Program-made: the position numbers and the translations under genes
Shown: positions 1 to 64,000 of the stretch, one piece after another
How the letters are laid out: the number at the start of each line of letters is the position of its first letter
Position numbering within the stretch: position 1 is the stretch's first letter
Notes under the pieces: model-generated
What the model saw: only the letters and a program-made list of their open reading frames with translations
Databases searched by the model: none
What the model was told of the DNA's origin: nothing
Source of the DNA: Bordetella parapertussis
GTDB lineage: Bacteria > Pseudomonadota > Gammaproteobacteria > Burkholderiales > SG8-41
Direction of reading: 5' to 3'
Assembly: GCA_945864585.1 (NCBI GenBank)
Contig: CAMBCF010000008.1
Location: forward strand, 5,689-69,688
DNA length: 64,000 nt

Positions 1-147
1 TTGTGCGGGCACGTAATGCGTGGTGCGCGCCCCCATGCGCGCAGCCACGCGATCGGCGCCCATGCGGGCGGCGGCGTACGCCGGGTTGAGGCGGTTTTTG
101 GTGAAGATCGCGAGGGTGGGTGCGGCGCGATTTGTTGATGTGTTCAT
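1..147 (-). CDS. 5' part of a sugar ABC transporter substrate-binding-like protein (runs off window)
   Basis: Manual translation from ATG at 147: MNTSTNRAAPTLAIFTKNRLNPAYAAARMGADRVAARMGARTTHYVPAQ, resembles the N-terminus of ribose-type periplasmic binding proteins. Confidence 0.55.
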   Translation of the reverse strand, partial: MNTSTNRAAPTLAIFTKNRLNPAYAAARMGADRVAARMGARTTHYVPAQ

Positions 148-210
148 TGGTGTCCTGAAGGCATTGCGGTTTAGGTCCATCCGACCTATGAGTGGGCCAA
201 TACTACCCTC

Positions 211-435
211 GTCGTTCCAGCGCAAGCTGGAACCTAGTGTAGTGCTTCACTCTGTGCGGCACTTATGCAACGGCACGGCACCAGTGAAACTCCTCCCCTT
301 TCGAGGGGGGGGGCGTAGCGAGGGGGGTATCTGGGAGGGGGATGGGGTAATGGCGCGCGAATGCCACCCTATCCCCACCCTAGCCCTCCCCTTGAAGGGG
401 AGGGAATGTCTCATGAATTGCGAAGCAGTACACTA
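211..435. repeat. Cluster of REP-like palindromes, partly bounded by a 14-bp inverted repeat (MITE-like)
   Basis: GTTCCAGC-GCAA-GCTGGAAC hairpin at 214-233; CCCTCCCCTTGAAGGGGAGGG at 384-404 with a degenerate copy near 290-313; TAGTGTAGTGCTTC (235-248) vs GAAGCAGTACACTA (422-435), one mismatch. Confidence 0.65.
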
Positions 436-445
436 AGTTCAGTGT

Positions 446-1297
446 TCACCCCACAAAAAACCGCTCGCGCAGTTCGTCAAGCCCCAGCGTCTCCAGCAGC
501 GCTTGCAACCGCGCCGCCGCACGCACGCGCGGAAAATCCCTGAAACTCGCGATAATGAGTTCGTTCTTCAACGAGTGTTCCCAGCCCACCAGTTCGGTGA
601 CATTGACTTGATAGCCGTGCGCCTCCAGTTGCAGGCAGCGCAGCACATTGGTGATGTGGCTGCCGAATTCGCGTGTGTGCAGCGGATGCCGCCATGCCTC
701 AGTGAGCGGATGGGCGAGCGCCGCGCCCTTGTTCTTGCGTAGCACCGCCGCCACTTCGGCCTGACAGCACGGCGCCAGCACTATAAAGCGTGCTTGTTTT
801 TGCAGCGCGAAGCGTACCGCGTCATCGGTGGCGGTGTCGCAAGCGTGCAACGCGGTTACCAGATCAAATTGTTGTGGCAGTGGCGCCAAAACCATTGCAT
901 CCACCGCCGGCATGTGCAGAAACGTCATGCGCGTGAATTGCAGCTTTTGCGCCAGCGCAGTGGATTTTTCGATCAATTCACTGCGCACTTCGATGCCGTA
1001 AAGGCGGGAATCGTCAGCGCGGGTCTTGAAAAATAAATCGTAGAGTATGAAACCCAGATACGATTTCCCGGCGCCGATGTCGGCAACCTGCACGCTGTCG
1101 CGTGTCTGTATCACCTGCTCCAGCAATGGTTCGATGAACTGGACCAGGTGATAAACCTGTTTTAGCTTGCGCCGGCTGTCCTGATTCAATCTGCCGTCGC
1201 GCGTGAGGATGTGTAATTCCTTCAACAGCTCGACGGATTGCCCGGGACGGATTTCCGCGAGTGGGGTCGTGATGTTACGGGTTGCGGCGCGAGGCAT
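446..1297 (-). CDS. SAM-dependent methyltransferase
   Basis: DIGAGKSYLGF SAM-binding motif, ALHACDTATD and PCCQ motifs; start moved to ATG 1297 (MPRAAT). Confidence 0.85.
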   Translation of the reverse strand: MPRAATRNITTPLAEIRPGQSVELLKELHILTRDGRLNQDSRRKLKQVYHLVQFIEPLLEQVIQTRDSVQVADIGAGKSYLGFILYDLFFKTRADDSRLYGIEVRSELIEKSTALAQKLQFTRMTFLHMPAVDAMVLAPLPQQFDLVTALHACDTATDDAVRFALQKQARFIVLAPCCQAEVAAVLRKNKGAALAHPLTEAWRHPLHTREFGSHITNVLRCLQLEAHGYQVNVTELVGWEHSLKNELIIASFRDFPRVRAAARLQALLETLGLDELRERFFVG

Positions 1298-1502
1298 GGG
1301 TGTCAGCGGGTTGCGGGATGACGCCGAGTGTAGCCGAATGGTAGGTGGGTTAAGTGGTATTGGCACGGCTGCGTTTCGTGTTGCGCCGCAATGTAGTGTA
1401 CCGCCCCGGCAAAAGAACAGTAGCGTGCGCAAAATCGCAGACTGCCATGGATCGCAGCGCGCCTTTGGTGTTAGATTATCCTTGCTCGAGCGACGAGGCC
1501 AT

Positions 1503-2456
1503 ATGGTAAAAGTAAAATACGACGATCTTGAGTCAGCCTTTGAATTCGTGAATGCGGGCGCGCCGACGGAACACAACGCGTATGTCTCACGCGATACCGG
1601 GGGAATTTACTGGGTCTCCGACCTGGTGGACAACGAAGAGGAGCTGCCGGAGGATATAGAGAGCGCCGATCGTTACCTTAGTGTTCCGCACAAGAATGAC
1701 CTCGATCTTGGCCGTTATCTGGTGACGCGCTTTGTGCAGCAGGCGCTGCCGGAAAGTGAAGCGCAGGTCGAAAGCATTTTTCGCCGCCGCGGGGCTTACG
1801 GGCGATTCAAGGATTTGCTGGATGCCAAAGGACAGCTTGAAAACTGGTATCGCTTCGAACAGGCGGCGCAGAATGAAGCGTTACGCGAATGGTGTGTGAA
1901 AAACAACATCGAGCTTGTCGAAGCACCGCAAAGTCAACTCGTACCGGAAATACCCGTAAAGCCCAGGATCCGTCCGGTTGCTGCATCCGATGCCGCTGCC
2001 ATCTGCGCGATTTACAATCCCTATGTGCTTGAAACGGTCATTACGTTTGAGCAAGCGCCGGTTTCAGAAGCGGAGATGGCCAAGCGCATTGGCGAGTACG
2101 CGGCGCTGAACCCCTGGCTGGTTGCCGAAGCCGATGCCCAGGTGGTGGCCTACGCGTACGCGAAGCGCTGGCGCACGCGCGCGGCGTATGATCAAACGCT
2201 GGAAAGCACGATCTACGTTGCGAAGCATTACACGGGACGCGGCATTGCGAAGCCCTTGTATCTGGAATTATTGCGTGACCTTAAGGCGCGCGGCGTGCAT
2301 GCAGTGGTGGCCTGCATCGCATTACCCAACGATGCCAGCGTTGCGCTTCACGAAAAATGTGGCTTCGTGAAGGTCGCGCATTTTCCACAGGTGGGGCGGA
2401 AATTTGAGCGCTGGGTGGATGTGGGGTTCTGGCAGACCACGCTGGCGACGGTATAA
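1503..2456 (+). CDS. UPF0158-like domain fused to phosphinothricin-acetyltransferase-like GNAT domain
   Basis: N-half: YVSRDTGGIYW...FRRRGAYGRFKDLL...WYRF; C-half: AIYNPYVLETVITFE, ESTIYV, LPNDASVALHEKCGF, GRKFERWVDVGFWQ; single open frame. Confidence 0.75.
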   Translation: MVKVKYDDLESAFEFVNAGAPTEHNAYVSRDTGGIYWVSDLVDNEEELPEDIESADRYLSVPHKNDLDLGRYLVTRFVQQALPESEAQVESIFRRRGAYGRFKDLLDAKGQLENWYRFEQAAQNEALREWCVKNNIELVEAPQSQLVPEIPVKPRIRPVAASDAAAICAIYNPYVLETVITFEQAPVSEAEMAKRIGEYAALNPWLVAEADAQVVAYAYAKRWRTRAAYDQTLESTIYVAKHYTGRGIAKPLYLELLRDLKARGVHAVVACIALPNDASVALHEKCGFVKVAHFPQVGRKFERWVDVGFWQTTLATV

Positions 2457-2563
2457 GCTTTGGGGCGAGCGCAGCCAGGCGTCATCGTAGCCGCACCCGC
2501 GCAGAGCTCATAACTTATTGTTTTTAATGTATATTTTACAACAACCTTGGATTAAGGAACGTC

Positions 2564-2974
2564 ATGCCCACCGCACCCGTTGCTGGAAGCTGCCTGTGTG
2601 GCGGCGTTAAATTTGAAGTCACGCCACCGTTTTCGGCGTTTCGCTATTGTCATTGTTCACGTTGCCAAAAAGCCTCGGGCAGCGCGCATGCGGCAAACGC
2701 GTTTGTGCCTGCCGCGCAGTTGCAATGGCGCGCGGGTGAGGCACTGATCAAACGGTATGACCATGCCACGGCACAACGCTTTTCAGTGTGGTTCTGCACG
2801 CACTGCGGTTCTCGCGTGCCGCACCAAGTGCGTGGGCGTGACGATTATCTGATTCCCGCCGGGTTGCTCGATGCACCTCCATCGCAACGTCCGGAAAACG
2901 GCATATTCTGGGCGTCGCGTGCGAAGTGGTATGTGCCACCGGGCGAGATGCCGTGCTTCAATGAGTATACATAG
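2564..2974 (+). CDS. GFA/CENP-V family Zn-binding protein
   Basis: GSCLCG, CHCSRCQK and FCTHCGS motifs; RBS AAGGA. Confidence 0.9.
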   Translation: MPTAPVAGSCLCGGVKFEVTPPFSAFRYCHCSRCQKASGSAHAANAFVPAAQLQWRAGEALIKRYDHATAQRFSVWFCTHCGSRVPHQVRGRDDYLIPAGLLDAPPSQRPENGIFWASRAKWYVPPGEMPCFNEYT

Positions 2975-2983
2975 ACCCGCGCC

Positions 2984-3328
2984 ATGATCGCCGTCATTTT
3001 TGAGGTAGAGCCCGCCTCGGGCAGAGCCGGCGACTATTTTGCGATTGCGACATCGCTCAAGGCAGACATCGAAAAATTCGACGGCTTCGTCTCCATCGAG
3101 CGCTTTGAAAGCGTGACCCAACCCGGCAGATTCGTGTCGCTATCATTCTGGCGCGACGAAGCCGCCGTTGCCGCATGGCGCAATGTGGAAACACACCGCC
3201 TCGCGCAAGCCAAAGGCCGCAGCGGTATATTTGCGGACTACCGTATCCGCGTCGCCAGCGTGATGCGCGACTACAGCATGACAGCGCGCGACGAAGCGCC
3301 CACCGACAGCCGCAGTGTGCACAAGTGA
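2984..3328 (+). CDS. Antibiotic biosynthesis monooxygenase (ABM) family protein
   Basis: MIAVIFEV, GFVSIERFES, SLSFWRDEAAV, HRLAQAKGR. Confidence 0.85.
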   Translation: MIAVIFEVEPASGRAGDYFAIATSLKADIEKFDGFVSIERFESVTQPGRFVSLSFWRDEAAVAAWRNVETHRLAQAKGRSGIFADYRIRVASVMRDYSMTARDEAPTDSRSVHK

Positions 3329-3425
3329 GCACACCACCAGGAGCACGGTTGACGTTTTTCCCGCGCGCGCTGCGCCTCTAACATGCGCTTCCCGGTCTTC
3401 GTCGCGGCAATCCCATAGGGCTGAC

Positions 3426-4133
3426 ATGAATACAAGCTATGTTTTTCGCGCCCTTGCGCTGGCGCTGTTGCTCGCGGCGGGCTACGCGCAATTCGCGGCC
3501 GCGCAACCTGCGCCCGCAGGCGCTGATCCGCGTATTAACGAACGCTTCAATGATCCCAATCCCGGTGAATGGGTGCCGCGTTTCGAGGGAGAAAGCCGCG
3601 AAATTTATGTGCTCCGCAATGAAATTGTCGGCGCTTCTGGTGCAAACACGGGCATGACCGTCGCCGACGTGGGCGCAGGCAGCGGCTTCATGGCGATGCT
3701 GTTCGCACAACAGGTGGGCGCCGCAGGCCGCGTGATCGCGGCAGAAATATCCAGACCCTTTGCCGCCGCTATCGCGCAGCGCGCAAAAAACGAGGGCGTG
3801 CAAAATCTCAGTACTGTGGTTGGCACGCAACCCGACACCGGCTTGCCCGCCGGCAGCGTGGACATTGTGTTCACCAGCGACGTCTATCATCACTTCGAGC
3901 AAGTGGCCGCCACGCTCGCATCGATCCGGCGCGCGCTCGAGAGCGGCGGACGCTTTATCGTGGTCGATTTCGAGCGCATCCCCGGCGTATCGCCACAGAG
4001 CAGGCTCGACCATGTGCGCGCCGGCAAGGAACCGGTAATCGAAGAAGTGCTTGGCGCGGGCTTTCGCCTGCGCGAAGAGGTCAAAACGCTGGGTTTGAAG
4101 ACAAATTATTATTTGATATTTGAGCGCCTGTAG
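3426..4133 (+). CDS. Class I SAM-dependent methyltransferase with N-terminal signal peptide
   Basis: VADVGAGSG motif, DVYHH; hydrophobic leader ending AAA-Q. Confidence 0.8.
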   Translation: MNTSYVFRALALALLLAAGYAQFAAAQPAPAGADPRINERFNDPNPGEWVPRFEGESREIYVLRNEIVGASGANTGMTVADVGAGSGFMAMLFAQQVGAAGRVIAAEISRPFAAAIAQRAKNEGVQNLSTVVGTQPDTGLPAGSVDIVFTSDVYHHFEQVAATLASIRRALESGGRFIVVDFERIPGVSPQSRLDHVRAGKEPVIEEVLGAGFRLREEVKTLGLKTNYYLIFERL

Positions 4134-4188
4134 CCATCGCCGGGCTGCAGCTAACGCCGGTGTTTTCTAAACGAAAAAGAGTATCCCC

Positions 4189-4995
4189 ATGCCTTCCTTA
4201 CAGGTAACGCCCGATCTGCATATGTATTACGAAGTGACCGATTTCGCCGAGCCATGGCGCGAGCACGAAACCATTTTGCTGTTGCACGGCAACGCCGAAT
4301 GCGGCGAAGCGTGGTATGGCTGGATGCCGGAACTGGCGCGCGATTATCGCGTGGTGCACCCCGACATGCGTGGCTTCGGGCACTCGACGCCGATGGCGCG
4401 CGATTATGCGTGGTCGCTCGATCGCATTGTTGATGATTTCATCGCGGTGATAGATGAACTGAAAATCGACACCTTTTATCTGGTCGGTGCGAAGGTCGGC
4501 GGCACCATGGCGCTGCATCTGGCGGCGCGCCACCCCAAGCGGGTCAAAACCGTGAGCGTGCTGTCCTCGCCCACGCGCGGCGAGGACGCGGGCGACCGTT
4601 ACCGTGCGTGGGTCGATGTGATCGAGAAAACCGGCGTTGAAGGCTGGGCGCGCGAGACGATGGCGAAGCGTTTAGGCAGCCAGTTCCCTGCGGCCGGCAT
4701 CGAGTGGTGGATCAAACTCATGGGACGCACCGCTGTTTCGACGCAACTCGGCTTTATCGGCGCCGTGCCCAAGGTCGATATCATGCAAGACCTGCTCGAC
4801 ATCCGCTGCCCCGCGCAAGTGATTACCACGCAGGACAATCCGCTGTATCCGGTGGAGATGGTGCGCGCGTGGCAGGAAAAGATTGCGCGCTCCGAATTGC
4901 TGGTGCTGCCCGGTGATTCGTATCACATCGCAGCCACCGCGCCGGTCGCGTGCGCGAAGGCGGTGCTAGATTTTATTCGGCGGCATCCAGACTGA
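4189..4995 (+). CDS. Alpha/beta hydrolase fold protein
   Basis: LLLHGN, DMRGFGHS; nucleophile-elbow region reads GAKVGG (no Ser). Confidence 0.85.
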   Translation: MPSLQVTPDLHMYYEVTDFAEPWREHETILLLHGNAECGEAWYGWMPELARDYRVVHPDMRGFGHSTPMARDYAWSLDRIVDDFIAVIDELKIDTFYLVGAKVGGTMALHLAARHPKRVKTVSVLSSPTRGEDAGDRYRAWVDVIEKTGVEGWARETMAKRLGSQFPAAGIEWWIKLMGRTAVSTQLGFIGAVPKVDIMQDLLDIRCPAQVITTQDNPLYPVEMVRAWQEKIARSELLVLPGDSYHIAATAPVACAKAVLDFIRRHPD

Positions 4996-5040
4996 ATGAG
5001 GCAAGCGAGCACGCGTGCCCATCCCTCATGCGTCCGCTAA

Positions 5041-5607
5041 TTATTTGAACGCAGCGCCGAATGAATCGCGAAACGTAAACTCGCCTATCGCCTTGCGGGT
5101 GCGCACCTTCAAATCCTTGGCGCGCACTTCTTCGATCAAATCTTCGACACGCCCGCGATAGCCCGCCGCCACCAGCGCCACCGGTTTGGCGGTGGCCGGA
5201 ATGGCGAAACCTTTGCAGATTTTGTCGTAGTCCCAGCCTGCCATGGCGTGGATGGTGAGGCCCATGGCGTAGCCCTGCACCAGCATGTTTTCCATGGCGA
5301 AGCCGATGTCGAGCAAATAATTTTGCACGCCGTTTTTCTCGGGCTGCTCTTCGGGCACACCGATGATCACCATCTTCAGCGGCGCCACCGGCGCCCATTG
5401 CTTGTTGCCCGCCGATAACGCGTCGTCAAAAATGCGCGAGGCGTCCGCGCTGGATACGATCAGCACGCGCCACGGCTGCCGGTTGTTGGACGACGGCGCC
5501 CAGCGAAATGCGTCGAGCAGCGCTTCGACGGTCTCCGTTTCGAGCGGCTTGTTGGCGAAGTGACGGTCACTGCGACGATCACGAATGACATCGATTAGTT
5601 TGCTCAT
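5041..5607 (-). CDS. Nitroreductase family protein
   Basis: RRSDRHF, WAPSSNNRQPWR. Confidence 0.9.
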   Translation of the reverse strand: MSKLIDVIRDRRSDRHFANKPLETETVEALLDAFRWAPSSNNRQPWRVLIVSSADASRIFDDALSAGNKQWAPVAPLKMVIIGVPEEQPEKNGVQNYLLDIGFAMENMLVQGYAMGLTIHAMAGWDYDKICKGFAIPATAKPVALVAAGYRGRVEDLIEEVRAKDLKVRTRKAIGEFTFRDSFGAAFK

Positions 5608-5774
5608 GGCATTTCTTTCAAGTCTGGTAGGGTTTGGGCGGGTTGCAATAAACCGTGGGAAAAGTCACAGTCACGCGCATTCTGAAGGCTTTCGCCGCGT
5701 TGTCAATCAAAGCAGGGCCAGTGGAACTTCATGAATTTTGCATCAGATATGAGGTAATTCACAGCACAAAAATC

Positions 5775-5870
5775 GCGCAGCTGGGAAACTTCAATTGCGC
5801 AACCGTCCCCCACTCCTCCTCCTTGTGGGTTGCGTTTACCGCGCCGGGTTTCCCGGCGCGGTTTTTCTTT
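5775..5870 (+). ncRNA. Candidate small RNA with CU-rich loop and intrinsic terminator
   Basis: Hairpin CCCAC-[TCCTCCTCCTT]-GTGGG followed by ACCGCGCCGG-GTTTC-CCGGCGCGGT-TTTTCTTT; no + strand gene upstream. Confidence 0.55.
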
Positions 5871-5896
5871 GGGTTGCTGACTGGCGCACAGCGAGA

Positions 5897-6175
5897 TTAC
5901 ATAAATAGCAACAAGTCAGGAATGTCCTTGCGGCGTTTTTCTGTTGCCGATTGCTGCCGCAGCAGGTCGGGCCAGCCGAGTTCGGCCAGAACCTTGACAA
6001 TAAGTTCGTTTTCGGTATCCGCCTCGTTTAGGCGCGTGCCGGCCTTGATCGGCGCCAAAATCGCTTTGAGATTGCCGATGAACGCAGCCACCGATGCATC
6101 ATCAAGCTGTTTCCAAACGGGCGTTTCCTTGATGCCTTCCGCGCGGAAATCGGTTGTGAATAGCTGTCCTTGCAC
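5897..6175 (-). pseudogene. N-terminal fragment of a type IIG-like restriction-modification enzyme
   Basis: LFTTDF..EGIKETPVW, NEADTENELIVKVLAELGW, IPDLLLF then stop; 92 aa. Confidence 0.55.
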
Positions 6176-6223
6176 CGGGCGTTGTTATAGTTTTATCAAA
6201 GCCCGCATCATCGCAGATTTTTG

Positions 6224-6901
6224 TTATTTCAGCGCGCCGAAAACTTTCCTGACGATATCGCTGGTCGCGCCGAGCGGGTTGGCGCGAAACGCTTTTTCCT
6301 GTTCGCCGATCATCAAGTACAGGCCATCGAGCAACTTTTGTGTGACATAGCCTTCGATGGTGGACTGATCTTTATTGACCAGGCCATAGGTCGCGGCTTG
6401 TGCGGCGAGCCCGTTGTATTGTTGCGCGAGACCCACGCGATCGGTGGCCTGTTTGACGATGGGCAAAAAGCGCTGCGTGAGTCGCGTGCTGGTAGTGCGC
6501 TTGAAGTAATCGGTGACTGAAGTCTGGCCGCCGGCGAGTATGCCTTTGGCGTCCTGCAAAGTCATACGCTTTGCGGCATCCACCAGCAGTTGTTTGGCTT
6601 CGGGCACCGCGGCTTCGGCCGCGCGATTCATCGAAAGCACCAGTTCGTCGGCCTGTTTTTTCATGCCGAAAGTTCTCATCGCGCCTTCGAAGCGAGCCAG
6701 CGCCGGCGGCATCGGGATTTTCACCTGCGGGTTGTTGAAAAAGCCGTTTTCAATGCCGAGCTTGGCGACCGCAGCCGCTGAGCCGTCGGTCAGCGCTTGC
6801 CGCAGGCCGCTGGCAGCGTCCGTATTGCTGATGCCTGCAAGTTGTGCGTACGCCATGGCGCTAATGACAGACAATGCAAAAATACTCAGAATGCGCAGCA
6901 T
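6224..6901 (-). CDS. DUF4197 family exported protein
   Basis: Signal peptide, GLRQAL, VKIPMP, MNRAAEAAVP, GLYLMIGEQEKAFRANP. Confidence 0.85.
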   Translation of the reverse strand: MLRILSIFALSVISAMAYAQLAGISNTDAASGLRQALTDGSAAAVAKLGIENGFFNNPQVKIPMPPALARFEGAMRTFGMKKQADELVLSMNRAAEAAVPEAKQLLVDAAKRMTLQDAKGILAGGQTSVTDYFKRTTSTRLTQRFLPIVKQATDRVGLAQQYNGLAAQAATYGLVNKDQSTIEGYVTQKLLDGLYLMIGEQEKAFRANPLGATSDIVRKVFGALK

Positions 6902-6933
6902 GATCTTTCCTTCAAAGTTTAACCCCTAAGCCT

Positions 6934-7434
6934 ATGGGCACGTTTCGCTATCCTATGCTGTGCGTGGCAGCCGTGGCAATAGGCTCAAGCGTGTACGCAA
7001 TGGTTTTTCATAAAACGCCGGCCCCGGATGCGGCGTTTGCCTCGATCAAAGGTGAAACAGTCACCCTCAGCGAACTGCGCGGCAAAGTGGTGCTGGTGAA
7101 TTTTTGGGCTACCGACTGCGCGGTGTGCGTTAAAGAAATGTCTGCCATCACCGCCACCTACGAAAAATTTCGCGCACGTGGCTTCGAGATAATTGCGGTG
7201 GCGATGCGCCACGATCCGCCGAATTACGTGCTGGCGTATGCCAAAAAAAACGCGCTGCCGTTCAAAGTGGTGTTCGATCCGGTGGGCGCGCACGCCAAAG
7301 CGTTTGGCGATGTAAAGCTCACGCCGACGATGTTTGTTGTCGACAAGCGGGGCAACATTGTCAGCCGTATTCAGGGTGAGCCGGATTTTGAGAAGCTGCG
7401 ACAGCTCGTGGAGAAGTTGCTTGAAGCGACGTGA
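6934..7434 (+). CDS. TlpA-family thiol-disulfide oxidoreductase
   Basis: GKVVLVNFWATDCAVC (CxxC) and TPTMFVVD. Confidence 0.85.
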   Translation: MGTFRYPMLCVAAVAIGSSVYAMVFHKTPAPDAAFASIKGETVTLSELRGKVVLVNFWATDCAVCVKEMSAITATYEKFRARGFEIIAVAMRHDPPNYVLAYAKKNALPFKVVFDPVGAHAKAFGDVKLTPTMFVVDKRGNIVSRIQGEPDFEKLRQLVEKLLEAT

Positions 7435-7520
7435 ACAGCGAATAGTGAGTAGTGAACCGCGTGAGATGTCCGCGCGTGCGCCTTGCTGTTACTGTTAACG
7501 AATTACTGTTTACTATTTAC
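7431..7520. repeat. Inverted pair of degenerate heptamer tandem arrays between convergent genes
   Basis: GTGAACA GCGAATA GTGAGTA GTGAACC ... TGTTACT GTTAACG AATTACT GTTTACT ATTTAC. Confidence 0.65.
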
Positions 7521-8451
7521 CGAGAATTTCGTGCGCCTGCTGATCGGCGTGATAGCTTGAGCGCACCAGAGGTCCGCTCGCCGCGTGCATGAATCCCATC
7601 GCGGCGGCTTTTGCCGCATAGCTGTCGAAAACCGCCGGCTCAACATAACGCAGCACCGGCAGATGATGCGCGCTCGGTTGCAGGTATTGGCCGATGGTGA
7701 GCATATCGACAGCGTGCGCGCGCAGGTCGCGCATGGTGTCGAGAATCTCGTCGTCAGTCTCGCCGAGGCCCACCATGAGGCCGGATTTCGCTGGAATGTT
7801 CGGAAAACGCGCCTTGAATTTTTTCAATAAAATCAATGAGTTGCAATAATCCGCACCAGGCCGCGCCTGCTTGTAGAGGCGCGGCACGGTTTCAAGATTA
7901 TGGTTCATTACATCGGGCGGGCACTCGGCAAGTATGTCGAGCGCCAAGTCAAGCCGGCCGCGAAAATCCGGCACCAGAACTTCAATGCGCGTTTGCGGCG
8001 AACGCGCGCGCACTTCACGTATGCATGCCCTGAAATGCGCGGCACCGCCGTCGCGCAAATCGTCGCGATCCACACTGGTGATTACCACGTATTTGAGTTT
8101 CAGCGCGGCAATGGTGTCGGCCAGATGCACCGGCTCTTCAGCGTCGGGCGGCAGCGGCTTGCCGTGGCCTACGTCGCAGAACGGGCAACGGCGCGTACAC
8201 AAATCACCGAGAATCATGAAGGTCGCCGTGCCCTTGCCGAAGCATTCGCCGATGTTGGGGCAACTCGCTTCCTCGCACACGGTATGCAGTTTTTTGCTGC
8301 GCAAGATGTGCTTGATCTCGCGAAAACGCGGGCTGTCGGTGAGCCGCACGCGAATCCAGTCGGGCTTTTTCAAGGGGGCTGCGGGCACGATCTTGATCGG
8401 GATGCGCGCGGTTTTGGCCTGGCCTTTTTGTTTTTCGCCGATGAGGCTCAT
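7513..8451 (-). CDS. lipA: Lipoyl synthase
   Basis: [12 protein letters not shown] and CTRRCPFC motifs, VRSSYHA. Confidence 0.97.
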
Positions 8452-9098
8452 GACAACACGCGCAGTAAATGTAGGGTGAGCTTTGCGCTCACGCTTTCAA
8501 GCGAGTCGCGCACGCCCCAATCGCACATTTCGCGCATTTGCGTGACCGCCAGCCCTGCATATCCGCACGGGTTGATGGCCAGAAAAGGGGAGATATCCAT
8601 ATCGATGTTGAGTGCGAGTCCGTGGTAACAGCAGCCGTTCCTGATGCGCAGACCGAGCGCGGCGATCTTGGCCTCATTGCCGTCACGCGTAACATACACA
8701 CCCGGCGCATCCGCGCGGTGGCGGGCCGCAACGCCGTACTCTGAAAGCAAGTCTATCACGGCAGATTCCAGCTTACGCACCAGTGTGCGCACGCCCAAGT
8801 TGCGCCGCTTCATGTCGAGCAACACGTAAGCCACCAATTGTCCGGGGCCGTGATAGGTGATTTGCCCGCCGCGATCGATTTTCACCAGTGGAATGCCGGT
8901 ATCTGCGCGCAGCAGGTGTTGCGGTTTGCCGGCAAGTCCCAGGGTGTACACGGGCGCATGCTGCAACAGCCAGATTTCGTCGGGCGTGGTGGCGTCGCGC
9001 GCGGCACTGAAGGTCTGCATGGCGCGCCACGCGGGCAAATAGTCGACCAGTCCCTGGTTGCGGACAGCCGGTGAAAAATGCGCGCTCGGGGAATTCAT
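8448..9098 (-). CDS. lipB: Lipoyl(octanoyl) transferase
   Basis: [28 protein letters not shown]; overlaps lipA start. Confidence 0.96.
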
Positions 9099-9153
9099 GG
9101 CAGTGAAAGTTGTCCTCTATGATGAACGGTAGCACAATGCCGTCTTTCCATGC

Positions 9154-9675
9154 ATGCTCTTCGGATTACCTTTCAACCTCATGACCCAGCGTTTATCTTC
9201 CGTGCTCTGCGTGCGCGAGTTGCTTGCCGTTGCGCTGGCGGTTTTCTGTGGCGGCGCCAGCGCTGCCGAGCCCCGCACCTACACCAGCGATCTCGCCATC
9301 CTCTACAACGAGTATCAGCGCGTGCTGGTATTGCGCGACGCCTGCATCATCGCGCAGCCCGCGAAGCGCGAAGTATATTCCGAGGCCTATCAAGACTGGC
9401 TCGCGCGGCACGAACGCATTGTTGATGATCTGGATAACCGCTTCGCGGCCATCGTCAAGCGCGCCTCGAAAAATCAGGCTGACTACTCGAAAAATTACGG
9501 CAAGTATCAGTCCGAGGTCTATCAAATGCGCGCCGAAGGCATTAAAGTATTGCTCGCCAACAAGCAGAACCTCGCACTACAGTGCGAAGAATTTCCCGCG
9601 TACGTGCGGCATCCGAAATCCGATATTCCGGCGCTGTTTCCCGCGGAGTTCAAAAGCGTTTACCGCGTGCGTTGA
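9154..9675 (+). CDS. Hypothetical exported protein (start may be ATG 9181)
   Basis: Signal-peptide-like segment, typical codon usage, fills intergenic space. Confidence 0.6.
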   Translation: MLFGLPFNLMTQRLSSVLCVRELLAVALAVFCGGASAAEPRTYTSDLAILYNEYQRVLVLRDACIIAQPAKREVYSEAYQDWLARHERIVDDLDNRFAAIVKRASKNQADYSKNYGKYQSEVYQMRAEGIKVLLANKQNLALQCEEFPAYVRHPKSDIPALFPAEFKSVYRVR

Positions 9676-9772
9676 TGCCGCGTGCGAGGACCTATTTGCG
9701 CCTGTGCTGCGTGCAGGAGTACGCTGCGCTGCGTGCTGGAGTAGAATCCGCCCTTTATCAAGGAGCAACAGC

Positions 9773-9898
9773 ATGGGCAGAGGCGATAAACGCACGGCGA
9801 AGGGCAAGACGTTCAAAGGTTCTTACGGCAACTCGCGGCCGCAGGGCAAAAAGGCCGTAAAAGCGGTTGCGGTCAAAAAATCCACCAAAAAGGCGTGA
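9773..9898 (+). CDS. 30S ribosomal protein bTHX (Thx)
   Basis: MGRGDKRTAKGKTFKGSYGNSRP..., 41 aa, Lys-rich; RBS AAGGAG upstream. Confidence 0.88.
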   Translation: MGRGDKRTAKGKTFKGSYGNSRPQGKKAVKAVAVKKSTKKA

Positions 9899-9946
9899 TG
9901 CGCCGCGCGCGGGCGACGTTTCGCTCGCTGCGCCCTAACGGCACCC

Positions 9947-10213
9947 TCACAGTACCTTGACCACCAGCGGGTGGTCGCAAAGCGCCTGATATAAACCATC
10001 CAGTTGGCTGCGCGACGTCGCGCGTATGGTGCAGGTGAGGCTCAGGTATTTACCCTTGCTGCTGGGACGCATTTCCATTTCAGATCCGTCGTAATCGGGC
10101 GCATGGCGCTTGACCACTTCGAGTATGGCCTGCGCGTAGCCCGCGCGCTGATAGCCGATAATCTTCAGCGGAAAGTCACACGGAAAATCGAGCAGGCTGG
10201 GTTCTTCGGCCAT
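9947..10213 (-). CDS. ybeD: YbeD/DUF493 family protein
   Basis: LLDFPCDFPLKIIG, SSKGKYLSLT; usual neighbour of lipB. Confidence 0.9.
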   Translation of the reverse strand: MAEEPSLLDFPCDFPLKIIGYQRAGYAQAILEVVKRHAPDYDGSEMEMRPSSKGKYLSLTCTIRATSRSQLDGLYQALCDHPLVVKVL

Positions 10214-10248
10214 GACATCACGAGACGCTGGGGGTGCCGTCGCGCGCC

Positions 10249-11106
10249 TTACTGGGCGCGCATGACTTCGCGCTTGAATTCCTGATACAGCGCGTGCATG
10301 CGGCGAAACAGCATGCCCGGCGCGCCGCCGCCGACCGGTTTGCAGTCGAGCGTGGTGATGGCGAGCACTTCCTTGGTGGACGACGTAACCCAGATTTCAT
10401 CGGCGCTGCGTGTTTCAGCTTCGGAGATTTCGCGCACCTCGACTTCAAACTCGCGCGCGCGCGCGATTTCGAGCACCACGTCGTAGGTAATGCCGGGCAG
10501 CACCAGGTTATTTTTCGGCGGCGCCAGCAGCACGCCATTTTTCACCACGAACACATTGCTGGCCGACGCTTCGGTGAGCTTGCCGTCGCGAAACAGAATG
10601 GTCTCCACCGCGCCCGCGTCCACCGCCATCTGGCGCAGCAGGCAATTGCCGAGCAGCGACACCGATTTCACATCGCATTTCAGCCATCTGAAATCGGATG
10701 CGGTAATCGCCGCCACGCCACGATCGATTTGCGCTTGCGGCGGCGTGGTGAGCGGGCTCGACATCATGAATACCGTCTGCTTCACATCCTTCGGAAACGC
10801 GTGATCGCGCCTGGCGACGCCGCGCGTAACCTGCAGATAGATCGATTGGTCGTCGCCTTCATTTTTCGCGATGATCTGGCGCATCAGCGATGTCCATTCG
10901 CTGTCGTCAAAGGGATTGGCGAGCCGTATGCCGTCGAGACTGTGTTGCAGGCGCCGCAGATGTTCCGCCAGTCGAAACGGGCGGCGGGTATACGCGGGCA
11001 CCACTTCGTAGACGCCGTCACCGAAAATAAAGCCGCGATCGAGCACCGGTATGCGGGCTTCGTCCAACGGCATGAATGCGCCATTCAGATAAACTATTTC
11101 GCTCAT
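10249..11106 (-). CDS. dat: D-amino acid aminotransferase (class IV PLP)
   Basis: DRGFIFGDGVYEV, YLQVTRG, RWLKCDVKS, LPGIT. Confidence 0.9.
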   Translation of the reverse strand: MSEIVYLNGAFMPLDEARIPVLDRGFIFGDGVYEVVPAYTRRPFRLAEHLRRLQHSLDGIRLANPFDDSEWTSLMRQIIAKNEGDDQSIYLQVTRGVARRDHAFPKDVKQTVFMMSSPLTTPPQAQIDRGVAAITASDFRWLKCDVKSVSLLGNCLLRQMAVDAGAVETILFRDGKLTEASASNVFVVKNGVLLAPPKNNLVLPGITYDVVLEIARAREFEVEVREISEAETRSADEIWVTSSTKEVLAITTLDCKPVGGGAPGMLFRRMHALYQEFKREVMRAQ

Positions 11107-11124
11107 GAACACCTCAATCAAAAC

Positions 11125-12258
11125 TTATTGCAACGACAGCCGCAGCGCATCCCATGTGCGCCCCAGTATACCGGCCACCGGCACGTCTTCCAGCGCCACC
11201 ATCGGCAGCGTGTGATAAGGCTTGCCGTTGAGTTCCAGCCTGAGCGTGGCGATGGGCTGTCCGGTGCGCAGCGGTGCGAGCAGCGGCTGCTGGCTTTCGA
11301 TGGTGGCTTTCAGAGTGCCCGCCTGACCCTTGGGCACGGTGATATACAACCCCGCCACAAAGCCTGCTTTGACGTTGTTGATAGCGCCTTTCCACACGCG
11401 CGGCGTAGTGGCCGCCTGCTGCGCGTCATACAGGCGCACGGTATCAAAATTCTGGTAGCCGTAATTTAGTAGTTTCTGGCTTTCGGCGGCGCGCGCGGCA
11501 TCCGATGTGGCGCCCAGCACCACCGACACCAGCCGCCGATTGTCGCGTTTGGCGGAGCTGATCAAACAATAACCGGCGGCCTCGGTGTGGCCGGTTTTTA
11601 CCCCGTCCACTGTCGGATCGCGCCACAGCAGGCGGTTGCGATTGGGTTGGGTAATTTCGTTGTAGCGGTATTCCTTTTGCGCGTAGAGCGGATAGTACTC
11701 CGGGAACTCGCGTATCAGCGTCGCGGTGAGTTGCGCCAGATCGCGCGCAGTAGAGGTGTGCCGGGGCGCGGGCAAGCCGGTGGAATTGGCGAATTCGGTG
11801 CTGTTAAGCCCCATGCGCCTGGCTTCCTGATTCATGCGCGCGACGAAAGCCTCTTCGCCGCCCGACACGGCTTCAGCCAGCGCGATGGCGGCGTCGTTGC
11901 CCGATTGAATGATCATGCCGCGTAGCAACTCGTTTACGGTGACGGGAATGTCGGTCTGGATAAACATGCGCGAGCCGATTGCGCGGCGCGCTTTCTCGGA
12001 CACCGGCACCACCTGTTCGGGTTTGATTGTTTTCTGTTTGAGCGCCTCAAACACCAGGTACGCGGTCATCAGCTTGGTGAGCGAAGCCGGCTCGAAACGT
12101 TCGTCGTGTTTGTAACCGGTGATGAGTTGCCCGCTTTGGGTGTCGAGCAATGCCCACGAGCGTGCGGCGATCTGCGAGGCGGGCGGATCGGCAGCGCGCA
12201 CAGGAGCGGCACACAGTGCGGCGCAAACCGGTAGCCAGGAAAAAATTCGATATAACAC
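11125..12258 (-). CDS. dacA: D-alanyl-D-alanine carboxypeptidase (PBP5/6)
   Basis: SxxK (ASLTK), SGN, KTG motifs. Confidence 0.92.
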   Translation of the reverse strand: MLYRIFSWLPVCAALCAAPVRAADPPASQIAARSWALLDTQSGQLITGYKHDERFEPASLTKLMTAYLVFEALKQKTIKPEQVVPVSEKARRAIGSRMFIQTDIPVTVNELLRGMIIQSGNDAAIALAEAVSGGEEAFVARMNQEARRMGLNSTEFANSTGLPAPRHTSTARDLAQLTATLIREFPEYYPLYAQKEYRYNEITQPNRNRLLWRDPTVDGVKTGHTEAAGYCLISSAKRDNRRLVSVVLGATSDAARAAESQKLLNYGYQNFDTVRLYDAQQAATTPRVWKGAINNVKAGFVAGLYITVPKGQAGTLKATIESQQPLLAPLRTGQPIATLRLELNGKPYHTLPMVALEDVPVAGILGRTWDALRLSLQ

Positions 12259-12306
12259 GGCGCGATTATACGCGGCTAAGACAGCGGGCGCGCACCTGAC
12301 CCGGGG

Positions 12307-12501
12307 TTACGATTTATCCTTGCCCTGCTCGAGATACCGCTTAAGCGCGGCGCGTATCAGCCTGCTGTTGTTCTGAAAACTGCGGCAGCCGCTGCAAATG
12401 AACAGGTGAAAACGCAACCACAGTTTTTCGACCGCGCTCAGCGGTTCCTCGTGCTGGCGGGAAATCAATGCGGAGACATCTCTGCAGGTCAGCTTTTTCA
12501 C
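12307..12501 (-). CDS. Small zf-HC2 (anti-sigma-type zinc finger) protein
   Basis: CRDVSALIS...HLFICSGC (HxxxCxxC). Confidence 0.75.
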   Translation of the reverse strand: MKKLTCRDVSALISRQHEEPLSAVEKLWLRFHLFICSGCRSFQNNSRLIRAALKRYLEQGKDKS

Positions 12502-12563
12502 GGTTTAAAAACAAATACTTATAAACAGTTTTTGCAATGGTGCGCGGGATTGCGCGCGCGACC

Positions 12564-12591
12564 CTTGAATTTACCCGGCAGGCTCCCATAT
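12564..12591 (+). promoter_or_regulatory. Sigma-32 (RpoH) promoter of hsp20
   Basis: CTTGAA-N14-TCCCATAT, close to the CTTGAA/CCCCATNT consensus. Confidence 0.8.
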
Positions 12592-12643
12592 TCAAAGCAT
12601 CGGCGCAAGCGGCACTGGCGCCACAATAAATGGAGATGACATC

Positions 12644-14072
<1,429 letters not shown>

Positions 14073-14077
14073 GGGGT

Positions 14078-14737
14078 GTGATGCAACGAGGCGGCGCATG
14101 GATCTTCGATCTCGACAACACCCTGCACAATGCCGCGGTGCATGTGTTTCCGCGCATCAACCGCGCCATGACCCAGTATGTGCAAACGCATCTGCACCTC
14201 GATGAAGCGCAAGCCAACGCGCTGCGCCACTGCTACTGGCGGCGTTATGGCGCAACGATACTGGGTCTGATTCGCCATCATGACACCGACCCTGCGCATT
14301 TTCTGTGGCACACGCATCAGTTTCCGGATTTGCATCGCGTGCTGATCGCCGAGCCCATGCTGCGCGCCAGCTTGAACCGGCTGCCCGGACGCAAGTTTGT
14401 GTTCTCCAACGCGCCGGCGCATTACGCGCAAAGCGTGTTGCGCGCGCTGGGCATCTTTGATCTGTTTTCCGCCGTCTACACCATAGAGCGCACCGGTTAC
14501 CGGCCCAAGCCCGACGCCTTCGGATTTCTGCATTTGTGCCGCAGCCACCATTTGCGTCCGCGCCGCTGTATCATGGTCGAAGACAATCTGGATAATTTGC
14601 GCACCGCCAAGCGGCTGGGGATGAAGACGGTATGGGTAACCGGCGCGTCCGTGTTGAAAAGCAAAGCACCGGGCTATGTCGACAATACCGTGCGCAGCGT
14701 GGCAAAGCTGCCGGGGTTGCTTGAAAGATATCCCTAG
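14078..14737 (+). CDS. Pyrimidine 5'-nucleotidase (HAD family)
   Basis: WIFDLDNTL, RPKP, MVED; argB-HAD-slmA synteny. Confidence 0.88.
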   Translation: MMQRGGAWIFDLDNTLHNAAVHVFPRINRAMTQYVQTHLHLDEAQANALRHCYWRRYGATILGLIRHHDTDPAHFLWHTHQFPDLHRVLIAEPMLRASLNRLPGRKFVFSNAPAHYAQSVLRALGIFDLFSAVYTIERTGYRPKPDAFGFLHLCRSHHLRPRRCIMVEDNLDNLRTAKRLGMKTVWVTGASVLKSKAPGYVDNTVRSVAKLPGLLERYP

Positions 14738-14746
14738 GGGAAACGC

Positions 14747-15331
14747 GTGGCCAGATCTTCAGACCGCAAGAATCAGATTCTGCAAACGCTGGCGCAAATG
14801 CTCGAAGGCCCGGCTGCGGCAAAAATCACCACGGCCGCGCTGGCCAAGCGTCTCGATGTATCCGAGGCCGCCTTGTACCGGCATTTTTCCGGCAAGGCGC
14901 AGATGTTCGAGGGGCTGATTGAGTTTATCGAGCAGACCTTGTTCGCGCTCATCAACAAAATCACCTCCGAGGAAAAAAGCGGCTTGCGGCAGGCCGAGGC
15001 GGTGATCGGCGTGCTGTTGGGGTTCGCGCAAAAAAATCGCGGCATGACGCGGGTGCTGATCGGCGATGCGCTGGTTAATGAAGATGAAAAATTGCAAATG
15101 CGAATCAATCAGCTGCATGAGCGCCTGGAGGCGACGCTGCGCCAATCCCTGCGTTTCGCGCTAAGCGCGAATGAAATCGCGCAAGATGTCGATGCCGCCG
15201 CGCACGCCAATCTCATCATGAGCTACATCATTGGCCGCTGGCACCAGTTCGCGAAAAGCGGTTTCAAGCGCGACCCGGCTGAAACGTGGGGCCGGCAATG
15301 GAAGCAGCTGATGGAAGGCGTGCTGGCGTAG
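14747..15331 (+). CDS. slmA: Nucleoid occlusion factor SlmA (TetR family)
   Basis: KITTAALAKRLDVSEAALYRHF, MFEGLIEFIE. Confidence 0.93.
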   Translation: MARSSDRKNQILQTLAQMLEGPAAAKITTAALAKRLDVSEAALYRHFSGKAQMFEGLIEFIEQTLFALINKITSEEKSGLRQAEAVIGVLLGFAQKNRGMTRVLIGDALVNEDEKLQMRINQLHERLEATLRQSLRFALSANEIAQDVDAAAHANLIMSYIIGRWHQFAKSGFKRDPAETWGRQWKQLMEGVLA

Positions 15332-15367
15332 TGGTTTTAATTGTAAGGCACCATAAGGAGTTGAATC

Positions 15368-15682
15368 ATGTCCGATCTCACCACCGAACAGTTGGCGGAA
15401 CTGTTGCTGGGCATCGCGCGTTCACAACTGGCGATGGCCGATGCCATTGAAAGCGCGAAAGCCGGTTTCAAGGCCACGCATCTTCGACCCAATGTCGAAA
15501 GCGCCGCGCGCATCAAAATGAATCGGCCGGTGGTGCTTTCCGATTTCCCGTCGCGCCTGCTGCTGCAGATGCTGGGGCGCAATGCGCCGGCGCAAGCGAT
15601 GGTGACGCGCGATTTGCAGGCGCTTTTGGGGCACAGCGCGGCGGCGCAAGGCAGCGGCGATTCGCTCGATATGACGACCTAG
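15368..15682 (+). CDS. Hypothetical protein
   Basis: RBS AAGGAG, 104 aa, typical codon usage. Confidence 0.7.
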   Translation: MSDLTTEQLAELLLGIARSQLAMADAIESAKAGFKATHLRPNVESAARIKMNRPVVLSDFPSRLLLQMLGRNAPAQAMVTRDLQALLGHSAAAQGSGDSLDMTT

Positions 15683-15703
15683 AAATCGGCAAGCCGGCGG
15701 CGT

Positions 15704-16462
15704 TCACGCGCCGGCGCGCATTGCGCATATCGCGCACCGAGGGTCTTGTTTCAGCCGAATGGTGCGGATATCCATCGTCAGCGCATCGATCAGCAATAAT
15801 TTGCCGCTGAGAATTTCTCCCGCGCCGGTCAGCACTTTCAGCGCTTCGGCGGCTTGTATGCAACCGATGATGCCGGTCAGCGGCGCGAACACACCCATCA
15901 CCGCGCAGCGCAGTTCTTCGCTTTGCGCATCTTCCGGGAACAGGCACGCATAACACGGCGCAGTTGCGTCGCGCATGTCGAACACCGCAACCTGTCCATC
16001 GAAGCGCACGCCCGCACCTGAGACCAGCGCCTTTTTGTGTTTGAAGCAGGCGCGATTGACGGCATGGCGCGTAGCGAAGTTGTCGCAGCCATCGATCACC
16101 ACATCGGCACGCGCCACCAGCCGATCGAGTTCGTCGCCGGCGACGCGCGAGGCTATCATTTCCACCCGGGTTTCCGGGTTCACACCCGCCAGCGTTTCGC
16201 GCGCGGACGCCACCTTGGGCCGGCCGATCGCGTCCGTGCGATGCACGATCTGCCGTTGCAGATTGGTGAGATCCACGTTGTCGTCGTCGCACAGGGTGAG
16301 TGTGCCCACGCCGGCCGCCGCCAGATACAGCGCGATGGGCGAACCCAGTCCGCCCGCACCAATTAGCAGTGCGCGCGCGGCGCGCAGCTTTTCCTGACCT
16401 TCGATGCCGATTTCCGGCAGCAGGATGTGGCGGCTGTAACGCAATAATTGTTCGTCGTTCAT
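15704..16462 (-). CDS. moeB: HesA/MoeB/ThiF family adenylyltransferase
   Basis: RYSRHILL, GAGGLG, NLQRQ, CYAC and CAIC Zn motifs. Confidence 0.88.
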   Translation of the reverse strand: MNDEQLLRYSRHILLPEIGIEGQEKLRAARALLIGAGGLGSPIALYLAAAGVGTLTLCDDDNVDLTNLQRQIVHRTDAIGRPKVASARETLAGVNPETRVEMIASRVAGDELDRLVARADVVIDGCDNFATRHAVNRACFKHKKALVSGAGVRFDGQVAVFDMRDATAPCYACLFPEDAQSEELRCAVMGVFAPLTGIIGCIQAAEALKVLTGAGEILSGKLLLIDALTMDIRTIRLKQDPRCAICAMRAGA

Positions 16463-16541
16463 GGCGGCGAAAAAATTACGCCCGGCCGAGCTGGCGCAAC
16501 CGGGCGTGGATTGTGGGTAACTATTTGTTTCTAAAACATTT

Positions 16542-17996
16542 TTAGTTCGCGCCTGTGACAGCAGCGCCACGCGACTTCAAAAACGCCAGCGCCTGATTCA
16601 ACTCGTAGTCTTTCTTCGACACCACTTCACCGGGGCCGGGACGCAGTTCCTTGAGATCGATTTCGGGCCGCGCCTCCGGCGTGAAGTTGTATTTGGCGCG
16701 CGCGGCGGCAAGCGCTTTTTCTTTCTCCAAATCTTTTGCCGCAGGCGTAGTCGGCGCCGCGGGTGCGGTAGATTTGCCGTCACCCAGATGTTTACTCAAG
16801 TCCGCTTCGCGCAGTCGCAGGCTGGCGTTTTTGTCGATGGCGCTTTCCAGCGGAATATCCGGCGTAATGCCCTTGGCTTGTATCGAACGCCCGTTCGGCG
16901 TGTAGTAGCGCGCGGTGGTGAGCTTGATCGCGGTGTTGTTACCCAGCGGCAATATGGTTTGCACCGAACCTTTGCCGAAGGTTTGCTGGCCCATGATGAC
17001 GGCACGCTCGTGATCCTGCAGCGCACCGGCGACAATTTCCGAAGCAGAGGCGGAGCCGCTGTTGACCAGCACCACCATCGGCAGCTTTTTAATGGCGGCG
17101 GGCAGGCGGCTTACGAAATCCTGCCGGTTGCGGCCACGCAGATAATGTTCGGGACTGGCATTCAGCCGCATCCTGGAATCCTCCGCGCGACCTTCGGTGT
17201 AAACCACCAGCTTGCCAGGATCGACAAACATCGCGGTTACCGCCACCGCACTGTTCAGCAACCCGCCCGGATCGTTGCGCAGGTCGAGAATAATGCCGTT
17301 CATCGGCTCTTTGACATGCGCTTCAATGGCCTTGGCGAGCAGTTCGCCGGTGCCGTCCTGAAACTGCGTCACTCTGAAATACGCGTAGCCGGGCTCTAAG
17401 GTGGTGGCTTTAACGCTTTGAATTTTGATGACCGCACGCGTCAGTGTGAGCTCAATGGGATTGGGTTCGCCCTTGCGCACGATGGTCAGACGTATATTGG
17501 TGTTGGGTTTGCCGCGCATCTGTTTGACCGCATCGTTCAAGGTCATGCCTTTGACCGCGGTATCATCCAGCTTGACGATTAAATCGCCCGCCATCACCCC
17601 CGCACGCGAAGCCGGGGTGTCATCGATCGGCGAAATCACTTTCACAAAACCGTCTTCCATTCCCACTTCGATGCCAAGGCCGCCAAATTCGCCCTGCGTG
17701 CCCACCTGCATTTCGCGAAACGCTTCCTGATCGAGATAGGCCGAATGCGGATCAAGGCCGGTCAACATGCCGTTGATGGCCTCGGTGATGAGCTTTTTAT
17801 CTTCGACCGGCTCGACGTAATCCTGCTTGACGCGGCCGAACACCTCGGTGAACGCGCGCAACTCTTCGATCGGCAGCGGCAACTGCTGGCGCGAAGCGCC
17901 TTCACGCTGCGCCACGGCAGAATAGTTAAGGCTGATCGCGACGCCAATTACAATGCCGGCGATGATGAGGCCAAACTGCCCCAGTTTGTTACGCAT
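16542..17996 (-). CDS. ctpA: Carboxyl-terminal processing protease (S41)
   Basis: LDPHSAY, GLGIEV PDZ, DLRNDPGG, SASASEIVAGALQD, FGKGSVQ. Confidence 0.92.
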   Translation of the reverse strand: MRNKLGQFGLIIAGIVIGVAISLNYSAVAQREGASRQQLPLPIEELRAFTEVFGRVKQDYVEPVEDKKLITEAINGMLTGLDPHSAYLDQEAFREMQVGTQGEFGGLGIEVGMEDGFVKVISPIDDTPASRAGVMAGDLIVKLDDTAVKGMTLNDAVKQMRGKPNTNIRLTIVRKGEPNPIELTLTRAVIKIQSVKATTLEPGYAYFRVTQFQDGTGELLAKAIEAHVKEPMNGIILDLRNDPGGLLNSAVAVTAMFVDPGKLVVYTEGRAEDSRMRLNASPEHYLRGRNRQDFVSRLPAAIKKLPMVVLVNSGSASASEIVAGALQDHERAVIMGQQTFGKGSVQTILPLGNNTAIKLTTARYYTPNGRSIQAKGITPDIPLESAIDKNASLRLREADLSKHLGDGKSTAPAAPTTPAAKDLEKEKALAAARAKYNFTPEARPEIDLKELRPGPGEVVSKKDYELNQALAFLKSRGAAVTGAN

Positions 17997-18083
17997 GGAC
18001 TGCTCCAGTAAAAAATGCACTTTAATACGCGCTGCCAGCAAAATTGCCCTGCCACCTTGAAAGCTACCGCCACTCATTACCGA

Positions 18084-18121
18084 CGCTTACTACCGGCGCT
18101 TACTACCGGCGCTTACTACCG
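18084..18121. repeat. 13-bp tandem repeat x3 at the envC stop
   Basis: CGCTTACTACCGG CGCTTACTACCGG CGCTTACTACCG. Confidence 0.85.
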
Positions 18122-19417
18122 TCCGCCAACCCAGGATAACGGGTCAAAAGGCTTCCCCTGATGGCGAAGCTCAAAGTATAAACCTGATTCCGCGCCTCCG
18201 CCGCTGTTGCCGACGGTGGCTACCGCTTCTCCGCCGCCAATGTGCTCGCCCACGCGCTTGAGCAAAGTTTCGTTGTAGCCATACAGACTCATATAGTTCT
18301 CGCCGTGGTCGATAATCAACAGGTTGCCAAACCCCCGCAGCCAGTCGGCGTAGACCACCCGCCCGGCGGCGACGGCACGTACCGATTCCCCGCTGTTTGC
18401 CGCAAGAAACAGTCCCTTCCAGGTTAACCCGCCATCACTGCGTGGAGTGCCAAAGCGGCCCGCAAGTTCCCCCCGCACCGGCAACGCCAATTGGCCGCGC
18501 AGCCGCGAAAATGTCCCTACTATCGAGGTGGGCTCCGGTATGCGCTCGTTACGCTGGCGCGGCGCCGCCGCTTTGCCCGAGCTCGGCGGCGTTGCGGGCG
18601 CGCTGCGGGGAATGATGCGCGCAAGCTGCTCGATCAGCCGGCTTAAGCGTGTTTCGTTGCGTTGCATGGCGCCGATTTCATTGCGCTGGCGCACAATGTC
18701 GCTCGACAGGCGCGTCACTACATTGGCACGCTTGAGTTTTTCGGCTTCTAGGCGTTTGCGCTGGTTAATTTGCTCTGCGCCGATGGCGGCCAGTTCGGCG
18801 GCCTGGGCGGTGGTTTCCTGGCTCAGCGTTTTGAGCCGGGACATGCTGTCGCGCATGCCGCGTATGGCGTCGGCGCGCGCGCGCGCCACATAGCCGAGAT
18901 AGTGCAAAGCACGCGCGATGTCGTTGGGATTTTCACCGCTCAACAGCAACCGCAGCGCCTCGGGCGGTCCGCCCCCGTGGCGCAGATGCTGATCGTGCAG
19001 CAAGCGCGCGAAATTTTGCTGATGGCTCGCAAGCATCGCTGAAACCTTGCCCGTCTCGCCGCGCAAGGTTTCCGTGCGTCGTGAAACTTCGCTGGAAGAC
19101 TGCGCCAGGTCGGCGAGATCACGATTGGCGTCAGAGATCGCGCGCTCCGATTCACGCAGTGCGTCAGCGGCTTCGTTGCGCGAATCTTCCGCGCCCGCCA
19201 GCCGCTTTTGCAGCGCTTCAATGCGACCGCGCAGTTGCTGCAGCTCTTCCTTGGCGCCAGCGGCATTGGTGGCGGCGCATGGGCTTGTTGAAAACAAAAC
19301 AGCAAACAGCAAACCGCAGAGGCGCAGAGGCGCAGAGAACACCGCGCAGAGAGTTTCTCTGCGTTTCCTCTGCGCCTCTGCGCCTCTGCGGTGAGTCGTT
19401 GTTGACCTTTCGTTCAC
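18116..19417 (-). CDS. envC: Murein hydrolase activator EnvC (coiled coil + M23 domain)
   Basis: Long coiled coil, WKGLFL, GFGNLLIIDHG, LYFELR; gpmI-envC-ctpA synteny. Confidence 0.88.
   Translation of the reverse strand: MNERSTTTHRRGAEAQRKRRETLCAVFSAPLRLCGLLFAVLFSTSPCAATNAAGAKEELQQLRGRIEALQKRLAGAEDSRNEAADALRESERAISDANRDLADLAQSSSEVSRRTETLRGETGKVSAMLASHQQNFARLLHDQHLRHGGGPPEALRLLLSGENPNDIARALHYLGYVARARADAIRGMRDSMSRLKTLSQETTAQAAELAAIGAEQINQRKRLEAEKLKRANVVTRLSSDIVRQRNEIGAMQRNETRLSRLIEQLARIIPRSAPATPPSSGKAAAPRQRNERIPEPTSIVGTFSRLRGQLALPVRGELAGRFGTPRSDGGLTWKGLFLAANSGESVRAVAAGRVVYADWLRGFGNLLIIDHGENYMSLYGYNETLLKRVGEHIGGGEAVATVGNSGGGAESGLYFELRHQGKPFDPLSWVGGR
19313..19392. repeat. 80-bp palindromic element of CGCAGAGG units within the envC 5' end
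   Basis: 25-bp perfect inverted repeat 19313-19337 / 19368-19392 plus inner 8-bp hairpin. Confidence 0.9.
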
Positions 19418-20949
19418 ACGAATTCGAGCAGCGGCTTGCCGGTCATCTCCACGGGCTGCGGCAGGCCCATCATTTTGAGCAGCGTGGGCGCCACATCCTG
19501 CAGCGCGCCGCCGCTGGCGGCTTTGGCGCGGCGGCCGATGTAGAGCAGTGGCACCTGGTTGAGGGTGTGCGCGGTGTGTGCTTGCCGGGTAGTGGTGTCG
19601 AGCATGGTTTCGGCATTACCGTGATCGGCCGTGATCAGCACTTCGCCGCCGCTGGCCTGCATGGCTTCGCCCGCGCGACCGATGCATTCGTCCAGCACTT
19701 CTATCGCGCGGATTGCCGCGGCGAGATCGCCGGTGTGGCCCACCATGTCGCCGTTGGCGAAGTTGCAGATGATGGCGGCGTATTGGCGGCTTTGAATCGC
19801 CGCCACCAGTTTGTCAGTGACTTCGCGCGCGCTCATCTCCGGTTGCAAATCATAGGTGGCGACTTTGGGCGACGGCACCATCACGCGGTCTTCACCGGCG
19901 TAAGGCGTTTCCACGCCGCCGTTGAAAAAGTAAGTCACGTGCGCATACTTTTCCGTTTCGGCGATACGCAACTGCTTTAATCCGTGCGCCGCCAGATATT
20001 CGCCCAAGCCTAGGCTGATTTGCTGCGGCGGATACGCCGCGGGAAGCGCGGCGAAATCCTCGCCGTAGGCGGTGAGTGTGCACAAATACCCCAGCCGGGG
20101 CGCGTGCTCGCGCGCAAAGCCGGTGAACGTCGCATGGGTAAGCGCATGGGTCATCTGCCGCGCACGATCGGCGCGAAAATTCATGAACACCACCGCGTCT
20201 CCGTCATGCATGCGCACCGGTTTGCTGCCCGGCGGCACTATGGCGGTAGGCTGCACGAACTCATCGCTTTCCCCGCGCAGATCGGCGAGCAGATAGGCGT
20301 CGCTGGCGGAGGCTGCCCAGAATTCGGATTGGCCCTGCGTCATCACGTCATACGCGGGTTTGACGCGCTCCCAGCGCTGATCGCGATCCATCGCATAATA
20401 GCGACCGCAAACGGTCGCGATGCGTCCGGCATTGAGCGCCTCGAACTTCTGCTGCAGCGCCGCCAGCGACGGTGCGGCACTTTTCGGCGGCGTGTCGCGG
20501 CCATCGAGAAAGGCATGGACGTAAATGTTTTTGACGCCGGCTTGCGCAGCCATGTCCACCAGTTCGTGTATCTGCGACTCGTGGCTGTGTACACCACCGG
20601 GCGATAACAAGCCCAGCACGTGCAGCGCGTTGCGCTTGCCGATTTCAATCGCCTTCAATAGCACCGGGTTCCTGCGAAACTCGCCGCTTTCAATCGCGCG
20701 CTCGATCTTGGTGTAATCCTGATACACCACGCGGCCGGCGCCGATGCTCATGTGGCCGACTTCGGAGTTGCCCATCTGCCCGCTGGGCAGGCCCACCATT
20801 TTTTCCGAGGCGTCGATGAGGGTGTGGGGATGGGTCTGCCACAAAAAATTCCAGTGCGGTTTACGCGCCTGGCAAATGGCGTTGTACTCGCAGTCTTCGC
20901 GGTGACCGAAGCCGTCGAGTATGAGCAGTAAAACCGGGGTAATGGTCAC
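19414..20949 (-). CDS. gpmI: 2,3-bisphosphoglycerate-independent phosphoglycerate mutase
   Basis: LLILDGFG, QMGNSEVGH, DGRDT, AETEKYAHVT, TADHGNAE. Confidence 0.97.
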   Translation of the reverse strand: MTITPVLLLILDGFGHREDCEYNAICQARKPHWNFLWQTHPHTLIDASEKMVGLPSGQMGNSEVGHMSIGAGRVVYQDYTKIERAIESGEFRRNPVLLKAIEIGKRNALHVLGLLSPGGVHSHESQIHELVDMAAQAGVKNIYVHAFLDGRDTPPKSAAPSLAALQQKFEALNAGRIATVCGRYYAMDRDQRWERVKPAYDVMTQGQSEFWAASASDAYLLADLRGESDEFVQPTAIVPPGSKPVRMHDGDAVVFMNFRADRARQMTHALTHATFTGFAREHAPRLGYLCTLTAYGEDFAALPAAYPPQQISLGLGEYLAAHGLKQLRIAETEKYAHVTYFFNGGVETPYAGEDRVMVPSPKVATYDLQPEMSAREVTDKLVAAIQSRQYAAIICNFANGDMVGHTGDLAAAIRAIEVLDECIGRAGEAMQASGGEVLITADHGNAETMLDTTTRQAHTAHTLNQVPLLYIGRRAKAASGGALQDVAPTLLKMMGLPQPVEMTGKPLLEFV

Positions 20950-20982
20950 TATTTGTTCACTATTTGTTTACGATTTGTTTAC
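20947..20982. repeat. 11-bp tandem repeat over the gpmI start
   Basis: Minus strand GTAAACAAATC GTAAACAAATA GTGAACAAATA GTG(start). Confidence 0.75.
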
Positions 20983-21070
20983 TGAGGGATCACGATAGGC
21001 TCATGTTTTCATTGGTAAATTACTGAGCAACCGCATACGGTATAATTCTATCCCATTTCAGGAGTTCGCC

Positions 21071-21514
21071 TTGGAGCAGTTTTTCGCAACGTTTTTCATC
21101 TACCTGCAAAAAAGTCCGCTTAATATGGTGTTGTTCGGTTTGGCGGTTACTTCCGCCGGCATGCTGTTGTTTCCGATGCTTACGCGGGGCATGCGTCCAG
21201 GCGCCGAGGTGGGGCCGACGGAAGCGGTAACGCTGATTAACCGTAAAGACGCGACGGTGATTGACGTTCGCGACGAAGGCGAATTCGCCGGCGGCCACAT
21301 CAACAACGCGCGCCACATACCCGAAAAGCAGCTCGCCGGGCGCATCAAAGAGCTGGAGAAATTTAAAACCAAACTCTTGATTGTCAGTTGCGCCAGCGGG
21401 CGGCGGGCGGCGGCCGTTAGTGACAGCTTGCGCAAACAGGGCTTTACCGACGTGGTGGCTTTACGCGGGGGCATCGGCGCGTGGGTGCAAGCCGGCATGC
21501 CGCTTGAAAAATAA
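21071..21514 (+). CDS. Rhodanese-like membrane-anchored protein (YibN-like)
   Basis: N-terminal TM, IDVRD.GEFAGGHI, LRGGIGAW; TTG start after AGGAG. Confidence 0.88.
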   Translation: MEQFFATFFIYLQKSPLNMVLFGLAVTSAGMLLFPMLTRGMRPGAEVGPTEAVTLINRKDATVIDVRDEGEFAGGHINNARHIPEKQLAGRIKELEKFKTKLLIVSCASGRRAAAVSDSLRKQGFTDVVALRGGIGAWVQAGMPLEK

Positions 21515-21550
21515 TTTCTAAACGAATATCTACTTACCATCAGGGATGTC

Positions 21551-21808
21551 ATGGCTAAAGTTTTGATGTACAGCACGGCAGTTTGACCGTACTGCGTATC
21601 CGCGGAGCGGCTACTGGCAAACAAAGGCGTTGCACAAGTCGAAAAGGTGTATATCGATCGTGATCCCGCGCGCCGCGCCGAAATGATGGAAAAAACCGGA
21701 CGGCGCACGGTGCCGCAAATCTACATCGGCGACACCCATGTGGGCGGCTATGACGACCTGTCCGCGCTGGATCGCGCCGGCGGGCTTGACGCGCTGCTGG
21801 CGACATAA
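21551..21808 (+). CDS. grxC: Glutaredoxin 3 with in-frame TGA at the catalytic position (candidate selenoprotein, UPYC)
   Basis: MAKVLMYSTAV*PYCVSAERLLANKG...TGRRTVPQIYIGDTHVGGYDDL; TGA at 21584-21586; rhodanese-grxC-secB-gpsA synteny. Confidence 0.9.
21593..21619 (+). promoter_or_regulatory. Putative bacterial SECIS element
   Basis: TGC-GTA-T-CCGC[GGA]GCGG-C-TAC-(TG)-GCA; apical loop begins with G, 17 nt after the UGA. Confidence 0.6.
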
Positions 21809-21848
21809 CACTGCACACTATCACTTAAAAAAAGCGAAAGTATTTGTA

Positions 21849-22343
21849 ATGAGCGAACAAGCGCAGCAACCGCCGTCTCCACCGGACACCACGCAGCCGA
21901 TTTTCAGCATCGAAAAGATCTATCTGAAGGACATGTCGCTGGAAGCGCCCGGCACGCCCAAGATTTTTTTGCTCAACGAAACACCGCAGGTCGAGGTGAA
22001 CATACACACCGCTGCCACTGTGGTTGAAGCCGGCGCACTCTACGAAGTCGTGCTCACTGCGACCATTACGGCGAAGCTGCCCGAACGCACGGTGTTTCTG
22101 GTTGAGGTGGCGCAGGCGGGTTTGTTTCATATCCGCAATCTGCCGCCGCAGGATCTGGATGCCGTGCTCGGCATACTGTGCCCCACCACGCTTTTGCCGT
22201 ATGCACGCGAAGCGGTGTCGAGCACCATCGCGCGCGCGGGGTTCCCGCCGGTGATTCTGCATCACATGGATTTCAACCAGGTCTACGCGCAAGCCGCGCA
22301 ACAGCAGGCGGGCCAGCAGCCCGCGCCGTCGCAGGTGAATTGA
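21849..22343 (+). CDS. secB: Protein-export chaperone SecB
   Basis: FSIEKIYLKDMSLEAP, EVAQAGLF, CPTTLLPYARE, GFPP. Confidence 0.95.
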   Translation: MSEQAQQPPSPPDTTQPIFSIEKIYLKDMSLEAPGTPKIFLLNETPQVEVNIHTAATVVEAGALYEVVLTATITAKLPERTVFLVEVAQAGLFHIRNLPPQDLDAVLGILCPTTLLPYAREAVSSTIARAGFPPVILHHMDFNQVYAQAAQQQAGQQPAPSQVN

Positions 22344-22344
22344 C

Positions 22345-22797
22345 ATGTTGCGCCGCGCCGCGTTCGCTTTGTTGCTGGTGCTGGGGGCGTCAGCCGCGCT
22401 CGTTGCAAGGGCTGCGGAATTTCGTGCGGCCGCCGAGGACGCTGTGGTGCTTTTCGATGCGCCCTCGGCGCAATCGCAAAAACGCTTTATCGTCAGCCAG
22501 GGTTATCCGCTGGAAGTGATCGTGGTGCTGCAGGGCTGGATCAAGGTGCGTGACGCCAGCGGCGCGCTGAGCTGGGTCGAAGCGGGTAAAGTGTCGAACA
22601 AGCAGCGCACCGTGATGGTGAAAGCGCCGCTCGCGCAAATCCGCCAGGCGGCGGATGACAATGCGCCGGTGGTGTTTCAGGCGCAGCAACACGTGGTGAT
22701 GGAACTCAGCGAAGTCGTCGCCGGCGGCTGGCTGCGCGTGCGTCATCGCGACGGCGCTGCCGGCTTCGTGCGCGTCGGGCAGGTGTGGGGCGTCTGA
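22345..22797 (+). CDS. Exported tandem SH3-domain protein
   Basis: Signal peptide, WIKVRDASG..SWV and WLRVRHRDG..GFV repeats, QVWG end. Confidence 0.85.
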   Translation: MLRRAAFALLLVLGASAALVARAAEFRAAAEDAVVLFDAPSAQSQKRFIVSQGYPLEVIVVLQGWIKVRDASGALSWVEAGKVSNKQRTVMVKAPLAQIRQAADDNAPVVFQAQQHVVMELSEVVAGGWLRVRHRDGAAGFVRVGQVWGV

Positions 22798-22807
22798 CCG
22801 CAAGCGG

Positions 22808-23788
22808 ATGAACATCGCCGTACTCGGTGCGGGTGCGTGGGGCACCGCGATATCGGTGCATCTTGCCGCCCGCCACCGCGTGACGCTGTGGGCGCGGGAC
22901 CCGGCACAGGCAGCGGCGATGCAGGCCGATCGCCAAAACCGCCGTTACCTTCAAGGCGTTACGCTACCGGCTGGTGTCGCGCTTACCGCCGATGCGGGCG
23001 TCGCCTTGCGCGATGCGTCGCTGGTGCTGGTTGCAGTGACCAGCGGCGGATTGCGTGAAACCCTGCAGCGTATCAAGTCCGCGCACTGTACTGCGCCGCT
23101 GTTATGGCTGTGCAAGGGCTTCGAGCGCGAGCATGCGCTGTTGCCGCATCAGGTGTGCGCGAGCACTTTGCCGCAGGCGGTGTGCGGCGTGTTGTCCGGC
23201 CCCAGCTTCGCCGAAGAAGTCGCGCGCGGGCAGCCGACGGCGCTGACCCTGGCTTCTACGGATGAGGCGTTTGCCAGCGCCACCGCGCGCGAGCTGCACG
23301 GCGGATCGCTGCGCGTGTATTCGAGCAGCGATGTGGTCGGCGTTGAAGTCGCGGGTGCGGTAAAAAACGTGATGGCCATCGCCACCGGCATCTGCGACGG
23401 ACTGCGTCTGGGCCTGAACGCGCGCGCGGCGTTGATGACCCGCGGCCTGGCGGAAATTGCGCGGCTCGGGGTCGCACTCGGCGGACGCGCTGAAACGTTC
23501 ATGGGACTTGCCGGCGTGGGCGATTTGATACTCACCTGCACCGGCGATCTGTCGCGCAACCGGCGCGTGGGTCTGCGCCTCGCCGCAGGCACACCGCTGG
23601 CGCAGATACTCGGCGACTTAGGCCATGTCGCTGAAGGCGTCTACAGCGCGCGCGAAGTCGCGCGCATTGCCAAAGCGCACGCAATCGAAGTGCCGATCAC
23701 CGATGCCGTATGCCGCGTGCTGGATGCGCCACAATCCGCAGCGCAGGTCGCCCGGGGGCTGCTGGAGCGCGACCCAAAATCCGAGTGA
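22808..23788 (+). CDS. gpsA: NAD(P)H-dependent glycerol-3-phosphate dehydrogenase
   Basis: GAGAWGTA, LSGPSFA, KNVMAIA, GDLILTCTGDLSRNR. Confidence 0.96.
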   Translation: MNIAVLGAGAWGTAISVHLAARHRVTLWARDPAQAAAMQADRQNRRYLQGVTLPAGVALTADAGVALRDASLVLVAVTSGGLRETLQRIKSAHCTAPLLWLCKGFEREHALLPHQVCASTLPQAVCGVLSGPSFAEEVARGQPTALTLASTDEAFASATARELHGGSLRVYSSSDVVGVEVAGAVKNVMAIATGICDGLRLGLNARAALMTRGLAEIARLGVALGGRAETFMGLAGVGDLILTCTGDLSRNRRVGLRLAAGTPLAQILGDLGHVAEGVYSAREVARIAKAHAIEVPITDAVCRVLDAPQSAAQVARGLLERDPKSE

Positions 23789-23846
23789 AGCGCAGCGCTG
23801 TCTCGCCAAAATACAACCACACCGCACCTAAAACAGGATTTCCGCT

Positions 23847-24800
23847 GTGAGCATCACGCCGCAAGACGCCGATTTCATTCGCCGCCGCGTATGGCGCGCG
23901 ATTTCGAGCAATCGTGCGCCGGGGATGAATTTCGCCGGCTATTTTCTCGGCTTCACGCCGCGGCGCTTCGCAACCGACGGCGTTGAATTCACGCTCGAAG
24001 CCGCGCCCCATTGCACGGACGCCGACGGCATCGTCAATCGCGCGGCGCTGCTGTTCGCCGCCGACATGACGCTGGCGGCGGCGAATCGGGTGTTTCTAAA
24101 TCCGAACGTGCGCACCGCCACGCTGATGATCCGAGTGGAGTTCACCGGCGAACCCGCGCGCGGCGTGCTCGAGGCCAGCGCGCGCGGCAGCGGCTTTTCG
24201 CCGCGTACCGCATTGCCGGAAAGTGTGTGCGCGGGGCGCATTGTTTGCAACGCCCGCGAAGTGATGCGCATGTCGGGCACCTGGGTATCGCCGCCGGCGC
24301 CCAAGGGCGCGGTGATGCAGGGCCTGCCGTGGGAAGGCGGGCAGGATGGCGCGCAATGGCCTTTGCTCAAAAAGAAGGATCTCGATGCTGCGGAAAAAGC
24401 GCTGCTCCGCCGCGTCGAGAAAGCCCTGCGCACGGCAACCAACGGCGACTTGCTCGCGATCCTGTGCGGCCCGGTGGTCAAACGCACGTCCAGCGGCGCC
24501 AGCGGCCGGCTGCCGGTGGGCATGCCTGTGGGAAACCGCGTCGGCCACGTGCAGGGCGGATTTTTGATTAACGCCGCGCTCGCCACAGCAGAAGCCGCGG
24601 TGCCAGAGCATCCCATCCTCACCGGCGCCTCGGCCTGGTACATCAGCCCCGGCATGGGCAAAGTCATCACCTCGCGCTCAACCCTCCTGCAAAGCGGCCG
24701 CAACGTCGCGGTGGTGCGCACCGAGTTGTTCGCGGCCGGGCGCAAGCGGGTGCTGGAAGTGGTTTCCAATCATGCGGTGGGGGCGCGGGATGGAGCGTAG
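23847..24800 (+). CDS. Tandem hotdog-fold (PaaI-like thioesterase) protein
   Basis: Two hotdog-like halves, GNRVGHVQGG motif. Confidence 0.65.
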   Translation: MSITPQDADFIRRRVWRAISSNRAPGMNFAGYFLGFTPRRFATDGVEFTLEAAPHCTDADGIVNRAALLFAADMTLAAANRVFLNPNVRTATLMIRVEFTGEPARGVLEASARGSGFSPRTALPESVCAGRIVCNAREVMRMSGTWVSPPAPKGAVMQGLPWEGGQDGAQWPLLKKKDLDAAEKALLRRVEKALRTATNGDLLAILCGPVVKRTSSGASGRLPVGMPVGNRVGHVQGGFLINAALATAEAAVPEHPILTGASAWYISPGMGKVITSRSTLLQSGRNVAVVRTELFAAGRKRVLEVVSNHAVGARDGA

Positions 24801-25004
24801 GCGACGGGCAAGGTCCCATTGCTCGCATTAGCATCAGGAAAACCGCGCTACGGGTGCTTTTGCTACCTCGTCGGTTGAGACCTTTGTTCGCGCGGAGTCA
24901 GTACTTGTTGAATAACTTTCAAATCTTGCATGCTGGTCCGAGGGGTAAATCCGCCGACATAAGTTGTGTGTTGAAATGTTTCCGCTTCATACTCATCTTG
25001 AAGT

Positions 25005-25259
25005 TCACCATGGATACCGTATGTGGTGCAGCGCGCGGCCTTTGCCCCATTGGCCGCGTACGCTGCGCAGTTCGCCGGCATCGGGGTAGATGTCCTGGAA
25101 AATGTGGCGGTTGATAGCGCGCAGATGGGCTACGTCGAATGCGCCTTGTATTGGGCGTTCTTGAAGTTCCTGAATGCGTGACTTAGCGAGATCGCCTTCG
25201 GCACGAGCGAGCGCTTCGGGATCAACGATCCCGAGAAGATTACGCCGCGCATCGGACAT
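25005..25259 (-). pseudogene. Truncated FicT/VbhT-type Fic toxin
   Basis: NLLGIVDPEALARAE, FDVAHLRAINRHIFQDIYPDAGELRSV; ends before any HPFxxGNGR motif. Confidence 0.75.
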
Positions 25260-25458
25260 GTCGCGCAAGCGCGCGTTTCGTCACTTCGTCTACCGTAATT
25301 TCGCCGCGAATATAGGCGGCACTATCAGCGTCATGATCCGCCGAAACCGTAAAACCTTCCAACGCCACGCTCGCTGTTGCTTCACGCACGTTGCGTTCAC
25401 GTTGCTTGCGCGCGCGTGCGGCTTCTTTTTCATTCGCGACTTCACTCATTTTGCCCAT
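25240..25458 (-). CDS. VbhA/FicA-type antitoxin
   Basis: SVALEG fits the (S/T)xxxE(G/N) inhibitory motif; YIRGEITVDE; directly upstream of the Fic fragment. Confidence 0.75.
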   Translation of the reverse strand: MGKMSEVANEKEAARARKQRERNVREATASVALEGFTVSADHDADSAAYIRGEITVDEVTKRALARHVRCAA

Positions 25459-25597
25459 GATTTCGCTCCTGTTTACGCTGACAGTATACCGTGTACATCG
25501 CTTTGGGGTAATGGCATTTACGCTTGCGGAATTATGTCGTAAGCCTTTGTTTTTATTTAATTTTATAGCCGTCTGCCATGCCCTAAAACGCGCTATT

Positions 25598-26062
25598 TCA
25601 GGCCCCCGCGGCAAACCCCAGCTGCCGCCAGGCCTCGTACACAACCACCGCCACCGCATTGGATAAATTAATACTGCGCGTCGCTGTGCGCATGGGGATG
25701 CGTAGGCGTTGTTCCGCCGGCAGTGCCTCGATCAACGGCTGCGGCAAACCGCGGCTTTCAGGGCCGAATACGAACACATCGTTTTCGCGATACGCGGGCG
25801 CATCATGCCGCTGCAGGCCGCGCGTGGTTACCGCGAATAACCGTTGTCCGGCGAAATGAACTTGGCACGCGTTCCAGTCTTCGTGAATAGTGACATCCGC
25901 GAACTCGCGGTAATCCATGCCGGCGCGCGCGAGATGTTTGTGCGAGATGGAAAACCCCAGCGGTTTGACCAGATGCAAGCGCGCGCCGGTATTGACGGCG
26001 AGGCGCATGGCGTTGCCGGTGTTGGGCGGAATCTCCGGCTGGTAGAGAACGATGTCAAACAT
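25598..26062 (-). CDS. trmL: tRNA (cytidine/uridine-34 2'-O)-methyltransferase
   Basis: PEIPPNTGN, AGMDY, FGPESRGLP, SINLSNAV. Confidence 0.95.
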   Translation of the reverse strand: MFDIVLYQPEIPPNTGNAMRLAVNTGARLHLVKPLGFSISHKHLARAGMDYREFADVTIHEDWNACQVHFAGQRLFAVTTRGLQRHDAPAYRENDVFVFGPESRGLPQPLIEALPAEQRLRIPMRTATRSINLSNAVAVVVYEAWRQLGFAAGA

Positions 26063-26810
26063 CGGGCGCGCGCTGTCTGAACGCATCCGGCAGCGTGCGC
26101 GCAACCATCAGCCCGGTGACGCGCGACGCGCCTGCGCGCTTCAAATTGCGCGCGAGTTCGTTAAGCGTGGCGCCGGTGGTCATCACGTCATCGACGACGG
26201 CGACGTGAAGGCCTGCGAAATCTTCGTCGCAGACGAAGGCTTTGCGCACGTTTTTCGCACGTTCCTTCCACGGCAGCGCAGCCTGCGGCGCGGTGTCGCG
26301 CACTTTGCGGCAGGCACGCGGCATGAGCGTTATGCCGGTGATTTTTGCGACGTGGCGCGCGATTTCCTGCGCCTGATTGAAGCCGCGTTCGCGCAGACGC
26401 GCATCCGCCAAGGGCATGGGAACGATTACGTCGGGGCGTTCGTCGAGGCTTTTTGCAATGGCGCTGCCGAACAGCGGCGCCACCGCCAGCAGGCTGCGAT
26501 ATTTGAGTGCCTGCACCAGTGCGTCAGCTGGAAAGGCGTAGGTAAACGGCGCGCACACATGGTCGTAGGCGGGCGGTTCACTGAGGCACCTGCCGCAGCG
26601 TGTGCCGGCGGTTACCGGCAATGCGCAGGTGTCGCAGCGCCCCCCGTGCGCGCCCGCAAGCCGCGGCAGGTCGGTGTCGCATGGCGCGCACAGCAAAGCG
26701 CCGGCGCTGGGGCCGCTGCATAACAGGCACGACGGTGCAATCAGGTGTTGTATAAAATTTGCACACCTGACCAAAAAACTCGTCTGTAAATTTGACAATG
26801 GAGACTTCAT
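26055..26810 (-). CDS. comF: ComF family protein (Zn ribbon + PRTase domain)
   Basis: CxxC repeats, RGFNQA, VDDVMTTGAT; divergent from bioB. Confidence 0.9.
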   Translation of the reverse strand: MKSPLSNLQTSFLVRCANFIQHLIAPSCLLCSGPSAGALLCAPCDTDLPRLAGAHGGRCDTCALPVTAGTRCGRCLSEPPAYDHVCAPFTYAFPADALVQALKYRSLLAVAPLFGSAIAKSLDERPDVIVPMPLADARLRERGFNQAQEIARHVAKITGITLMPRACRKVRDTAPQAALPWKERAKNVRKAFVCDEDFAGLHVAVVDDVMTTGATLNELARNLKRAGASRVTGLMVARTLPDAFRQRAPDV

Positions 26811-26850
26811 TACGGATGATGCAAGTTGTTAAATGTATTGAGTTTTCGCC

Positions 26851-27840
26851 ATGGACACTGCTCATTCCTCCGCGCCAGCAGCCAGCGCCGCGAACATCCC
26901 CATCGCGGGCTGGAGCGTGGATCAAGTCGCCGCACTCCTGGAGCTGCCGCTGAATGATCTCATTTATCGTGCACAGACGGTTCATCGCGCGCATTTCGAC
27001 GCCAACGCGGTGCAGCGCTCCACCCTGTTGTCGATCAAGACCGGCGGCTGCCCCGAAGACTGCGGTTATTGTCCGCAGGCGGCGCGCTATCACACCGGCG
27101 TGGACAATGAAGACATGCTGTCGCTTGCACAAGTAGTGGCGGCAGCGCAATGCGCCAAAGAAAATGGCGCGACGCGTTTTTGCATGGGCGCGGCGTGGCG
27201 CGGGCCGAAACAGCGTGACCTCGACAAAGTGGTCGAAATGGTGCGCGCTGTTCGTGAGCTGGGTATGGAAACCTGCGCCACGCTGGGCATGCTCAAGGCG
27301 GGTCAGGCGGAACAATTAAAAACCGCGGGTCTCGATTACTACAACCACAACATCGATACCGCGCCGGAGTTTTACGGCGAAATTATTACCACGCGCACGC
27401 AGCAGGATCGGCTGGATACGCTGTCGCGCGTGCGTGATGCCGGTATGCATGTGTGTTGCGGGGGCATCGTGGGCATGGGCGAAACGCGGCGTGCGCGCGC
27501 GGCGCTGATTGTGCAGTTGGCGAATATGGATCCGTATCCCGAGTCGGTGCCGATCAACCATCTGGTGCAGGTGGCAGGCACGCCGCTGCACGGCATCGAG
27601 CAACTCGATTTGCTGGAGTTTGTGCGCACCGTGGCGTGCGCGCGCATCACCATGCCCAAAGCGATGGTGCGCCTGTCGGCGGGACGCCAGGAAATGCCCG
27701 AAGGCATCCAGGCGCTGTGTTTTCTGGCGGGAGCCAATTCGATTTTTTATGGTGAAAAACTGTTGACTACCGGCAATCCCGAAGTCGAACGCGATCAGGC
27801 TTTGTTTGCAAAGCTGGGCCTTAAGCCGCTGGTTCGCTGA
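26851..27840 (+). CDS. bioB: Biotin synthase
   Basis: [28 protein letters not shown]. Confidence 0.97.
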
Positions 27841-27956
27841 GTGTTTAGTGTTGAATTTTGAGTGATGAGTTGTCGATGGTTGAGAGCGCGATCGTGAAAA
27901 CCTCGCTAAAATAGCAGTGCCCAACTCAACACTCAACACTCAGCACTCAACACTGG
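27838..27956. repeat. Inverted pair of heptamer arrays (TGAGTGT / ACACTCA)
   Basis: Five units at 27838-27872 and five complementary units at 27922-27956. Confidence 0.85.
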
Positions 27957-29116
27957 CGGCTGACCTCGCGGCACTCGACGCAAAAGGCCTGCGCCGCCGC
28001 CGCCGCACGCTTGACACGGCGCAAAGTGCGCAGGTTACCGTCGATGGCAAGAATTACCTCGCGTTTTGCAGCAACGATTATCTGGGTCTTGCCAACCATC
28101 CCGAGTTGATTGCCGCCGCGCAGGCAGGCGCAACGCAGTATGGCGTGGGCGCCGGCGCGTCGCATCTGGTGCTGGGACATATGCGCGCGCATGACGAATT
28201 GGAGCAGCAACTGGCGGCGTTCGTCGGCTTGCCGCGCGCGCTGCTGTTTTCAACGGGCTACATGGCCAATTTGGGCATTGTGACCGCACTGCTGGGGCGT
28301 GAAGACGCGGTGTTTGCCGACCGGCTGAATCATGCTTCGCTCAACGACGCGTGTTTGCTGGCGCGCGCGCAGTTCAAGCGTTATGCGCACCATGACCTGG
28401 CACAACTGGAGCGCCTGCTTGCTGCGACCAAGGCGCGCCGCAAATTGATTGTTGTGGATGCGGTGTTCAGCATGGATGGCGACATTGCGCCGGCACCGGC
28501 GCTGCTCGCGCTCGCCGAGCGTTATGACGCGTGGCTGCTGCTCGACGATGCACATGGCTTTGGCGTGCTGGGCGCGGGCGGGCGCGGCGTGCTGGAACAT
28601 TTTGATATGCGTTGCACCTCGCGCATTATTTACATGGCGACACTGGGCAAGGCGGCGGGGGTTTTCGGCGCGTTTGTCGCGGGGCACGACACGCTGATCG
28701 AAACGCTGATGCAGCGCGCGCGCACCTACATCTATACCACGGCGATGCCGCCGATGCTGGCGTGTGCGGTGTCGAAAAGTTTAGTCTTGATTGCCGCTGG
28801 CGCGCCGCTGCGCAAACGTTTGTCGGAAAATATTATTCAATTAAAACAAATGCTTGCTCATGGCCAACCGGAGAGCTGGCGGCTGCTGCCTTCGCTAACT
28901 GCGATACAACCGCTGGTGATCGGCGACAACCGCGCCGCGACCGAAGTCGCAGAAAAACTCGCCGCGCGTGGGGTGCTGGTTCCCGCCATTCGTCCGCCGA
29001 CGGTGCCACCAGGCACGGCGCGGCTGCGGATATCGTTGTCGGCAGCGCACACGGCTGAGGACGTGCGGGTACTGTGCCATGCACTGTGTGACGTAACCCA
29101 GTCGGTTCTTCATTAA
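27917..29116 (+). CDS. bioF: 8-amino-7-oxononanoate synthase
   Basis: FCSNDYLGLA, NHASLND, DDAHG, TLGKA, IRPPTVP. Confidence 0.95.
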   Translation: MPNSTLNTQHSTLAADLAALDAKGLRRRRRTLDTAQSAQVTVDGKNYLAFCSNDYLGLANHPELIAAAQAGATQYGVGAGASHLVLGHMRAHDELEQQLAAFVGLPRALLFSTGYMANLGIVTALLGREDAVFADRLNHASLNDACLLARAQFKRYAHHDLAQLERLLAATKARRKLIVVDAVFSMDGDIAPAPALLALAERYDAWLLLDDAHGFGVLGAGGRGVLEHFDMRCTSRIIYMATLGKAAGVFGAFVAGHDTLIETLMQRARTYIYTTAMPPMLACAVSKSLVLIAAGAPLRKRLSENIIQLKQMLAHGQPESWRLLPSLTAIQPLVIGDNRAATEVAEKLAARGVLVPAIRPPTVPPGTARLRISLSAAHTAEDVRVLCHALCDVTQSVLH

Positions 29117-29118
29117 CG

Positions 29119-29880
29119 ATGCCAGCCGGCGGACCTCCCCTGGTATTGCTGCACGGCTGGGCCAGCCACTCACAGGTGTTTCGCGGGCTGGCGCGTGCGC
29201 TGGAGAAACGCTTGCGCGTTCAGGTAATGTCGTTGCCCGGCTACGGCGACGCCGCGCCATGCGCGCCCTATACGCTGGAGCGCATCGCGGATACGCTTGC
29301 GGCCAGCGCGCCGAAGCAGTGCAGCGTGGTGGGCTGGTCGCTGGGCGCACAGGTGGCGCTGACCTGGGCGCAGCGTGCACCGAAGCAGGTAAAGCGCCTG
29401 GCGTTGCTGGCCGCTACCCCGAGTTTCACCCAACGCAGCGGCTGGCCGCATGCGGTGACGCCGGTGGTGATGCACCAGTTCACCTCGGCGATTGGGCATG
29501 ATTGTTCGAGCGTGTTGCGCCGCTTTGTAGCGTTGCAATCCCTCGGCGACAAACAGGCGGTGCGGGTGGCGCACAAGTTGCGCACGGTGCTGTTTACAAA
29601 CCCGCTGCCGGCGCAGGCCGTGCTCGAAAGCGGGCTGGAAATTCTGCGTACTGCGGACTTGCGCACGCTGTTGCCGTCTATTCAACAACCCACTTTGCTG
29701 ATACACGGTGAATACGACGCGGTAACGCCCTGTCGGGCGGGCGAGGCATTGGGAGAGACACTGCCCAACGCGCGTTTTCACAAAATCAGCGGCGCCGGAC
29801 ACGCGCCGTTTTTGTCCGACCCTCATGCGGTGGCTGCGCTGCTGCACGAATTTCTCGATGAAACCATCGCCGCAGTTTGA
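29119..29880 (+). CDS. bioH: Pimeloyl-ACP methyl ester carboxylesterase
   Basis: LHGW, GWSLG nucleophile, GHAPFLS; within bio operon. Confidence 0.9.
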   Translation: MPAGGPPLVLLHGWASHSQVFRGLARALEKRLRVQVMSLPGYGDAAPCAPYTLERIADTLAASAPKQCSVVGWSLGAQVALTWAQRAPKQVKRLALLAATPSFTQRSGWPHAVTPVVMHQFTSAIGHDCSSVLRRFVALQSLGDKQAVRVAHKLRTVLFTNPLPAQAVLESGLEILRTADLRTLLPSIQQPTLLIHGEYDAVTPCRAGEALGETLPNARFHKISGAGHAPFLSDPHAVAALLHEFLDETIAAV

Positions 29881-30748
29881 TAAACGCGCGCTGCGCCATT
29901 CGTTCGCGCGCGCGGCGCGCAGCTACGATGCCGCCGCCGTATTGCAGCACGAGGTGTGCAGGCGCATGGACGAGCGGCTGGATCTGATTAAACATCTGCC
30001 CGCCACTCTGCTTGATGCCGGCAGCGGCACTGGCAATGCATTGCCCGCGTTGCGCCAGCGCTACCCGAACGCACGCGTGATTGCGCTCGATCTGGCGCTG
30101 AGCATGCTGCAACTCGCGCGCGACCGGGCACGCGCGCCGTGGTGGAAATCATGGCTCAGGTCACCCGCAAGCGCTGTGTGCGGCGACATTGAACAACTGC
30201 CGCTGTTGGGTGCGAGCGTGGACCTGGTGTGGTCCAACCTCGCACTGCAATGGGTGAACAATCCTGATCAGGCGTTTGCCGAGTTTCATCGAGTGCTTGC
30301 CCCTGGCGGGCTGCTGATGTTCAGCACGTTTGGGCCCGATACGCTAAAAGAATTGCGCGCGGCTTTTGCAAGTGCGGCGGGCGTGGACCAGCATACCCAC
30401 GTCAGCCGCTTCATCGATCTTCACGACATCGGCGATATTCTGGTCAAGCGCGGCTTTGCCGACCCGGTGATGGACATGGAGCCGTTCACGCTGACCTACA
30501 GCGACGTGCGCGCACTGATGCACGATCTGAAAGCGATCGGCGCGCACAACGTGACGCGGGATCGTCCGCCGGGGTTAACCGGCAAATCACGATTGGCGGC
30601 GGTAACGGCGGCGTACGAGCAGTTGCGGTGCGACGGTAAATTGCCGGCGACATTCGAAGTGGTCTACGGCCACGCGTGGAAACCGCTGCCGCGCGTCACG
30701 CCCAGCGGCAAGCGCGTGATCGATATCAAGCCCGCGCGCGCGAACTGA
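29858..30748 (+). CDS. bioC: Malonyl-ACP O-methyltransferase
   Basis: YDAAAVLQ, LDAGSGTG, SNLALQW, FGPDTLKEL. Confidence 0.93.
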   Translation: MKPSPQFDKRALRHSFARAARSYDAAAVLQHEVCRRMDERLDLIKHLPATLLDAGSGTGNALPALRQRYPNARVIALDLALSMLQLARDRARAPWWKSWLRSPASAVCGDIEQLPLLGASVDLVWSNLALQWVNNPDQAFAEFHRVLAPGGLLMFSTFGPDTLKELRAAFASAAGVDQHTHVSRFIDLHDIGDILVKRGFADPVMDMEPFTLTYSDVRALMHDLKAIGAHNVTRDRPPGLTGKSRLAAVTAAYEQLRCDGKLPATFEVVYGHAWKPLPRVTPSGKRVIDIKPARAN

Positions 30749-31461
30749 TGTTGACGCCTCACGCCTCACGCCTCACGCCTGACGGCATTTTCGTCACCGG
30801 CACCGACACCGGCGTCGGTAAGACGCTGGTGGCGTGCGCACTGTTGCACGCGCTTGCGGCACGCGGATTGCGCGTGATCGGGATGAAGCCCGTAGCTGCC
30901 GGCGCGCAGCTGAGCAACGGCGTTTGGATCAACGACGACGTAAAACAATTAATCTCCGCGAGTAACGTGGAGGCGCCGCGCGACGCCATCAATCCCTATT
31001 GTTTTGCGCCAGCGATAGCGCCACACATCGCCGCCGGCCTTGACAATAAAGTAATTGAAAACCAGTGTTTGCTCGACAACTATCAACGCTTGTCAGCGCT
31101 TGCAGACGTGGTGGTGGTCGAGGGGGCGGGCGGTTTTTGCGTGCCGCTTAGCGATCTTGAGACCAGCGCTGATCTGGCGCAGCAGCTCGCGTTGCCGGTG
31201 TTGCTGGTGGTGGGGTTGCGGCTCGGCTGTCTGAATCACGCCCTGCTCACCGGTGAAGCGATACGCGCGCGCGGACTTGCGCTCGCAGGCTGGATCGCCA
31301 ATCAGATTGATCCGGCGATGGCGCACGCGGATGCCAATATCGCCGCATTGCAGGCGCGGCTCGACGCGCCGCTGATCGCGCGCATTGCGTTTTACAATTT
31401 TCCCGATGCTGCCGCAATCGCGCCGCAAATTAACCTGAAGCACCTCGGCGCGCTGCTGTAG
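30748..31461 (+). CDS. bioD: Dethiobiotin synthase
   Basis: FVTGTDTGVGKT, MKPV, VEGAGG, LGCLNHA. Confidence 0.95.
   Translation: MLTPHASRLTPDGIFVTGTDTGVGKTLVACALLHALAARGLRVIGMKPVAAGAQLSNGVWINDDVKQLISASNVEAPRDAINPYCFAPAIAPHIAAGLDNKVIENQCLLDNYQRLSALADVVVVEGAGGFCVPLSDLETSADLAQQLALPVLLVVGLRLGCLNHALLTGEAIRARGLALAGWIANQIDPAMAHADANIAALQARLDAPLIARIAFYNFPDAAAIAPQINLKHLGALL
30755..30782 (+). repeat. CGCCTCA heptamer array inside the bioD 5' end
   Basis: CGCCTCA x3 followed by CGCCTGA. Confidence 0.85.
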
Positions 31462-31476
31462 CTCGAGAATTGCCGC

Positions 31477-31731
31477 GTGTCAATGCGCCCTTGTACCGAG
31501 TACTCTCACAGATTCAAAGGGTTACAAGGTTGCCTCGAAAGCCCTCGCTGTGTTAAATTCTCTCTGGAATTTAACCGCGTGTGGGCGCGCTTGGTGGTGC
31601 AGCAGCGGGAGCGGGAAGTGCGACTGGCGCTGTGCTCGAAAGGCAACGAAGTGGAAGTAGGCCGCTATCTCGACAGCGGCGACAGGCAAAGATTGGCGCA
31701 GGAGCTGAAGTCCAGACTCAATGCGCGCTGA
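31477..31731 (+). pseudogene. C-terminal remnant of a DUF2244-like membrane protein
   Basis: EFNRVWARL...VEVGRYL..DRQRLAQELK; TM N-half absent; located immediately before coxB. Confidence 0.55.
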
Positions 31732-31778
31732 TGGCGAAAGCCGAGCGGTAAGACAGGTTGTAACTATCCGGGGGAAGA

Positions 31779-32912
31779 ATGCGTAACAAGCTGGCCAAAA
31801 TTTTCGCGGCATTGCTGATGGCCCCTGCCATCGCGTTCGCAGAATACAAGCTCAACCTTCAGACGCCGAATACCGCGCTGGGTCACACCATTTATGATCT
31901 GCATACGATTATCACGTGGATCTGCGTGGTGATTTTCATCTTGGTGTTCGGCTTCATGTTCTACGCCATATACGCACACCGCAAATCGGTCGGCCACAAA
32001 GCCGCGCATTTCCATGAGCATTTCGGGGTCGAAGTGGCGTGGACCATCGTGCCCTGTTTCATCCTGCTGGCGATGATGTTCCCGGCGACCAAGTCGTTGA
32101 TCATGCTGCGCGACACCTCCGATCCGGATTTGACCATCAAGGCCACCGGCTACCAGTGGAAATGGGGCTACGATTACATCAAGGGTGAAGGCGAAGGCAT
32201 CAGCTTCTTCAGCAGCCTCTCAACGCCGCGCGCACAAATCGAAGGCGCCGAGAAAAAAGGCGAACACTACCTGCGCGAAACCGACACCCATGTGGTAGTA
32301 CCCGCGGGCAAGAAAGTACGCGTGCTGGTCACTGCCGCCGACGTGATACACGCGTGGTGGGTGCCGGCGCTGGCGGTGAAACAGGATGCCGTTCCAGGCT
32401 TTATCCGCGATACCTGGTTCAAGGCGGAAGCGCCGGGAATTTTTCGCGGCCAATGCGCGGAACTGTGCGGCAAGGATCACGGCTTCATGCCGATCGTGGT
32501 TGAAGTGAAATCGGCTGCCGACTACAGCAAATGGGTGGAAAGCCAGAAAGCCGGCATGAAAAAAGCGGCGGTCGCGGACGCGCCCGATAAGCCGTGGACA
32601 CTGGATGAATTGAAAGCGCGCGGCGAAAAAGTGTATGCGTCCAATTGTGTTGCGTGCCATCAGGCCACGGGGGCGGGCACGCCACCGGCATTCCCGCCGC
32701 TGACCGGCTCGAAGATCGTCATCGGTCCGAAAGACGCCCAGTTGGCGCTGCTTCTGAACGGCAAGGCGGGAACGGCTATGGCGCCCTTCAAACATCTGTC
32801 CGATGCCGATCTGGCGAGCGTGATCACCTACACCCGCAACACCTGGGCCAACAAGACCGGCGACATGGCGACCCCCGCCGAAGTCAAGGCCGCACGTGGC
32901 GCCGGGAAATAG
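31779..32912 (+). CDS. coxB: Cytochrome c oxidase subunit II with fused cytochrome c
   Basis: GYQWKW, DVIHAW, CAELCGKDHGFM CuA site, CVACH heme motif. Confidence 0.96.
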   Translation: MRNKLAKIFAALLMAPAIAFAEYKLNLQTPNTALGHTIYDLHTIITWICVVIFILVFGFMFYAIYAHRKSVGHKAAHFHEHFGVEVAWTIVPCFILLAMMFPATKSLIMLRDTSDPDLTIKATGYQWKWGYDYIKGEGEGISFFSSLSTPRAQIEGAEKKGEHYLRETDTHVVVPAGKKVRVLVTAADVIHAWWVPALAVKQDAVPGFIRDTWFKAEAPGIFRGQCAELCGKDHGFMPIVVEVKSAADYSKWVESQKAGMKKAAVADAPDKPWTLDELKARGEKVYASNCVACHQATGAGTPPAFPPLTGSKIVIGPKDAQLALLLNGKAGTAMAPFKHLSDADLASVITYTRNTWANKTGDMATPAEVKAARGAGK

Positions 32913-32966
32913 GCAACATCATACGCATCTGTTTTTAAACAAATTATTTAGAGAACCGGAGTCTAG

Positions 32967-34565
32967 ATGAGCACCGCATCCCACGACCACGCACACGACG
33001 GTCAAACCCACGACGCGCACGATCACAAGCCCTACGGCATGATGCGCTGGTTCGGTTCGACCAACCACAAAGACATCGGCACCATGTATCTGTGGTTCAG
33101 CTTTTCGATGTTCCTCGTCGGCGGCGTGATGGCGTTGATTATCCGCGCCGAGTTGTTCCAGCCCGGACTGCAAATCGTGCGTCCCGAGTTTTTCAACTCG
33201 ATGACCACCTACCACGGCCTCATCATGGTGTTCGGCGCGATCATGCCCGCGTTCGTGGGCTTTGCGAACTGGCTGATTCCGATGCAAATCGGCGCGCCCG
33301 ATATGGCGTTCCCGCGCATGAACAACTTGTCGTTCTGGTTGTTGCCGCCGGCGGCAGCGCTGTTGATCGCCGCGCAATTCGCACCGGGCGGCGGCGCGGG
33401 CGTGGGCTGGACCATGTACGCGCCGCTCACCATTCAAGCGGGCCCGGCGATGGACCTCACCATTTTTGCGATTCACATACTTGGCATGTCGTCGATCATG
33501 GGTTCGATCAACATCATCACCACCCTCCTCAACATGCGCGCGCCCGGCATGACACTCATGAAAATGCCGCTGTTTTGCTGGACCTGGCTGATCACCGCCT
33601 ACCTGCTGGTGGCGTCGATGCCGGTGCTGGCGGGTGCTGTGACCATGACGCTGACCGACCGTCACTTTGGCACCAACTTTTTCAACGCGGCGGGCGGCGG
33701 CGACCCGGTGCTGTATCAGCACATTTTCTGGTTCTTCGGCCATCCCGAGGTGTACATCATCGCGATTCCCGCTTTCGGGGTGATCTCGCAGGTGATCCCG
33801 GCGTTCTCGCGCAAACCGCTGTTTGGTTACGCCTCCATGGTGTACGCGACGGCGTCGATCGCGATTCTGTCGTTTATCGTGTGGGCGCACCACATGTACA
33901 CGGTCGGCATGCCGGTCGAAGCCCAGCTCTTCTTCATGTACGCCACCACGCTGATCGCGGTACCCACCGGCGTAAAAGTATTCAACTGGGTAGCGACCAT
34001 GTGGAAAGGTTCGCTCACCTTCGAGACACCGATGCTGTTTGCGCTGGGGTTCCTGTTCCTGTTTACCCTCGGCGGATTCACCGGGCTGGTGCTGTCGATC
34101 GTGCCGGTGGACGTGCAGTTGCATGATACTTATTACGTGGTGGCGCACTTCCATTACGTGATGGTGGCGGGCGCTTTGTTCTCGGCATTCGCGGGCATCT
34201 ACTTCTGGCTGCCGAAGTGGACCGGCCGCATGTACAACGAGACGCTCGGCCAATGGCATTTCTGGCTGTCGCTGATTTTTTTCAATGTCACCTTCTTTGT
34301 GCAGCATTTCCTGGGTCTGGCGGGCATGCCGCGGCGTGTGCCCGACTATGCGCTGCAATTCACCGAGTTCAACGCCATTTCGTCGATAGGCGCGTTTGGC
34401 TTCGGCCTGTCGCAATTGCTGTTCCTCTACATCGTCATTACATGTATTCGCAGCGGTGAAAAAGCCGAACAAAAACAATGGGAAGGCGCGGACAGTCTGG
34501 AATGGACGCATCTGCCCACGCCGCCGCCGTACCACAGCTTTGTGACGCCGCCGGTGCTAAAGTGA
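32967..34565 (+). CDS. coxA: Cytochrome c oxidase subunit I
   Basis: NHKDIG, GHPEVY, WAHH, HFHY. Confidence 0.98.
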   Translation: MSTASHDHAHDGQTHDAHDHKPYGMMRWFGSTNHKDIGTMYLWFSFSMFLVGGVMALIIRAELFQPGLQIVRPEFFNSMTTYHGLIMVFGAIMPAFVGFANWLIPMQIGAPDMAFPRMNNLSFWLLPPAAALLIAAQFAPGGGAGVGWTMYAPLTIQAGPAMDLTIFAIHILGMSSIMGSINIITTLLNMRAPGMTLMKMPLFCWTWLITAYLLVASMPVLAGAVTMTLTDRHFGTNFFNAAGGGDPVLYQHIFWFFGHPEVYIIAIPAFGVISQVIPAFSRKPLFGYASMVYATASIAILSFIVWAHHMYTVGMPVEAQLFFMYATTLIAVPTGVKVFNWVATMWKGSLTFETPMLFALGFLFLFTLGGFTGLVLSIVPVDVQLHDTYYVVAHFHYVMVAGALFSAFAGIYFWLPKWTGRMYNETLGQWHFWLSLIFFNVTFFVQHFLGLAGMPRRVPDYALQFTEFNAISSIGAFGFGLSQLLFLYIVITCIRSGEKAEQKQWEGADSLEWTHLPTPPPYHSFVTPPVLK

Positions 34566-34599
34566 GCCTTGCTTTAGTTAAATTGGTTTGAATTAATCC

Positions 34600-34737
34600 A
34601 TGGCGAATGAAGCAAAGGAAGATGAGCGTCAGCAACAGATCAAACGCAGCATCCGCCACACCGCAGCGGTGTTGTGGCTGATAGTTGCCGCTATCTTTTT
34701 TTACATGATCGCGAAATATTACTGGCTGACCAGATGA
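34600..34737 (+). CDS. Small single-TM cytochrome oxidase-associated protein
   Basis: MANEAKEDERQQQIKRSIRHTAAVLWLIVAAIFFYMIAKYYWLTR; stop overlaps ctaG start (ATGA). Confidence 0.7.
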   Translation: MANEAKEDERQQQIKRSIRHTAAVLWLIVAAIFFYMIAKYYWLTR

Positions 34738-35297
34738 CTCCGGGGCAAACCCAGCATACCCAGAAGGCCAACTGGCGGACGTTCGCGCGGCTTAGTCTGT
34801 TCGCGCTGCTGATGTTCGGTTTCGGTTTTGCAATGGTGCCGTATTACAAAAAGTTTTGCGAAATCACTGGCATCAACAACCTGCTGCAACCGAATGCCCC
34901 GGTCGGCAATACGCAGGTCGATAAAACGCGCTGGGTAACACTGGAGTTCGACGCCAATATTCACGGCATGCCGTGGCAGTTCGCGCCGTTGCAGCGCAGT
35001 GTGCGCGTGCATCCGGGCGAGATGACGCAGGTGTCGTTTGAGATCACAAATAACGGCGACCGCGCGTTGGCGGGACAGGCGATACCGAGTTACGGGCCCA
35101 AGCATGTCGCGGAATTCGTGAAAAAGCTCGAATGTTTTTGTTTTAAGCAGCAGGTGCTGGCAGCGGGCGAAACGCGCCAGATGCCGGTGCAGTTTGTGAT
35201 TGATCCCGCATTGCCGGCCAGTATCACCACGTTAACCTTGTCCTATACTTTTTTCGAGGTCAAGGGCGCAAACATGGCCGCCGGCAAAGCAGGCTGA
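34734..35297 (+). CDS. ctaG: Cytochrome c oxidase assembly protein CtaG/Cox11
   Basis: FCEITG, KLECFCF, TLSYTFF. Confidence 0.93.
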   Translation: MTPGQTQHTQKANWRTFARLSLFALLMFGFGFAMVPYYKKFCEITGINNLLQPNAPVGNTQVDKTRWVTLEFDANIHGMPWQFAPLQRSVRVHPGEMTQVSFEITNNGDRALAGQAIPSYGPKHVAEFVKKLECFCFKQQVLAAGETRQMPVQFVIDPALPASITTLTLSYTFFEVKGANMAAGKAG

Positions 35298-35342
35298 TGG
35301 CTGGTGGACAAGATAGAAGCAAAGAATTTTTAGGAGAAACGC

Positions 35343-36206
35343 ATGAGTACGCAGCAGAGCACCGACACCTACTACCTGCCGGGACAGTCGCACTGGCCGA
35401 TTACGGCAGCAAGCGCCATGGCCTTGCTGGGCTTTGGCGCGTCGTTTTCGGTCAACGGCATGACCGGCGGCAATCTCATGCTGCTGCTCGGCTTTCTGGT
35501 GCTGTTTGTAATGTTCGCGGGCTGGTTCAGCGCGGTCGCGCATGAATCCGAAGGTGGCCTCTACAACAAACAGGTGGGAATGTCGTTCCGCTGGGGCATG
35601 AGCTGGTTCATCTTTTCCGAAGTGATGTTCTTCGCCGCCTTCTTCGGCGTGCTCGGTTACATGCGGCTGTACTCGGTGCCCGATCTCGGCAGCCTCGAAC
35701 ATCAGCAACTGCTGTGGCCCGCCTTCAAGGACTCGGCCTGGCCCACGGCTGGCCCGCACTTCAAACCCGGCGATTTCACGCCGATGGGCGCGTGGGGCAT
35801 ACCGGCAATCAATACCGCGCTGTTGCTCAGTTCGGGCGTTACCATTACCTACGCCCACTGGGGGCTGCTGCAAAGAAATCGCGCCAAACTGATCTGGGGT
35901 CTGGTCGCCACCATCGCGCTGGGCATGACCTTCCTTGGTTTTCAGATTTACGAATATATGCATGCGTATTCCGAGATGAATCTCAAGCTCACCAGCGGCG
36001 CCTACGGCTCGACGTTTTACATGCTGACCGGCTTCCACGGCTTTCACGTGACGGTGGGCACCATCATGTTATGGGTGATTTTGTTTCGCAGCGTCGCGGG
36101 GCATTTCTCGCCTGAAAATCACTTTGGCTTCGAGGGTGTGGCTTGGTACTGGCACTTCGTGGACGTGGTGTGGGTGCTGCTGTTCGTGCTGGTTTACATC
36201 CTCTAA
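35343..36206 (+). CDS. coxC: Cytochrome c oxidase subunit III
   Basis: FIFSEVMFF, TGFHGFHV, WYWHFVDVVW. Confidence 0.96.
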   Translation: MSTQQSTDTYYLPGQSHWPITAASAMALLGFGASFSVNGMTGGNLMLLLGFLVLFVMFAGWFSAVAHESEGGLYNKQVGMSFRWGMSWFIFSEVMFFAAFFGVLGYMRLYSVPDLGSLEHQQLLWPAFKDSAWPTAGPHFKPGDFTPMGAWGIPAINTALLLSSGVTITYAHWGLLQRNRAKLIWGLVATIALGMTFLGFQIYEYMHAYSEMNLKLTSGAYGSTFYMLTGFHGFHVTVGTIMLWVILFRSVAGHFSPENHFGFEGVAWYWHFVDVVWVLLFVLVYIL

Positions 36207-36232
36207 TCCGCAGTAAGAAGCCAGCGATCACG

Positions 36233-36265
36233 AAAAAAGCCGCACCTTCGGGTGCGGCTTTTTTT
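36233..36265. terminator. Bidirectional intrinsic terminator
   Basis: AAAAAAGCCGCACC-TTCG-GGTGCGGCTTTTTTT. Confidence 0.9.
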
Positions 36266-36283
36266 CTCCGGGCGGGAAACTGA

Positions 36284-36478
36284 TTACAGCTTGCCCGTAA
36301 TAAATCCGAAATGTATACCAGCCATCAACAGCAGGAACAGTGTCACCGACAGCGCCACACGCACGGTCAGCGCGCGCACCATGCGCTCGCTGGCGCCATT
36401 GTCTCTCAGCATGAAGTACGCCGCCGAACCGAGGCTGTAGACGATGCACAGCAGGAAAAAGATGACGATATATTTCAT
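36284..36478 (-). CDS. Twin transmembrane helix small protein (DUF2909-like)
   Basis: SLGSAAYFML, RALTVRVALS; typical position opposite SURF1. Confidence 0.85.
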   Translation of the reverse strand: MKYIVIFFLLCIVYSLGSAAYFMLRDNGASERMVRALTVRVALSVTLFLLLMAGIHFGFITGKL

Positions 36479-36513
36479 GGCGGCAGTGTAATCCAAGCGC
36501 GTTGGGAGCGCCA

Positions 36514-37245
36514 ATGAGGATGGCGGGACGCGAATTCAAGTCCGCGTGGTGGGCAACGCTCGCCATGCTTGCCGGCGTGGCGTTAACGGTCACGCTGGGT
36601 TTCTGGCAGTTGGGGCGCGCCGACAGCAAACAGGCGTTGCAAAACCGTATCGATGCGTACGCGCGGCAGCCGCCGCGGGTGATAGGGGAAAGTGAAATAA
36701 AAACCGACGAGGTGCTGCTCAGGCCTGTAGAGGCGCGCGGCCGTTTTGACCCACGCCATACCGTGTTCATCGACAATCGCGTCTACAAACAGCGGGCGGG
36801 CTATTACGTCATGATGCCGCTGCGGCTGTCCGGCTCTGAGAAAGTTGTGCTGGTGAACCGCGGCTGGGTGGCCGCAGGCAACGAACGCAATCGCGCACCG
36901 CCGGTTATAACGCCCGCAGGTGAAGTACTGGTGCGCGGCACGGCAACGCTGGCGAGCGAGCGTTTCATCGAGCTTTCGAGCAATGTCGCCGAAGGCAACA
37001 TCTGGCAAAATATGGTGCTGGAGCGCTACCGGCAGGCGACCAAACTGGACCTGCAACCGATCATCGTGCAACAGTCGGAGCCGTTGCCGCCGCTGCAGCC
37101 GTTGGCGGACGGGCTGATACGCGATTGGCCGCCGCTCGATCTCAAGCGCAACACCCATCTCGCCTATGCGGTGCAGTGGTTCGCGCTGGCGGCAGCGATT
37201 TTTATCTACTACATGGTCATCAATGTCCGAAGAAAAACCGGTTGA
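36514..37245 (+). CDS. SURF1 family protein
   Basis: LGFWQLGRA, LVNRGWV, HLAYAVQWF. Confidence 0.92.
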   Translation: MRMAGREFKSAWWATLAMLAGVALTVTLGFWQLGRADSKQALQNRIDAYARQPPRVIGESEIKTDEVLLRPVEARGRFDPRHTVFIDNRVYKQRAGYYVMMPLRLSGSEKVVLVNRGWVAAGNERNRAPPVITPAGEVLVRGTATLASERFIELSSNVAEGNIWQNMVLERYRQATKLDLQPIIVQQSEPLPPLQPLADGLIRDWPPLDLKRNTHLAYAVQWFALAAAIFIYYMVINVRRKTG

Positions 37246-37837
37246 ACACCAAACTGAGCACCGAACCGAGCAACGTAAAAGCCGCCGCACGCTGCTGCTG
37301 GTGGCTGCGGTATGCATCGCACCCTTTGTGGGTTCGTTCGCGCTGTACTGGTTTTGGCAGCCGTCGGGACGCATCAACTACGGTGAACTGGTTGAAGGCG
37401 TGACCGTGCCCGCCGCTACACTCGCGCCTGCCGCTGGCGGCGGCAAGGCGTTTGATTTTTCGCAGGTGCGTGGACGCTGGTTGTTTGTCACTGTAGATTC
37501 CGGCGCGTGCGACGGCTATTGCCAGAAAAAGCTCTGGAAAATGCGCCAGGTGCGATTGACGCAGGGCAAGTCTCTCGAACGCATTGAGCGGGTGTGGCTG
37601 CTGACCGACACCCAAAGCGTCGCCGCCAGCGTGATCAAGGAATACGAGGGCACCTGGATTGCCCGCGCGCAAGGCAGCACGATTCTCAGAGCATTTCCGC
37701 ACCACGACGCCCAGCGCGATCACATCTACCTCGTCGATCCGCTGGGCAACGTAATATTGCGCTACCCAAAAGACGCTGATCCTAGCCGCATGAAAAAGGA
37801 TTTACAGCGGCTGCTGCGCGTGTCGCGCATCGGTTGA
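37223..37837 (+). CDS. Thioredoxin-fold (SCO-like) cytochrome oxidase-associated membrane protein
   Basis: TM anchor, NYGEL, CDGYC (CxxxC), YLVDPLGNVILRY. Confidence 0.8.
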   Translation: MSEEKPVEHQTEHRTEQRKSRRTLLLVAAVCIAPFVGSFALYWFWQPSGRINYGELVEGVTVPAATLAPAAGGGKAFDFSQVRGRWLFVTVDSGACDGYCQKKLWKMRQVRLTQGKSLERIERVWLLTDTQSVAASVIKEYEGTWIARAQGSTILRAFPHHDAQRDHIYLVDPLGNVILRYPKDADPSRMKKDLQRLLRVSRIG

Positions 37838-37839
37838 AT

Positions 37840-38850
37840 ATGCGTAAGCATCTGTTTTTTAACATTATCTTATTTACAACCGTGTTCACGTTTGTGGTCG
37901 TGGTGGTGGGCGCATTTGTGCGGCTCACCGGCGCCGGCTTGGGTTGTCCCGACTGGCCGGGCTGTTACGGCCAGATAACGCCCGCGCGCGCCGCGCCAGA
38001 CATCGCCAAAGCCGTCGCCGAACAAGGCGGCACACACGGCCCGGTGTCGATACAAAAAGCATGGCACGAAATGTTTCATCGTTATCTCGCAGCTGCGCTG
38101 GGACTGTTGATACTGGTCATCACCGCGATGGCATGGGTGCAGCGGCGGGGGCTGGCGCAATCGCCGTGGCTGGCGAGTGTGCTGTTGGCGCTGGTCATTT
38201 TTCAGGCTGCGCTGGGAATGTGGACGGTCACCCTGCTGTTGAAACCGGTGATCGTCACCCTGCATTTGCTGGGCGGCATGGCGACGCTGGCGCTACTGGC
38301 GTGGCTTGCAGTGCGGCAGTTGCACTGGCCTGCGCTGCAGGCCGGTGCTACGGCTCTGCGCGCGTGGGCAGCACTGGGGCTCGTGCTGCTGCTGGCACAG
38401 ATTGCGCTCGGGGGTTGGGTGAGCACCAACTACGCTGCGCTCGCGTGCGTCGATCTGCCTACCTGCCATGGCGAGTGGGTGCCGAAAATGGACTTCCAAC
38501 ATGGCTTTCAATTGTTGCGCGAAGTCGGTCAAACTGCGGCCGGCGGCGCACTGAGCTATGACGCGCTCACCGCAATTCACTGGACGCATCGCGTGGGCGC
38601 GCTGGTGGTCACAGCGTATCTCGCGTGGCTGGCGTGGCGGGCGGCGCGAGTAAATGGCCTGCGCAGCATCGCCATCGTGATCGGCGTGTTGCTGGCGGCG
38701 CAGGTGTTACTCGGTATCGGCAACATACTGACGGGTCTTAAACTAGCGGTGGCGGTGGCGCACAACGCCGGGGCCGCGCTGTTGCTGGTGGCGCTGGTGG
38801 TGCTAAACTTCGTGCTTTCGCTAACTTCAGGACTGAGGGCTGAGGACTGA
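37840..38850 (+). CDS. ctaA: Heme A synthase (COX15/CtaA)
   Basis: AGLGCPDWPGC, EMFHR, HWTHR, VAHN. Confidence 0.93.
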   Translation: MRKHLFFNIILFTTVFTFVVVVVGAFVRLTGAGLGCPDWPGCYGQITPARAAPDIAKAVAEQGGTHGPVSIQKAWHEMFHRYLAAALGLLILVITAMAWVQRRGLAQSPWLASVLLALVIFQAALGMWTVTLLLKPVIVTLHLLGGMATLALLAWLAVRQLHWPALQAGATALRAWAALGLVLLLAQIALGGWVSTNYAALACVDLPTCHGEWVPKMDFQHGFQLLREVGQTAAGGALSYDALTAIHWTHRVGALVVTAYLAWLAWRAARVNGLRSIAIVIGVLLAAQVLLGIGNILTGLKLAVAVAHNAGAALLLVALVVLNFVLSLTSGLRAED

Positions 38851-38917
38851 GGACTGAGCGAAAATCGCCCGCAGCACGCGCGGTTGCAAAGTCCTTAGCC
38901 CTTAGTCCTCAGTCCTG
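38828..38917. repeat. Inverted pair of heptamer arrays (GAGGACT / AGTCCTC)
   Basis: CAGGACT GAGGGCT GAGGACT GAGGACT ... AGTCCTT AGCCCTT AGTCCTC AGTCCTG. Confidence 0.85.
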
Positions 38918-38922
38918 CCCTT

Positions 38923-39822
38923 ATGTCGTCCACCACCGCAAACGCTACACCCGGCTCGCGCGCGCAGCAGTTTTATCTGCTGACCAAACCGCGTGTGGTG
39001 TCGCTGATCGTGTTTACCGCGATTATCGGCATGCTGCTCTCCGTGCCGGGCATGGTGGCTTTGCAACCGTTTCTGGCCGGCACGGTGGGCATCGCGCTGG
39101 TGGCGGGCGCAGCGGCGGCAATGAATTGTCTGGTGGAGCAGAAAATAGACGCGATCATGGCGCGTACCCGCGCGCGCCCGCTGCCGCGCGGGCAACTCAC
39201 TTCGCTGCAAACCTTGATATTTGCCAGCGTCGTTGGCGGTAGCGGGCTGGTTATTCTGTATGTTTGGGTCAACACGCTGACCATGTGGCTGACGCTCGCC
39301 ACCTTCGTGGGTTACGCAGTGATCTATACCATGATCCTCAAACCGATGACGCCGCAGAATATTGTGATCGGCGGCGCATCGGGGGCGATGCCGCCGGTGC
39401 TGGGCTGGGCCGCGATGACCGGCGAGGTGCCGGCTGAAGCGCTGACGCTGTTCCTGATTATCTTCGCCTGGACACCGCCGCACTTCTGGGCGCTCGCTCT
39501 TTATCGGCGCGACGAATACGCGCAGGCCGGCGTACCGATGTTGCCGGTCACGCACGGTGAAAAATTCACGCGGCTCAATATGTTGCTCTACACGATTATC
39601 CTCGTCGCCTGCTCGCTGCTGCCGTTCGCAGTGAAGTTGTCGGGGCTGATTTATCTGGCATCGGCGCTCGCCCTGGGCGCGGGATTCATGGTGTACGCGG
39701 TGAAGATCTATCGCAATTACAGCGACCTGCTGGCGCGCAAGACCTTTCGTTTTTCGATCATTTATCTCACCGCGCTGTTTGCCGCGCTGCTGATCGATCA
39801 CTACTTGCGCATCTTGCTGTAG
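38923..39822 (+). CDS. cyoE: Protoheme IX farnesyltransferase (heme O synthase)
   Basis: [31 protein letters not shown]. Confidence 0.95.
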
Positions 39823-39826
39823 CACG

Positions 39827-40417
39827 ATGAGAGCGCTTGTTTCCGCCGCATTGATCGCAGGGGCGTGCCTGGTGGCTGCATGCGGTCAATCCGCGGCGCC
39901 GCAATTCCAGTTGACCGATGTTACCGGCGCGAACTTCGGCAAGGCGCTGGCGCTCACCGATCACAGCGGCAAGCCGCGCACGCTGGCGGATTTTCAGGGC
40001 AAGGTGGTAGTGCTGTTTTTCGGTTTTACGCATTGCCCGGACGTGTGTCCGACCACACTCGCCGAGATGGCCAAGGTGGTCAAGGAATTGGGCGCCGACG
40101 GCGGCAAACTGCAGGTGTTATTCGTGTCGGTTGACCCAGAGCGCGATACGCCCGAGCTGATGAGGCAATACGTCACCGCGTTTCATCCCTCGTTTTTGGG
40201 ACTGGTGGGCGACGCCGAGGCAACAGCGCGCACCGCGAAAGAATTCAAGGTTTACGTGCAGAAACAGCCCACCCGCGGCAGCGGTTACAGCGTTGATCAT
40301 TCGGCGGGCACCTTTATTCTCGATCAGCAAGGGCGGCTGCGGCTGTTCGCGCAACATGGCGCCGGCGCGTCCACCCTGCTGGGCGATATTCGAACCCTGT
40401 TAAAGCAGGCGTCCTGA
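39827..40417 (+). CDS. SCO1/SenC copper chaperone (lipoprotein)
   Basis: Lipobox VAAC, FGFTHCPDVCPT, DPERD, VDHS. Confidence 0.93.
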   Translation: MRALVSAALIAGACLVAACGQSAAPQFQLTDVTGANFGKALALTDHSGKPRTLADFQGKVVVLFFGFTHCPDVCPTTLAEMAKVVKELGADGGKLQVLFVSVDPERDTPELMRQYVTAFHPSFLGLVGDAEATARTAKEFKVYVQKQPTRGSGYSVDHSAGTFILDQQGRLRLFAQHGAGASTLLGDIRTLLKQAS

Positions 40418-40431
40418 TCAAGGGTGCATCC

Positions 40432-40460
40432 AAAAAAATCCCGGCACAGGCCGGGATTTT
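40432..40460. terminator. Bidirectional intrinsic terminator
   Basis: AAAAAAATCCCGGC-ACAG-GCCGGGATTTT between convergent sco and rpoH. Confidence 0.85.
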
Positions 40461-40481
40461 AATTTCTGCGGCAATAAAAAC

Positions 40482-41339
40482 TCATGCCGCTGTCAAAGTA
40501 ACCATTGCCTCTTTCATCTTACCCAGCGCCTTATACTCGATCTGACGTATACGTTCGGCCGACACCCCAAATTCATCCGCCAAATCGTGCAGCGTCGCCG
40601 GGTCATTTTCAGCGAGCCAGCGCGCCTGGATTATGCGGCGGCTGCGGGCATCAAGGCCACCCAGTGCTTTTTCGAGGCCCTCGCCGCGCAGACGCGCGTT
40701 TTGTTGCTGCTCAATCACCACGCCGGGCTCAGCATCTTCGGACGCGAGATAGGCAATCGGGCTGTAGCTGTCGTCGTCGTCCGCGTTGCCGGGTTCGAGT
40801 GCTACATCCTGTCCGCCGAGGCGGGTTTCCATTTCAACCACTTCTTCGGCTTTGACGCCCAATTGTTTGGCGATGGATTTCACCTCATCGCTACCCAGCG
40901 TGTTAAGCCCGGGTTTCATGCTGCGCAGGTTGAAAAAGAGTTTGCGTTGCGCCTTGGTGGTGGCGATTTTGACAATGCGCCAATTGCGCAGTATGTACTC
41001 GTGCATCTCGGCGCGTATCCAGTGCACGGCGAACGACACCAGCCGCACGCCGCGCTCCGGGTCGAAGCGCTTCACCGCCTTCATCAGTCCGATGTTGCCT
41101 TCCTGAATCAGGTCGGACTGCGGCAGGCCGTAACCCATATAGCCACGCGCAATCGAAACCACGACACGCAGATGCGACACCACCAGTTCACGCGCTGCAT
41201 CCAGATCACCGCTGTCGCGAAACCGGCGCGCAAAAGCAGTCTCCTGCTCCTGCGTGAGGAATTGAAACCGGCTGACCGACTGGATATAGGTATCCAGACT
41301 CCCCCCTGCCGAGGGGATGGGTAACACAAGTGTAGACAT
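40482..41339 (-). CDS. rpoH: RNA polymerase sigma-32 factor
   Basis: DLIQEGNIGLMKAV and RpoH box QRKLFFNLR. Confidence 0.97.
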   Translation of the reverse strand: MSTLVLPIPSAGGSLDTYIQSVSRFQFLTQEQETAFARRFRDSGDLDAARELVVSHLRVVVSIARGYMGYGLPQSDLIQEGNIGLMKAVKRFDPERGVRLVSFAVHWIRAEMHEYILRNWRIVKIATTKAQRKLFFNLRSMKPGLNTLGSDEVKSIAKQLGVKAEEVVEMETRLGGQDVALEPGNADDDDSYSPIAYLASEDAEPGVVIEQQQNARLRGEGLEKALGGLDARSRRIIQARWLAENDPATLHDLADEFGVSAERIRQIEYKALGKMKEAMVTLTAA

Positions 41340-41373
41340 GCTGTCTCCCGATGTAATGATTGCTGTTATTAGT

Positions 41374-41400
41374 TTAGCACTCTTGGGTTTAGAGTGCCAA
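41374..41400. promoter_or_regulatory. CIRCE element (HrcA operator) upstream of rpoH
   Basis: TTAGCACTC-N9-GAGTGCCAA, one mismatch to consensus. Confidence 0.9.
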
Positions 41401-41416
41401 ACCGCATTCGAGTTCC
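41389..41416 (-). promoter_or_regulatory. Putative sigma-E type promoter of rpoH
   Basis: Minus strand GGAACTC-N16-TCTAA. Confidence 0.55.
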
Positions 41417-41634
41417 ACTCAAATTAGGTAATAAAATTGTTTAAAAACAGATATTTATTAACTTTATTCGAAGCTACTCTGGAACCAGTTCAGGGTCAAG
41501 GCGTTAGCGCACAGACTGCGGAAGCTTGACGCAGAGAGGTGGTTCCAGTCCTGCGGTAAGCCCAATCCCGGCTTCCGGGATTACGCTATGCCAGCTTAAA
41601 ATACGGCCAGTCTGACTCACCCAACCCACGCCAC

Positions 41635-42387
41635 ATGACGCTTTCGGTTTCGATTACTACCTTCAACGGCGAGCCGCTGGTGCGCCGCTGCCTGGAATCC
41701 GTCGCGTGGGCGGATGAGATCATTGCGGTCGATTCCGGCAGCACCGATAACACGCGTGATATTTGCCGCGAGCTGGGCGCCAAGGTTACGCAAACGCCGG
41801 ATTTTCCGGGCTACGGCCAGCAAAAAAACCGCGCGCTGGATCGCACCACGGGCGATTGGGTGTTGGCGCTGGATCACGACGAAATGGTGTCGCCCGAGCT
41901 GCGCGCAGAAATCGAAGCCACTATCAAAAACCCCGGCGATGTGGTTGCATACACCATGCCGCGGCTGTCGAATTTTTGCGGGCGCGATATGCGCCACTGC
42001 GGCTGGTGGCCCGATCCGGTGACGCGCCTGTTTCGCAAGGGCGCCGCGCGTTTTTCGGAAGACCATTTGCACGACCGCATACTCGTGAATGGCAAGATCG
42101 GCAAACTGCACCATGCACTGCGGCACGAGCCGATGCCGACGCTGGAGCATGTCATCAACAAAATGAATGGCTATTCCTCTGCCGGCGCGAAATTCAATTT
42201 CGAGCGCGGCAAGCGCGCATCGCTCGGCCAGGCGATCTTTCACGGCGGGTGGGCGTTCGTGCGCACCTATGTTCTGCAGGCCGGGTTTCTAGATGGGCGC
42301 GAAGGTTTCATGCTTTCCGTGTCCAACGCCGAGGGCACCTATTACCGCTACCTCAAGCTGATGCTGCTGGGTGGCAGGCCCCGGTGA
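41635..42387 (+). CDS. GT2 glycosyltransferase (WaaE/LgtF-like LPS core)
   Basis: VDSGSTD, QKNRAL, LDHDE, GFLDGREG. Confidence 0.88.
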   Translation: MTLSVSITTFNGEPLVRRCLESVAWADEIIAVDSGSTDNTRDICRELGAKVTQTPDFPGYGQQKNRALDRTTGDWVLALDHDEMVSPELRAEIEATIKNPGDVVAYTMPRLSNFCGRDMRHCGWWPDPVTRLFRKGAARFSEDHLHDRILVNGKIGKLHHALRHEPMPTLEHVINKMNGYSSAGAKFNFERGKRASLGQAIFHGGWAFVRTYVLQAGFLDGREGFMLSVSNAEGTYYRYLKLMLLGGRPR

Positions 42388-43193
42388 AAACCGCGGTCAT
42401 CGTCACCACCTATAACCGGCCGGACGCACTTGCGGCAGTGCTTGACGGGTACATCGATCAAGCCGGCCATGACTTCGAGTTGCTGGTCGCCGACGATGGC
42501 TCAACGGACGAAACGCGACGCCTGGTTGAAAGCTACGCCGTGCGCGCACCGTTCAGCTTGCATCACATGTGGCAGGAGGACAGCGGCTTCAGGCCCGGCG
42601 CCGCACGCAATCGCGCGGCTGCGCGAACGGATGCCGATTATCTTATTTTCGTCGATGGCGATTGCGTGCCCGCGCGCGATTTCGTTCACCAGCACCGAAC
42701 GCTCGCTGAGCCGGGATATTTTCTTTCCGGCAACCGCGTGCTGCTGTCGGAATCTTTTACGCGGCAGGTGCTTGCTGCACGCGCGCCGATACACCGCTGG
42801 CGCGCCGCGCGCTGGCTGCGCGCATGGGCCGCGCGTGATGTGAATCGCCTGCTGCCGTTGCTCAAGCTGCCCGACACGTCATTGCGCAAACGCTCACCGC
42901 GGCAATGGCAGGGCGTGAAGACCTGCAATCTGTCATTGTGGCGGACGGATTTCATGCGCGCCAATGGCTTGGACGAGTCTTACTGCGGCTGGGGACTCGA
43001 AGACAGCGATCTGGCGATCCGTCTGCTCCACGCCGGCGTGCATCACAAAAGCGCGCGCTTCGCGACACCGGTGTTTCACCTGTGGCACCGCGAAAATGAC
43101 CGCAGCCGGCTGGGCGAAAATCAAAAACTGCTCGACGAGATCATCCGTTCCGAACGCATCGAAGCGCGCCTGGGTGTCAGCCAGTATTTATGA
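42384..43193 (+). CDS. GT2 glycosyltransferase
   Basis: TTYNRPDAL, ADDGS, DGDC, GWGLEDSDL; GTG start overlapping previous stop. Confidence 0.88.
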   Translation: MKTAVIVTTYNRPDALAAVLDGYIDQAGHDFELLVADDGSTDETRRLVESYAVRAPFSLHHMWQEDSGFRPGAARNRAAARTDADYLIFVDGDCVPARDFVHQHRTLAEPGYFLSGNRVLLSESFTRQVLAARAPIHRWRAARWLRAWAARDVNRLLPLLKLPDTSLRKRSPRQWQGVKTCNLSLWRTDFMRANGLDESYCGWGLEDSDLAIRLLHAGVHHKSARFATPVFHLWHRENDRSRLGENQKLLDEIIRSERIEARLGVSQYL

Positions 43194-44269
43194 ATCCACC
43201 ACCGCGCCGCGTGCTGGTGATCGTCACACGCCGCATCGGCGACGTGCTGTTGGCGACGCCCGTGGTGCGCTCGCTGAAACGCGCCTGGCCCAACGCAGCT
43301 ATCGATGCCCTGGTGTTCAGCAGTAGCGCGAGCGTGCTTGCGGCCAACGCCGACATCGACCACATACACGCCATCCCCGAACGCCCCGGCATATTGCAGC
43401 ATATTATTTTTATTCTGAAATTATTCCGGCGCTATGATTTGGCGCTGTCTTTGGTTCCCGGTGATCGGCCGACTTTTTACGCCTATGCCGCAGGCCGCTC
43501 GCGCGTGGGCCTGCTGCTGCCCACGCCCAAAGAAAGCTGGAAACGCAGATTTCTGCATCACTGGGTGCCCTACCCGCTTGCGGCTACACATACCGTGCTG
43601 ACACATCTCTCCGTGCTCGCGCCACTGGGCGTGCCAGCGGTGGCCGAAGTCACACCCAGCTGGCGCGCCGCCGACGCGCAGCGCGCAGCGCAGATGCTCG
43701 CACCTTTGGAAAACGTCCGCTACATCGTGTTACACCTCTACCCCAGATTCAACTACAAAATGTGGAGCGACGCAGGCTGGCTGGAACTCGCGCGCTGGAT
43801 CGCCGGGCGCGGACTGCGCATCGTGCTCACCGGTGGGCACGACACTGCCGAAGTTGATTACGTACGCGGCCTTGCAAACCAGATGGCCATGCCGCTCAAC
43901 CTCGCGGGAAAATTGACGCTCAGCGAATGCGCCTGCGTGCTCGCGCGCGCGGCGGCCTATGTCGGCCCCGACACCGCGCTTACCCATATGGCGGCGGCGC
44001 TGGGTGTGCCTACCGTCACGTTTTTTGGCCCGACTGACGCCGTGCAATGGGGGCCGTGGCCCAGGGGCCATGACCTAAGCCGCGCGCCGTGGCGCCGCCT
44101 GGGCGATCAAAGCAGCGGCAACGTGCGTTTGCTGCAGGGAAGTGCTGCGTGTGTGCCGTGCGGTAACGAAGGCTGCCAACGGCGCCTCGCCAGCTTCAGC
44201 GATTGTTTGTTGCAACTGCCGGCAGCGCGGGTCATCGATGCCTTACGCGATGTTGCAAATATTCAATGA
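43190..44269 (+). CDS. GT9 LPS heptosyltransferase (RfaQ-like)
   Basis: RRIGDVLLATP, NLAGKLTL, GPDTALTHMAAA, FFGPT. Confidence 0.88.
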   Translation: MNPPPRRVLVIVTRRIGDVLLATPVVRSLKRAWPNAAIDALVFSSSASVLAANADIDHIHAIPERPGILQHIIFILKLFRRYDLALSLVPGDRPTFYAYAAGRSRVGLLLPTPKESWKRRFLHHWVPYPLAATHTVLTHLSVLAPLGVPAVAEVTPSWRAADAQRAAQMLAPLENVRYIVLHLYPRFNYKMWSDAGWLELARWIAGRGLRIVLTGGHDTAEVDYVRGLANQMAMPLNLAGKLTLSECACVLARAAAYVGPDTALTHMAAALGVPTVTFFGPTDAVQWGPWPRGHDLSRAPWRRLGDQSSGNVRLLQGSAACVPCGNEGCQRRLASFSDCLLQLPAARVIDALRDVANIQ

Positions 44270-45120
44270 TTACCAACGCTTACCTCACCCATTGCCCAGT
44301 GGGGTGCGCCTCGCCGCTGGAGGTTAGCGGTTTCAATTTGCCCGAAGGCCCATTACGGCGTTGCGCCGGCTGCGGCCAGTTGATCAGCGCGGCGAGTGAA
44401 GCGCGTTATTGGGAAACCATGGCGGCGTTCAACGCACCGGCGTTTAATCGGCCCTCACCGCGCGAAATCGAACGGCGGCGTTCAGTAGCGAACCGGCGCC
44501 TGAAAACGCTGGCGCGCCTGCTCGGCAAATCGCACGCAGATATCCGGCTTGTCGATGTAGGTTGTTCACGCGGACAGTTTGTGGATTTCGCCGCGCAAGC
44601 CGGGTTTGCCGCCGAAGGCGTTGAACCTGCGCCCGACATAGCGGCTGCCGCGCGTGCGCTGGGGCTGAATGTGCGCAGCGGTTTGCTCGAACAGCAGAAC
44701 TATCCCGATGCAGCGTTCGACGCCGTGTCGTTGTTCGAAGTGGTGGAGCATTTGCGTGAACCGCTGCCACTGCTGCGCGAGTGCAGACGCATCCTCAAAC
44801 CCAGCGGCATACTGATCGTCAGCACGGGTAACACCGCCAGCTGGACGGTGGCCGCGATGGGCGCGCGCTGGGATTACTTTCACATCGAAAAAGACGGCGG
44901 ACACATCAGCTTTTTCAATCCGCAATCGATTACAGCACTCGCGCGCAACGCCGGGTTTCACCTCGAACGCATTGAGACGTCGCGCGTGAAATTTCACGAG
45001 AAGGGTGAGGTTTCAAAAATGACCTACGTGCTGGGCAAAATCGCTGCGGAACTGCTGAACGTGCCCGCGCGCATTGCCCGCCGCGGGCACGACATGCTGA
45101 CGTATCTGCGCCGCGACTAG
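44266..45120 (+). CDS. Class I SAM-dependent methyltransferase with N-terminal Cys motifs
   Basis: CPVGC, CAGC, DVGCSRG, FEVVEHL. Confidence 0.85.
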   Translation: MITNAYLTHCPVGCASPLEVSGFNLPEGPLRRCAGCGQLISAASEARYWETMAAFNAPAFNRPSPREIERRRSVANRRLKTLARLLGKSHADIRLVDVGCSRGQFVDFAAQAGFAAEGVEPAPDIAAAARALGLNVRSGLLEQQNYPDAAFDAVSLFEVVEHLREPLPLLRECRRILKPSGILIVSTGNTASWTVAAMGARWDYFHIEKDGGHISFFNPQSITALARNAGFHLERIETSRVKFHEKGEVSKMTYVLGKIAAELLNVPARIARRGHDMLTYLRRD

Positions 45121-45237
45121 CGTTTCTGCAGAATCAACACCAACGAGCGGCTGAACAGCAGTGGCCGCGAAGCGCATATTGCCGGTAAAGCTGGCGACGT
45201 GACTGTATCGTCTGCTGGTTGAGGCCAATGCGGATCC

Positions 45238-46650
45238 TTAATGCCGGGCGCAAGCCGCACCGCGACACAGCAGATACAATGTATCACCGGCCAGCGCATA
45301 CTGCGCGGCTACTTTGCCCAGCGCGGCATCGGGCAGGTTTGACAGTGCGTAGCCGTTGTCCCATAGCGCCGGCGCAAAGGTCAGCACAGCTTGCGGCAGT
45401 CGCTGAATATTGATATACGCTGTCACCGACTGTCCGGCGGCGCTGACATCGTGGCTGTACAGCGGGAACCCTGCGCTGCGCTGAATCACCTGTCGCGCCA
45501 CCAACGCATAGTTCTCGCCCCGCACCTGCTGTTGATACAGCGGAAACACTACCAGCGCCAGCAAAAACTTGAGCGCCACCATGGCCCACAGCCAGCGCAT
45601 GGCCGTGCGCACATGCGCATCACCGAGCGACTCCAAGGCGACGGCCAACGCCAACGCGAGCAGCGGCAGCACCGGCATCAGATAGCGAATATGACTCTGC
45701 GGCGCCAGCCAGAATGGAATGAACGCTATGACCACAATAGCGAGAGATGTTGTAACTATTTGATTTTTAGCGATATTTTTGAGTACGCGCCGACGCCACA
45801 GCCACCACAGCACCAGCAAGGAAAGCGGCGCCAACCGCAACAATGTCTCCAGCGGATAGGCAATCAATTTCCACAAATACGCATACACGCCCAGCGGCAT
45901 CAGCTTGTCGGCAATCTCCGCTGCCATGCGGCTATTGTGCGTCTGATCGCCGCCAATTAAATAGGCCCACGCAAACGGCGCGCCCAGCGTCAACGCAGCC
46001 AGCAACAAAGGCAGCGGTTGCAACAGAACTTTACGCGCGTCACGCCGCCACAAAAATACCAGCACTGCCGCGCCGATGAACGCGTAAACAATAATGCCTT
46101 TGGTCAAAAAAGCCGCGGTGGCGAATAACAACGTGACCAGCAGCCAGGCTGTGCGGCGCGTTTCCACCGCCAGCCACAGCGCCGCGATCGCGCCGAACAC
46201 CAGCATGCCGAGCAAGGGGTCGCGATAGCCGAGCCAGCCCCGGTACAACAGAATGTCACCAAAAGTCACTGCGATCGCGGCCGCCAGCGCCGCCAGCGCA
46301 GCATTGCGGCACAGACGATGCGCCAGAAATGCGAGCATCGCTCCGCTGAATGCGGTGGCAGCGATCATGATCGCACGCGTAACGCCCGGCGCATGCTCCC
46401 ACCCCACCGCGCTGGCCAGCAAAATAATCAGCCAGTTGGCAAATACCCCATGCCGCGCATCCAGGCCATACAGCCACAACCGCAACCAGTCGCCGCGCTG
46501 CCACATCTCCAGCGATGCGTTCACCAGGATGCCCTCCTCGCCCACCAGAAAAAACCACAGGGTCGGGATCGAGCTGGCGATGGCCGCCGCATAGATGAGC
46601 CAGGCTTGTCGTGTAAGCTCCGGCGCGAGAGGACGGGGCGCGTTATTCAC
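45238..46650 (-). CDS. ArnT/PMT-like polyprenyl-phosphate-sugar transferase (GT-C fold)
   Basis: Multi-TM protein with GEEG acidic motif in the first loop, AFLTKG, RYLMP; GTG start at 46650. Confidence 0.75.
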   Translation of the reverse strand: MNNAPRPLAPELTRQAWLIYAAAIASSIPTLWFFLVGEEGILVNASLEMWQRGDWLRLWLYGLDARHGVFANWLIILLASAVGWEHAPGVTRAIMIAATAFSGAMLAFLAHRLCRNAALAALAAAIAVTFGDILLYRGWLGYRDPLLGMLVFGAIAALWLAVETRRTAWLLVTLLFATAAFLTKGIIVYAFIGAAVLVFLWRRDARKVLLQPLPLLLAALTLGAPFAWAYLIGGDQTHNSRMAAEIADKLMPLGVYAYLWKLIAYPLETLLRLAPLSLLVLWWLWRRRVLKNIAKNQIVTTSLAIVVIAFIPFWLAPQSHIRYLMPVLPLLALALAVALESLGDAHVRTAMRWLWAMVALKFLLALVVFPLYQQQVRGENYALVARQVIQRSAGFPLYSHDVSAAGQSVTAYINIQRLPQAVLTFAPALWDNGYALSNLPDAALGKVAAQYALAGDTLYLLCRGAACARH

Positions 46651-47885
46651 AGTGTCTCCGGCCGGTACAGTCCCGCACGCACACGACCCGCATCCAGATC
46701 GCTGAAGAAGCGTTGCAGCACGCGCCGGTTGCATTCGGGGTACGCGTGATGCTCGTCGGTGAATTCCGCCGCGGCGCAGCCGTACTGTTCCGAAGCGCCG
46801 GCGTCGATCACGCTCACCTGGTAACGCCGCGCCCAGGTGTCGAGGCTGGCTTTGGTGCGGTCCAGGCAAGCTTTCCAGCGCGGATGGCTGCGCAGGGTTT
46901 TTTCCATGCCGGGCGCCAGCGCGGGGAGTATGAAAATCATGCGTCCGCCGCTCGCGGCTAAACGTTGCGCGGATTCTCCCAGCCCCTCTAGGTACGCCGC
47001 ATTGGGTTCGCCCCCGGGTGCGCACAGGTGTTTGGTGTATTTGGAACTGGGCGCGGCCGCGGCCACCGCAAGCGTGGCTGCCCGAGCCGGCGTGAGCCGG
47101 CTGTCGTTGGCGAAGGTCCAACTGCCATCGTAGCGATAACCGCGGCACAGTCCGCGATTGATCACATCAAAATCGCGCGCTACGGAACCATCGGCACAAC
47201 GATACGGTGCGCCGCCCACATCAAAAAACGCATGCCACAAACTGTTTCCGGGTTCGGCGCTTTTCAACGCCGCGGCCAGCAGCGTGCCGAGATTCGCCAC
47301 GCGCGGCCATGACAGCGCATCTTCGAGACGTTTGGCGAACGCGACGCGGTGAACCAGGTAGGCGCGCTCCACCGCTTGCGCGGAAAGGTCTAGCTCGCCC
47401 ACCGCGCCCGGCAGATAAATATTGCCCACTGACCAATCCAGCCCCGCCAGCACCCAGCGCACGCGCTGCGGCCAGTGTTGCGTCACGTAATGCGCTTCGC
47501 CCGCGACCGAGGCGGTGGCGTTCCCCGTCACCGTCAGGTTATAACTGCGCCAGCCGGCGGGCAGTACATCCTGGGTGACGCCCATCAGCGTCGAAGAGCC
47601 GAGCACCAGGGCATTGATCTCCGCCAATCGATCCGCCAGCCGCAGCACCTTGAACGGCCCGGTGTAACCCACCGGCGGCGCGTAGGTCACCCCGCGCGTG
47701 GCCTGCTGCCACACTGAGGCGGCGCGCGTGGCTTGCAGATTGCCGAGGCCGCGGTCACCCAATATGAGGTTGAGTGTGAGCACCAGCGCCAGCGCCAATC
47801 CCAATGCACCGAGAAGCGCGGCCACATAACGGCGCAGCGCCTTGTGCGCGGGCGCCTGCGGAATTTGCGGCGTTGCGGGGGCCAT
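46647..47885 (-). CDS. Membrane-anchored SGNH-like acyl-transfer protein (DltD/AlgJ-like), paralog A
   Basis: N-terminal TM, LVLGSS, GLDW, FTDEHH (DxxH), six Cys. Confidence 0.65.
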   Translation of the reverse strand: MAPATPQIPQAPAHKALRRYVAALLGALGLALALVLTLNLILGDRGLGNLQATRAASVWQQATRGVTYAPPVGYTGPFKVLRLADRLAEINALVLGSSTLMGVTQDVLPAGWRSYNLTVTGNATASVAGEAHYVTQHWPQRVRWVLAGLDWSVGNIYLPGAVGELDLSAQAVERAYLVHRVAFAKRLEDALSWPRVANLGTLLAAALKSAEPGNSLWHAFFDVGGAPYRCADGSVARDFDVINRGLCRGYRYDGSWTFANDSRLTPARAATLAVAAAAPSSKYTKHLCAPGGEPNAAYLEGLGESAQRLAASGGRMIFILPALAPGMEKTLRSHPRWKACLDRTKASLDTWARRYQVSVIDAGASEQYGCAAAEFTDEHHAYPECNRRVLQRFFSDLDAGRVRAGLYRPETL

Positions 47886-49441
47886 CAAAATTGAAAATAC
47901 AGAAACTCGGACTGCCGGTGCAGATTGACGATGGCGGCAAACGCCACCGCCGCCACCACCAATCCCGCCGCCACACCGGGCCGCCACAACAGGAGCCGCG
48001 CAGCAGCCATATCGCGCGGAATCAGCAACGCCGGATTAAAGCGCGCCATGATCTGCTGCGTGTTCGGGGCGAACCACGCGATGGCGAGCAGGATGACGAT
48101 CCAGTTGATCAATCCGCCGCTAACCAACCCGCGCGAGTTGGCAAACGACACCCCGTTCAGCGACAGCCATGCCCCCACTGCACCCCACTGCGCCAACCAA
48201 TGATCCGGCACAGCGAGTCCGTGCAAACCCCACATGCCGCCAATAATTTGCAGCGCATGCGGCACGCTGTCCGCGCGAAAAAACGCCAGGCCCACCAGCC
48301 ACGCCACAAACGTCAGCGCGATGGCGGCCGCGGTACCCAGGCGCGTGGGGTGCTTGCGATCCTGACCCAGGCGCTTGCGCAGCATGCGCCACCACTGGTT
48401 CACGCACAGATAGAAGCCGTGCAAAATGCCAAACACGATATAGGTCCAGCCTGCGCCGTGCCACAGGCCGCACAAAAACATCGTAATCATCACGCTGGCG
48501 TAGCGCCGCCACGCGCGCTTGCGCTTCCCGCCCAGCGGCACAAACACATAGTCACGCAAAAATCGCGACAGTGTCATGTGCCAGCGATTCCACAGTTCCG
48601 CGATGTTCACGGCCTTGTACGGCGAATGAAAATTCAGCGGCAAATGCACACCGAATACGCGCGACAAACCGATCGCCATGTCGGAATAACCCGAAAAATC
48701 AAAGTACAGCTGCAACGCGTAGGCCAGCACCGCGCACCACGCCTCGATCAACGTCGGCGGCGTTCCCGCGCCGGGGAGTGCAAACAAGGGCGCCACATAA
48801 GGGGCAATGCCATCGGCCAGAATCACTTTCTTGAACAAGCCGATAAAAAATATGGTGAGTCCGACGGCGACGTTTTCCAGCTGCACGCGATACGTCGATG
48901 CACGCGCGAACTGCGGCATCATCTCGGCGTGGTGCAGGATGGGCCCCGCGATCAGGTGCGGGAAATAGGTCACGAACAAACAATAGTGAACAAAGTTGTA
49001 TTCCTTCACTTTGCCCTGGCAGGTATCCACCAGAAAAGCGATCTGGGTAAACGTAAAAAACGAAATGCCCAGCGGCAAAATAATTTCCGCCTGCGGCGGC
49101 GCAACGCCCATCAATCCGGCGGCGTTGGCGAGAAAGAAATTGCTGTACTTGTAATACCCCAGCAGCAGCAGATTCGCGGCAACCGCGGCGATGGCCAAAG
49201 CCTTTCTTTTCGCAGCATCAGCGGACGCGACACGCGCGATGGCCATGCCCGCGCAGTAGTTGAACACGATCGACAGCAGCAATAGCGTCACGTACGCCGG
49301 ATTCCACCAGCCATAGAAAAATAACGACGCAACCGCAAGCCATCCTGCCGCCAGCATATGACTCGTTCGCGCGAATAAAAAAAACAGCGCAAACGTCAGC
49401 GGCAGAAAAACGAAAATGAAGGCGTGAGAGTTAAACAGCAT
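47885..49441 (-). CDS. MBOAT O-acyltransferase (AlgI/DltB-like), paralog A
   Basis: LPLGISFFTF, YFDFSGYSDMA, GLWHGAGW, C-terminal EFLYFQF. Confidence 0.92.
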   Translation of the reverse strand: MLFNSHAFIFVFLPLTFALFFLFARTSHMLAAGWLAVASLFFYGWWNPAYVTLLLLSIVFNYCAGMAIARVASADAAKRKALAIAAVAANLLLLGYYKYSNFFLANAAGLMGVAPPQAEIILPLGISFFTFTQIAFLVDTCQGKVKEYNFVHYCLFVTYFPHLIAGPILHHAEMMPQFARASTYRVQLENVAVGLTIFFIGLFKKVILADGIAPYVAPLFALPGAGTPPTLIEAWCAVLAYALQLYFDFSGYSDMAIGLSRVFGVHLPLNFHSPYKAVNIAELWNRWHMTLSRFLRDYVFVPLGGKRKRAWRRYASVMITMFLCGLWHGAGWTYIVFGILHGFYLCVNQWWRMLRKRLGQDRKHPTRLGTAAAIALTFVAWLVGLAFFRADSVPHALQIIGGMWGLHGLAVPDHWLAQWGAVGAWLSLNGVSFANSRGLVSGGLINWIVILLAIAWFAPNTQQIMARFNPALLIPRDMAAARLLLWRPGVAAGLVVAAVAFAAIVNLHRQSEFLYFQF

Positions 49442-49502
49442 GCTTATCCATGTAGCGCCCGGCGTGAGGGAAGTTTAGCATTCGTCATCACGCGCACCCG
49501 CC

Positions 49503-50720
49503 TCACAATGACGGCCGGTAGAGCCCTGGAACGACGACGCCCCGCGCATGATCACGCCAGTAGTAGCCCATCACCCGTGCATGACACTCCGGCCATGCAT
49601 GATTCTCGTCGAGAAACTCCTCCGCTTTACAGCCAAAGGTTTCGGATGCGGCGGCATCGATAATCGCCACCTGATACTCGAGCGCCCAGGTGTTCAACGC
49701 CGATTTTGTGCGTTCAAGGCAGGTCTGAGACGGCTGCGCTTTTGCCATCGCGTGCTCCATGCCGGGTATCAAAGGCGGCACGATGAACACCACGTGCCCG
49801 CCGTTGTAATTCATGCGTTGCGCCAGCGCGCCCAAGCGGCGCAAGTAGGCCGGATTGGGCGCGCCCTGTGTGGAACACAAGTGCCTGGAAAATTGCGAAC
49901 TGGGCGCGGCAGCGGCCTGCGCCAGCACGCGCGCGCGCGCTTCGCTCAAATGGCGTTCGCCGGCAAACGTCCAACTGCCGTCATAACGAAACCCCAGACA
50001 CGCGCCACGGTTAATCACATCAAAGTCGCGCGCGGCTGCGCCCTCTGCGCAACGGTATTCGGCGCCCGCAAGATCAAAAAACGTGCGCTGGAACGCCGCC
50101 AGCGGTTGCGCAGATTTCCACACGGCGCGTAACGCGTTGCCGAGGTTCTCAACCTTGGGTAACGACAAGGCATCGGCTATCTTGCGTGCCGGTGAAACAG
50201 TAGTTGCGCCATAGCCCGCTAGCTGCGCCTGCGGGGCCAGGTCGAGGGTGGCCACATCACCGTGTTGATAAATCATTCCCACCGCCCAATCGAGACCGAT
50301 CACCAGGTTGCGCACGCGCGTGGCGTGATGGCGCTCGAGGTACTCGGCCTCGCCGGTGACGGTGGATGTTGCGTTGGCGGTGAGCGAAAAATTGTAAGCG
50401 CGCAGCGGCGGCGGAAACATCGCTTCGGTCACGCCCATCAGCGACGATGCGCCCAACACCACGGTGTTGATCGGCTGCGTGTGATCAATCAGCCGATCGG
50501 CAAGCCGATGCGCCTTGAACGGCCGCGAATTCGTAACCGGCGGCGCATAGGTGACGCCATGGGTTGCCTGCTGCCATGCGCTGGCCTGAGTTACCGCTTC
50601 CGCGCTGCCCAGGCCGCGCTCGCCCAAGGCCAGGTTGAGCACCAGTATGATCAATAACGGCAAAGAAAAAAATGCAATAAAAACAGATAGATAGCGCTTG
50701 TGATGGGATTCTGGATGCAC
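49503..50720 (-). CDS. Membrane-anchored SGNH-like acyl-transfer protein, paralog B
   Basis: VVLGASS, GLDW, FLDENH; shares QQATxGVTYAPPV, ARDFDVINRG, RYDGSWTFA with paralog A. Confidence 0.65.
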   Translation of the reverse strand: MHPESHHKRYLSVFIAFFSLPLLIILVLNLALGERGLGSAEAVTQASAWQQATHGVTYAPPVTNSRPFKAHRLADRLIDHTQPINTVVLGASSLMGVTEAMFPPPLRAYNFSLTANATSTVTGEAEYLERHHATRVRNLVIGLDWAVGMIYQHGDVATLDLAPQAQLAGYGATTVSPARKIADALSLPKVENLGNALRAVWKSAQPLAAFQRTFFDLAGAEYRCAEGAAARDFDVINRGACLGFRYDGSWTFAGERHLSEARARVLAQAAAAPSSQFSRHLCSTQGAPNPAYLRRLGALAQRMNYNGGHVVFIVPPLIPGMEHAMAKAQPSQTCLERTKSALNTWALEYQVAIIDAAASETFGCKAEEFLDENHAWPECHARVMGYYWRDHARGVVVPGLYRPSL

Positions 50721-50724
50721 GGTA

Positions 50725-52260
50725 TCAGAACTGAAAATAAAGAAACTCGGACTTCTTGTGCAGATTCACCACGATCACCAGAGCCAGTACTGCACATGGC
50801 GCTGCCAGCCAAGCCGCGGGCCGCCAGCACCACCAGTGTCGCGCATCACTCGCGGCAAACGCGCCCAGCACAGGTTGCGCGCGGCTCATGATTTGCTGCG
50901 TGTTGGGCGCGAACCACACCACCAGCAGCAGCAACACGATCCAGTAGCTCAGTCCCGCGGTAACCAATCCGCGTGTGTCCGTAAACGCCACGCCCTGCGC
51001 GGACAGCCACAATCCTGCGTCGCCCCACTTCGCCAGCCATTGATCGGGCAACGCGAAACCGTGGAGACCCGCCATGCCCCGCAACATCAGCCACGCAGTC
51101 GACATACTGTCCGCACGAAAAATCACCCAGCCCACCACCACCGCGATAAAGGTAAGGCCGCACCCCAGCGCGCGGCCCCACGCCGTAGCCTGCGGCGCGT
51201 ATCCCAAGGTGCGCCGCAAGGCGATCCAGCCGTGGTTGACGCACAGATACACGCCGTGCAACGCGCCCCACAGCACAAACGTCCAGCCTGCGCCATGCCA
51301 CAGCCCGCCCAGCAGCATGGTGACCAGCACGTTGATATAACGCCGCGCGGGCCCTTTGCGATTGCCGCCCAACGGCACATACAGATAGTCACGCAAAAAT
51401 CGCGACAGCGTGATGTGCCAACGGCGCCAGAACTCAATGATGTTTACCGCCTGGTACGGTGAATAAAAATTAGCCGGCAATTTCACCCCAAACAGCAGCG
51501 ACAAGCCCACGGCCATGTCGGAGTACCCTGAAAAATCAAAGTACAACTGAAAGGTGTACGCCAGCGCGCCGCTCCATGCTTCGAGAAATGTCAGCGCGGC
51601 GCCGCCACGCGCGGCGTCGAATATGGGCACAACATACACACCCACGCCATCGGCGATCAGCACTTTCTTGGCCAGCCCCAGCACCAGCAAGGTCGCGCCC
51701 GCAGCCAGCTTGCCCGCGTCGGGATGGTAAATCTCACGCCGCGCAAATTGCGGCATCATTTCCGCGTGGTGCAATATCGGCCCGGCGATGAGGTGCGGAA
51801 AATAGCTGACGAACAGGGCGTAATGCACGAAGCTGTATTCGCGCGCCTTGCCTTGATAGGCGTCCACCAGGAAAGCAATCTGGGTAAAGGTGAAAAACGA
51901 AATGCCCAAAGGCAGAATAATTTCGCCCAAACTGAAGTGCGTTTGCAATGCGCCATTCAGATTGTCGATAAAAAAATTGGCGTACTTGTAGTAGCCCAGC
52001 AAAGCGAGATCAGCCGCCAGCGCGAGCAGCAACAGTTTGCGTGAGCGCGTCTGCACGATGGCGAGGCCGATGCGATAGTTGAACACCATCGATAACACCA
52101 GCAGCCCCACATACGCGGGGTTCCACCAGCCATAAAAAAATAAAGAGGCGAGGGTGAGCCAGGCCGCTGCAGCCATCGGACTGCGCCGCCCCAGCACAAA
52201 AAATCCTGCCAGGGTCAGCGGCAGAAACAAAAAAATGAAAGGCAGTGAATTAAAAAGCAT
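50725..52260 (-). CDS. MBOAT O-acyltransferase, paralog B
   Basis: MLFNS start, FWRRWHITLS, GLWHGAGW, C-terminal EFLYFQF. Confidence 0.92.
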   Translation of the reverse strand: MLFNSLPFIFLFLPLTLAGFFVLGRRSPMAAAAWLTLASLFFYGWWNPAYVGLLVLSMVFNYRIGLAIVQTRSRKLLLLALAADLALLGYYKYANFFIDNLNGALQTHFSLGEIILPLGISFFTFTQIAFLVDAYQGKAREYSFVHYALFVSYFPHLIAGPILHHAEMMPQFARREIYHPDAGKLAAGATLLVLGLAKKVLIADGVGVYVVPIFDAARGGAALTFLEAWSGALAYTFQLYFDFSGYSDMAVGLSLLFGVKLPANFYSPYQAVNIIEFWRRWHITLSRFLRDYLYVPLGGNRKGPARRYINVLVTMLLGGLWHGAGWTFVLWGALHGVYLCVNHGWIALRRTLGYAPQATAWGRALGCGLTFIAVVVGWVIFRADSMSTAWLMLRGMAGLHGFALPDQWLAKWGDAGLWLSAQGVAFTDTRGLVTAGLSYWIVLLLLVVWFAPNTQQIMSRAQPVLGAFAASDARHWWCWRPAAWLAAPCAVLALVIVVNLHKKSEFLYFQF

Positions 52261-52280
52261 GGGTGCCCGCGCGCTGACGG

Positions 52281-53387
52281 CTACGCGCCTGGCCACGCGT
52301 TGCAGGCAGCAATCACTGCTTGCACCTGTGTCTCGCTCATCACCGGGCTGATCGGCAAACTCAGCACTTCGCGGTGGATGGCTTCGGTCACCGGATAGGC
52401 GCGGCCATGCCATTCGCGATATGCCTGCTGCTGATGCGGCGGCAGTGGATAGTGTATCAGCGTGTCCACAGCGCAATCCTGCAGATGCTTTTGCAATGCA
52501 TCCCGTGCAGGGCTGCGCACTACAAACACATGCCACACCGGTTCGTTGTTCGCGCCCACCACCGGCAGGGTGATTTGCGGCTGGCGAATTTCACTCAAAT
52601 AACGGCCGGCGATTTCACGCCGGCGTTGATTGTCGGCATCCACGCGCGCGAGCTTCACGCGCAGCAATGCGGCCTGCAATTCGTCCAGCCGGCTGTTCAC
52701 TCCCTTGTGCAGATTCTCATACTTGCGCTGCGAGCCGTAGTTGCGCAAGGCGCGCAAGGTGTCAGCGAGCGCATCGTCGTTAGTAGTTACCGCGCCGCCA
52801 TCACCCAGCGCGCCGAGATTCTTGCTGGGGAAAAAACTATGCCCGGCGGCATCGCCCAGTGCGCCCGCGCGCACACCCGCATGGCGCGCGCCGTGCGCCT
52901 GCGCGCAATCTTCGAGCACACTGAGACCGTGGCGCCGGGCCAACGCGTTGATCGCGCTCATGTCCGCGGTTTGACCATACAGATGCACCGGCAAAATCGC
53001 GCGCGTACGCGCACTTAAATGCGCCTCGATCTGGCTCGCATCGAGATTACAGGTTGCCGCTTCAGGCTCGACCAGCACCGGCGTCAGTGCATTTTCGGTA
53101 ATCGCCAGAATGGTCGCGATATAGGTGTTTGCCGGCACTATGACTTCATCACCTGTTGCCAGTACCCCCAGTTCACGCCACGCACGCAATGTCAGCGTCA
53201 GCGCGTCGAGGCCATTGCCGACACCCACGCAATGGCGCGTGCCGCAGTACGCCGCATACTCGCGCTCAAACGCATCCAGCTCTTTTCCCATCACGTACCA
53301 GCCGCTGTCGAGCACGCGGGTGAACGCCGCGATCAGCGCGTCGCGGTCACGTGCGTTGATGCCGAGCAGGTCAAGAAACGGGATCAT
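52281..53387 (-). CDS. DegT/DnrJ sugar aminotransferase (FdtB/QdtB-like)
   Basis: [45 protein letters not shown]. Confidence 0.92.
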
Positions 53388-53946
53388 GTATTACTTTCAC
53401 CGGTGTGGGCAGCAGCGCGGCATGGCGCTTAAACGATGCTTCGACCGGCCGGCGCTGGGTTGCGTAAAGATAATCCGCCGCTGTTTCCCCCGTGCGCACG
53501 CCGCCAAAGCGCTGCATGAAGCGCCACACCGAGCGATTGGCCTTGCGCACCGCGAAATACGAGCGGTTAAAGCCCAAAGTATCCAGCGCATAATGATAAA
53601 CAATCAGCAGCGACTCCACGGCGTGCGTGACCGGCACGCCATCTTTCATCACCCAACTGCCAAAACAAAAACTGTCGTCGAAGGGCTGGTAGATGCGAAC
53701 AGTGCCGACTTTCGCCCCGGATTTTTCTTCGACGACAAAATAGGCCTGATCCGCAGTGTGTGCATACTGAGCGAGCCAGGTAACTTGGTGGGCAATTTCG
53801 GTGCTGGTGGGCGAAAGGTAGCGGTGCTTTTTAGGATCGGTGCGCAGTTGCACGATGAACGCCGCATCCTCCACACCGGCATTGCGCAGAATAAGTTGAT
53901 GGCCCACCAGTTGCTGTGCTTTCTGAATCTTCGGAACAGAGGCCAT
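53371..53946 (-). CDS. GNAT sugar N-acyltransferase (FdhC-like)
   Basis: [36 protein letters not shown]; lies between fdtA-like and fdtB-like genes. Confidence 0.75.
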
Positions 53947-53966
53947 GGCTACACTGCCGCGCGCGC

Positions 53967-54371
53967 TCAAGACGCGGTCCTGGTCAGCGCCTTGAACGCC
54001 GCGTAATCCCGAATGTAATCGGCGACGTCATAGCAGCCGTCGGCCAGCACCAGCAATACACAGCCGGCTGAAAAATCATACATTTCGTGCCACACCATGG
54101 GATCGATATAGAGACCACGGTCGTTGTGCGCCAGCATCAGGTCTTCGCGACGCTTACCATCGTCGAGCAGCACCTTGCAGCTTCCGCTCACACACACCAT
54201 CAGTTGCTTGAGCGTGTGATGCGCGTGTTTACCGCGGCGCACACCCGCGCGCGTGCCGAAAATATAGTAGGCGCGCTGAATCGCGAAAGGGATATTTTTT
54301 TGCCCTTCGATGGCGACCAGCCAGCCCAGATCATCGCCTTTGACCTCGAATTCGGCGTAGCGGGCCAACAT
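53967..54371 (-). CDS. dTDP-4-keto-6-deoxyglucose 3,4-ketoisomerase (FdtA/QdtA cupin)
   Basis: IPFAIQRAYY, RGKHAH, WHEMYDFS, DYIRDY. Confidence 0.9.
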   Translation of the reverse strand: MLARYAEFEVKGDDLGWLVAIEGQKNIPFAIQRAYYIFGTRAGVRRGKHAHHTLKQLMVCVSGSCKVLLDDGKRREDLMLAHNDRGLYIDPMVWHEMYDFSAGCVLLVLADGCYDVADYIRDYAAFKALTRTAS

Positions 54372-54763
54372 CAGGCGTGGCCCTCTTTGCGCGTGTGCAG
54401 CCCGTCCAGACACCAGCGCGAACCGAGGTAATTTACCGGCAGCATGATCAGCACCGTGGCGAATATCGCGATGCGCGAATGCCAGCCCAGGTAATCGATC
54501 AACGCCGTGTTGACCCCACTGCCCGCCGCACCGGCAACAAGGTAAAACGCAGCAAATAGCATGAATCCGCGTGACGACATGCTACTGCCGAACACGTGCC
54601 GCGCATATAGATAGTAGGCGGCAACCACGCCCGCTGCATAGGAAATTACGTAGGCCGGCAAATGCCCCATGAAGAACAATGCGGCCTGATAAATCAGCAA
54701 TGAGATCAGTGTATTGAGCGCGCCTGCCCCGGCAAATCGCGCGTAGCGCAGGGCGCTATTCAT
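54371..54763 (-). CDS. GtrA family flippase
   Basis: RFAGAGALNT, four TM segments, NYLGSRW. Confidence 0.8.
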   Translation of the reverse strand: MNSALRYARFAGAGALNTLISLLIYQAALFFMGHLPAYVISYAAGVVAAYYLYARHVFGSSMSSRGFMLFAAFYLVAGAAGSGVNTALIDYLGWHSRIAIFATVLIMLPVNYLGSRWCLDGLHTRKEGHA

Positions 54764-55712
54764 GGCGCGGGCCGTCAGCCGCCGGGTACTGCATGCGCTC
54801 GCGCACCAGTCCCAATGGCCGCCGTTTGGTGTTCTCGTAGGCGCGCCACACATAACTCCCGACAATGCCCAGGCCCAACAGGATCAGTGAAGCCGAAAAC
54901 AACAGGGTCACCATGATGGCGGTGTATCCCGGCACCGCCACCAGATTCATCAAGCGCGCCACCAGCAGCGCTGCGCCCAGCAGCATGAATCCGACAGTGC
55001 CGGCAAAACCGATAATCATCAACAGCGTAATTGGAATAGCCGTGAACGAAAAAATACTGTCGAGCAGGTAGGCCGCCTTCTTGCGCCAGGTCCAGCCGCT
55101 GCTGCCGTATTTGCGGGCGCGCCGCTGATAGGGCACCTGCGCGCGCGGGAATCCGATCCAGAACAATTGCGCGATCAGCGAGCTGTGGGCTTCATCGAGC
55201 TGCAGCAGCGCATCACGCGCGCGGCGCGATACGGCGAACACATCCACACCGGATGCGGGTATTTCGGGTTGCACCAGAAACCGGTACAGCCGCCAGAAGA
55301 GGCGCGCGGAGAGCTGGCTCGCCACCGGATCGTCGCGTCCGCTGCGGGTGCCGATCGCCACATCGTGCCCTTGCGCGAGGCTTTTGAAAAACTCGACCAT
55401 CAGTTCCGGCGGCTCCTGCAAATCCGCGGCCATCACCGCAATGAATTCGCCGCGCGCCGCCGCCAGCCCCGTGCGTACCGCCGTGAACGAGCCGAAATTG
55501 CGCGATAAGGCTATCAACTGCGTCGCCACCGTAAACGCCGGCAGAAGCTCACACAGCCAGGCTTCGGAATGATCCGGGCTGCCATCAATCACAAAAACCG
55601 CTTCCAGTTCACCCACAGTTTGATCCGCAATCTGACGCACCGCCTGCAGCACTTCCGGCAGGAATTCCTGGTTGCGGTAGATCGGAATAATCAGGGTGTG
55701 GCTGATGGGCAT
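54756..55712 (-). CDS. GtrB/ArnC-like polyprenol-phosphate glycosyltransferase (GT2)
   Basis: IDGSPD, LSRNFGS, AADLQEPP, two C-terminal TMs, YVWRAYENTKRRP. Confidence 0.88.
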   Translation of the reverse strand: MPISHTLIIPIYRNQEFLPEVLQAVRQIADQTVGELEAVFVIDGSPDHSEAWLCELLPAFTVATQLIALSRNFGSFTAVRTGLAAARGEFIAVMAADLQEPPELMVEFFKSLAQGHDVAIGTRSGRDDPVASQLSARLFWRLYRFLVQPEIPASGVDVFAVSRRARDALLQLDEAHSSLIAQLFWIGFPRAQVPYQRRARKYGSSGWTWRKKAAYLLDSIFSFTAIPITLLMIIGFAGTVGFMLLGAALLVARLMNLVAVPGYTAIMVTLLFSASLILLGLGIVGSYVWRAYENTKRRPLGLVRERMQYPAADGPRHE

Positions 55713-56055
55713 GGGCTACCGGGGCGTCTAAAGCTGATCGCGGTAATCAGTTGCAGGTGTTTGATTATACGGGATAATCCTAGAAACGGTAGTTGGACGG
55801 GGTGGAGCGTGCGGTTTTGGGGGTGCAGGGCAAGGCGCAGCGACGCGGAATGGTTGTTCCATTCCAAGGAGTTGCAACGCAGCCATGCGCCGCCAGAACC
55901 GTGCGATCCGCCCCGTAGCGCTGTCACCAAACGGGTGATCGTTGATAGCATGAAAAACTATAAGGCCATCAAGAGGTTGGTAGCATCGCGAGCGGTCAAC
56001 TGCCGTTTCTAGGATAATTCTTGTGGCGATGTTTTGCCGCCGGAGCAGGCCTTCA

Positions 56056-56730
56056 TCACACCACGGCATCCCGCTGCACGCCACGGCGCACCAGCCGCGC
56101 CGGGTTTCCGCTGAGCACGCAATTCGGATCATTGAATTCGCCACGCACCACCGCTCCTGCGCCCATCACCGTGCGCGCCGCAAGGCGCGTGTCTTTCGCG
56201 ATGATTGCACCAAAGCCCACCCACGCACGCTCGCCGATAATGATCGCGGCAGGTGGATTGATGCCGTTATTTTCGGCGTCGCGCAGCGCATGATAATCGT
56301 TGTCGACTATCGTCGCATCCCACGAGATCAGGGTGTCACGGCCTATCACGATTTGTTTGGCGCAGAACAAGGATACGCGGGCATTCATGTGGACATGGTC
56401 GCCGATGTCGAGCGCGCCGCTGCACACGATGCTGGCGCCCGGCCCGATGTGCACATCAGCGCCGAAACGCACCACGCCTTCCACGCGCCACACGCCGCGC
56501 CGGCCGCCATCGGGAAACACATCTACGTCAGCCGGACCCAGACGCACCGTGCCGAATTCATATTGCGCCAGTTCGACACGGCCACCCAGGCGCACCAGCG
56601 TCATGCGATGCGACACCAGCACCGGCAGCCTGCACGCCTGCGCGAATGGAAAATATCGAAAATTGAAAATCAGCGTCTTGGGCAGACCCAGCAGTAGCCG
56701 CCACGCTTTGCCTGCCTCACGCAGCAGCAT
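56056..56730 (-). CDS. Left-handed beta-helix acyltransferase
   Basis: Hexapeptide repeats, DNDYH, IIIGERAWVG, GNPARLVR. Confidence 0.8.
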   Translation of the reverse strand: MLLREAGKAWRLLLGLPKTLIFNFRYFPFAQACRLPVLVSHRMTLVRLGGRVELAQYEFGTVRLGPADVDVFPDGGRRGVWRVEGVVRFGADVHIGPGASIVCSGALDIGDHVHMNARVSLFCAKQIVIGRDTLISWDATIVDNDYHALRDAENNGINPPAAIIIGERAWVGFGAIIAKDTRLAARTVMGAGAVVRGEFNDPNCVLSGNPARLVRRGVQRDAVV

Positions 56731-58516
56731 CGCGCACCTGCGTGCTCACTTGCGTGCCCACCTGCGTGCTCACCTGCCCGGAGAACTGTATCTGATAAAG
56801 CTTCGCGTAGGTGCGCCCCTGGGCAAGCAGCTCACGATGTGTGCCTATCTCAACAATGCTTCCTTGGTCCAACACCACGATACGATCGGCGTTTTCGACG
56901 GTGGACAAGCGATGCGCAATCACCAGCGTGGTGCGGCCCTGCATCAAGGTTTCGAGGGCGGCTTGCACATGGCGCTCGGATTCGGAATCGAGCGCAGAGG
57001 TGGCTTCGTCGAGCACCAGCAGCGGCGCATTTTTCAGCAGTGCACGCGCGATGGCGAGGCGCTGGCGTTGCCCGCCTGAAAGTTTGACGCCATTTTCACC
57101 GACGATGGTGGCGTAGCCCTGCGGCATCTGGCGGATGAATTCGCTGGCGTGTGCCGCATCGGCGGCGGCTTGAATCTGCGCCTCGGTAGCCCCGTTCATC
57201 GCGCCATAGGCGATGTTCGCCGCCACCGTATCGTTGAACAGCACCACATCCTGACTCACCAGCGCGATGTTGGCGCGCAGGCTCGCGAGTTTTATGTCAG
57301 CCAGGTCGTGACCGTCGAGCGTGATGCGCCCCGACGTGGGGCGGTAAAAGCACGGTACCAGATTGGCCACCGTGGATTTGCCCGCACCCGAAGCACCCAC
57401 CAGCGCCACGGTTTCGCCCGGCTTGATGTGCAGATTGATGTTATCCAGCGCCTGCTGCTCCGCACCCTCGTAACGTAAGCCTATGTGTTCAAACACCAGT
57501 TCTCCGCGTGCGCGTGCAATGTTCAAACTGCCCGTGTCACGCTCGCCGGACTGATCCAGCAGCGCAAACACGCTTTCAGCCGCCGCCAGCCCGCGTTGCA
57601 GCGGTTCGTTCACGCTGGTGACGCGCTTTAACGGCGCGGTCAGCATCAACATCGCGGCAAGAAACGACACAAAGCTGCCGACGGTAATCGAAGCATCGCG
57701 TGTAGCAAAAAATATCATCGCTGCCAGCGCGCTGGCTGCAACCAACTGCACAAAGGGAACACTGGCGGCGGCGGCGGCGGCCTGCTTCATCAAAAAGCGC
57801 CGCACGCGATTGGTTTGCTGCCCAAAGCGCCCGGTTTCGTAGGCCTGCCCGCCATAAAGCTTGACGATTTTGTGCCCCTCGATGGCTTCCTGAATCACCT
57901 GTGTCACCTCGCCCATGGCATTTTGCACATCACGGCTGGTGTTACGCAGCCGTATGCTGACCAGGCGCACAATCAAAATAATCAACGGCGTCATCAACAG
58001 CGAAAGCAGGGTGAGCTGCCAGTTAAGCCAGAACATCCAGCTTAACAAACCGATAATCGCCACCCCGTCCTTGAATATCGCCACCAGCACGCTGGTGGCG
58101 GCGGCAGTCACCTGGGTCACATCAAACGTCAGTTTGGAAATCAGGTTGCCCGAAGCCTGATCGTCGTAATACGGCGTCGGCAACTCCAGCAGGCGCGCGA
58201 ACATCTGCGCGCGCAAATCCATCACCAGCCGGTTGCCCACCCACGCCATGCAATATGACGCCGCGTATCCGGCGAGCCCGCGCACCACAAACAGCGCGAT
58301 AATAATTAGCGGCATCCAGCGTATCGCCGCGGCATCGCGCTCGACGAACACGCCATCGAACAGCGGTTTCATGATCGCCGGCAGCGCAACTTCCGTCAGC
58401 GCGACCAGAATCGCGCCGACAATCGCCACCACGAACACGTGACGATAGGGCGCGACGTAACGCAGCAGGCGCAGGTATAACTCGGAACTGGATACCGCTC
58501 GCGTTGAAGATTTCAC
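56717..58516 (-). CDS. msbA: Lipid A-core flippase ABC transporter MsbA
   Basis: LYLRLLRY, GASGAGKS, LSGGQRQR, LDEATSALD. Confidence 0.93.
   Translation of the reverse strand: MKSSTRAVSSSELYLRLLRYVAPYRHVFVVAIVGAILVALTEVALPAIMKPLFDGVFVERDAAAIRWMPLIIIALFVVRGLAGYAASYCMAWVGNRLVMDLRAQMFARLLELPTPYYDDQASGNLISKLTFDVTQVTAAATSVLVAIFKDGVAIIGLLSWMFWLNWQLTLLSLLMTPLIILIVRLVSIRLRNTSRDVQNAMGEVTQVIQEAIEGHKIVKLYGGQAYETGRFGQQTNRVRRFLMKQAAAAAASVPFVQLVAASALAAMIFFATRDASITVGSFVSFLAAMLMLTAPLKRVTSVNEPLQRGLAAAESVFALLDQSGERDTGSLNIARARGELVFEHIGLRYEGAEQQALDNINLHIKPGETVALVGASGAGKSTVANLVPCFYRPTSGRITLDGHDLADIKLASLRANIALVSQDVVLFNDTVAANIAYGAMNGATEAQIQAAADAAHASEFIRQMPQGYATIVGENGVKLSGGQRQRLAIARALLKNAPLLVLDEATSALDSESERHVQAALETLMQGRTTLVIAHRLSTVENADRIVVLDQGSIVEIGTHRELLAQGRTYAKLYQIQFSGQVSTQVGTQVSTQVRDAAA
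56735..56777. repeat. 12-bp tandem repeat encoding the MsbA C-terminal QVST/QVGT tail
   Basis: CACCTGCGTGCT CACTTGCGTGCC CACCTGCGTGCT CACCTGC. Confidence 0.8.
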
Positions 58517-58767
58517 CGCCGAACCATAACAAAATACTAATTTTAATTCAAGAACTTAGCATTCTTTCGTAGTCAACAAACTTCATCCGTCGCATTGACC
58601 CTCGCATTACGTTACGGCAACGGATAAGCGATGCTATAGACGATTCGCAACCGTAATTTTCGATCATAAGTGCCACGCGCCATCATGCACGCCCATGTGC
58701 GAGCACTTGTTATTGTGGTAACGTACCTACATTTCCCAAAAACAGCTTTAGAAACGATAGGTAGGCC

Positions 58768-59022
58768 ATGACCATCACGACCCTTTCAAGCCGTCAGTTC
58801 AACCAGGACGCCAGTAAGGCCAAGAAAGCTGCAAAGATTGGCCCGGTGTTCATCACGGATCGCGGCAAACCGGCCCACGTCCTGCTGACGTTTACCGAAT
58901 ACAAAAAAATCACGGGCGGGCGCACGAAGATCGCCGATCTGCTAGCGATGCCGGGCATTGAAGACGTTGACTTTGCTACACCGCAATTACGCGACCTGGC
59001 ACAGGCGGCAGCGCTTTCTTGA
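58768..59022 (+). CDS. Phd/YefM family antitoxin
   Basis: LSSRQFNQDASKAKKAA..GPVFITDRGKPAHVLL. Confidence 0.9.
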   Translation: MTITTLSSRQFNQDASKAKKAAKIGPVFITDRGKPAHVLLTFTEYKKITGGRTKIADLLAMPGIEDVDFATPQLRDLAQAAALS

Positions 59023-59444
59023 TGTACTTGCTCGATACCAATGTCGTGTCCGAGTTGCGCAAGATACGTCTTGGCAAAGCGGATAGTTCCGTTGCGGATT
59101 GGGCCGACAGCGTCGATGCCACTGATTTGTATCTATCGGCAATTACGATTCAGGAATTGGAGATCGGCGTATTGCTGGTCGAACGGCGCGATCCGGCGCA
59201 GGGCGCGATATTTCGGGCTTGGCTTAATGCCCATGTTTTGCCGGCCTTCACTGGCCGCATTTTGCCCGTCGATACGGCGGTTGTGCTGCGTAGTGCACGG
59301 CTTCATGTGCCAGATCTGCGCCCGATTCGTGACGGGCTAATTGCTGCGACGGCGCTGGTACATGGCATGACCATCGTTACCCGCAACGTTGCCGATTTTG
59401 AGCCTACCGGCGTTCCCACATTAAACCCCTGGCGCCGTTTGTGA
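59022..59444 (+). CDS. vapC: VapC PIN-domain toxin
   Basis: YLLDTNVVSE, DGLIAATA, VTRNVADF; TGATG overlap with antitoxin. Confidence 0.92.
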   Translation: MYLLDTNVVSELRKIRLGKADSSVADWADSVDATDLYLSAITIQELEIGVLLVERRDPAQGAIFRAWLNAHVLPAFTGRILPVDTAVVLRSARLHVPDLRPIRDGLIAATALVHGMTIVTRNVADFEPTGVPTLNPWRRL

Positions 59445-59475
59445 GCACAAGTATTTTTCTCTACGTCGTGCTTTA

Positions 59476-59554
59476 GCAGGTCGGAACCACTGCGCCCTTC
59501 AACAAGCTCAGAGCCTGCCCCGGACTCGATCCGGGGACAGCCGTTCCGGCCTGC
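59476..59554. repeat. Nested REP-like palindromic element
   Basis: Outer stem GCAGGTCGGAAC/GTTCCGGCCTGC enclosing CCCTTCAACAAGCTCAG and CCCCGGA-CTCGA-TCCGGGG. Confidence 0.65.
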
Positions 59555-59565
59555 ATCATGCCGCG

Positions 59566-61656
59566 TTAGCGAAACGCATACCCCACATTGATCGTGGCAT
59601 TACGCTCCGGCAATGGATAAACGTTGTATCGATCCGCCACAAACTGGCTGCGCACGGCGTAGTTGTAATAACTTTTGCCGAACAGATTATTCACTGCGCC
59701 GCCGATGGTCCACGGCCCGTTGCGATACAGCAGCTTTAAATCAACCACGGTGTAGGCGGGGATTTTCGTGCCCAGCGTGTTGCCTTCATCGTTGTCCATA
59801 AATTGCGTACTGACATGATTGGCGACGGCGCTCAAGCGTGTGTTCGCGTTTATGGCCCACGCCGCGTTGACCGACAGTTTGTTGCGCGGCACCAGCGGCA
59901 CCGTTCTGCCGGCGAGTTGCACGTTCAGTTGCGAGAACGCGCTGCCCGGCAACACGCCTTCGCGGAATTTGGCGTCGATGTAACTGTACGCAGCGCCCAC
60001 TGTGACAGACGGCAACGCCTGCCATTGCCCGTCCAGTTCCAGCCCGCGACGGCGAGACGGCGGCAAATTGGTGTTGCCGATGCCGGTGCTGAATGCATCA
60101 AGGTGAATTTCATCGCGCACCTCCATCGTGAACAGCGAAGCGCGCAGCCGCCCGCCGCTACCGCGTGTCGCAAAGCCCAGTTCGTGCGTGCGTGTTTTTT
60201 GCGGGCGCAAAAACTGAAACTGATTGGTAAAAGCGGGAGAGGTTTCGTAAATTTCATCGACATTGGCAAAGCGGAAACTGCTGCCGGTCTTTGCGCTGAG
60301 TGACGTTTGCGCGGCAAGTTGGTAGCGCACACCGAGTTCGTATGCCCGGCCAACTTCCTTTTGCGATCCCGCAGGCGCACCCGATCCAAACGCGCCACCG
60401 GGCGCGGTGGCGTCATAGCGGTCGATGGCATCGATACTGAGCCGTTCATGACGCGCCCCGGCCGTAAGTGCAATGCGTTCGGTAAGTTGCAGCGTATCCT
60501 GCGCGTAGACGGCGATGTTGTGTTGCGCCGCCTCAATGGTGTTGGCCGGGCGGCTGATGTTGCCGGGGGCATTGGCGATGAGCAGCCGGTAATCCCAGCG
60601 ATACCAGTCGATGCCGGTCACCAACGCGTTGGCATGTCCCGCCAGCGGCAGGGTAATCTTCACTCGGGGTGTCAACGACCACACATTGACATCGGTCGCG
60701 CGGTAGTTGGGAAAGCCGCCAAAGTCAAAATACGAGGTTTGCGCTTTGCCGCGCCAGCCGCCGCTTAAATTTACTTCGCCAAAACCGGTGGTGATGCGCC
60801 AATCGAGAACGGCACGGTCGCCATCGCGGGTGGCGTAGTCGAGTGGTGTTTGCGCACCACGTCTGTCGGTGACGAATTGATTCACGCCGGCGCTCGGCTG
60901 TATCTGGCGCGCGCCAGGCAGGCGTATGCCTTGCCGGTCTGCTGCAAGTTTGAAAGTCAGCTCCCCTGCGCTCGTGATCCAGTAAACATCCGCCAGCAGA
61001 TTGCTCTGGCGGTTATGGTTGTTATCGCGATAACCGCCGGATTGCAGGTTGCCCGCCTGCAGATTAAAACCCGCGTTGGCGCCGGCATAGGTGCCGGAAA
61101 GTTGCACCTCGTGTGTGTCGTAGGCGCCGTAGCGCGCGTCAAGTGTCACGCCGCTGTTGCGCGCCGCCGCCGTGCGCGTGATGATGTTGATCACACCCGC
61201 CGTCGCACCGTCGCCGTACAGTACCGCGCCGCTGCCGCGCACGATTTCAATACGATCAATCGCCGCCAGCGGTACGGTAGACCATTGCACACCCGACAAA
61301 TCAATGTCGGTTACGCGCCGGCCATCGACGAGTATCAGCGTGTTTTGCGAGCCGCTGGCGCCGAAGCCGCGCATATCAACCGTGGTGCTGGCGGCGTTAT
61401 TGCCGAATAAATCGCTCACGTTGATGCCCGCTTGTTGCGCCAGTAAATCGGGCACGGTTTTAGCGGCGCTGTTGCGGATGTCTTCGGTAGTGATCACCGT
61501 GACGCCCGGCAACGACAGGCTGGTTGTATCCGGAAAACGTGTGGTGGTAACTATAACCGGCGGCCCGACGGCGACCGAAGGTTCGGCGGCATGCGCCGCC
61601 GGTGTTGAAGCGATAGCCGCAGCAATTGCTGCGGCAAGCGTTGTAGTGCTTTTCAT
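59566..61656 (-). CDS. btuB: TonB-dependent receptor, probable vitamin B12 transporter
   Basis: Signal peptide, VIVTTTR TonB box, IDRIEIVRGSGAVLYGDGA plug motif; downstream of a cobalamin riboswitch. Confidence 0.85.
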   Translation of the reverse strand: MKSTTTLAAAIAAAIASTPAAHAAEPSVAVGPPVIVTTTRFPDTTSLSLPGVTVITTEDIRNSAAKTVPDLLAQQAGINVSDLFGNNAASTTVDMRGFGASGSQNTLILVDGRRVTDIDLSGVQWSTVPLAAIDRIEIVRGSGAVLYGDGATAGVINIITRTAAARNSGVTLDARYGAYDTHEVQLSGTYAGANAGFNLQAGNLQSGGYRDNNHNRQSNLLADVYWITSAGELTFKLAADRQGIRLPGARQIQPSAGVNQFVTDRRGAQTPLDYATRDGDRAVLDWRITTGFGEVNLSGGWRGKAQTSYFDFGGFPNYRATDVNVWSLTPRVKITLPLAGHANALVTGIDWYRWDYRLLIANAPGNISRPANTIEAAQHNIAVYAQDTLQLTERIALTAGARHERLSIDAIDRYDATAPGGAFGSGAPAGSQKEVGRAYELGVRYQLAAQTSLSAKTGSSFRFANVDEIYETSPAFTNQFQFLRPQKTRTHELGFATRGSGGRLRASLFTMEVRDEIHLDAFSTGIGNTNLPPSRRRGLELDGQWQALPSVTVGAAYSYIDAKFREGVLPGSAFSQLNVQLAGRTVPLVPRNKLSVNAAWAINANTRLSAVANHVSTQFMDNDEGNTLGTKIPAYTVVDLKLLYRNGPWTIGGAVNNLFGKSYYNYAVRSQFVADRYNVYPLPERNATINVGYAFR

Positions 61657-61796
61657 AAGTTCCCCAAATGGTTGTGCGCGCCCGCCGCGCGCTAAAGCGC
61701 ATCGGAAAACACCATGGGGAATTGACGATAGACAAAAGAGTGCCGCGATCACATGGATCAGGCACACCGCATCCCCGCGGCATTTCCATCCTTCGA

Positions 61797-62032
61797 CAGG
61801 GGCCGGTATACGGGCTCATGAACTAAACGTGCCGCCTTCCCATGAGTTTTATTTCGCGCACTCACAGTGGCTTGCTGGCACATCGTCGCAGCGTAGCGTG
61901 CGCGCTGCGTTCACTTACCGTTGCGGGGGCAGCATCGGCTTTGAGATTGTAAGTATTTGTTTTTAAATACTTTTCTCGCACCGGTTTCCCGTTTAACCGC
62001 CTCTCTTTGGGGATCGGCGGCACCCTCTACCG
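61797..62032 (-). ncRNA. Cobalamin riboswitch
   Basis: Minus strand GGTGCC..., AAACGGGAAACCGGTG, CTGCCCCCGCAACGGTAA, GCCACTG, GGGAAGGC, B12-box GAGCCCGTATACCGGCC. Confidence 0.93.
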
Positions 62033-62193
62033 TGTACGCGCAACGTTCGCTGACGGTAAGCGTGTTGCACGGACGGCCCAATGTTAGCACGCACTTTGGC
62101 TAACAAGCAGCGCCGCACACAACTGCCAAATCACATTCACTTTTCACGCTTAGTAGTTGACTTGATGGATTTTTTACAACTATAGTGCGCGCT

Positions 62194-62394
62194 ATGGAAG
62201 CGGAACTGCAATCACTCGAGGACAAGTTGGCACTGCTGGTAAAGCTGAGCCAACAGTTGCGCCTGGAAAACCACCAATTGCGCCAGGATGTCGTCACCGC
62301 GCTTGATGCCAATCGCCGGCTCGAAAACAAAATCGGCGGCGCCACCGCGCGCCTCGAAGCGCTGCTGCAACAAATTCCCGAAGACGCAACCTGA
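62194..62394 (+). CDS. ZapB-like coiled-coil protein
   Basis: LQSLEDKL..LRLENHQLRQ..RLEALLQQIPE; upstream of zapA. Confidence 0.8.
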   Translation: MEAELQSLEDKLALLVKLSQQLRLENHQLRQDVVTALDANRRLENKIGGATARLEALLQQIPEDAT

Positions 62395-62401
62395 GCGCGG
62401 C

Positions 62402-62728
62402 ATGAGCGAAGCCAAGGGTATGAAAGACGCCAAGGGCCTGCAGATCTCCATCATGGGGCGTAATTTTCGCGTCGCCTGCAAGGATGAAGAACAGACCGGC
62501 CTGCTCGAAGCCGTCGATTACCTGAACCGCCGCATGCAGGACATTCGCGACCAAGGCAAGATTGTGGGGCTTGAACGCATCGCCATCATGGCCGCGCTCA
62601 ACATCACCCATGAATTTCTCGGCGCCAAGGTGGGCGGTGATTTTGACATCGCCGGCTTCAAGCGTAGAATGGTCGGCATGGAAGCGGTGATCGATCAGGC
62701 GCTGTCGGAACAGAGCAAATTGTTCTAA
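62402..62728 (+). CDS. zapA: Cell division protein ZapA
   Basis: ISIMGRNFRVAC, ERIAIMAALNITHE. Confidence 0.92.
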   Translation: MSEAKGMKDAKGLQISIMGRNFRVACKDEEQTGLLEAVDYLNRRMQDIRDQGKIVGLERIAIMAALNITHEFLGAKVGGDFDIAGFKRRMVGMEAVIDQALSEQSKLF

Positions 62729-62753
62729 AGCGTGATCGTTTCTGCCGCCCGGA

Positions 62754-62931
62754 AATTCCCCTGCGGTGTTCGTTAAGGCCTTAATTTCTTTGAGCCAATA
62801 AGTGGTATACGGTTGCTGACCCTAGTGATACCGGTGTGAGCGTCCCACGCGGACGAACCTGAAGGAATCCGGAAGGCGACCCCTTGAACCTTTGGTTCAA
62901 GAAACGGGCCTGACGGCACAGGCGGGGGAAC
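62754..62931 (+). ncRNA. ssrS: 6S RNA
   Basis: TTCCCCTGCGGTGTTCG... 5' arm pairs with ...CGGCACAGGCGGGGGAA; CTTGAACC...GGTTCAAG internal motif; directly after zapA. Confidence 0.9.
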
Positions 62932-62940
62932 CTTATGTAG

Positions 62941-62967
62941 AAAATGCGGCTTGGCCGCATTTTTTTT
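62941..62967 (+). terminator. Intrinsic terminator after 6S RNA
   Basis: AAAATGCGGC-TTG-GCCGCATTTTTTTT. Confidence 0.8.
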
Positions 62968-62977
62968 GGGGACAAGC

Positions 62978-63427
62978 ATGCGTTACTGGTTGATGAAAAG
63001 CGAGCCGGATGCCTACAGCATCGACCAACTCGCTAAAGACAAAACTGCCCCATGGACCGGCGTGCGCAACTATCAGGCGCGCAACTTCATGCGCGATCAG
63101 ATGACCAAGGGCGACAAGGTGCTGTTCTATCATTCGAGTTGCGAGCAGCCCGGCATAGTCGGCATCGCTGAGGTTTGCAAACTCGCCTACCCCGACGAAA
63201 CGCAGTTTGATCGCAAGAGCAAATACTACGACCAAAAATCCACGCGCGACAATCCGCGCTGGCTGCATGTAGACGTAAAGTTCGTCAGGAAAACCCGGCT
63301 CATCAGCCTGCCCGAACTGCGCGAAAACAAGGCGCTCGCCAGCCTGCGCATACTGGCTCGCGGCAACCGGTTGTCGATTACCCCGGTCGATCCGGCGGAG
63401 TGGGAAACGATTTTGAATCTGCTGTAG
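62978..63427 (+). CDS. EVE domain protein
   Basis: YWLMKSEP, WTGVRNYQARN, FYHS, RLSITPV. Confidence 0.93.
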   Translation: MRYWLMKSEPDAYSIDQLAKDKTAPWTGVRNYQARNFMRDQMTKGDKVLFYHSSCEQPGIVGIAEVCKLAYPDETQFDRKSKYYDQKSTRDNPRWLHVDVKFVRKTRLISLPELRENKALASLRILARGNRLSITPVDPAEWETILNLL

Positions 63428-63437
63428 AGAAAACCCC

Positions 63438-64000
63438 ATGCCACCCATCAAAACCATCGATACCCACGCGCACTACTTCCCGCAATCCTACATCGACCTC
63501 ATCGCCCAATACGGCAAACGTTGCGGCGCCACGGTAACGGTGGACGACAAGGGCGTGACATTTATTCAGGTGGGTCTGTCGCTGCGCACCGGCCCCATCA
63601 CGCGCACGTTTATCGATCTCGACGAACGCCTGAAAATCATGGACAGCCAGGGCGTGGGCATGCACGCGCTGTCGCTCACGCAACCGATGGTGTATTGGGC
63701 CGACGATGATTTGGGCATGCAACTGTGCGTGGCGTTTAACGATGCGCTCAGCGCCGCACACCTGGCACAGCCGGATCGTTTGATCGGCTTTGCCTGCCTG
63801 CCAATGCAAAACCCGACGCTCGCGGCACAGGAACTCGAGCGCGCGGCAAAATTGCCCGGCATCAAGGGCATGTACATGGCCACGGCGGTGCGCGATCGCG
63901 AACTTTCCGACCGCAGCTTTTTTCCGGTGTACGAACGCTGTGAAGCGCTGGGGCTGCCGATATTTTTGCATCCGATGATGATCAACAACGAGCGGCTGAA
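63438..64000 (+). CDS. Amidohydrolase family 2 protein (ACMSD-like), 3' truncated by window
   Basis: IDTHAHY (HxH), MDSQGV, FNDAL, LPIFLHP. Confidence 0.85.
   Translation, partial: MPPIKTIDTHAHYFPQSYIDLIAQYGKRCGATVTVDDKGVTFIQVGLSLRTGPITRTFIDLDERLKIMDSQGVGMHALSLTQPMVYWADDDLGMQLCVAFNDALSAAHLAQPDRLIGFACLPMQNPTLAAQELERAAKLPGIKGMYMATAVRDRELSDRSFFPVYERCEALGLPIFLHPMMINNERL

Follow-up and report, generated by a model that had tools for sequence, protein, structure and literature searches.

Gene content of the locus

The window, by which we mean the whole stretch of 64,000 nucleotides that was analysed, carries a short glutaredoxin gene, grx, in the order gpmI (minus strand), rhodanese-domain gene, grx, secB, SH3-domain gene and gpsA (Table 1). 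The preliminary description had placed the gene in a grxC-secB-gpsA operon; the order of the three genes stands, but secB and gpsA are not neighbours, since the SH3-domain gene lies between them. The rhodanese-domain gene is syntenic with grx in all loci of sufficient length that carry the TGA-containing (Sec) form described below, and also in lineages with a cysteine (Cys) form. It gives a weak match to the NCBIfam model NF041203, "rhodanese-related (seleno)protein" (47.6 bits, below the cut-off of 115), and no in-frame TGA was seen in it. At the gathering thresholds of Rfam only a 6S RNA and a cobalamin riboswitch were found in the window, and none of its families matched at grx.

Table 1. 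Features of the grx locus and structured RNAs of the window (window coordinates).
Feature	Position	Strand	Evidence or remark
Rhodanese-domain protein, upstream neighbour	21071..21514	+	Pfam Rhodanese, 67.4 bits; start codon uncertain
Shine-Dalgarno-like AGGGA, 4 nt ahead of the ATG	21542..21546	+	Sequence inspection; putative
grxC(U), glutaredoxin 3 read through one UGA (predicted Sec12)	21551..21808	+	Sequence, translation, profile matches, dN/dS
UGA codon 12, proposed selenocysteine	21584..21586	+	Kept in 20 of 21 species of the genus, G048 and G049; Cys in Cys-form orthologues
Hairpin with optional 3-bp lower extension (UGC/GCA over a UG bulge)	21593..21619	+	21593-21595 pairs with 21617-21619
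Proposed SECIS core, GUA-U-CCGC[GGA]GCGG-C-UAC	21596..21614	+	Apical loop 21604-21606; invariance, folding
secB, downstream neighbour	21849..22343	+	NCBIfam NF004394, 189.5 bits (cut-off 181)
SH3-domain protein, between secB and gpsA	22345..22797	+	Pfam SH3_4, 74.3 bits
gpsA	22808..23788	+	NCBIfam NF000940, 466.9 bits
Cobalamin riboswitch	61784..62042	-	Rfam, 72.2 bits
6S RNA	62755..62932	+	Rfam, 92.4 bits

Direct inspection of the sequence and its translation gives an 85-codon grx frame from ATG to TAA with a lone in-frame TGA, which reads MAKVLMYSTAV-U-PYCVSAERLLANKGVAQVEKVYIDRDPARRAEMMEKTGRRTVPQIYIGDTHVGGYDDLSALDRAGGLDALLAT. The TGA is codon 12 and replaces the first (attacking) Cys of CPYC, so that the motif becomes U-P-Y-C. 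The frame, its length and the placing of the TGA agree to the base with what the preliminary description had reported, and so does its remark that the open reading frame track misses the gene: under table 11 the full grx is uncalled, and the only entry in its frame is a 53-amino-acid fragment from a GTG (21647-21808). The ATG is preceded by the ribosome-binding-like motif of Table 1, and a GGGA, GGAA or GGAG motif is found in the equivalent position in most relatives.

With C replacing U, the translated protein scores 111.5 bits against the NCBIfam equivalog TIGR02181 (GRX_bact, "glutaredoxin 3"; cut-off 90) and 70.9 bits against Pfam Glutaredoxin (PF00462), with U at the first position of UxxC; a second glutaredoxin 3 model, NF007923, gave 96.7 bits, below its cut-off of 129. 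Residues 3-83 align with PDB 1fov_A, labelled glutaredoxin 3 (E 1.4e-22), which together with 3grx_A we take to be the E. coli protein. The alignment sets UPYC over CPYC, with residue 12 at the first Cys, so 1fov_A has a Cys where the window gene has the UGA. Also conserved are the stretches TVPQI and GGYDDL, with the TVPQ and GG-DD motifs that presumably have a role in glutathione binding.

Conservation of the TGA and selection on the frame

Orthologues of grx were sought in genomes with a search that read through stop codons and counted them. In what follows G-numbers are species genomes, G000 being the genome of the window, and L-numbers are loci. Exactly one TGA was found in the orthologue of 19 of the 20 other species of the genus, the exception being G014, and none in any of the 19 matching genomes of other genera in the first sample. 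Checked base by base, the 20 Sec forms of the genus (G000 included) all have TGA at codon 12 in 20 distinct nucleotide sequences, and their proteins are 85-94% identical. It had been foreseen that close relatives might all carry Cys at this codon and have no conserved hairpin; they instead retain the TGA (19/20), along with the hairpin described below.

A survey of the family matched 144 of 159 genomes and found the TGA in 22 of them. Of these, 20 belong to the genus, and the other two are G048 and G049, each the sole species of its own genus and each with TGA confirmed at codon 12 (G049 is represented by a single genome that is 76% complete). The 122 family genomes without the TGA include the unpublished G050 and G166. 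In 16 of 16 Cys-form orthologues checked base by base, codon 12 is a Cys codon (TGC or TGT). At the level of the order 380 of 401 genomes matched, and among the 150 of 391 matches listed the TGA was seen only in G000, G003 and G011.

Environmental sequences gave the same letter. Contigs from four of four metagenome runs, from four studies and labelled as lake water and freshwater sediment, cover codon 12 and have TGA with no alternative letter, where a TGC or TGT had been named as the sign of an error. One of these runs (X3) is near-identical to the window and may be related to its source, and the contig of one run comes from a diverged relative that retains the TGA amid 11 other differences in 248 bases. 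The pattern M-Y-x-T-x-V-U-P-Y-C picked out 18 metagenome contigs, all of which read through to a glutaredoxin with TGA at codon 12 (one, L135, ends at a contig edge); as they were chosen by the TGA itself, they show its diversity and not its frequency. Scanning the metagenome contigs with the G049-type pattern U-P-Y-C-Q-M-A-E-R gave 0 matches.

Purifying selection acts strongly on both flanks of the TGA. For the 20 sequences of the genus the mean pairwise dN/dS is 0.026 over codons 1-11 and 0.079 over codons 25-84, at 0.53 and 0.43 synonymous differences per site (pS), respectively, and therefore both flanks are translated in the grx frame.

Selenocysteine machinery and other candidate selenoproteins

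The genome of the window is 100% complete by marker genes, in 234 contigs, and each of the selenocysteine genes that the preliminary description had pointed to as a check turned up in it. On contig 7 are selA, a 691-codon frame with a SelB winged-helix domain right after it, and, 1.2 kb further on, a tRNA-SeC with anticodon TCA. The selD gene (C41:18416-19339) has an in-frame TGA of its own in the motif GGG-U-GCK, and fdhA, for the alpha subunit of formate dehydrogenase (C96:4320-7382), has one in ARI-U-HAPT. Every one of the 21 genus genomes has selA, and so do G048 and G049; it is thus found in 22 of the 22 genomes with a TGA-containing grx. TGA has not been reassigned in G000, where it serves as a normal stop codon: of 1408 long open frames, 588 end in TGA, 456 in TAA and 364 in TAG.

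Directly upstream of selA lies a 257-codon gene for a fusion of a glutaredoxin-like and a DinB-type domain (C7:33680-34453, plus strand; locus L001:296-1066), with matches to Pfam Glutaredoxin (41.7 bits) and DinB_2 (22.8 bits, just below the cut-off of 24.8). An in-frame TGA at C7:33725 stands in "QPG-U-SSC" and is followed on its 3′ side by the hairpin CGAAAGA[GUU]UCUUUCG, with the loop at +27 to +29 when the U of the UGA is +1. We regard this fusion as a candidate fourth selenoprotein of the genome. Its loop and the candidate SECIS loops of fdhA (GUC at +23) and selD (GUU at +24) resemble that of grx in being 3 nt long and beginning with G in all four cases, while the grx loop is GGA, unlike the GU(N) of the other three. 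Apart from grx itself, a protein search and a Pfam survey turned up in this genome a single match to the grx protein, a Grx4-like gene (26% identity); classical dithiol glutaredoxins other than grx seem to be missing from the genus.

A candidate SECIS hairpin downstream of the UGA

A hairpin downstream of the UGA had been drawn from the sequence by eye, and we recovered it base for base. Numbered from the U of the UGA as +1, it is G13-U14-A15 / U16 / C17-C18-G19-C20 [G21 G22 A23] G24-C25-G26-G27 / C28 / U29-A30-C31, with the loop starting 17 nt past the UGA. The optional 3-bp extension at its foot adds about -1.8 kcal/mol, for a total of -9.2, and is broken in G007; it is less certain than the core. 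The GTA and CTA codons in its lower stem had been thought uncommon for this DNA, and the counts bear this out: at a genomic GC content of 59.6%, Val is encoded by GTA in 10% of cases and Leu by CTA in 2.1%.

The region of the hairpin is the deepest trough of synonymous variation in the gene. Across the 20 species all columns from +13 to +31 are invariant save +16 and +28, and codons 16-20 (V, S/T, A, E, R), all of them degenerate, use one codon apiece. Over codons 13-24 pS is 0.124, and the lowest seven of 77 eight-codon sliding windows start at codons 11-17. When folding is restricted to +13 to +40, the GGA hairpin is the minimum free energy (MFE) structure in every one of 21 sequences (G048 and 20 from the genus), with energies of -7.8 to -14.6 kcal/mol, and in G012 and G048 it is the overall MFE structure. 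At the homologous place it is absent from 15 of 16 Cys forms, where the energy is -2.1 or weaker and mostly positive.

The two variable columns face each other in the stem. Among 19 distinct genus rows the 16/28 pair is U.C in 13, A.C in one and A-U in five; in G048 it is G-C, and the pairs 14-30 and 15-29 are wobble pairs. These changes from mismatch to pair may reflect only one or two events. Within the genus there are no compensatory two-sided changes for this hairpin or for the competing one discussed below, and covariation therefore cannot discriminate between them. Shuffled sequences fold as stably as the 57 nt that follow the UGA (MFE, z = -0.03), and folding energy was for that reason dropped as an argument for a hairpin.

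Rules for bacterial SECIS elements are given in a figure legend of PMC13188914 as a loop of 3-9 nt, an upper stem of 4-16 bp, a G within the first two loop positions, a distance of 16-37 nt from the UGA and an energy of -7.5 kcal/mol or lower. The GGA hairpin has a loop of 3 nt with a G[G|U] start, an upper stem of 4 bp and a spacing of 17 nt, all within these ranges, and its energy in G000 (-7.4 kcal/mol for the core, -9.2 with the extension) is borderline against the threshold. In our own enumeration 41 of 44 Sec rows conform to the rules (these rows include four loci duplicating genus genomes and some metagenome contigs near-identical to these), but so do 44 of 92 rows of Cys-form orthologues. 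Because so many Cys forms pass as well, the presence of a SECIS-like hairpin is weak evidence, and it is the conservation of the region at the nucleotide level that is the real evidence. The hairpin had been cited in favour of selenocysteine (Sec) from the start, and the presence of the structure carries less weight than it was then given. Given Sec decoding, the GGA hairpin is most likely the element used, and would be the one bound by SelB.

The main competitor is that Sec decoding is real but that the SECIS is a hairpin starting at +4, CCGU.CUGCG[UAUC]CGCGG.GCGG, or another structure. For the whole sequence the +4 hairpin is the MFE structure in most of the genus, G000 included (-12.4 kcal/mol in G000, vs. 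-7.4 to -9.2 for the GGA hairpin), and is 98% paired over the genus. However, with the UGA in the A site of the ribosome, the mRNA channel encloses bases +4 to about +12, and on this footprint the 5′ arm of the +4 hairpin would sit within the ribosome. Its loop (UAUC or UAAC, +14 to +17) lacks a G, and at 10 nt from the UGA it is too close for the published range of 16-37 nt (PMC13188914); pair 6-25 of this hairpin is broken in three species. In G012, G001, G013 and G048 it falls to -4.4 to -6.5 kcal/mol, and the GGA hairpin is strengthened in those same genomes. We consider it unlikely, though not negligibly so, that the +4 hairpin or some further structure serves in place of the GGA hairpin.

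Decoding of the UGA

It is also conceivable that the UGA is passed without selenium, by a near-cognate Trp or Cys tRNA or by termination and re-initiation, to give a protein with no Sec. The borderline energy of the GGA hairpin would fit such a reading, but the UGA substitutes precisely the redox-active Cys, which is the typical position of Sec in the UxxC family, selA is there in each of the 22 carriers, and the 30 nt after the UGA are constrained at the nucleotide level. TGA is moreover a frequent ordinary stop in G000, and a Trp in the catalytic site would inactivate the enzyme, yet purifying selection on the remainder of the protein is strong. Read-through of this kind therefore seems very improbable. 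A pseudogene created by a nonsense mutation, or an assembly or sequencing error, might have been suspected from a full gene that gene callers leave uncalled and from public proteins that reach at most 86% identity (the best 120 of 7965, with six of six fetched being Cys forms), but is refuted by a TGA shared by 22 species genomes and 18 metagenome contigs, by four runs with no alternative letter and by a dN/dS of 0.079 downstream of the TGA.

The preferred reading is that the gene very probably encodes a functional selenocysteine glutaredoxin 3 with a UPYC active site, in which Sec is predicted to replace the nucleophilic N-terminal Cys. The proposal in the preliminary description that this organism recodes its housekeeping grxC as a selenoprotein is thus supported, through the conservation of the TGA, the selection on the frame and the sel machinery, as far as genome sequences can speak to it; the incorporation of selenium at codon 12 and its catalytic consequence are what we infer from them. 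In this model a ribosome would reach the UGA, and SelB carrying Sec-tRNA(Sec) would bind the hairpin that starts about 10 nt downstream, GUA-U-CCGC[GGA]GCGG-C-UAC with its loop G at +21. SelB would then supply Sec and prevent termination by release factor 2, and the product would be a thiol-disulfide oxidoreductase of the ordinary glutathione-dependent kind, its attacking group being a selenolate.

A second hairpin design and a probable Cys/Sec switch

Among the 18 metagenome contigs 14 have the GGA-loop hairpin. In the other four (L133, L136, L141 and L142) a 7-bp stem is capped by an AGUU loop (+26 to +29; -13.7 to -18.8 kcal/mol), and the residues following the active site are "RAEQLLRAKG". 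On contigs of sufficient length they keep the order rhodanese-grx-secB-SH3-gpsA, and they come from another lineage, since their SecB is only 51-57% identical to that of the window. The orthologue of G049 (L116) has a hairpin in the same register, with a GGUU loop and an energy of -12.1. The AGUU/GGUU-loop hairpin, with a stem of 7-8 bp and its loop at +26 to +29, is thus a candidate second SECIS design for the same grxC Sec codon. The Cys forms L117, L029, L030 and L122 have a weaker version of it, interrupted by a mismatch. In L117 and L122, examined base by base, the mismatch falls at the third position of a Leu codon, where the Sec forms have CUC or CUU and not the preferred CUG.

G014 (L026, G014:C13), the only Cys form of the genus, retains seven of the eight GGA-type pairs across codons 12-22, with a UGA loop and an energy of -5.5 kcal/mol, and it still has selA. 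It looks like a reversion from Sec to Cys that has kept a remnant of its SECIS; remnants of this kind have been described in Sec-to-Cys revertants (PMC1794560).

The protein tree was built from 38 rows (30 loci and 8 further regions) with codon 12 removed, leaving 82 columns. It groups the genus with G048 and G014 (support 93/85) and places G049 among the Cys forms, but only one of its 34 branches is starred, and a long-branch outgroup, G032, falls inside the genus. With 82 columns and one starred branch, the tree neither shows nor excludes a single origin of the Sec form. In all likelihood the Sec form was derived from a Cys ancestor within this betaproteobacterial family and became fixed in the genus, where 20 of 21 species have the TGA and G014 with its Cys form is the one exception.

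A broader scenario can be put forward tentatively, and we would rate it at somewhat below an even chance. The coding sequence of the helix after the active site (A-E-R/Q-L-L-R) may act as a "pre-SECIS", such that the same Cys codon turned to Sec at least twice in related Betaproteobacteria and in two registers, with at least one reversion (G014). The two registers are a GGA loop at +21 (the genus and G048) and a GGUU or AGUU loop at +26 (G049 and the four metagenome contigs of a distant lineage).

Comparison with known selenoproteins

Selenocysteine glutaredoxins are an already known family, to which the window gene belongs: Grx (PF00462, UxxC) is listed as an experimentally verified selenoprotein in PMC13188914, which cites Kim et al. 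2011 for a Clostridium enzyme. Members are reported from Geobacter sulfurreducens, Alkaliphilus metalliredigenes and Moorella thermoacetica (PMC1794560) and from 10 Sargasso Sea sequences (PMC1088965), and the replacement of Cys by Sec is described as a general trend in thiol oxidoreductases (PMC1794560). The earlier statement that Sec-glutaredoxins come mainly from environmental sequences needs adjusting, as they are also known from these three genomes and from the characterised Clostridium enzyme (PMC1794560, PMC13188914).

As the published accounts describe them, those proteins and the window gene are alike in their glutaredoxin fold, in Sec as the first residue of UxxC and in a UGA followed by a small-loop hairpin with an apical G. 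On the same comparison, which is by description only, the window gene is unlike them in being an orthologue of the housekeeping grxC (TIGR02181), in its rhodanese-grx-secB-SH3-gpsA locus and in its occurrence in uncultured Betaproteobacteria. The Uxx-star proteins (NF041212, NF041114 and NF047338) also share a small glutaredoxin fold with U first in the active site. Membership of the window gene in these families was considered and rejected, with scores of 31, 23.3 and 27.6 bits against cut-offs of 66, 72 and 97, respectively.

No account of a Sec-GrxC from Betaproteobacteria came up in our search of the open-access literature. The word "glutaredoxin" is absent from the main text of the BSepDB paper (PMC13326102), and the website or supplements of that resource may list the gene. 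A Sec-glutaredoxin in this lineage and at this housekeeping locus seems to have been unannotated so far.

Implications for annotation and for the lineage

Of 7965 proteins scored in the public protein collection, the best 120 full-length matches are at most 86% identical to the grx protein. The Sec forms of the genus, translated from DNA, are 85-94% identical, so they are evidently not called full-length there. Throughout this genus of uncultured Betaproteobacteria from freshwater and soil, automated annotation drops the active-site half of a housekeeping redox gene. The finding leaves the known mechanism of Sec insertion unchanged.

What the finding adds concerns the organisms. The genus appears to have made its sole classical dithiol glutaredoxin dependent on selenium. 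The 2006 survey (PMC1794560) gives FdhA as the only selenoprotein in the Sec-decoding Alpha- and Betaproteobacteria then known; the predicted selenoproteome here has at least four members, namely Sec-Grx, Sec-SelD, Sec-FdhA and the Sec Grx-DinB fusion. The host is an uncultured betaproteobacterium. What merits the attention of specialists is the pair of candidate SECIS designs, along with the remnant hairpin. Together with the Cys revertant, the two candidate designs would make a small but clean example of how a Cys/Sec switch evolves, and, if the pre-SECIS scenario is true, grxC would offer a natural series of the birth of a SECIS, its tuning by synonymous changes and its loss.
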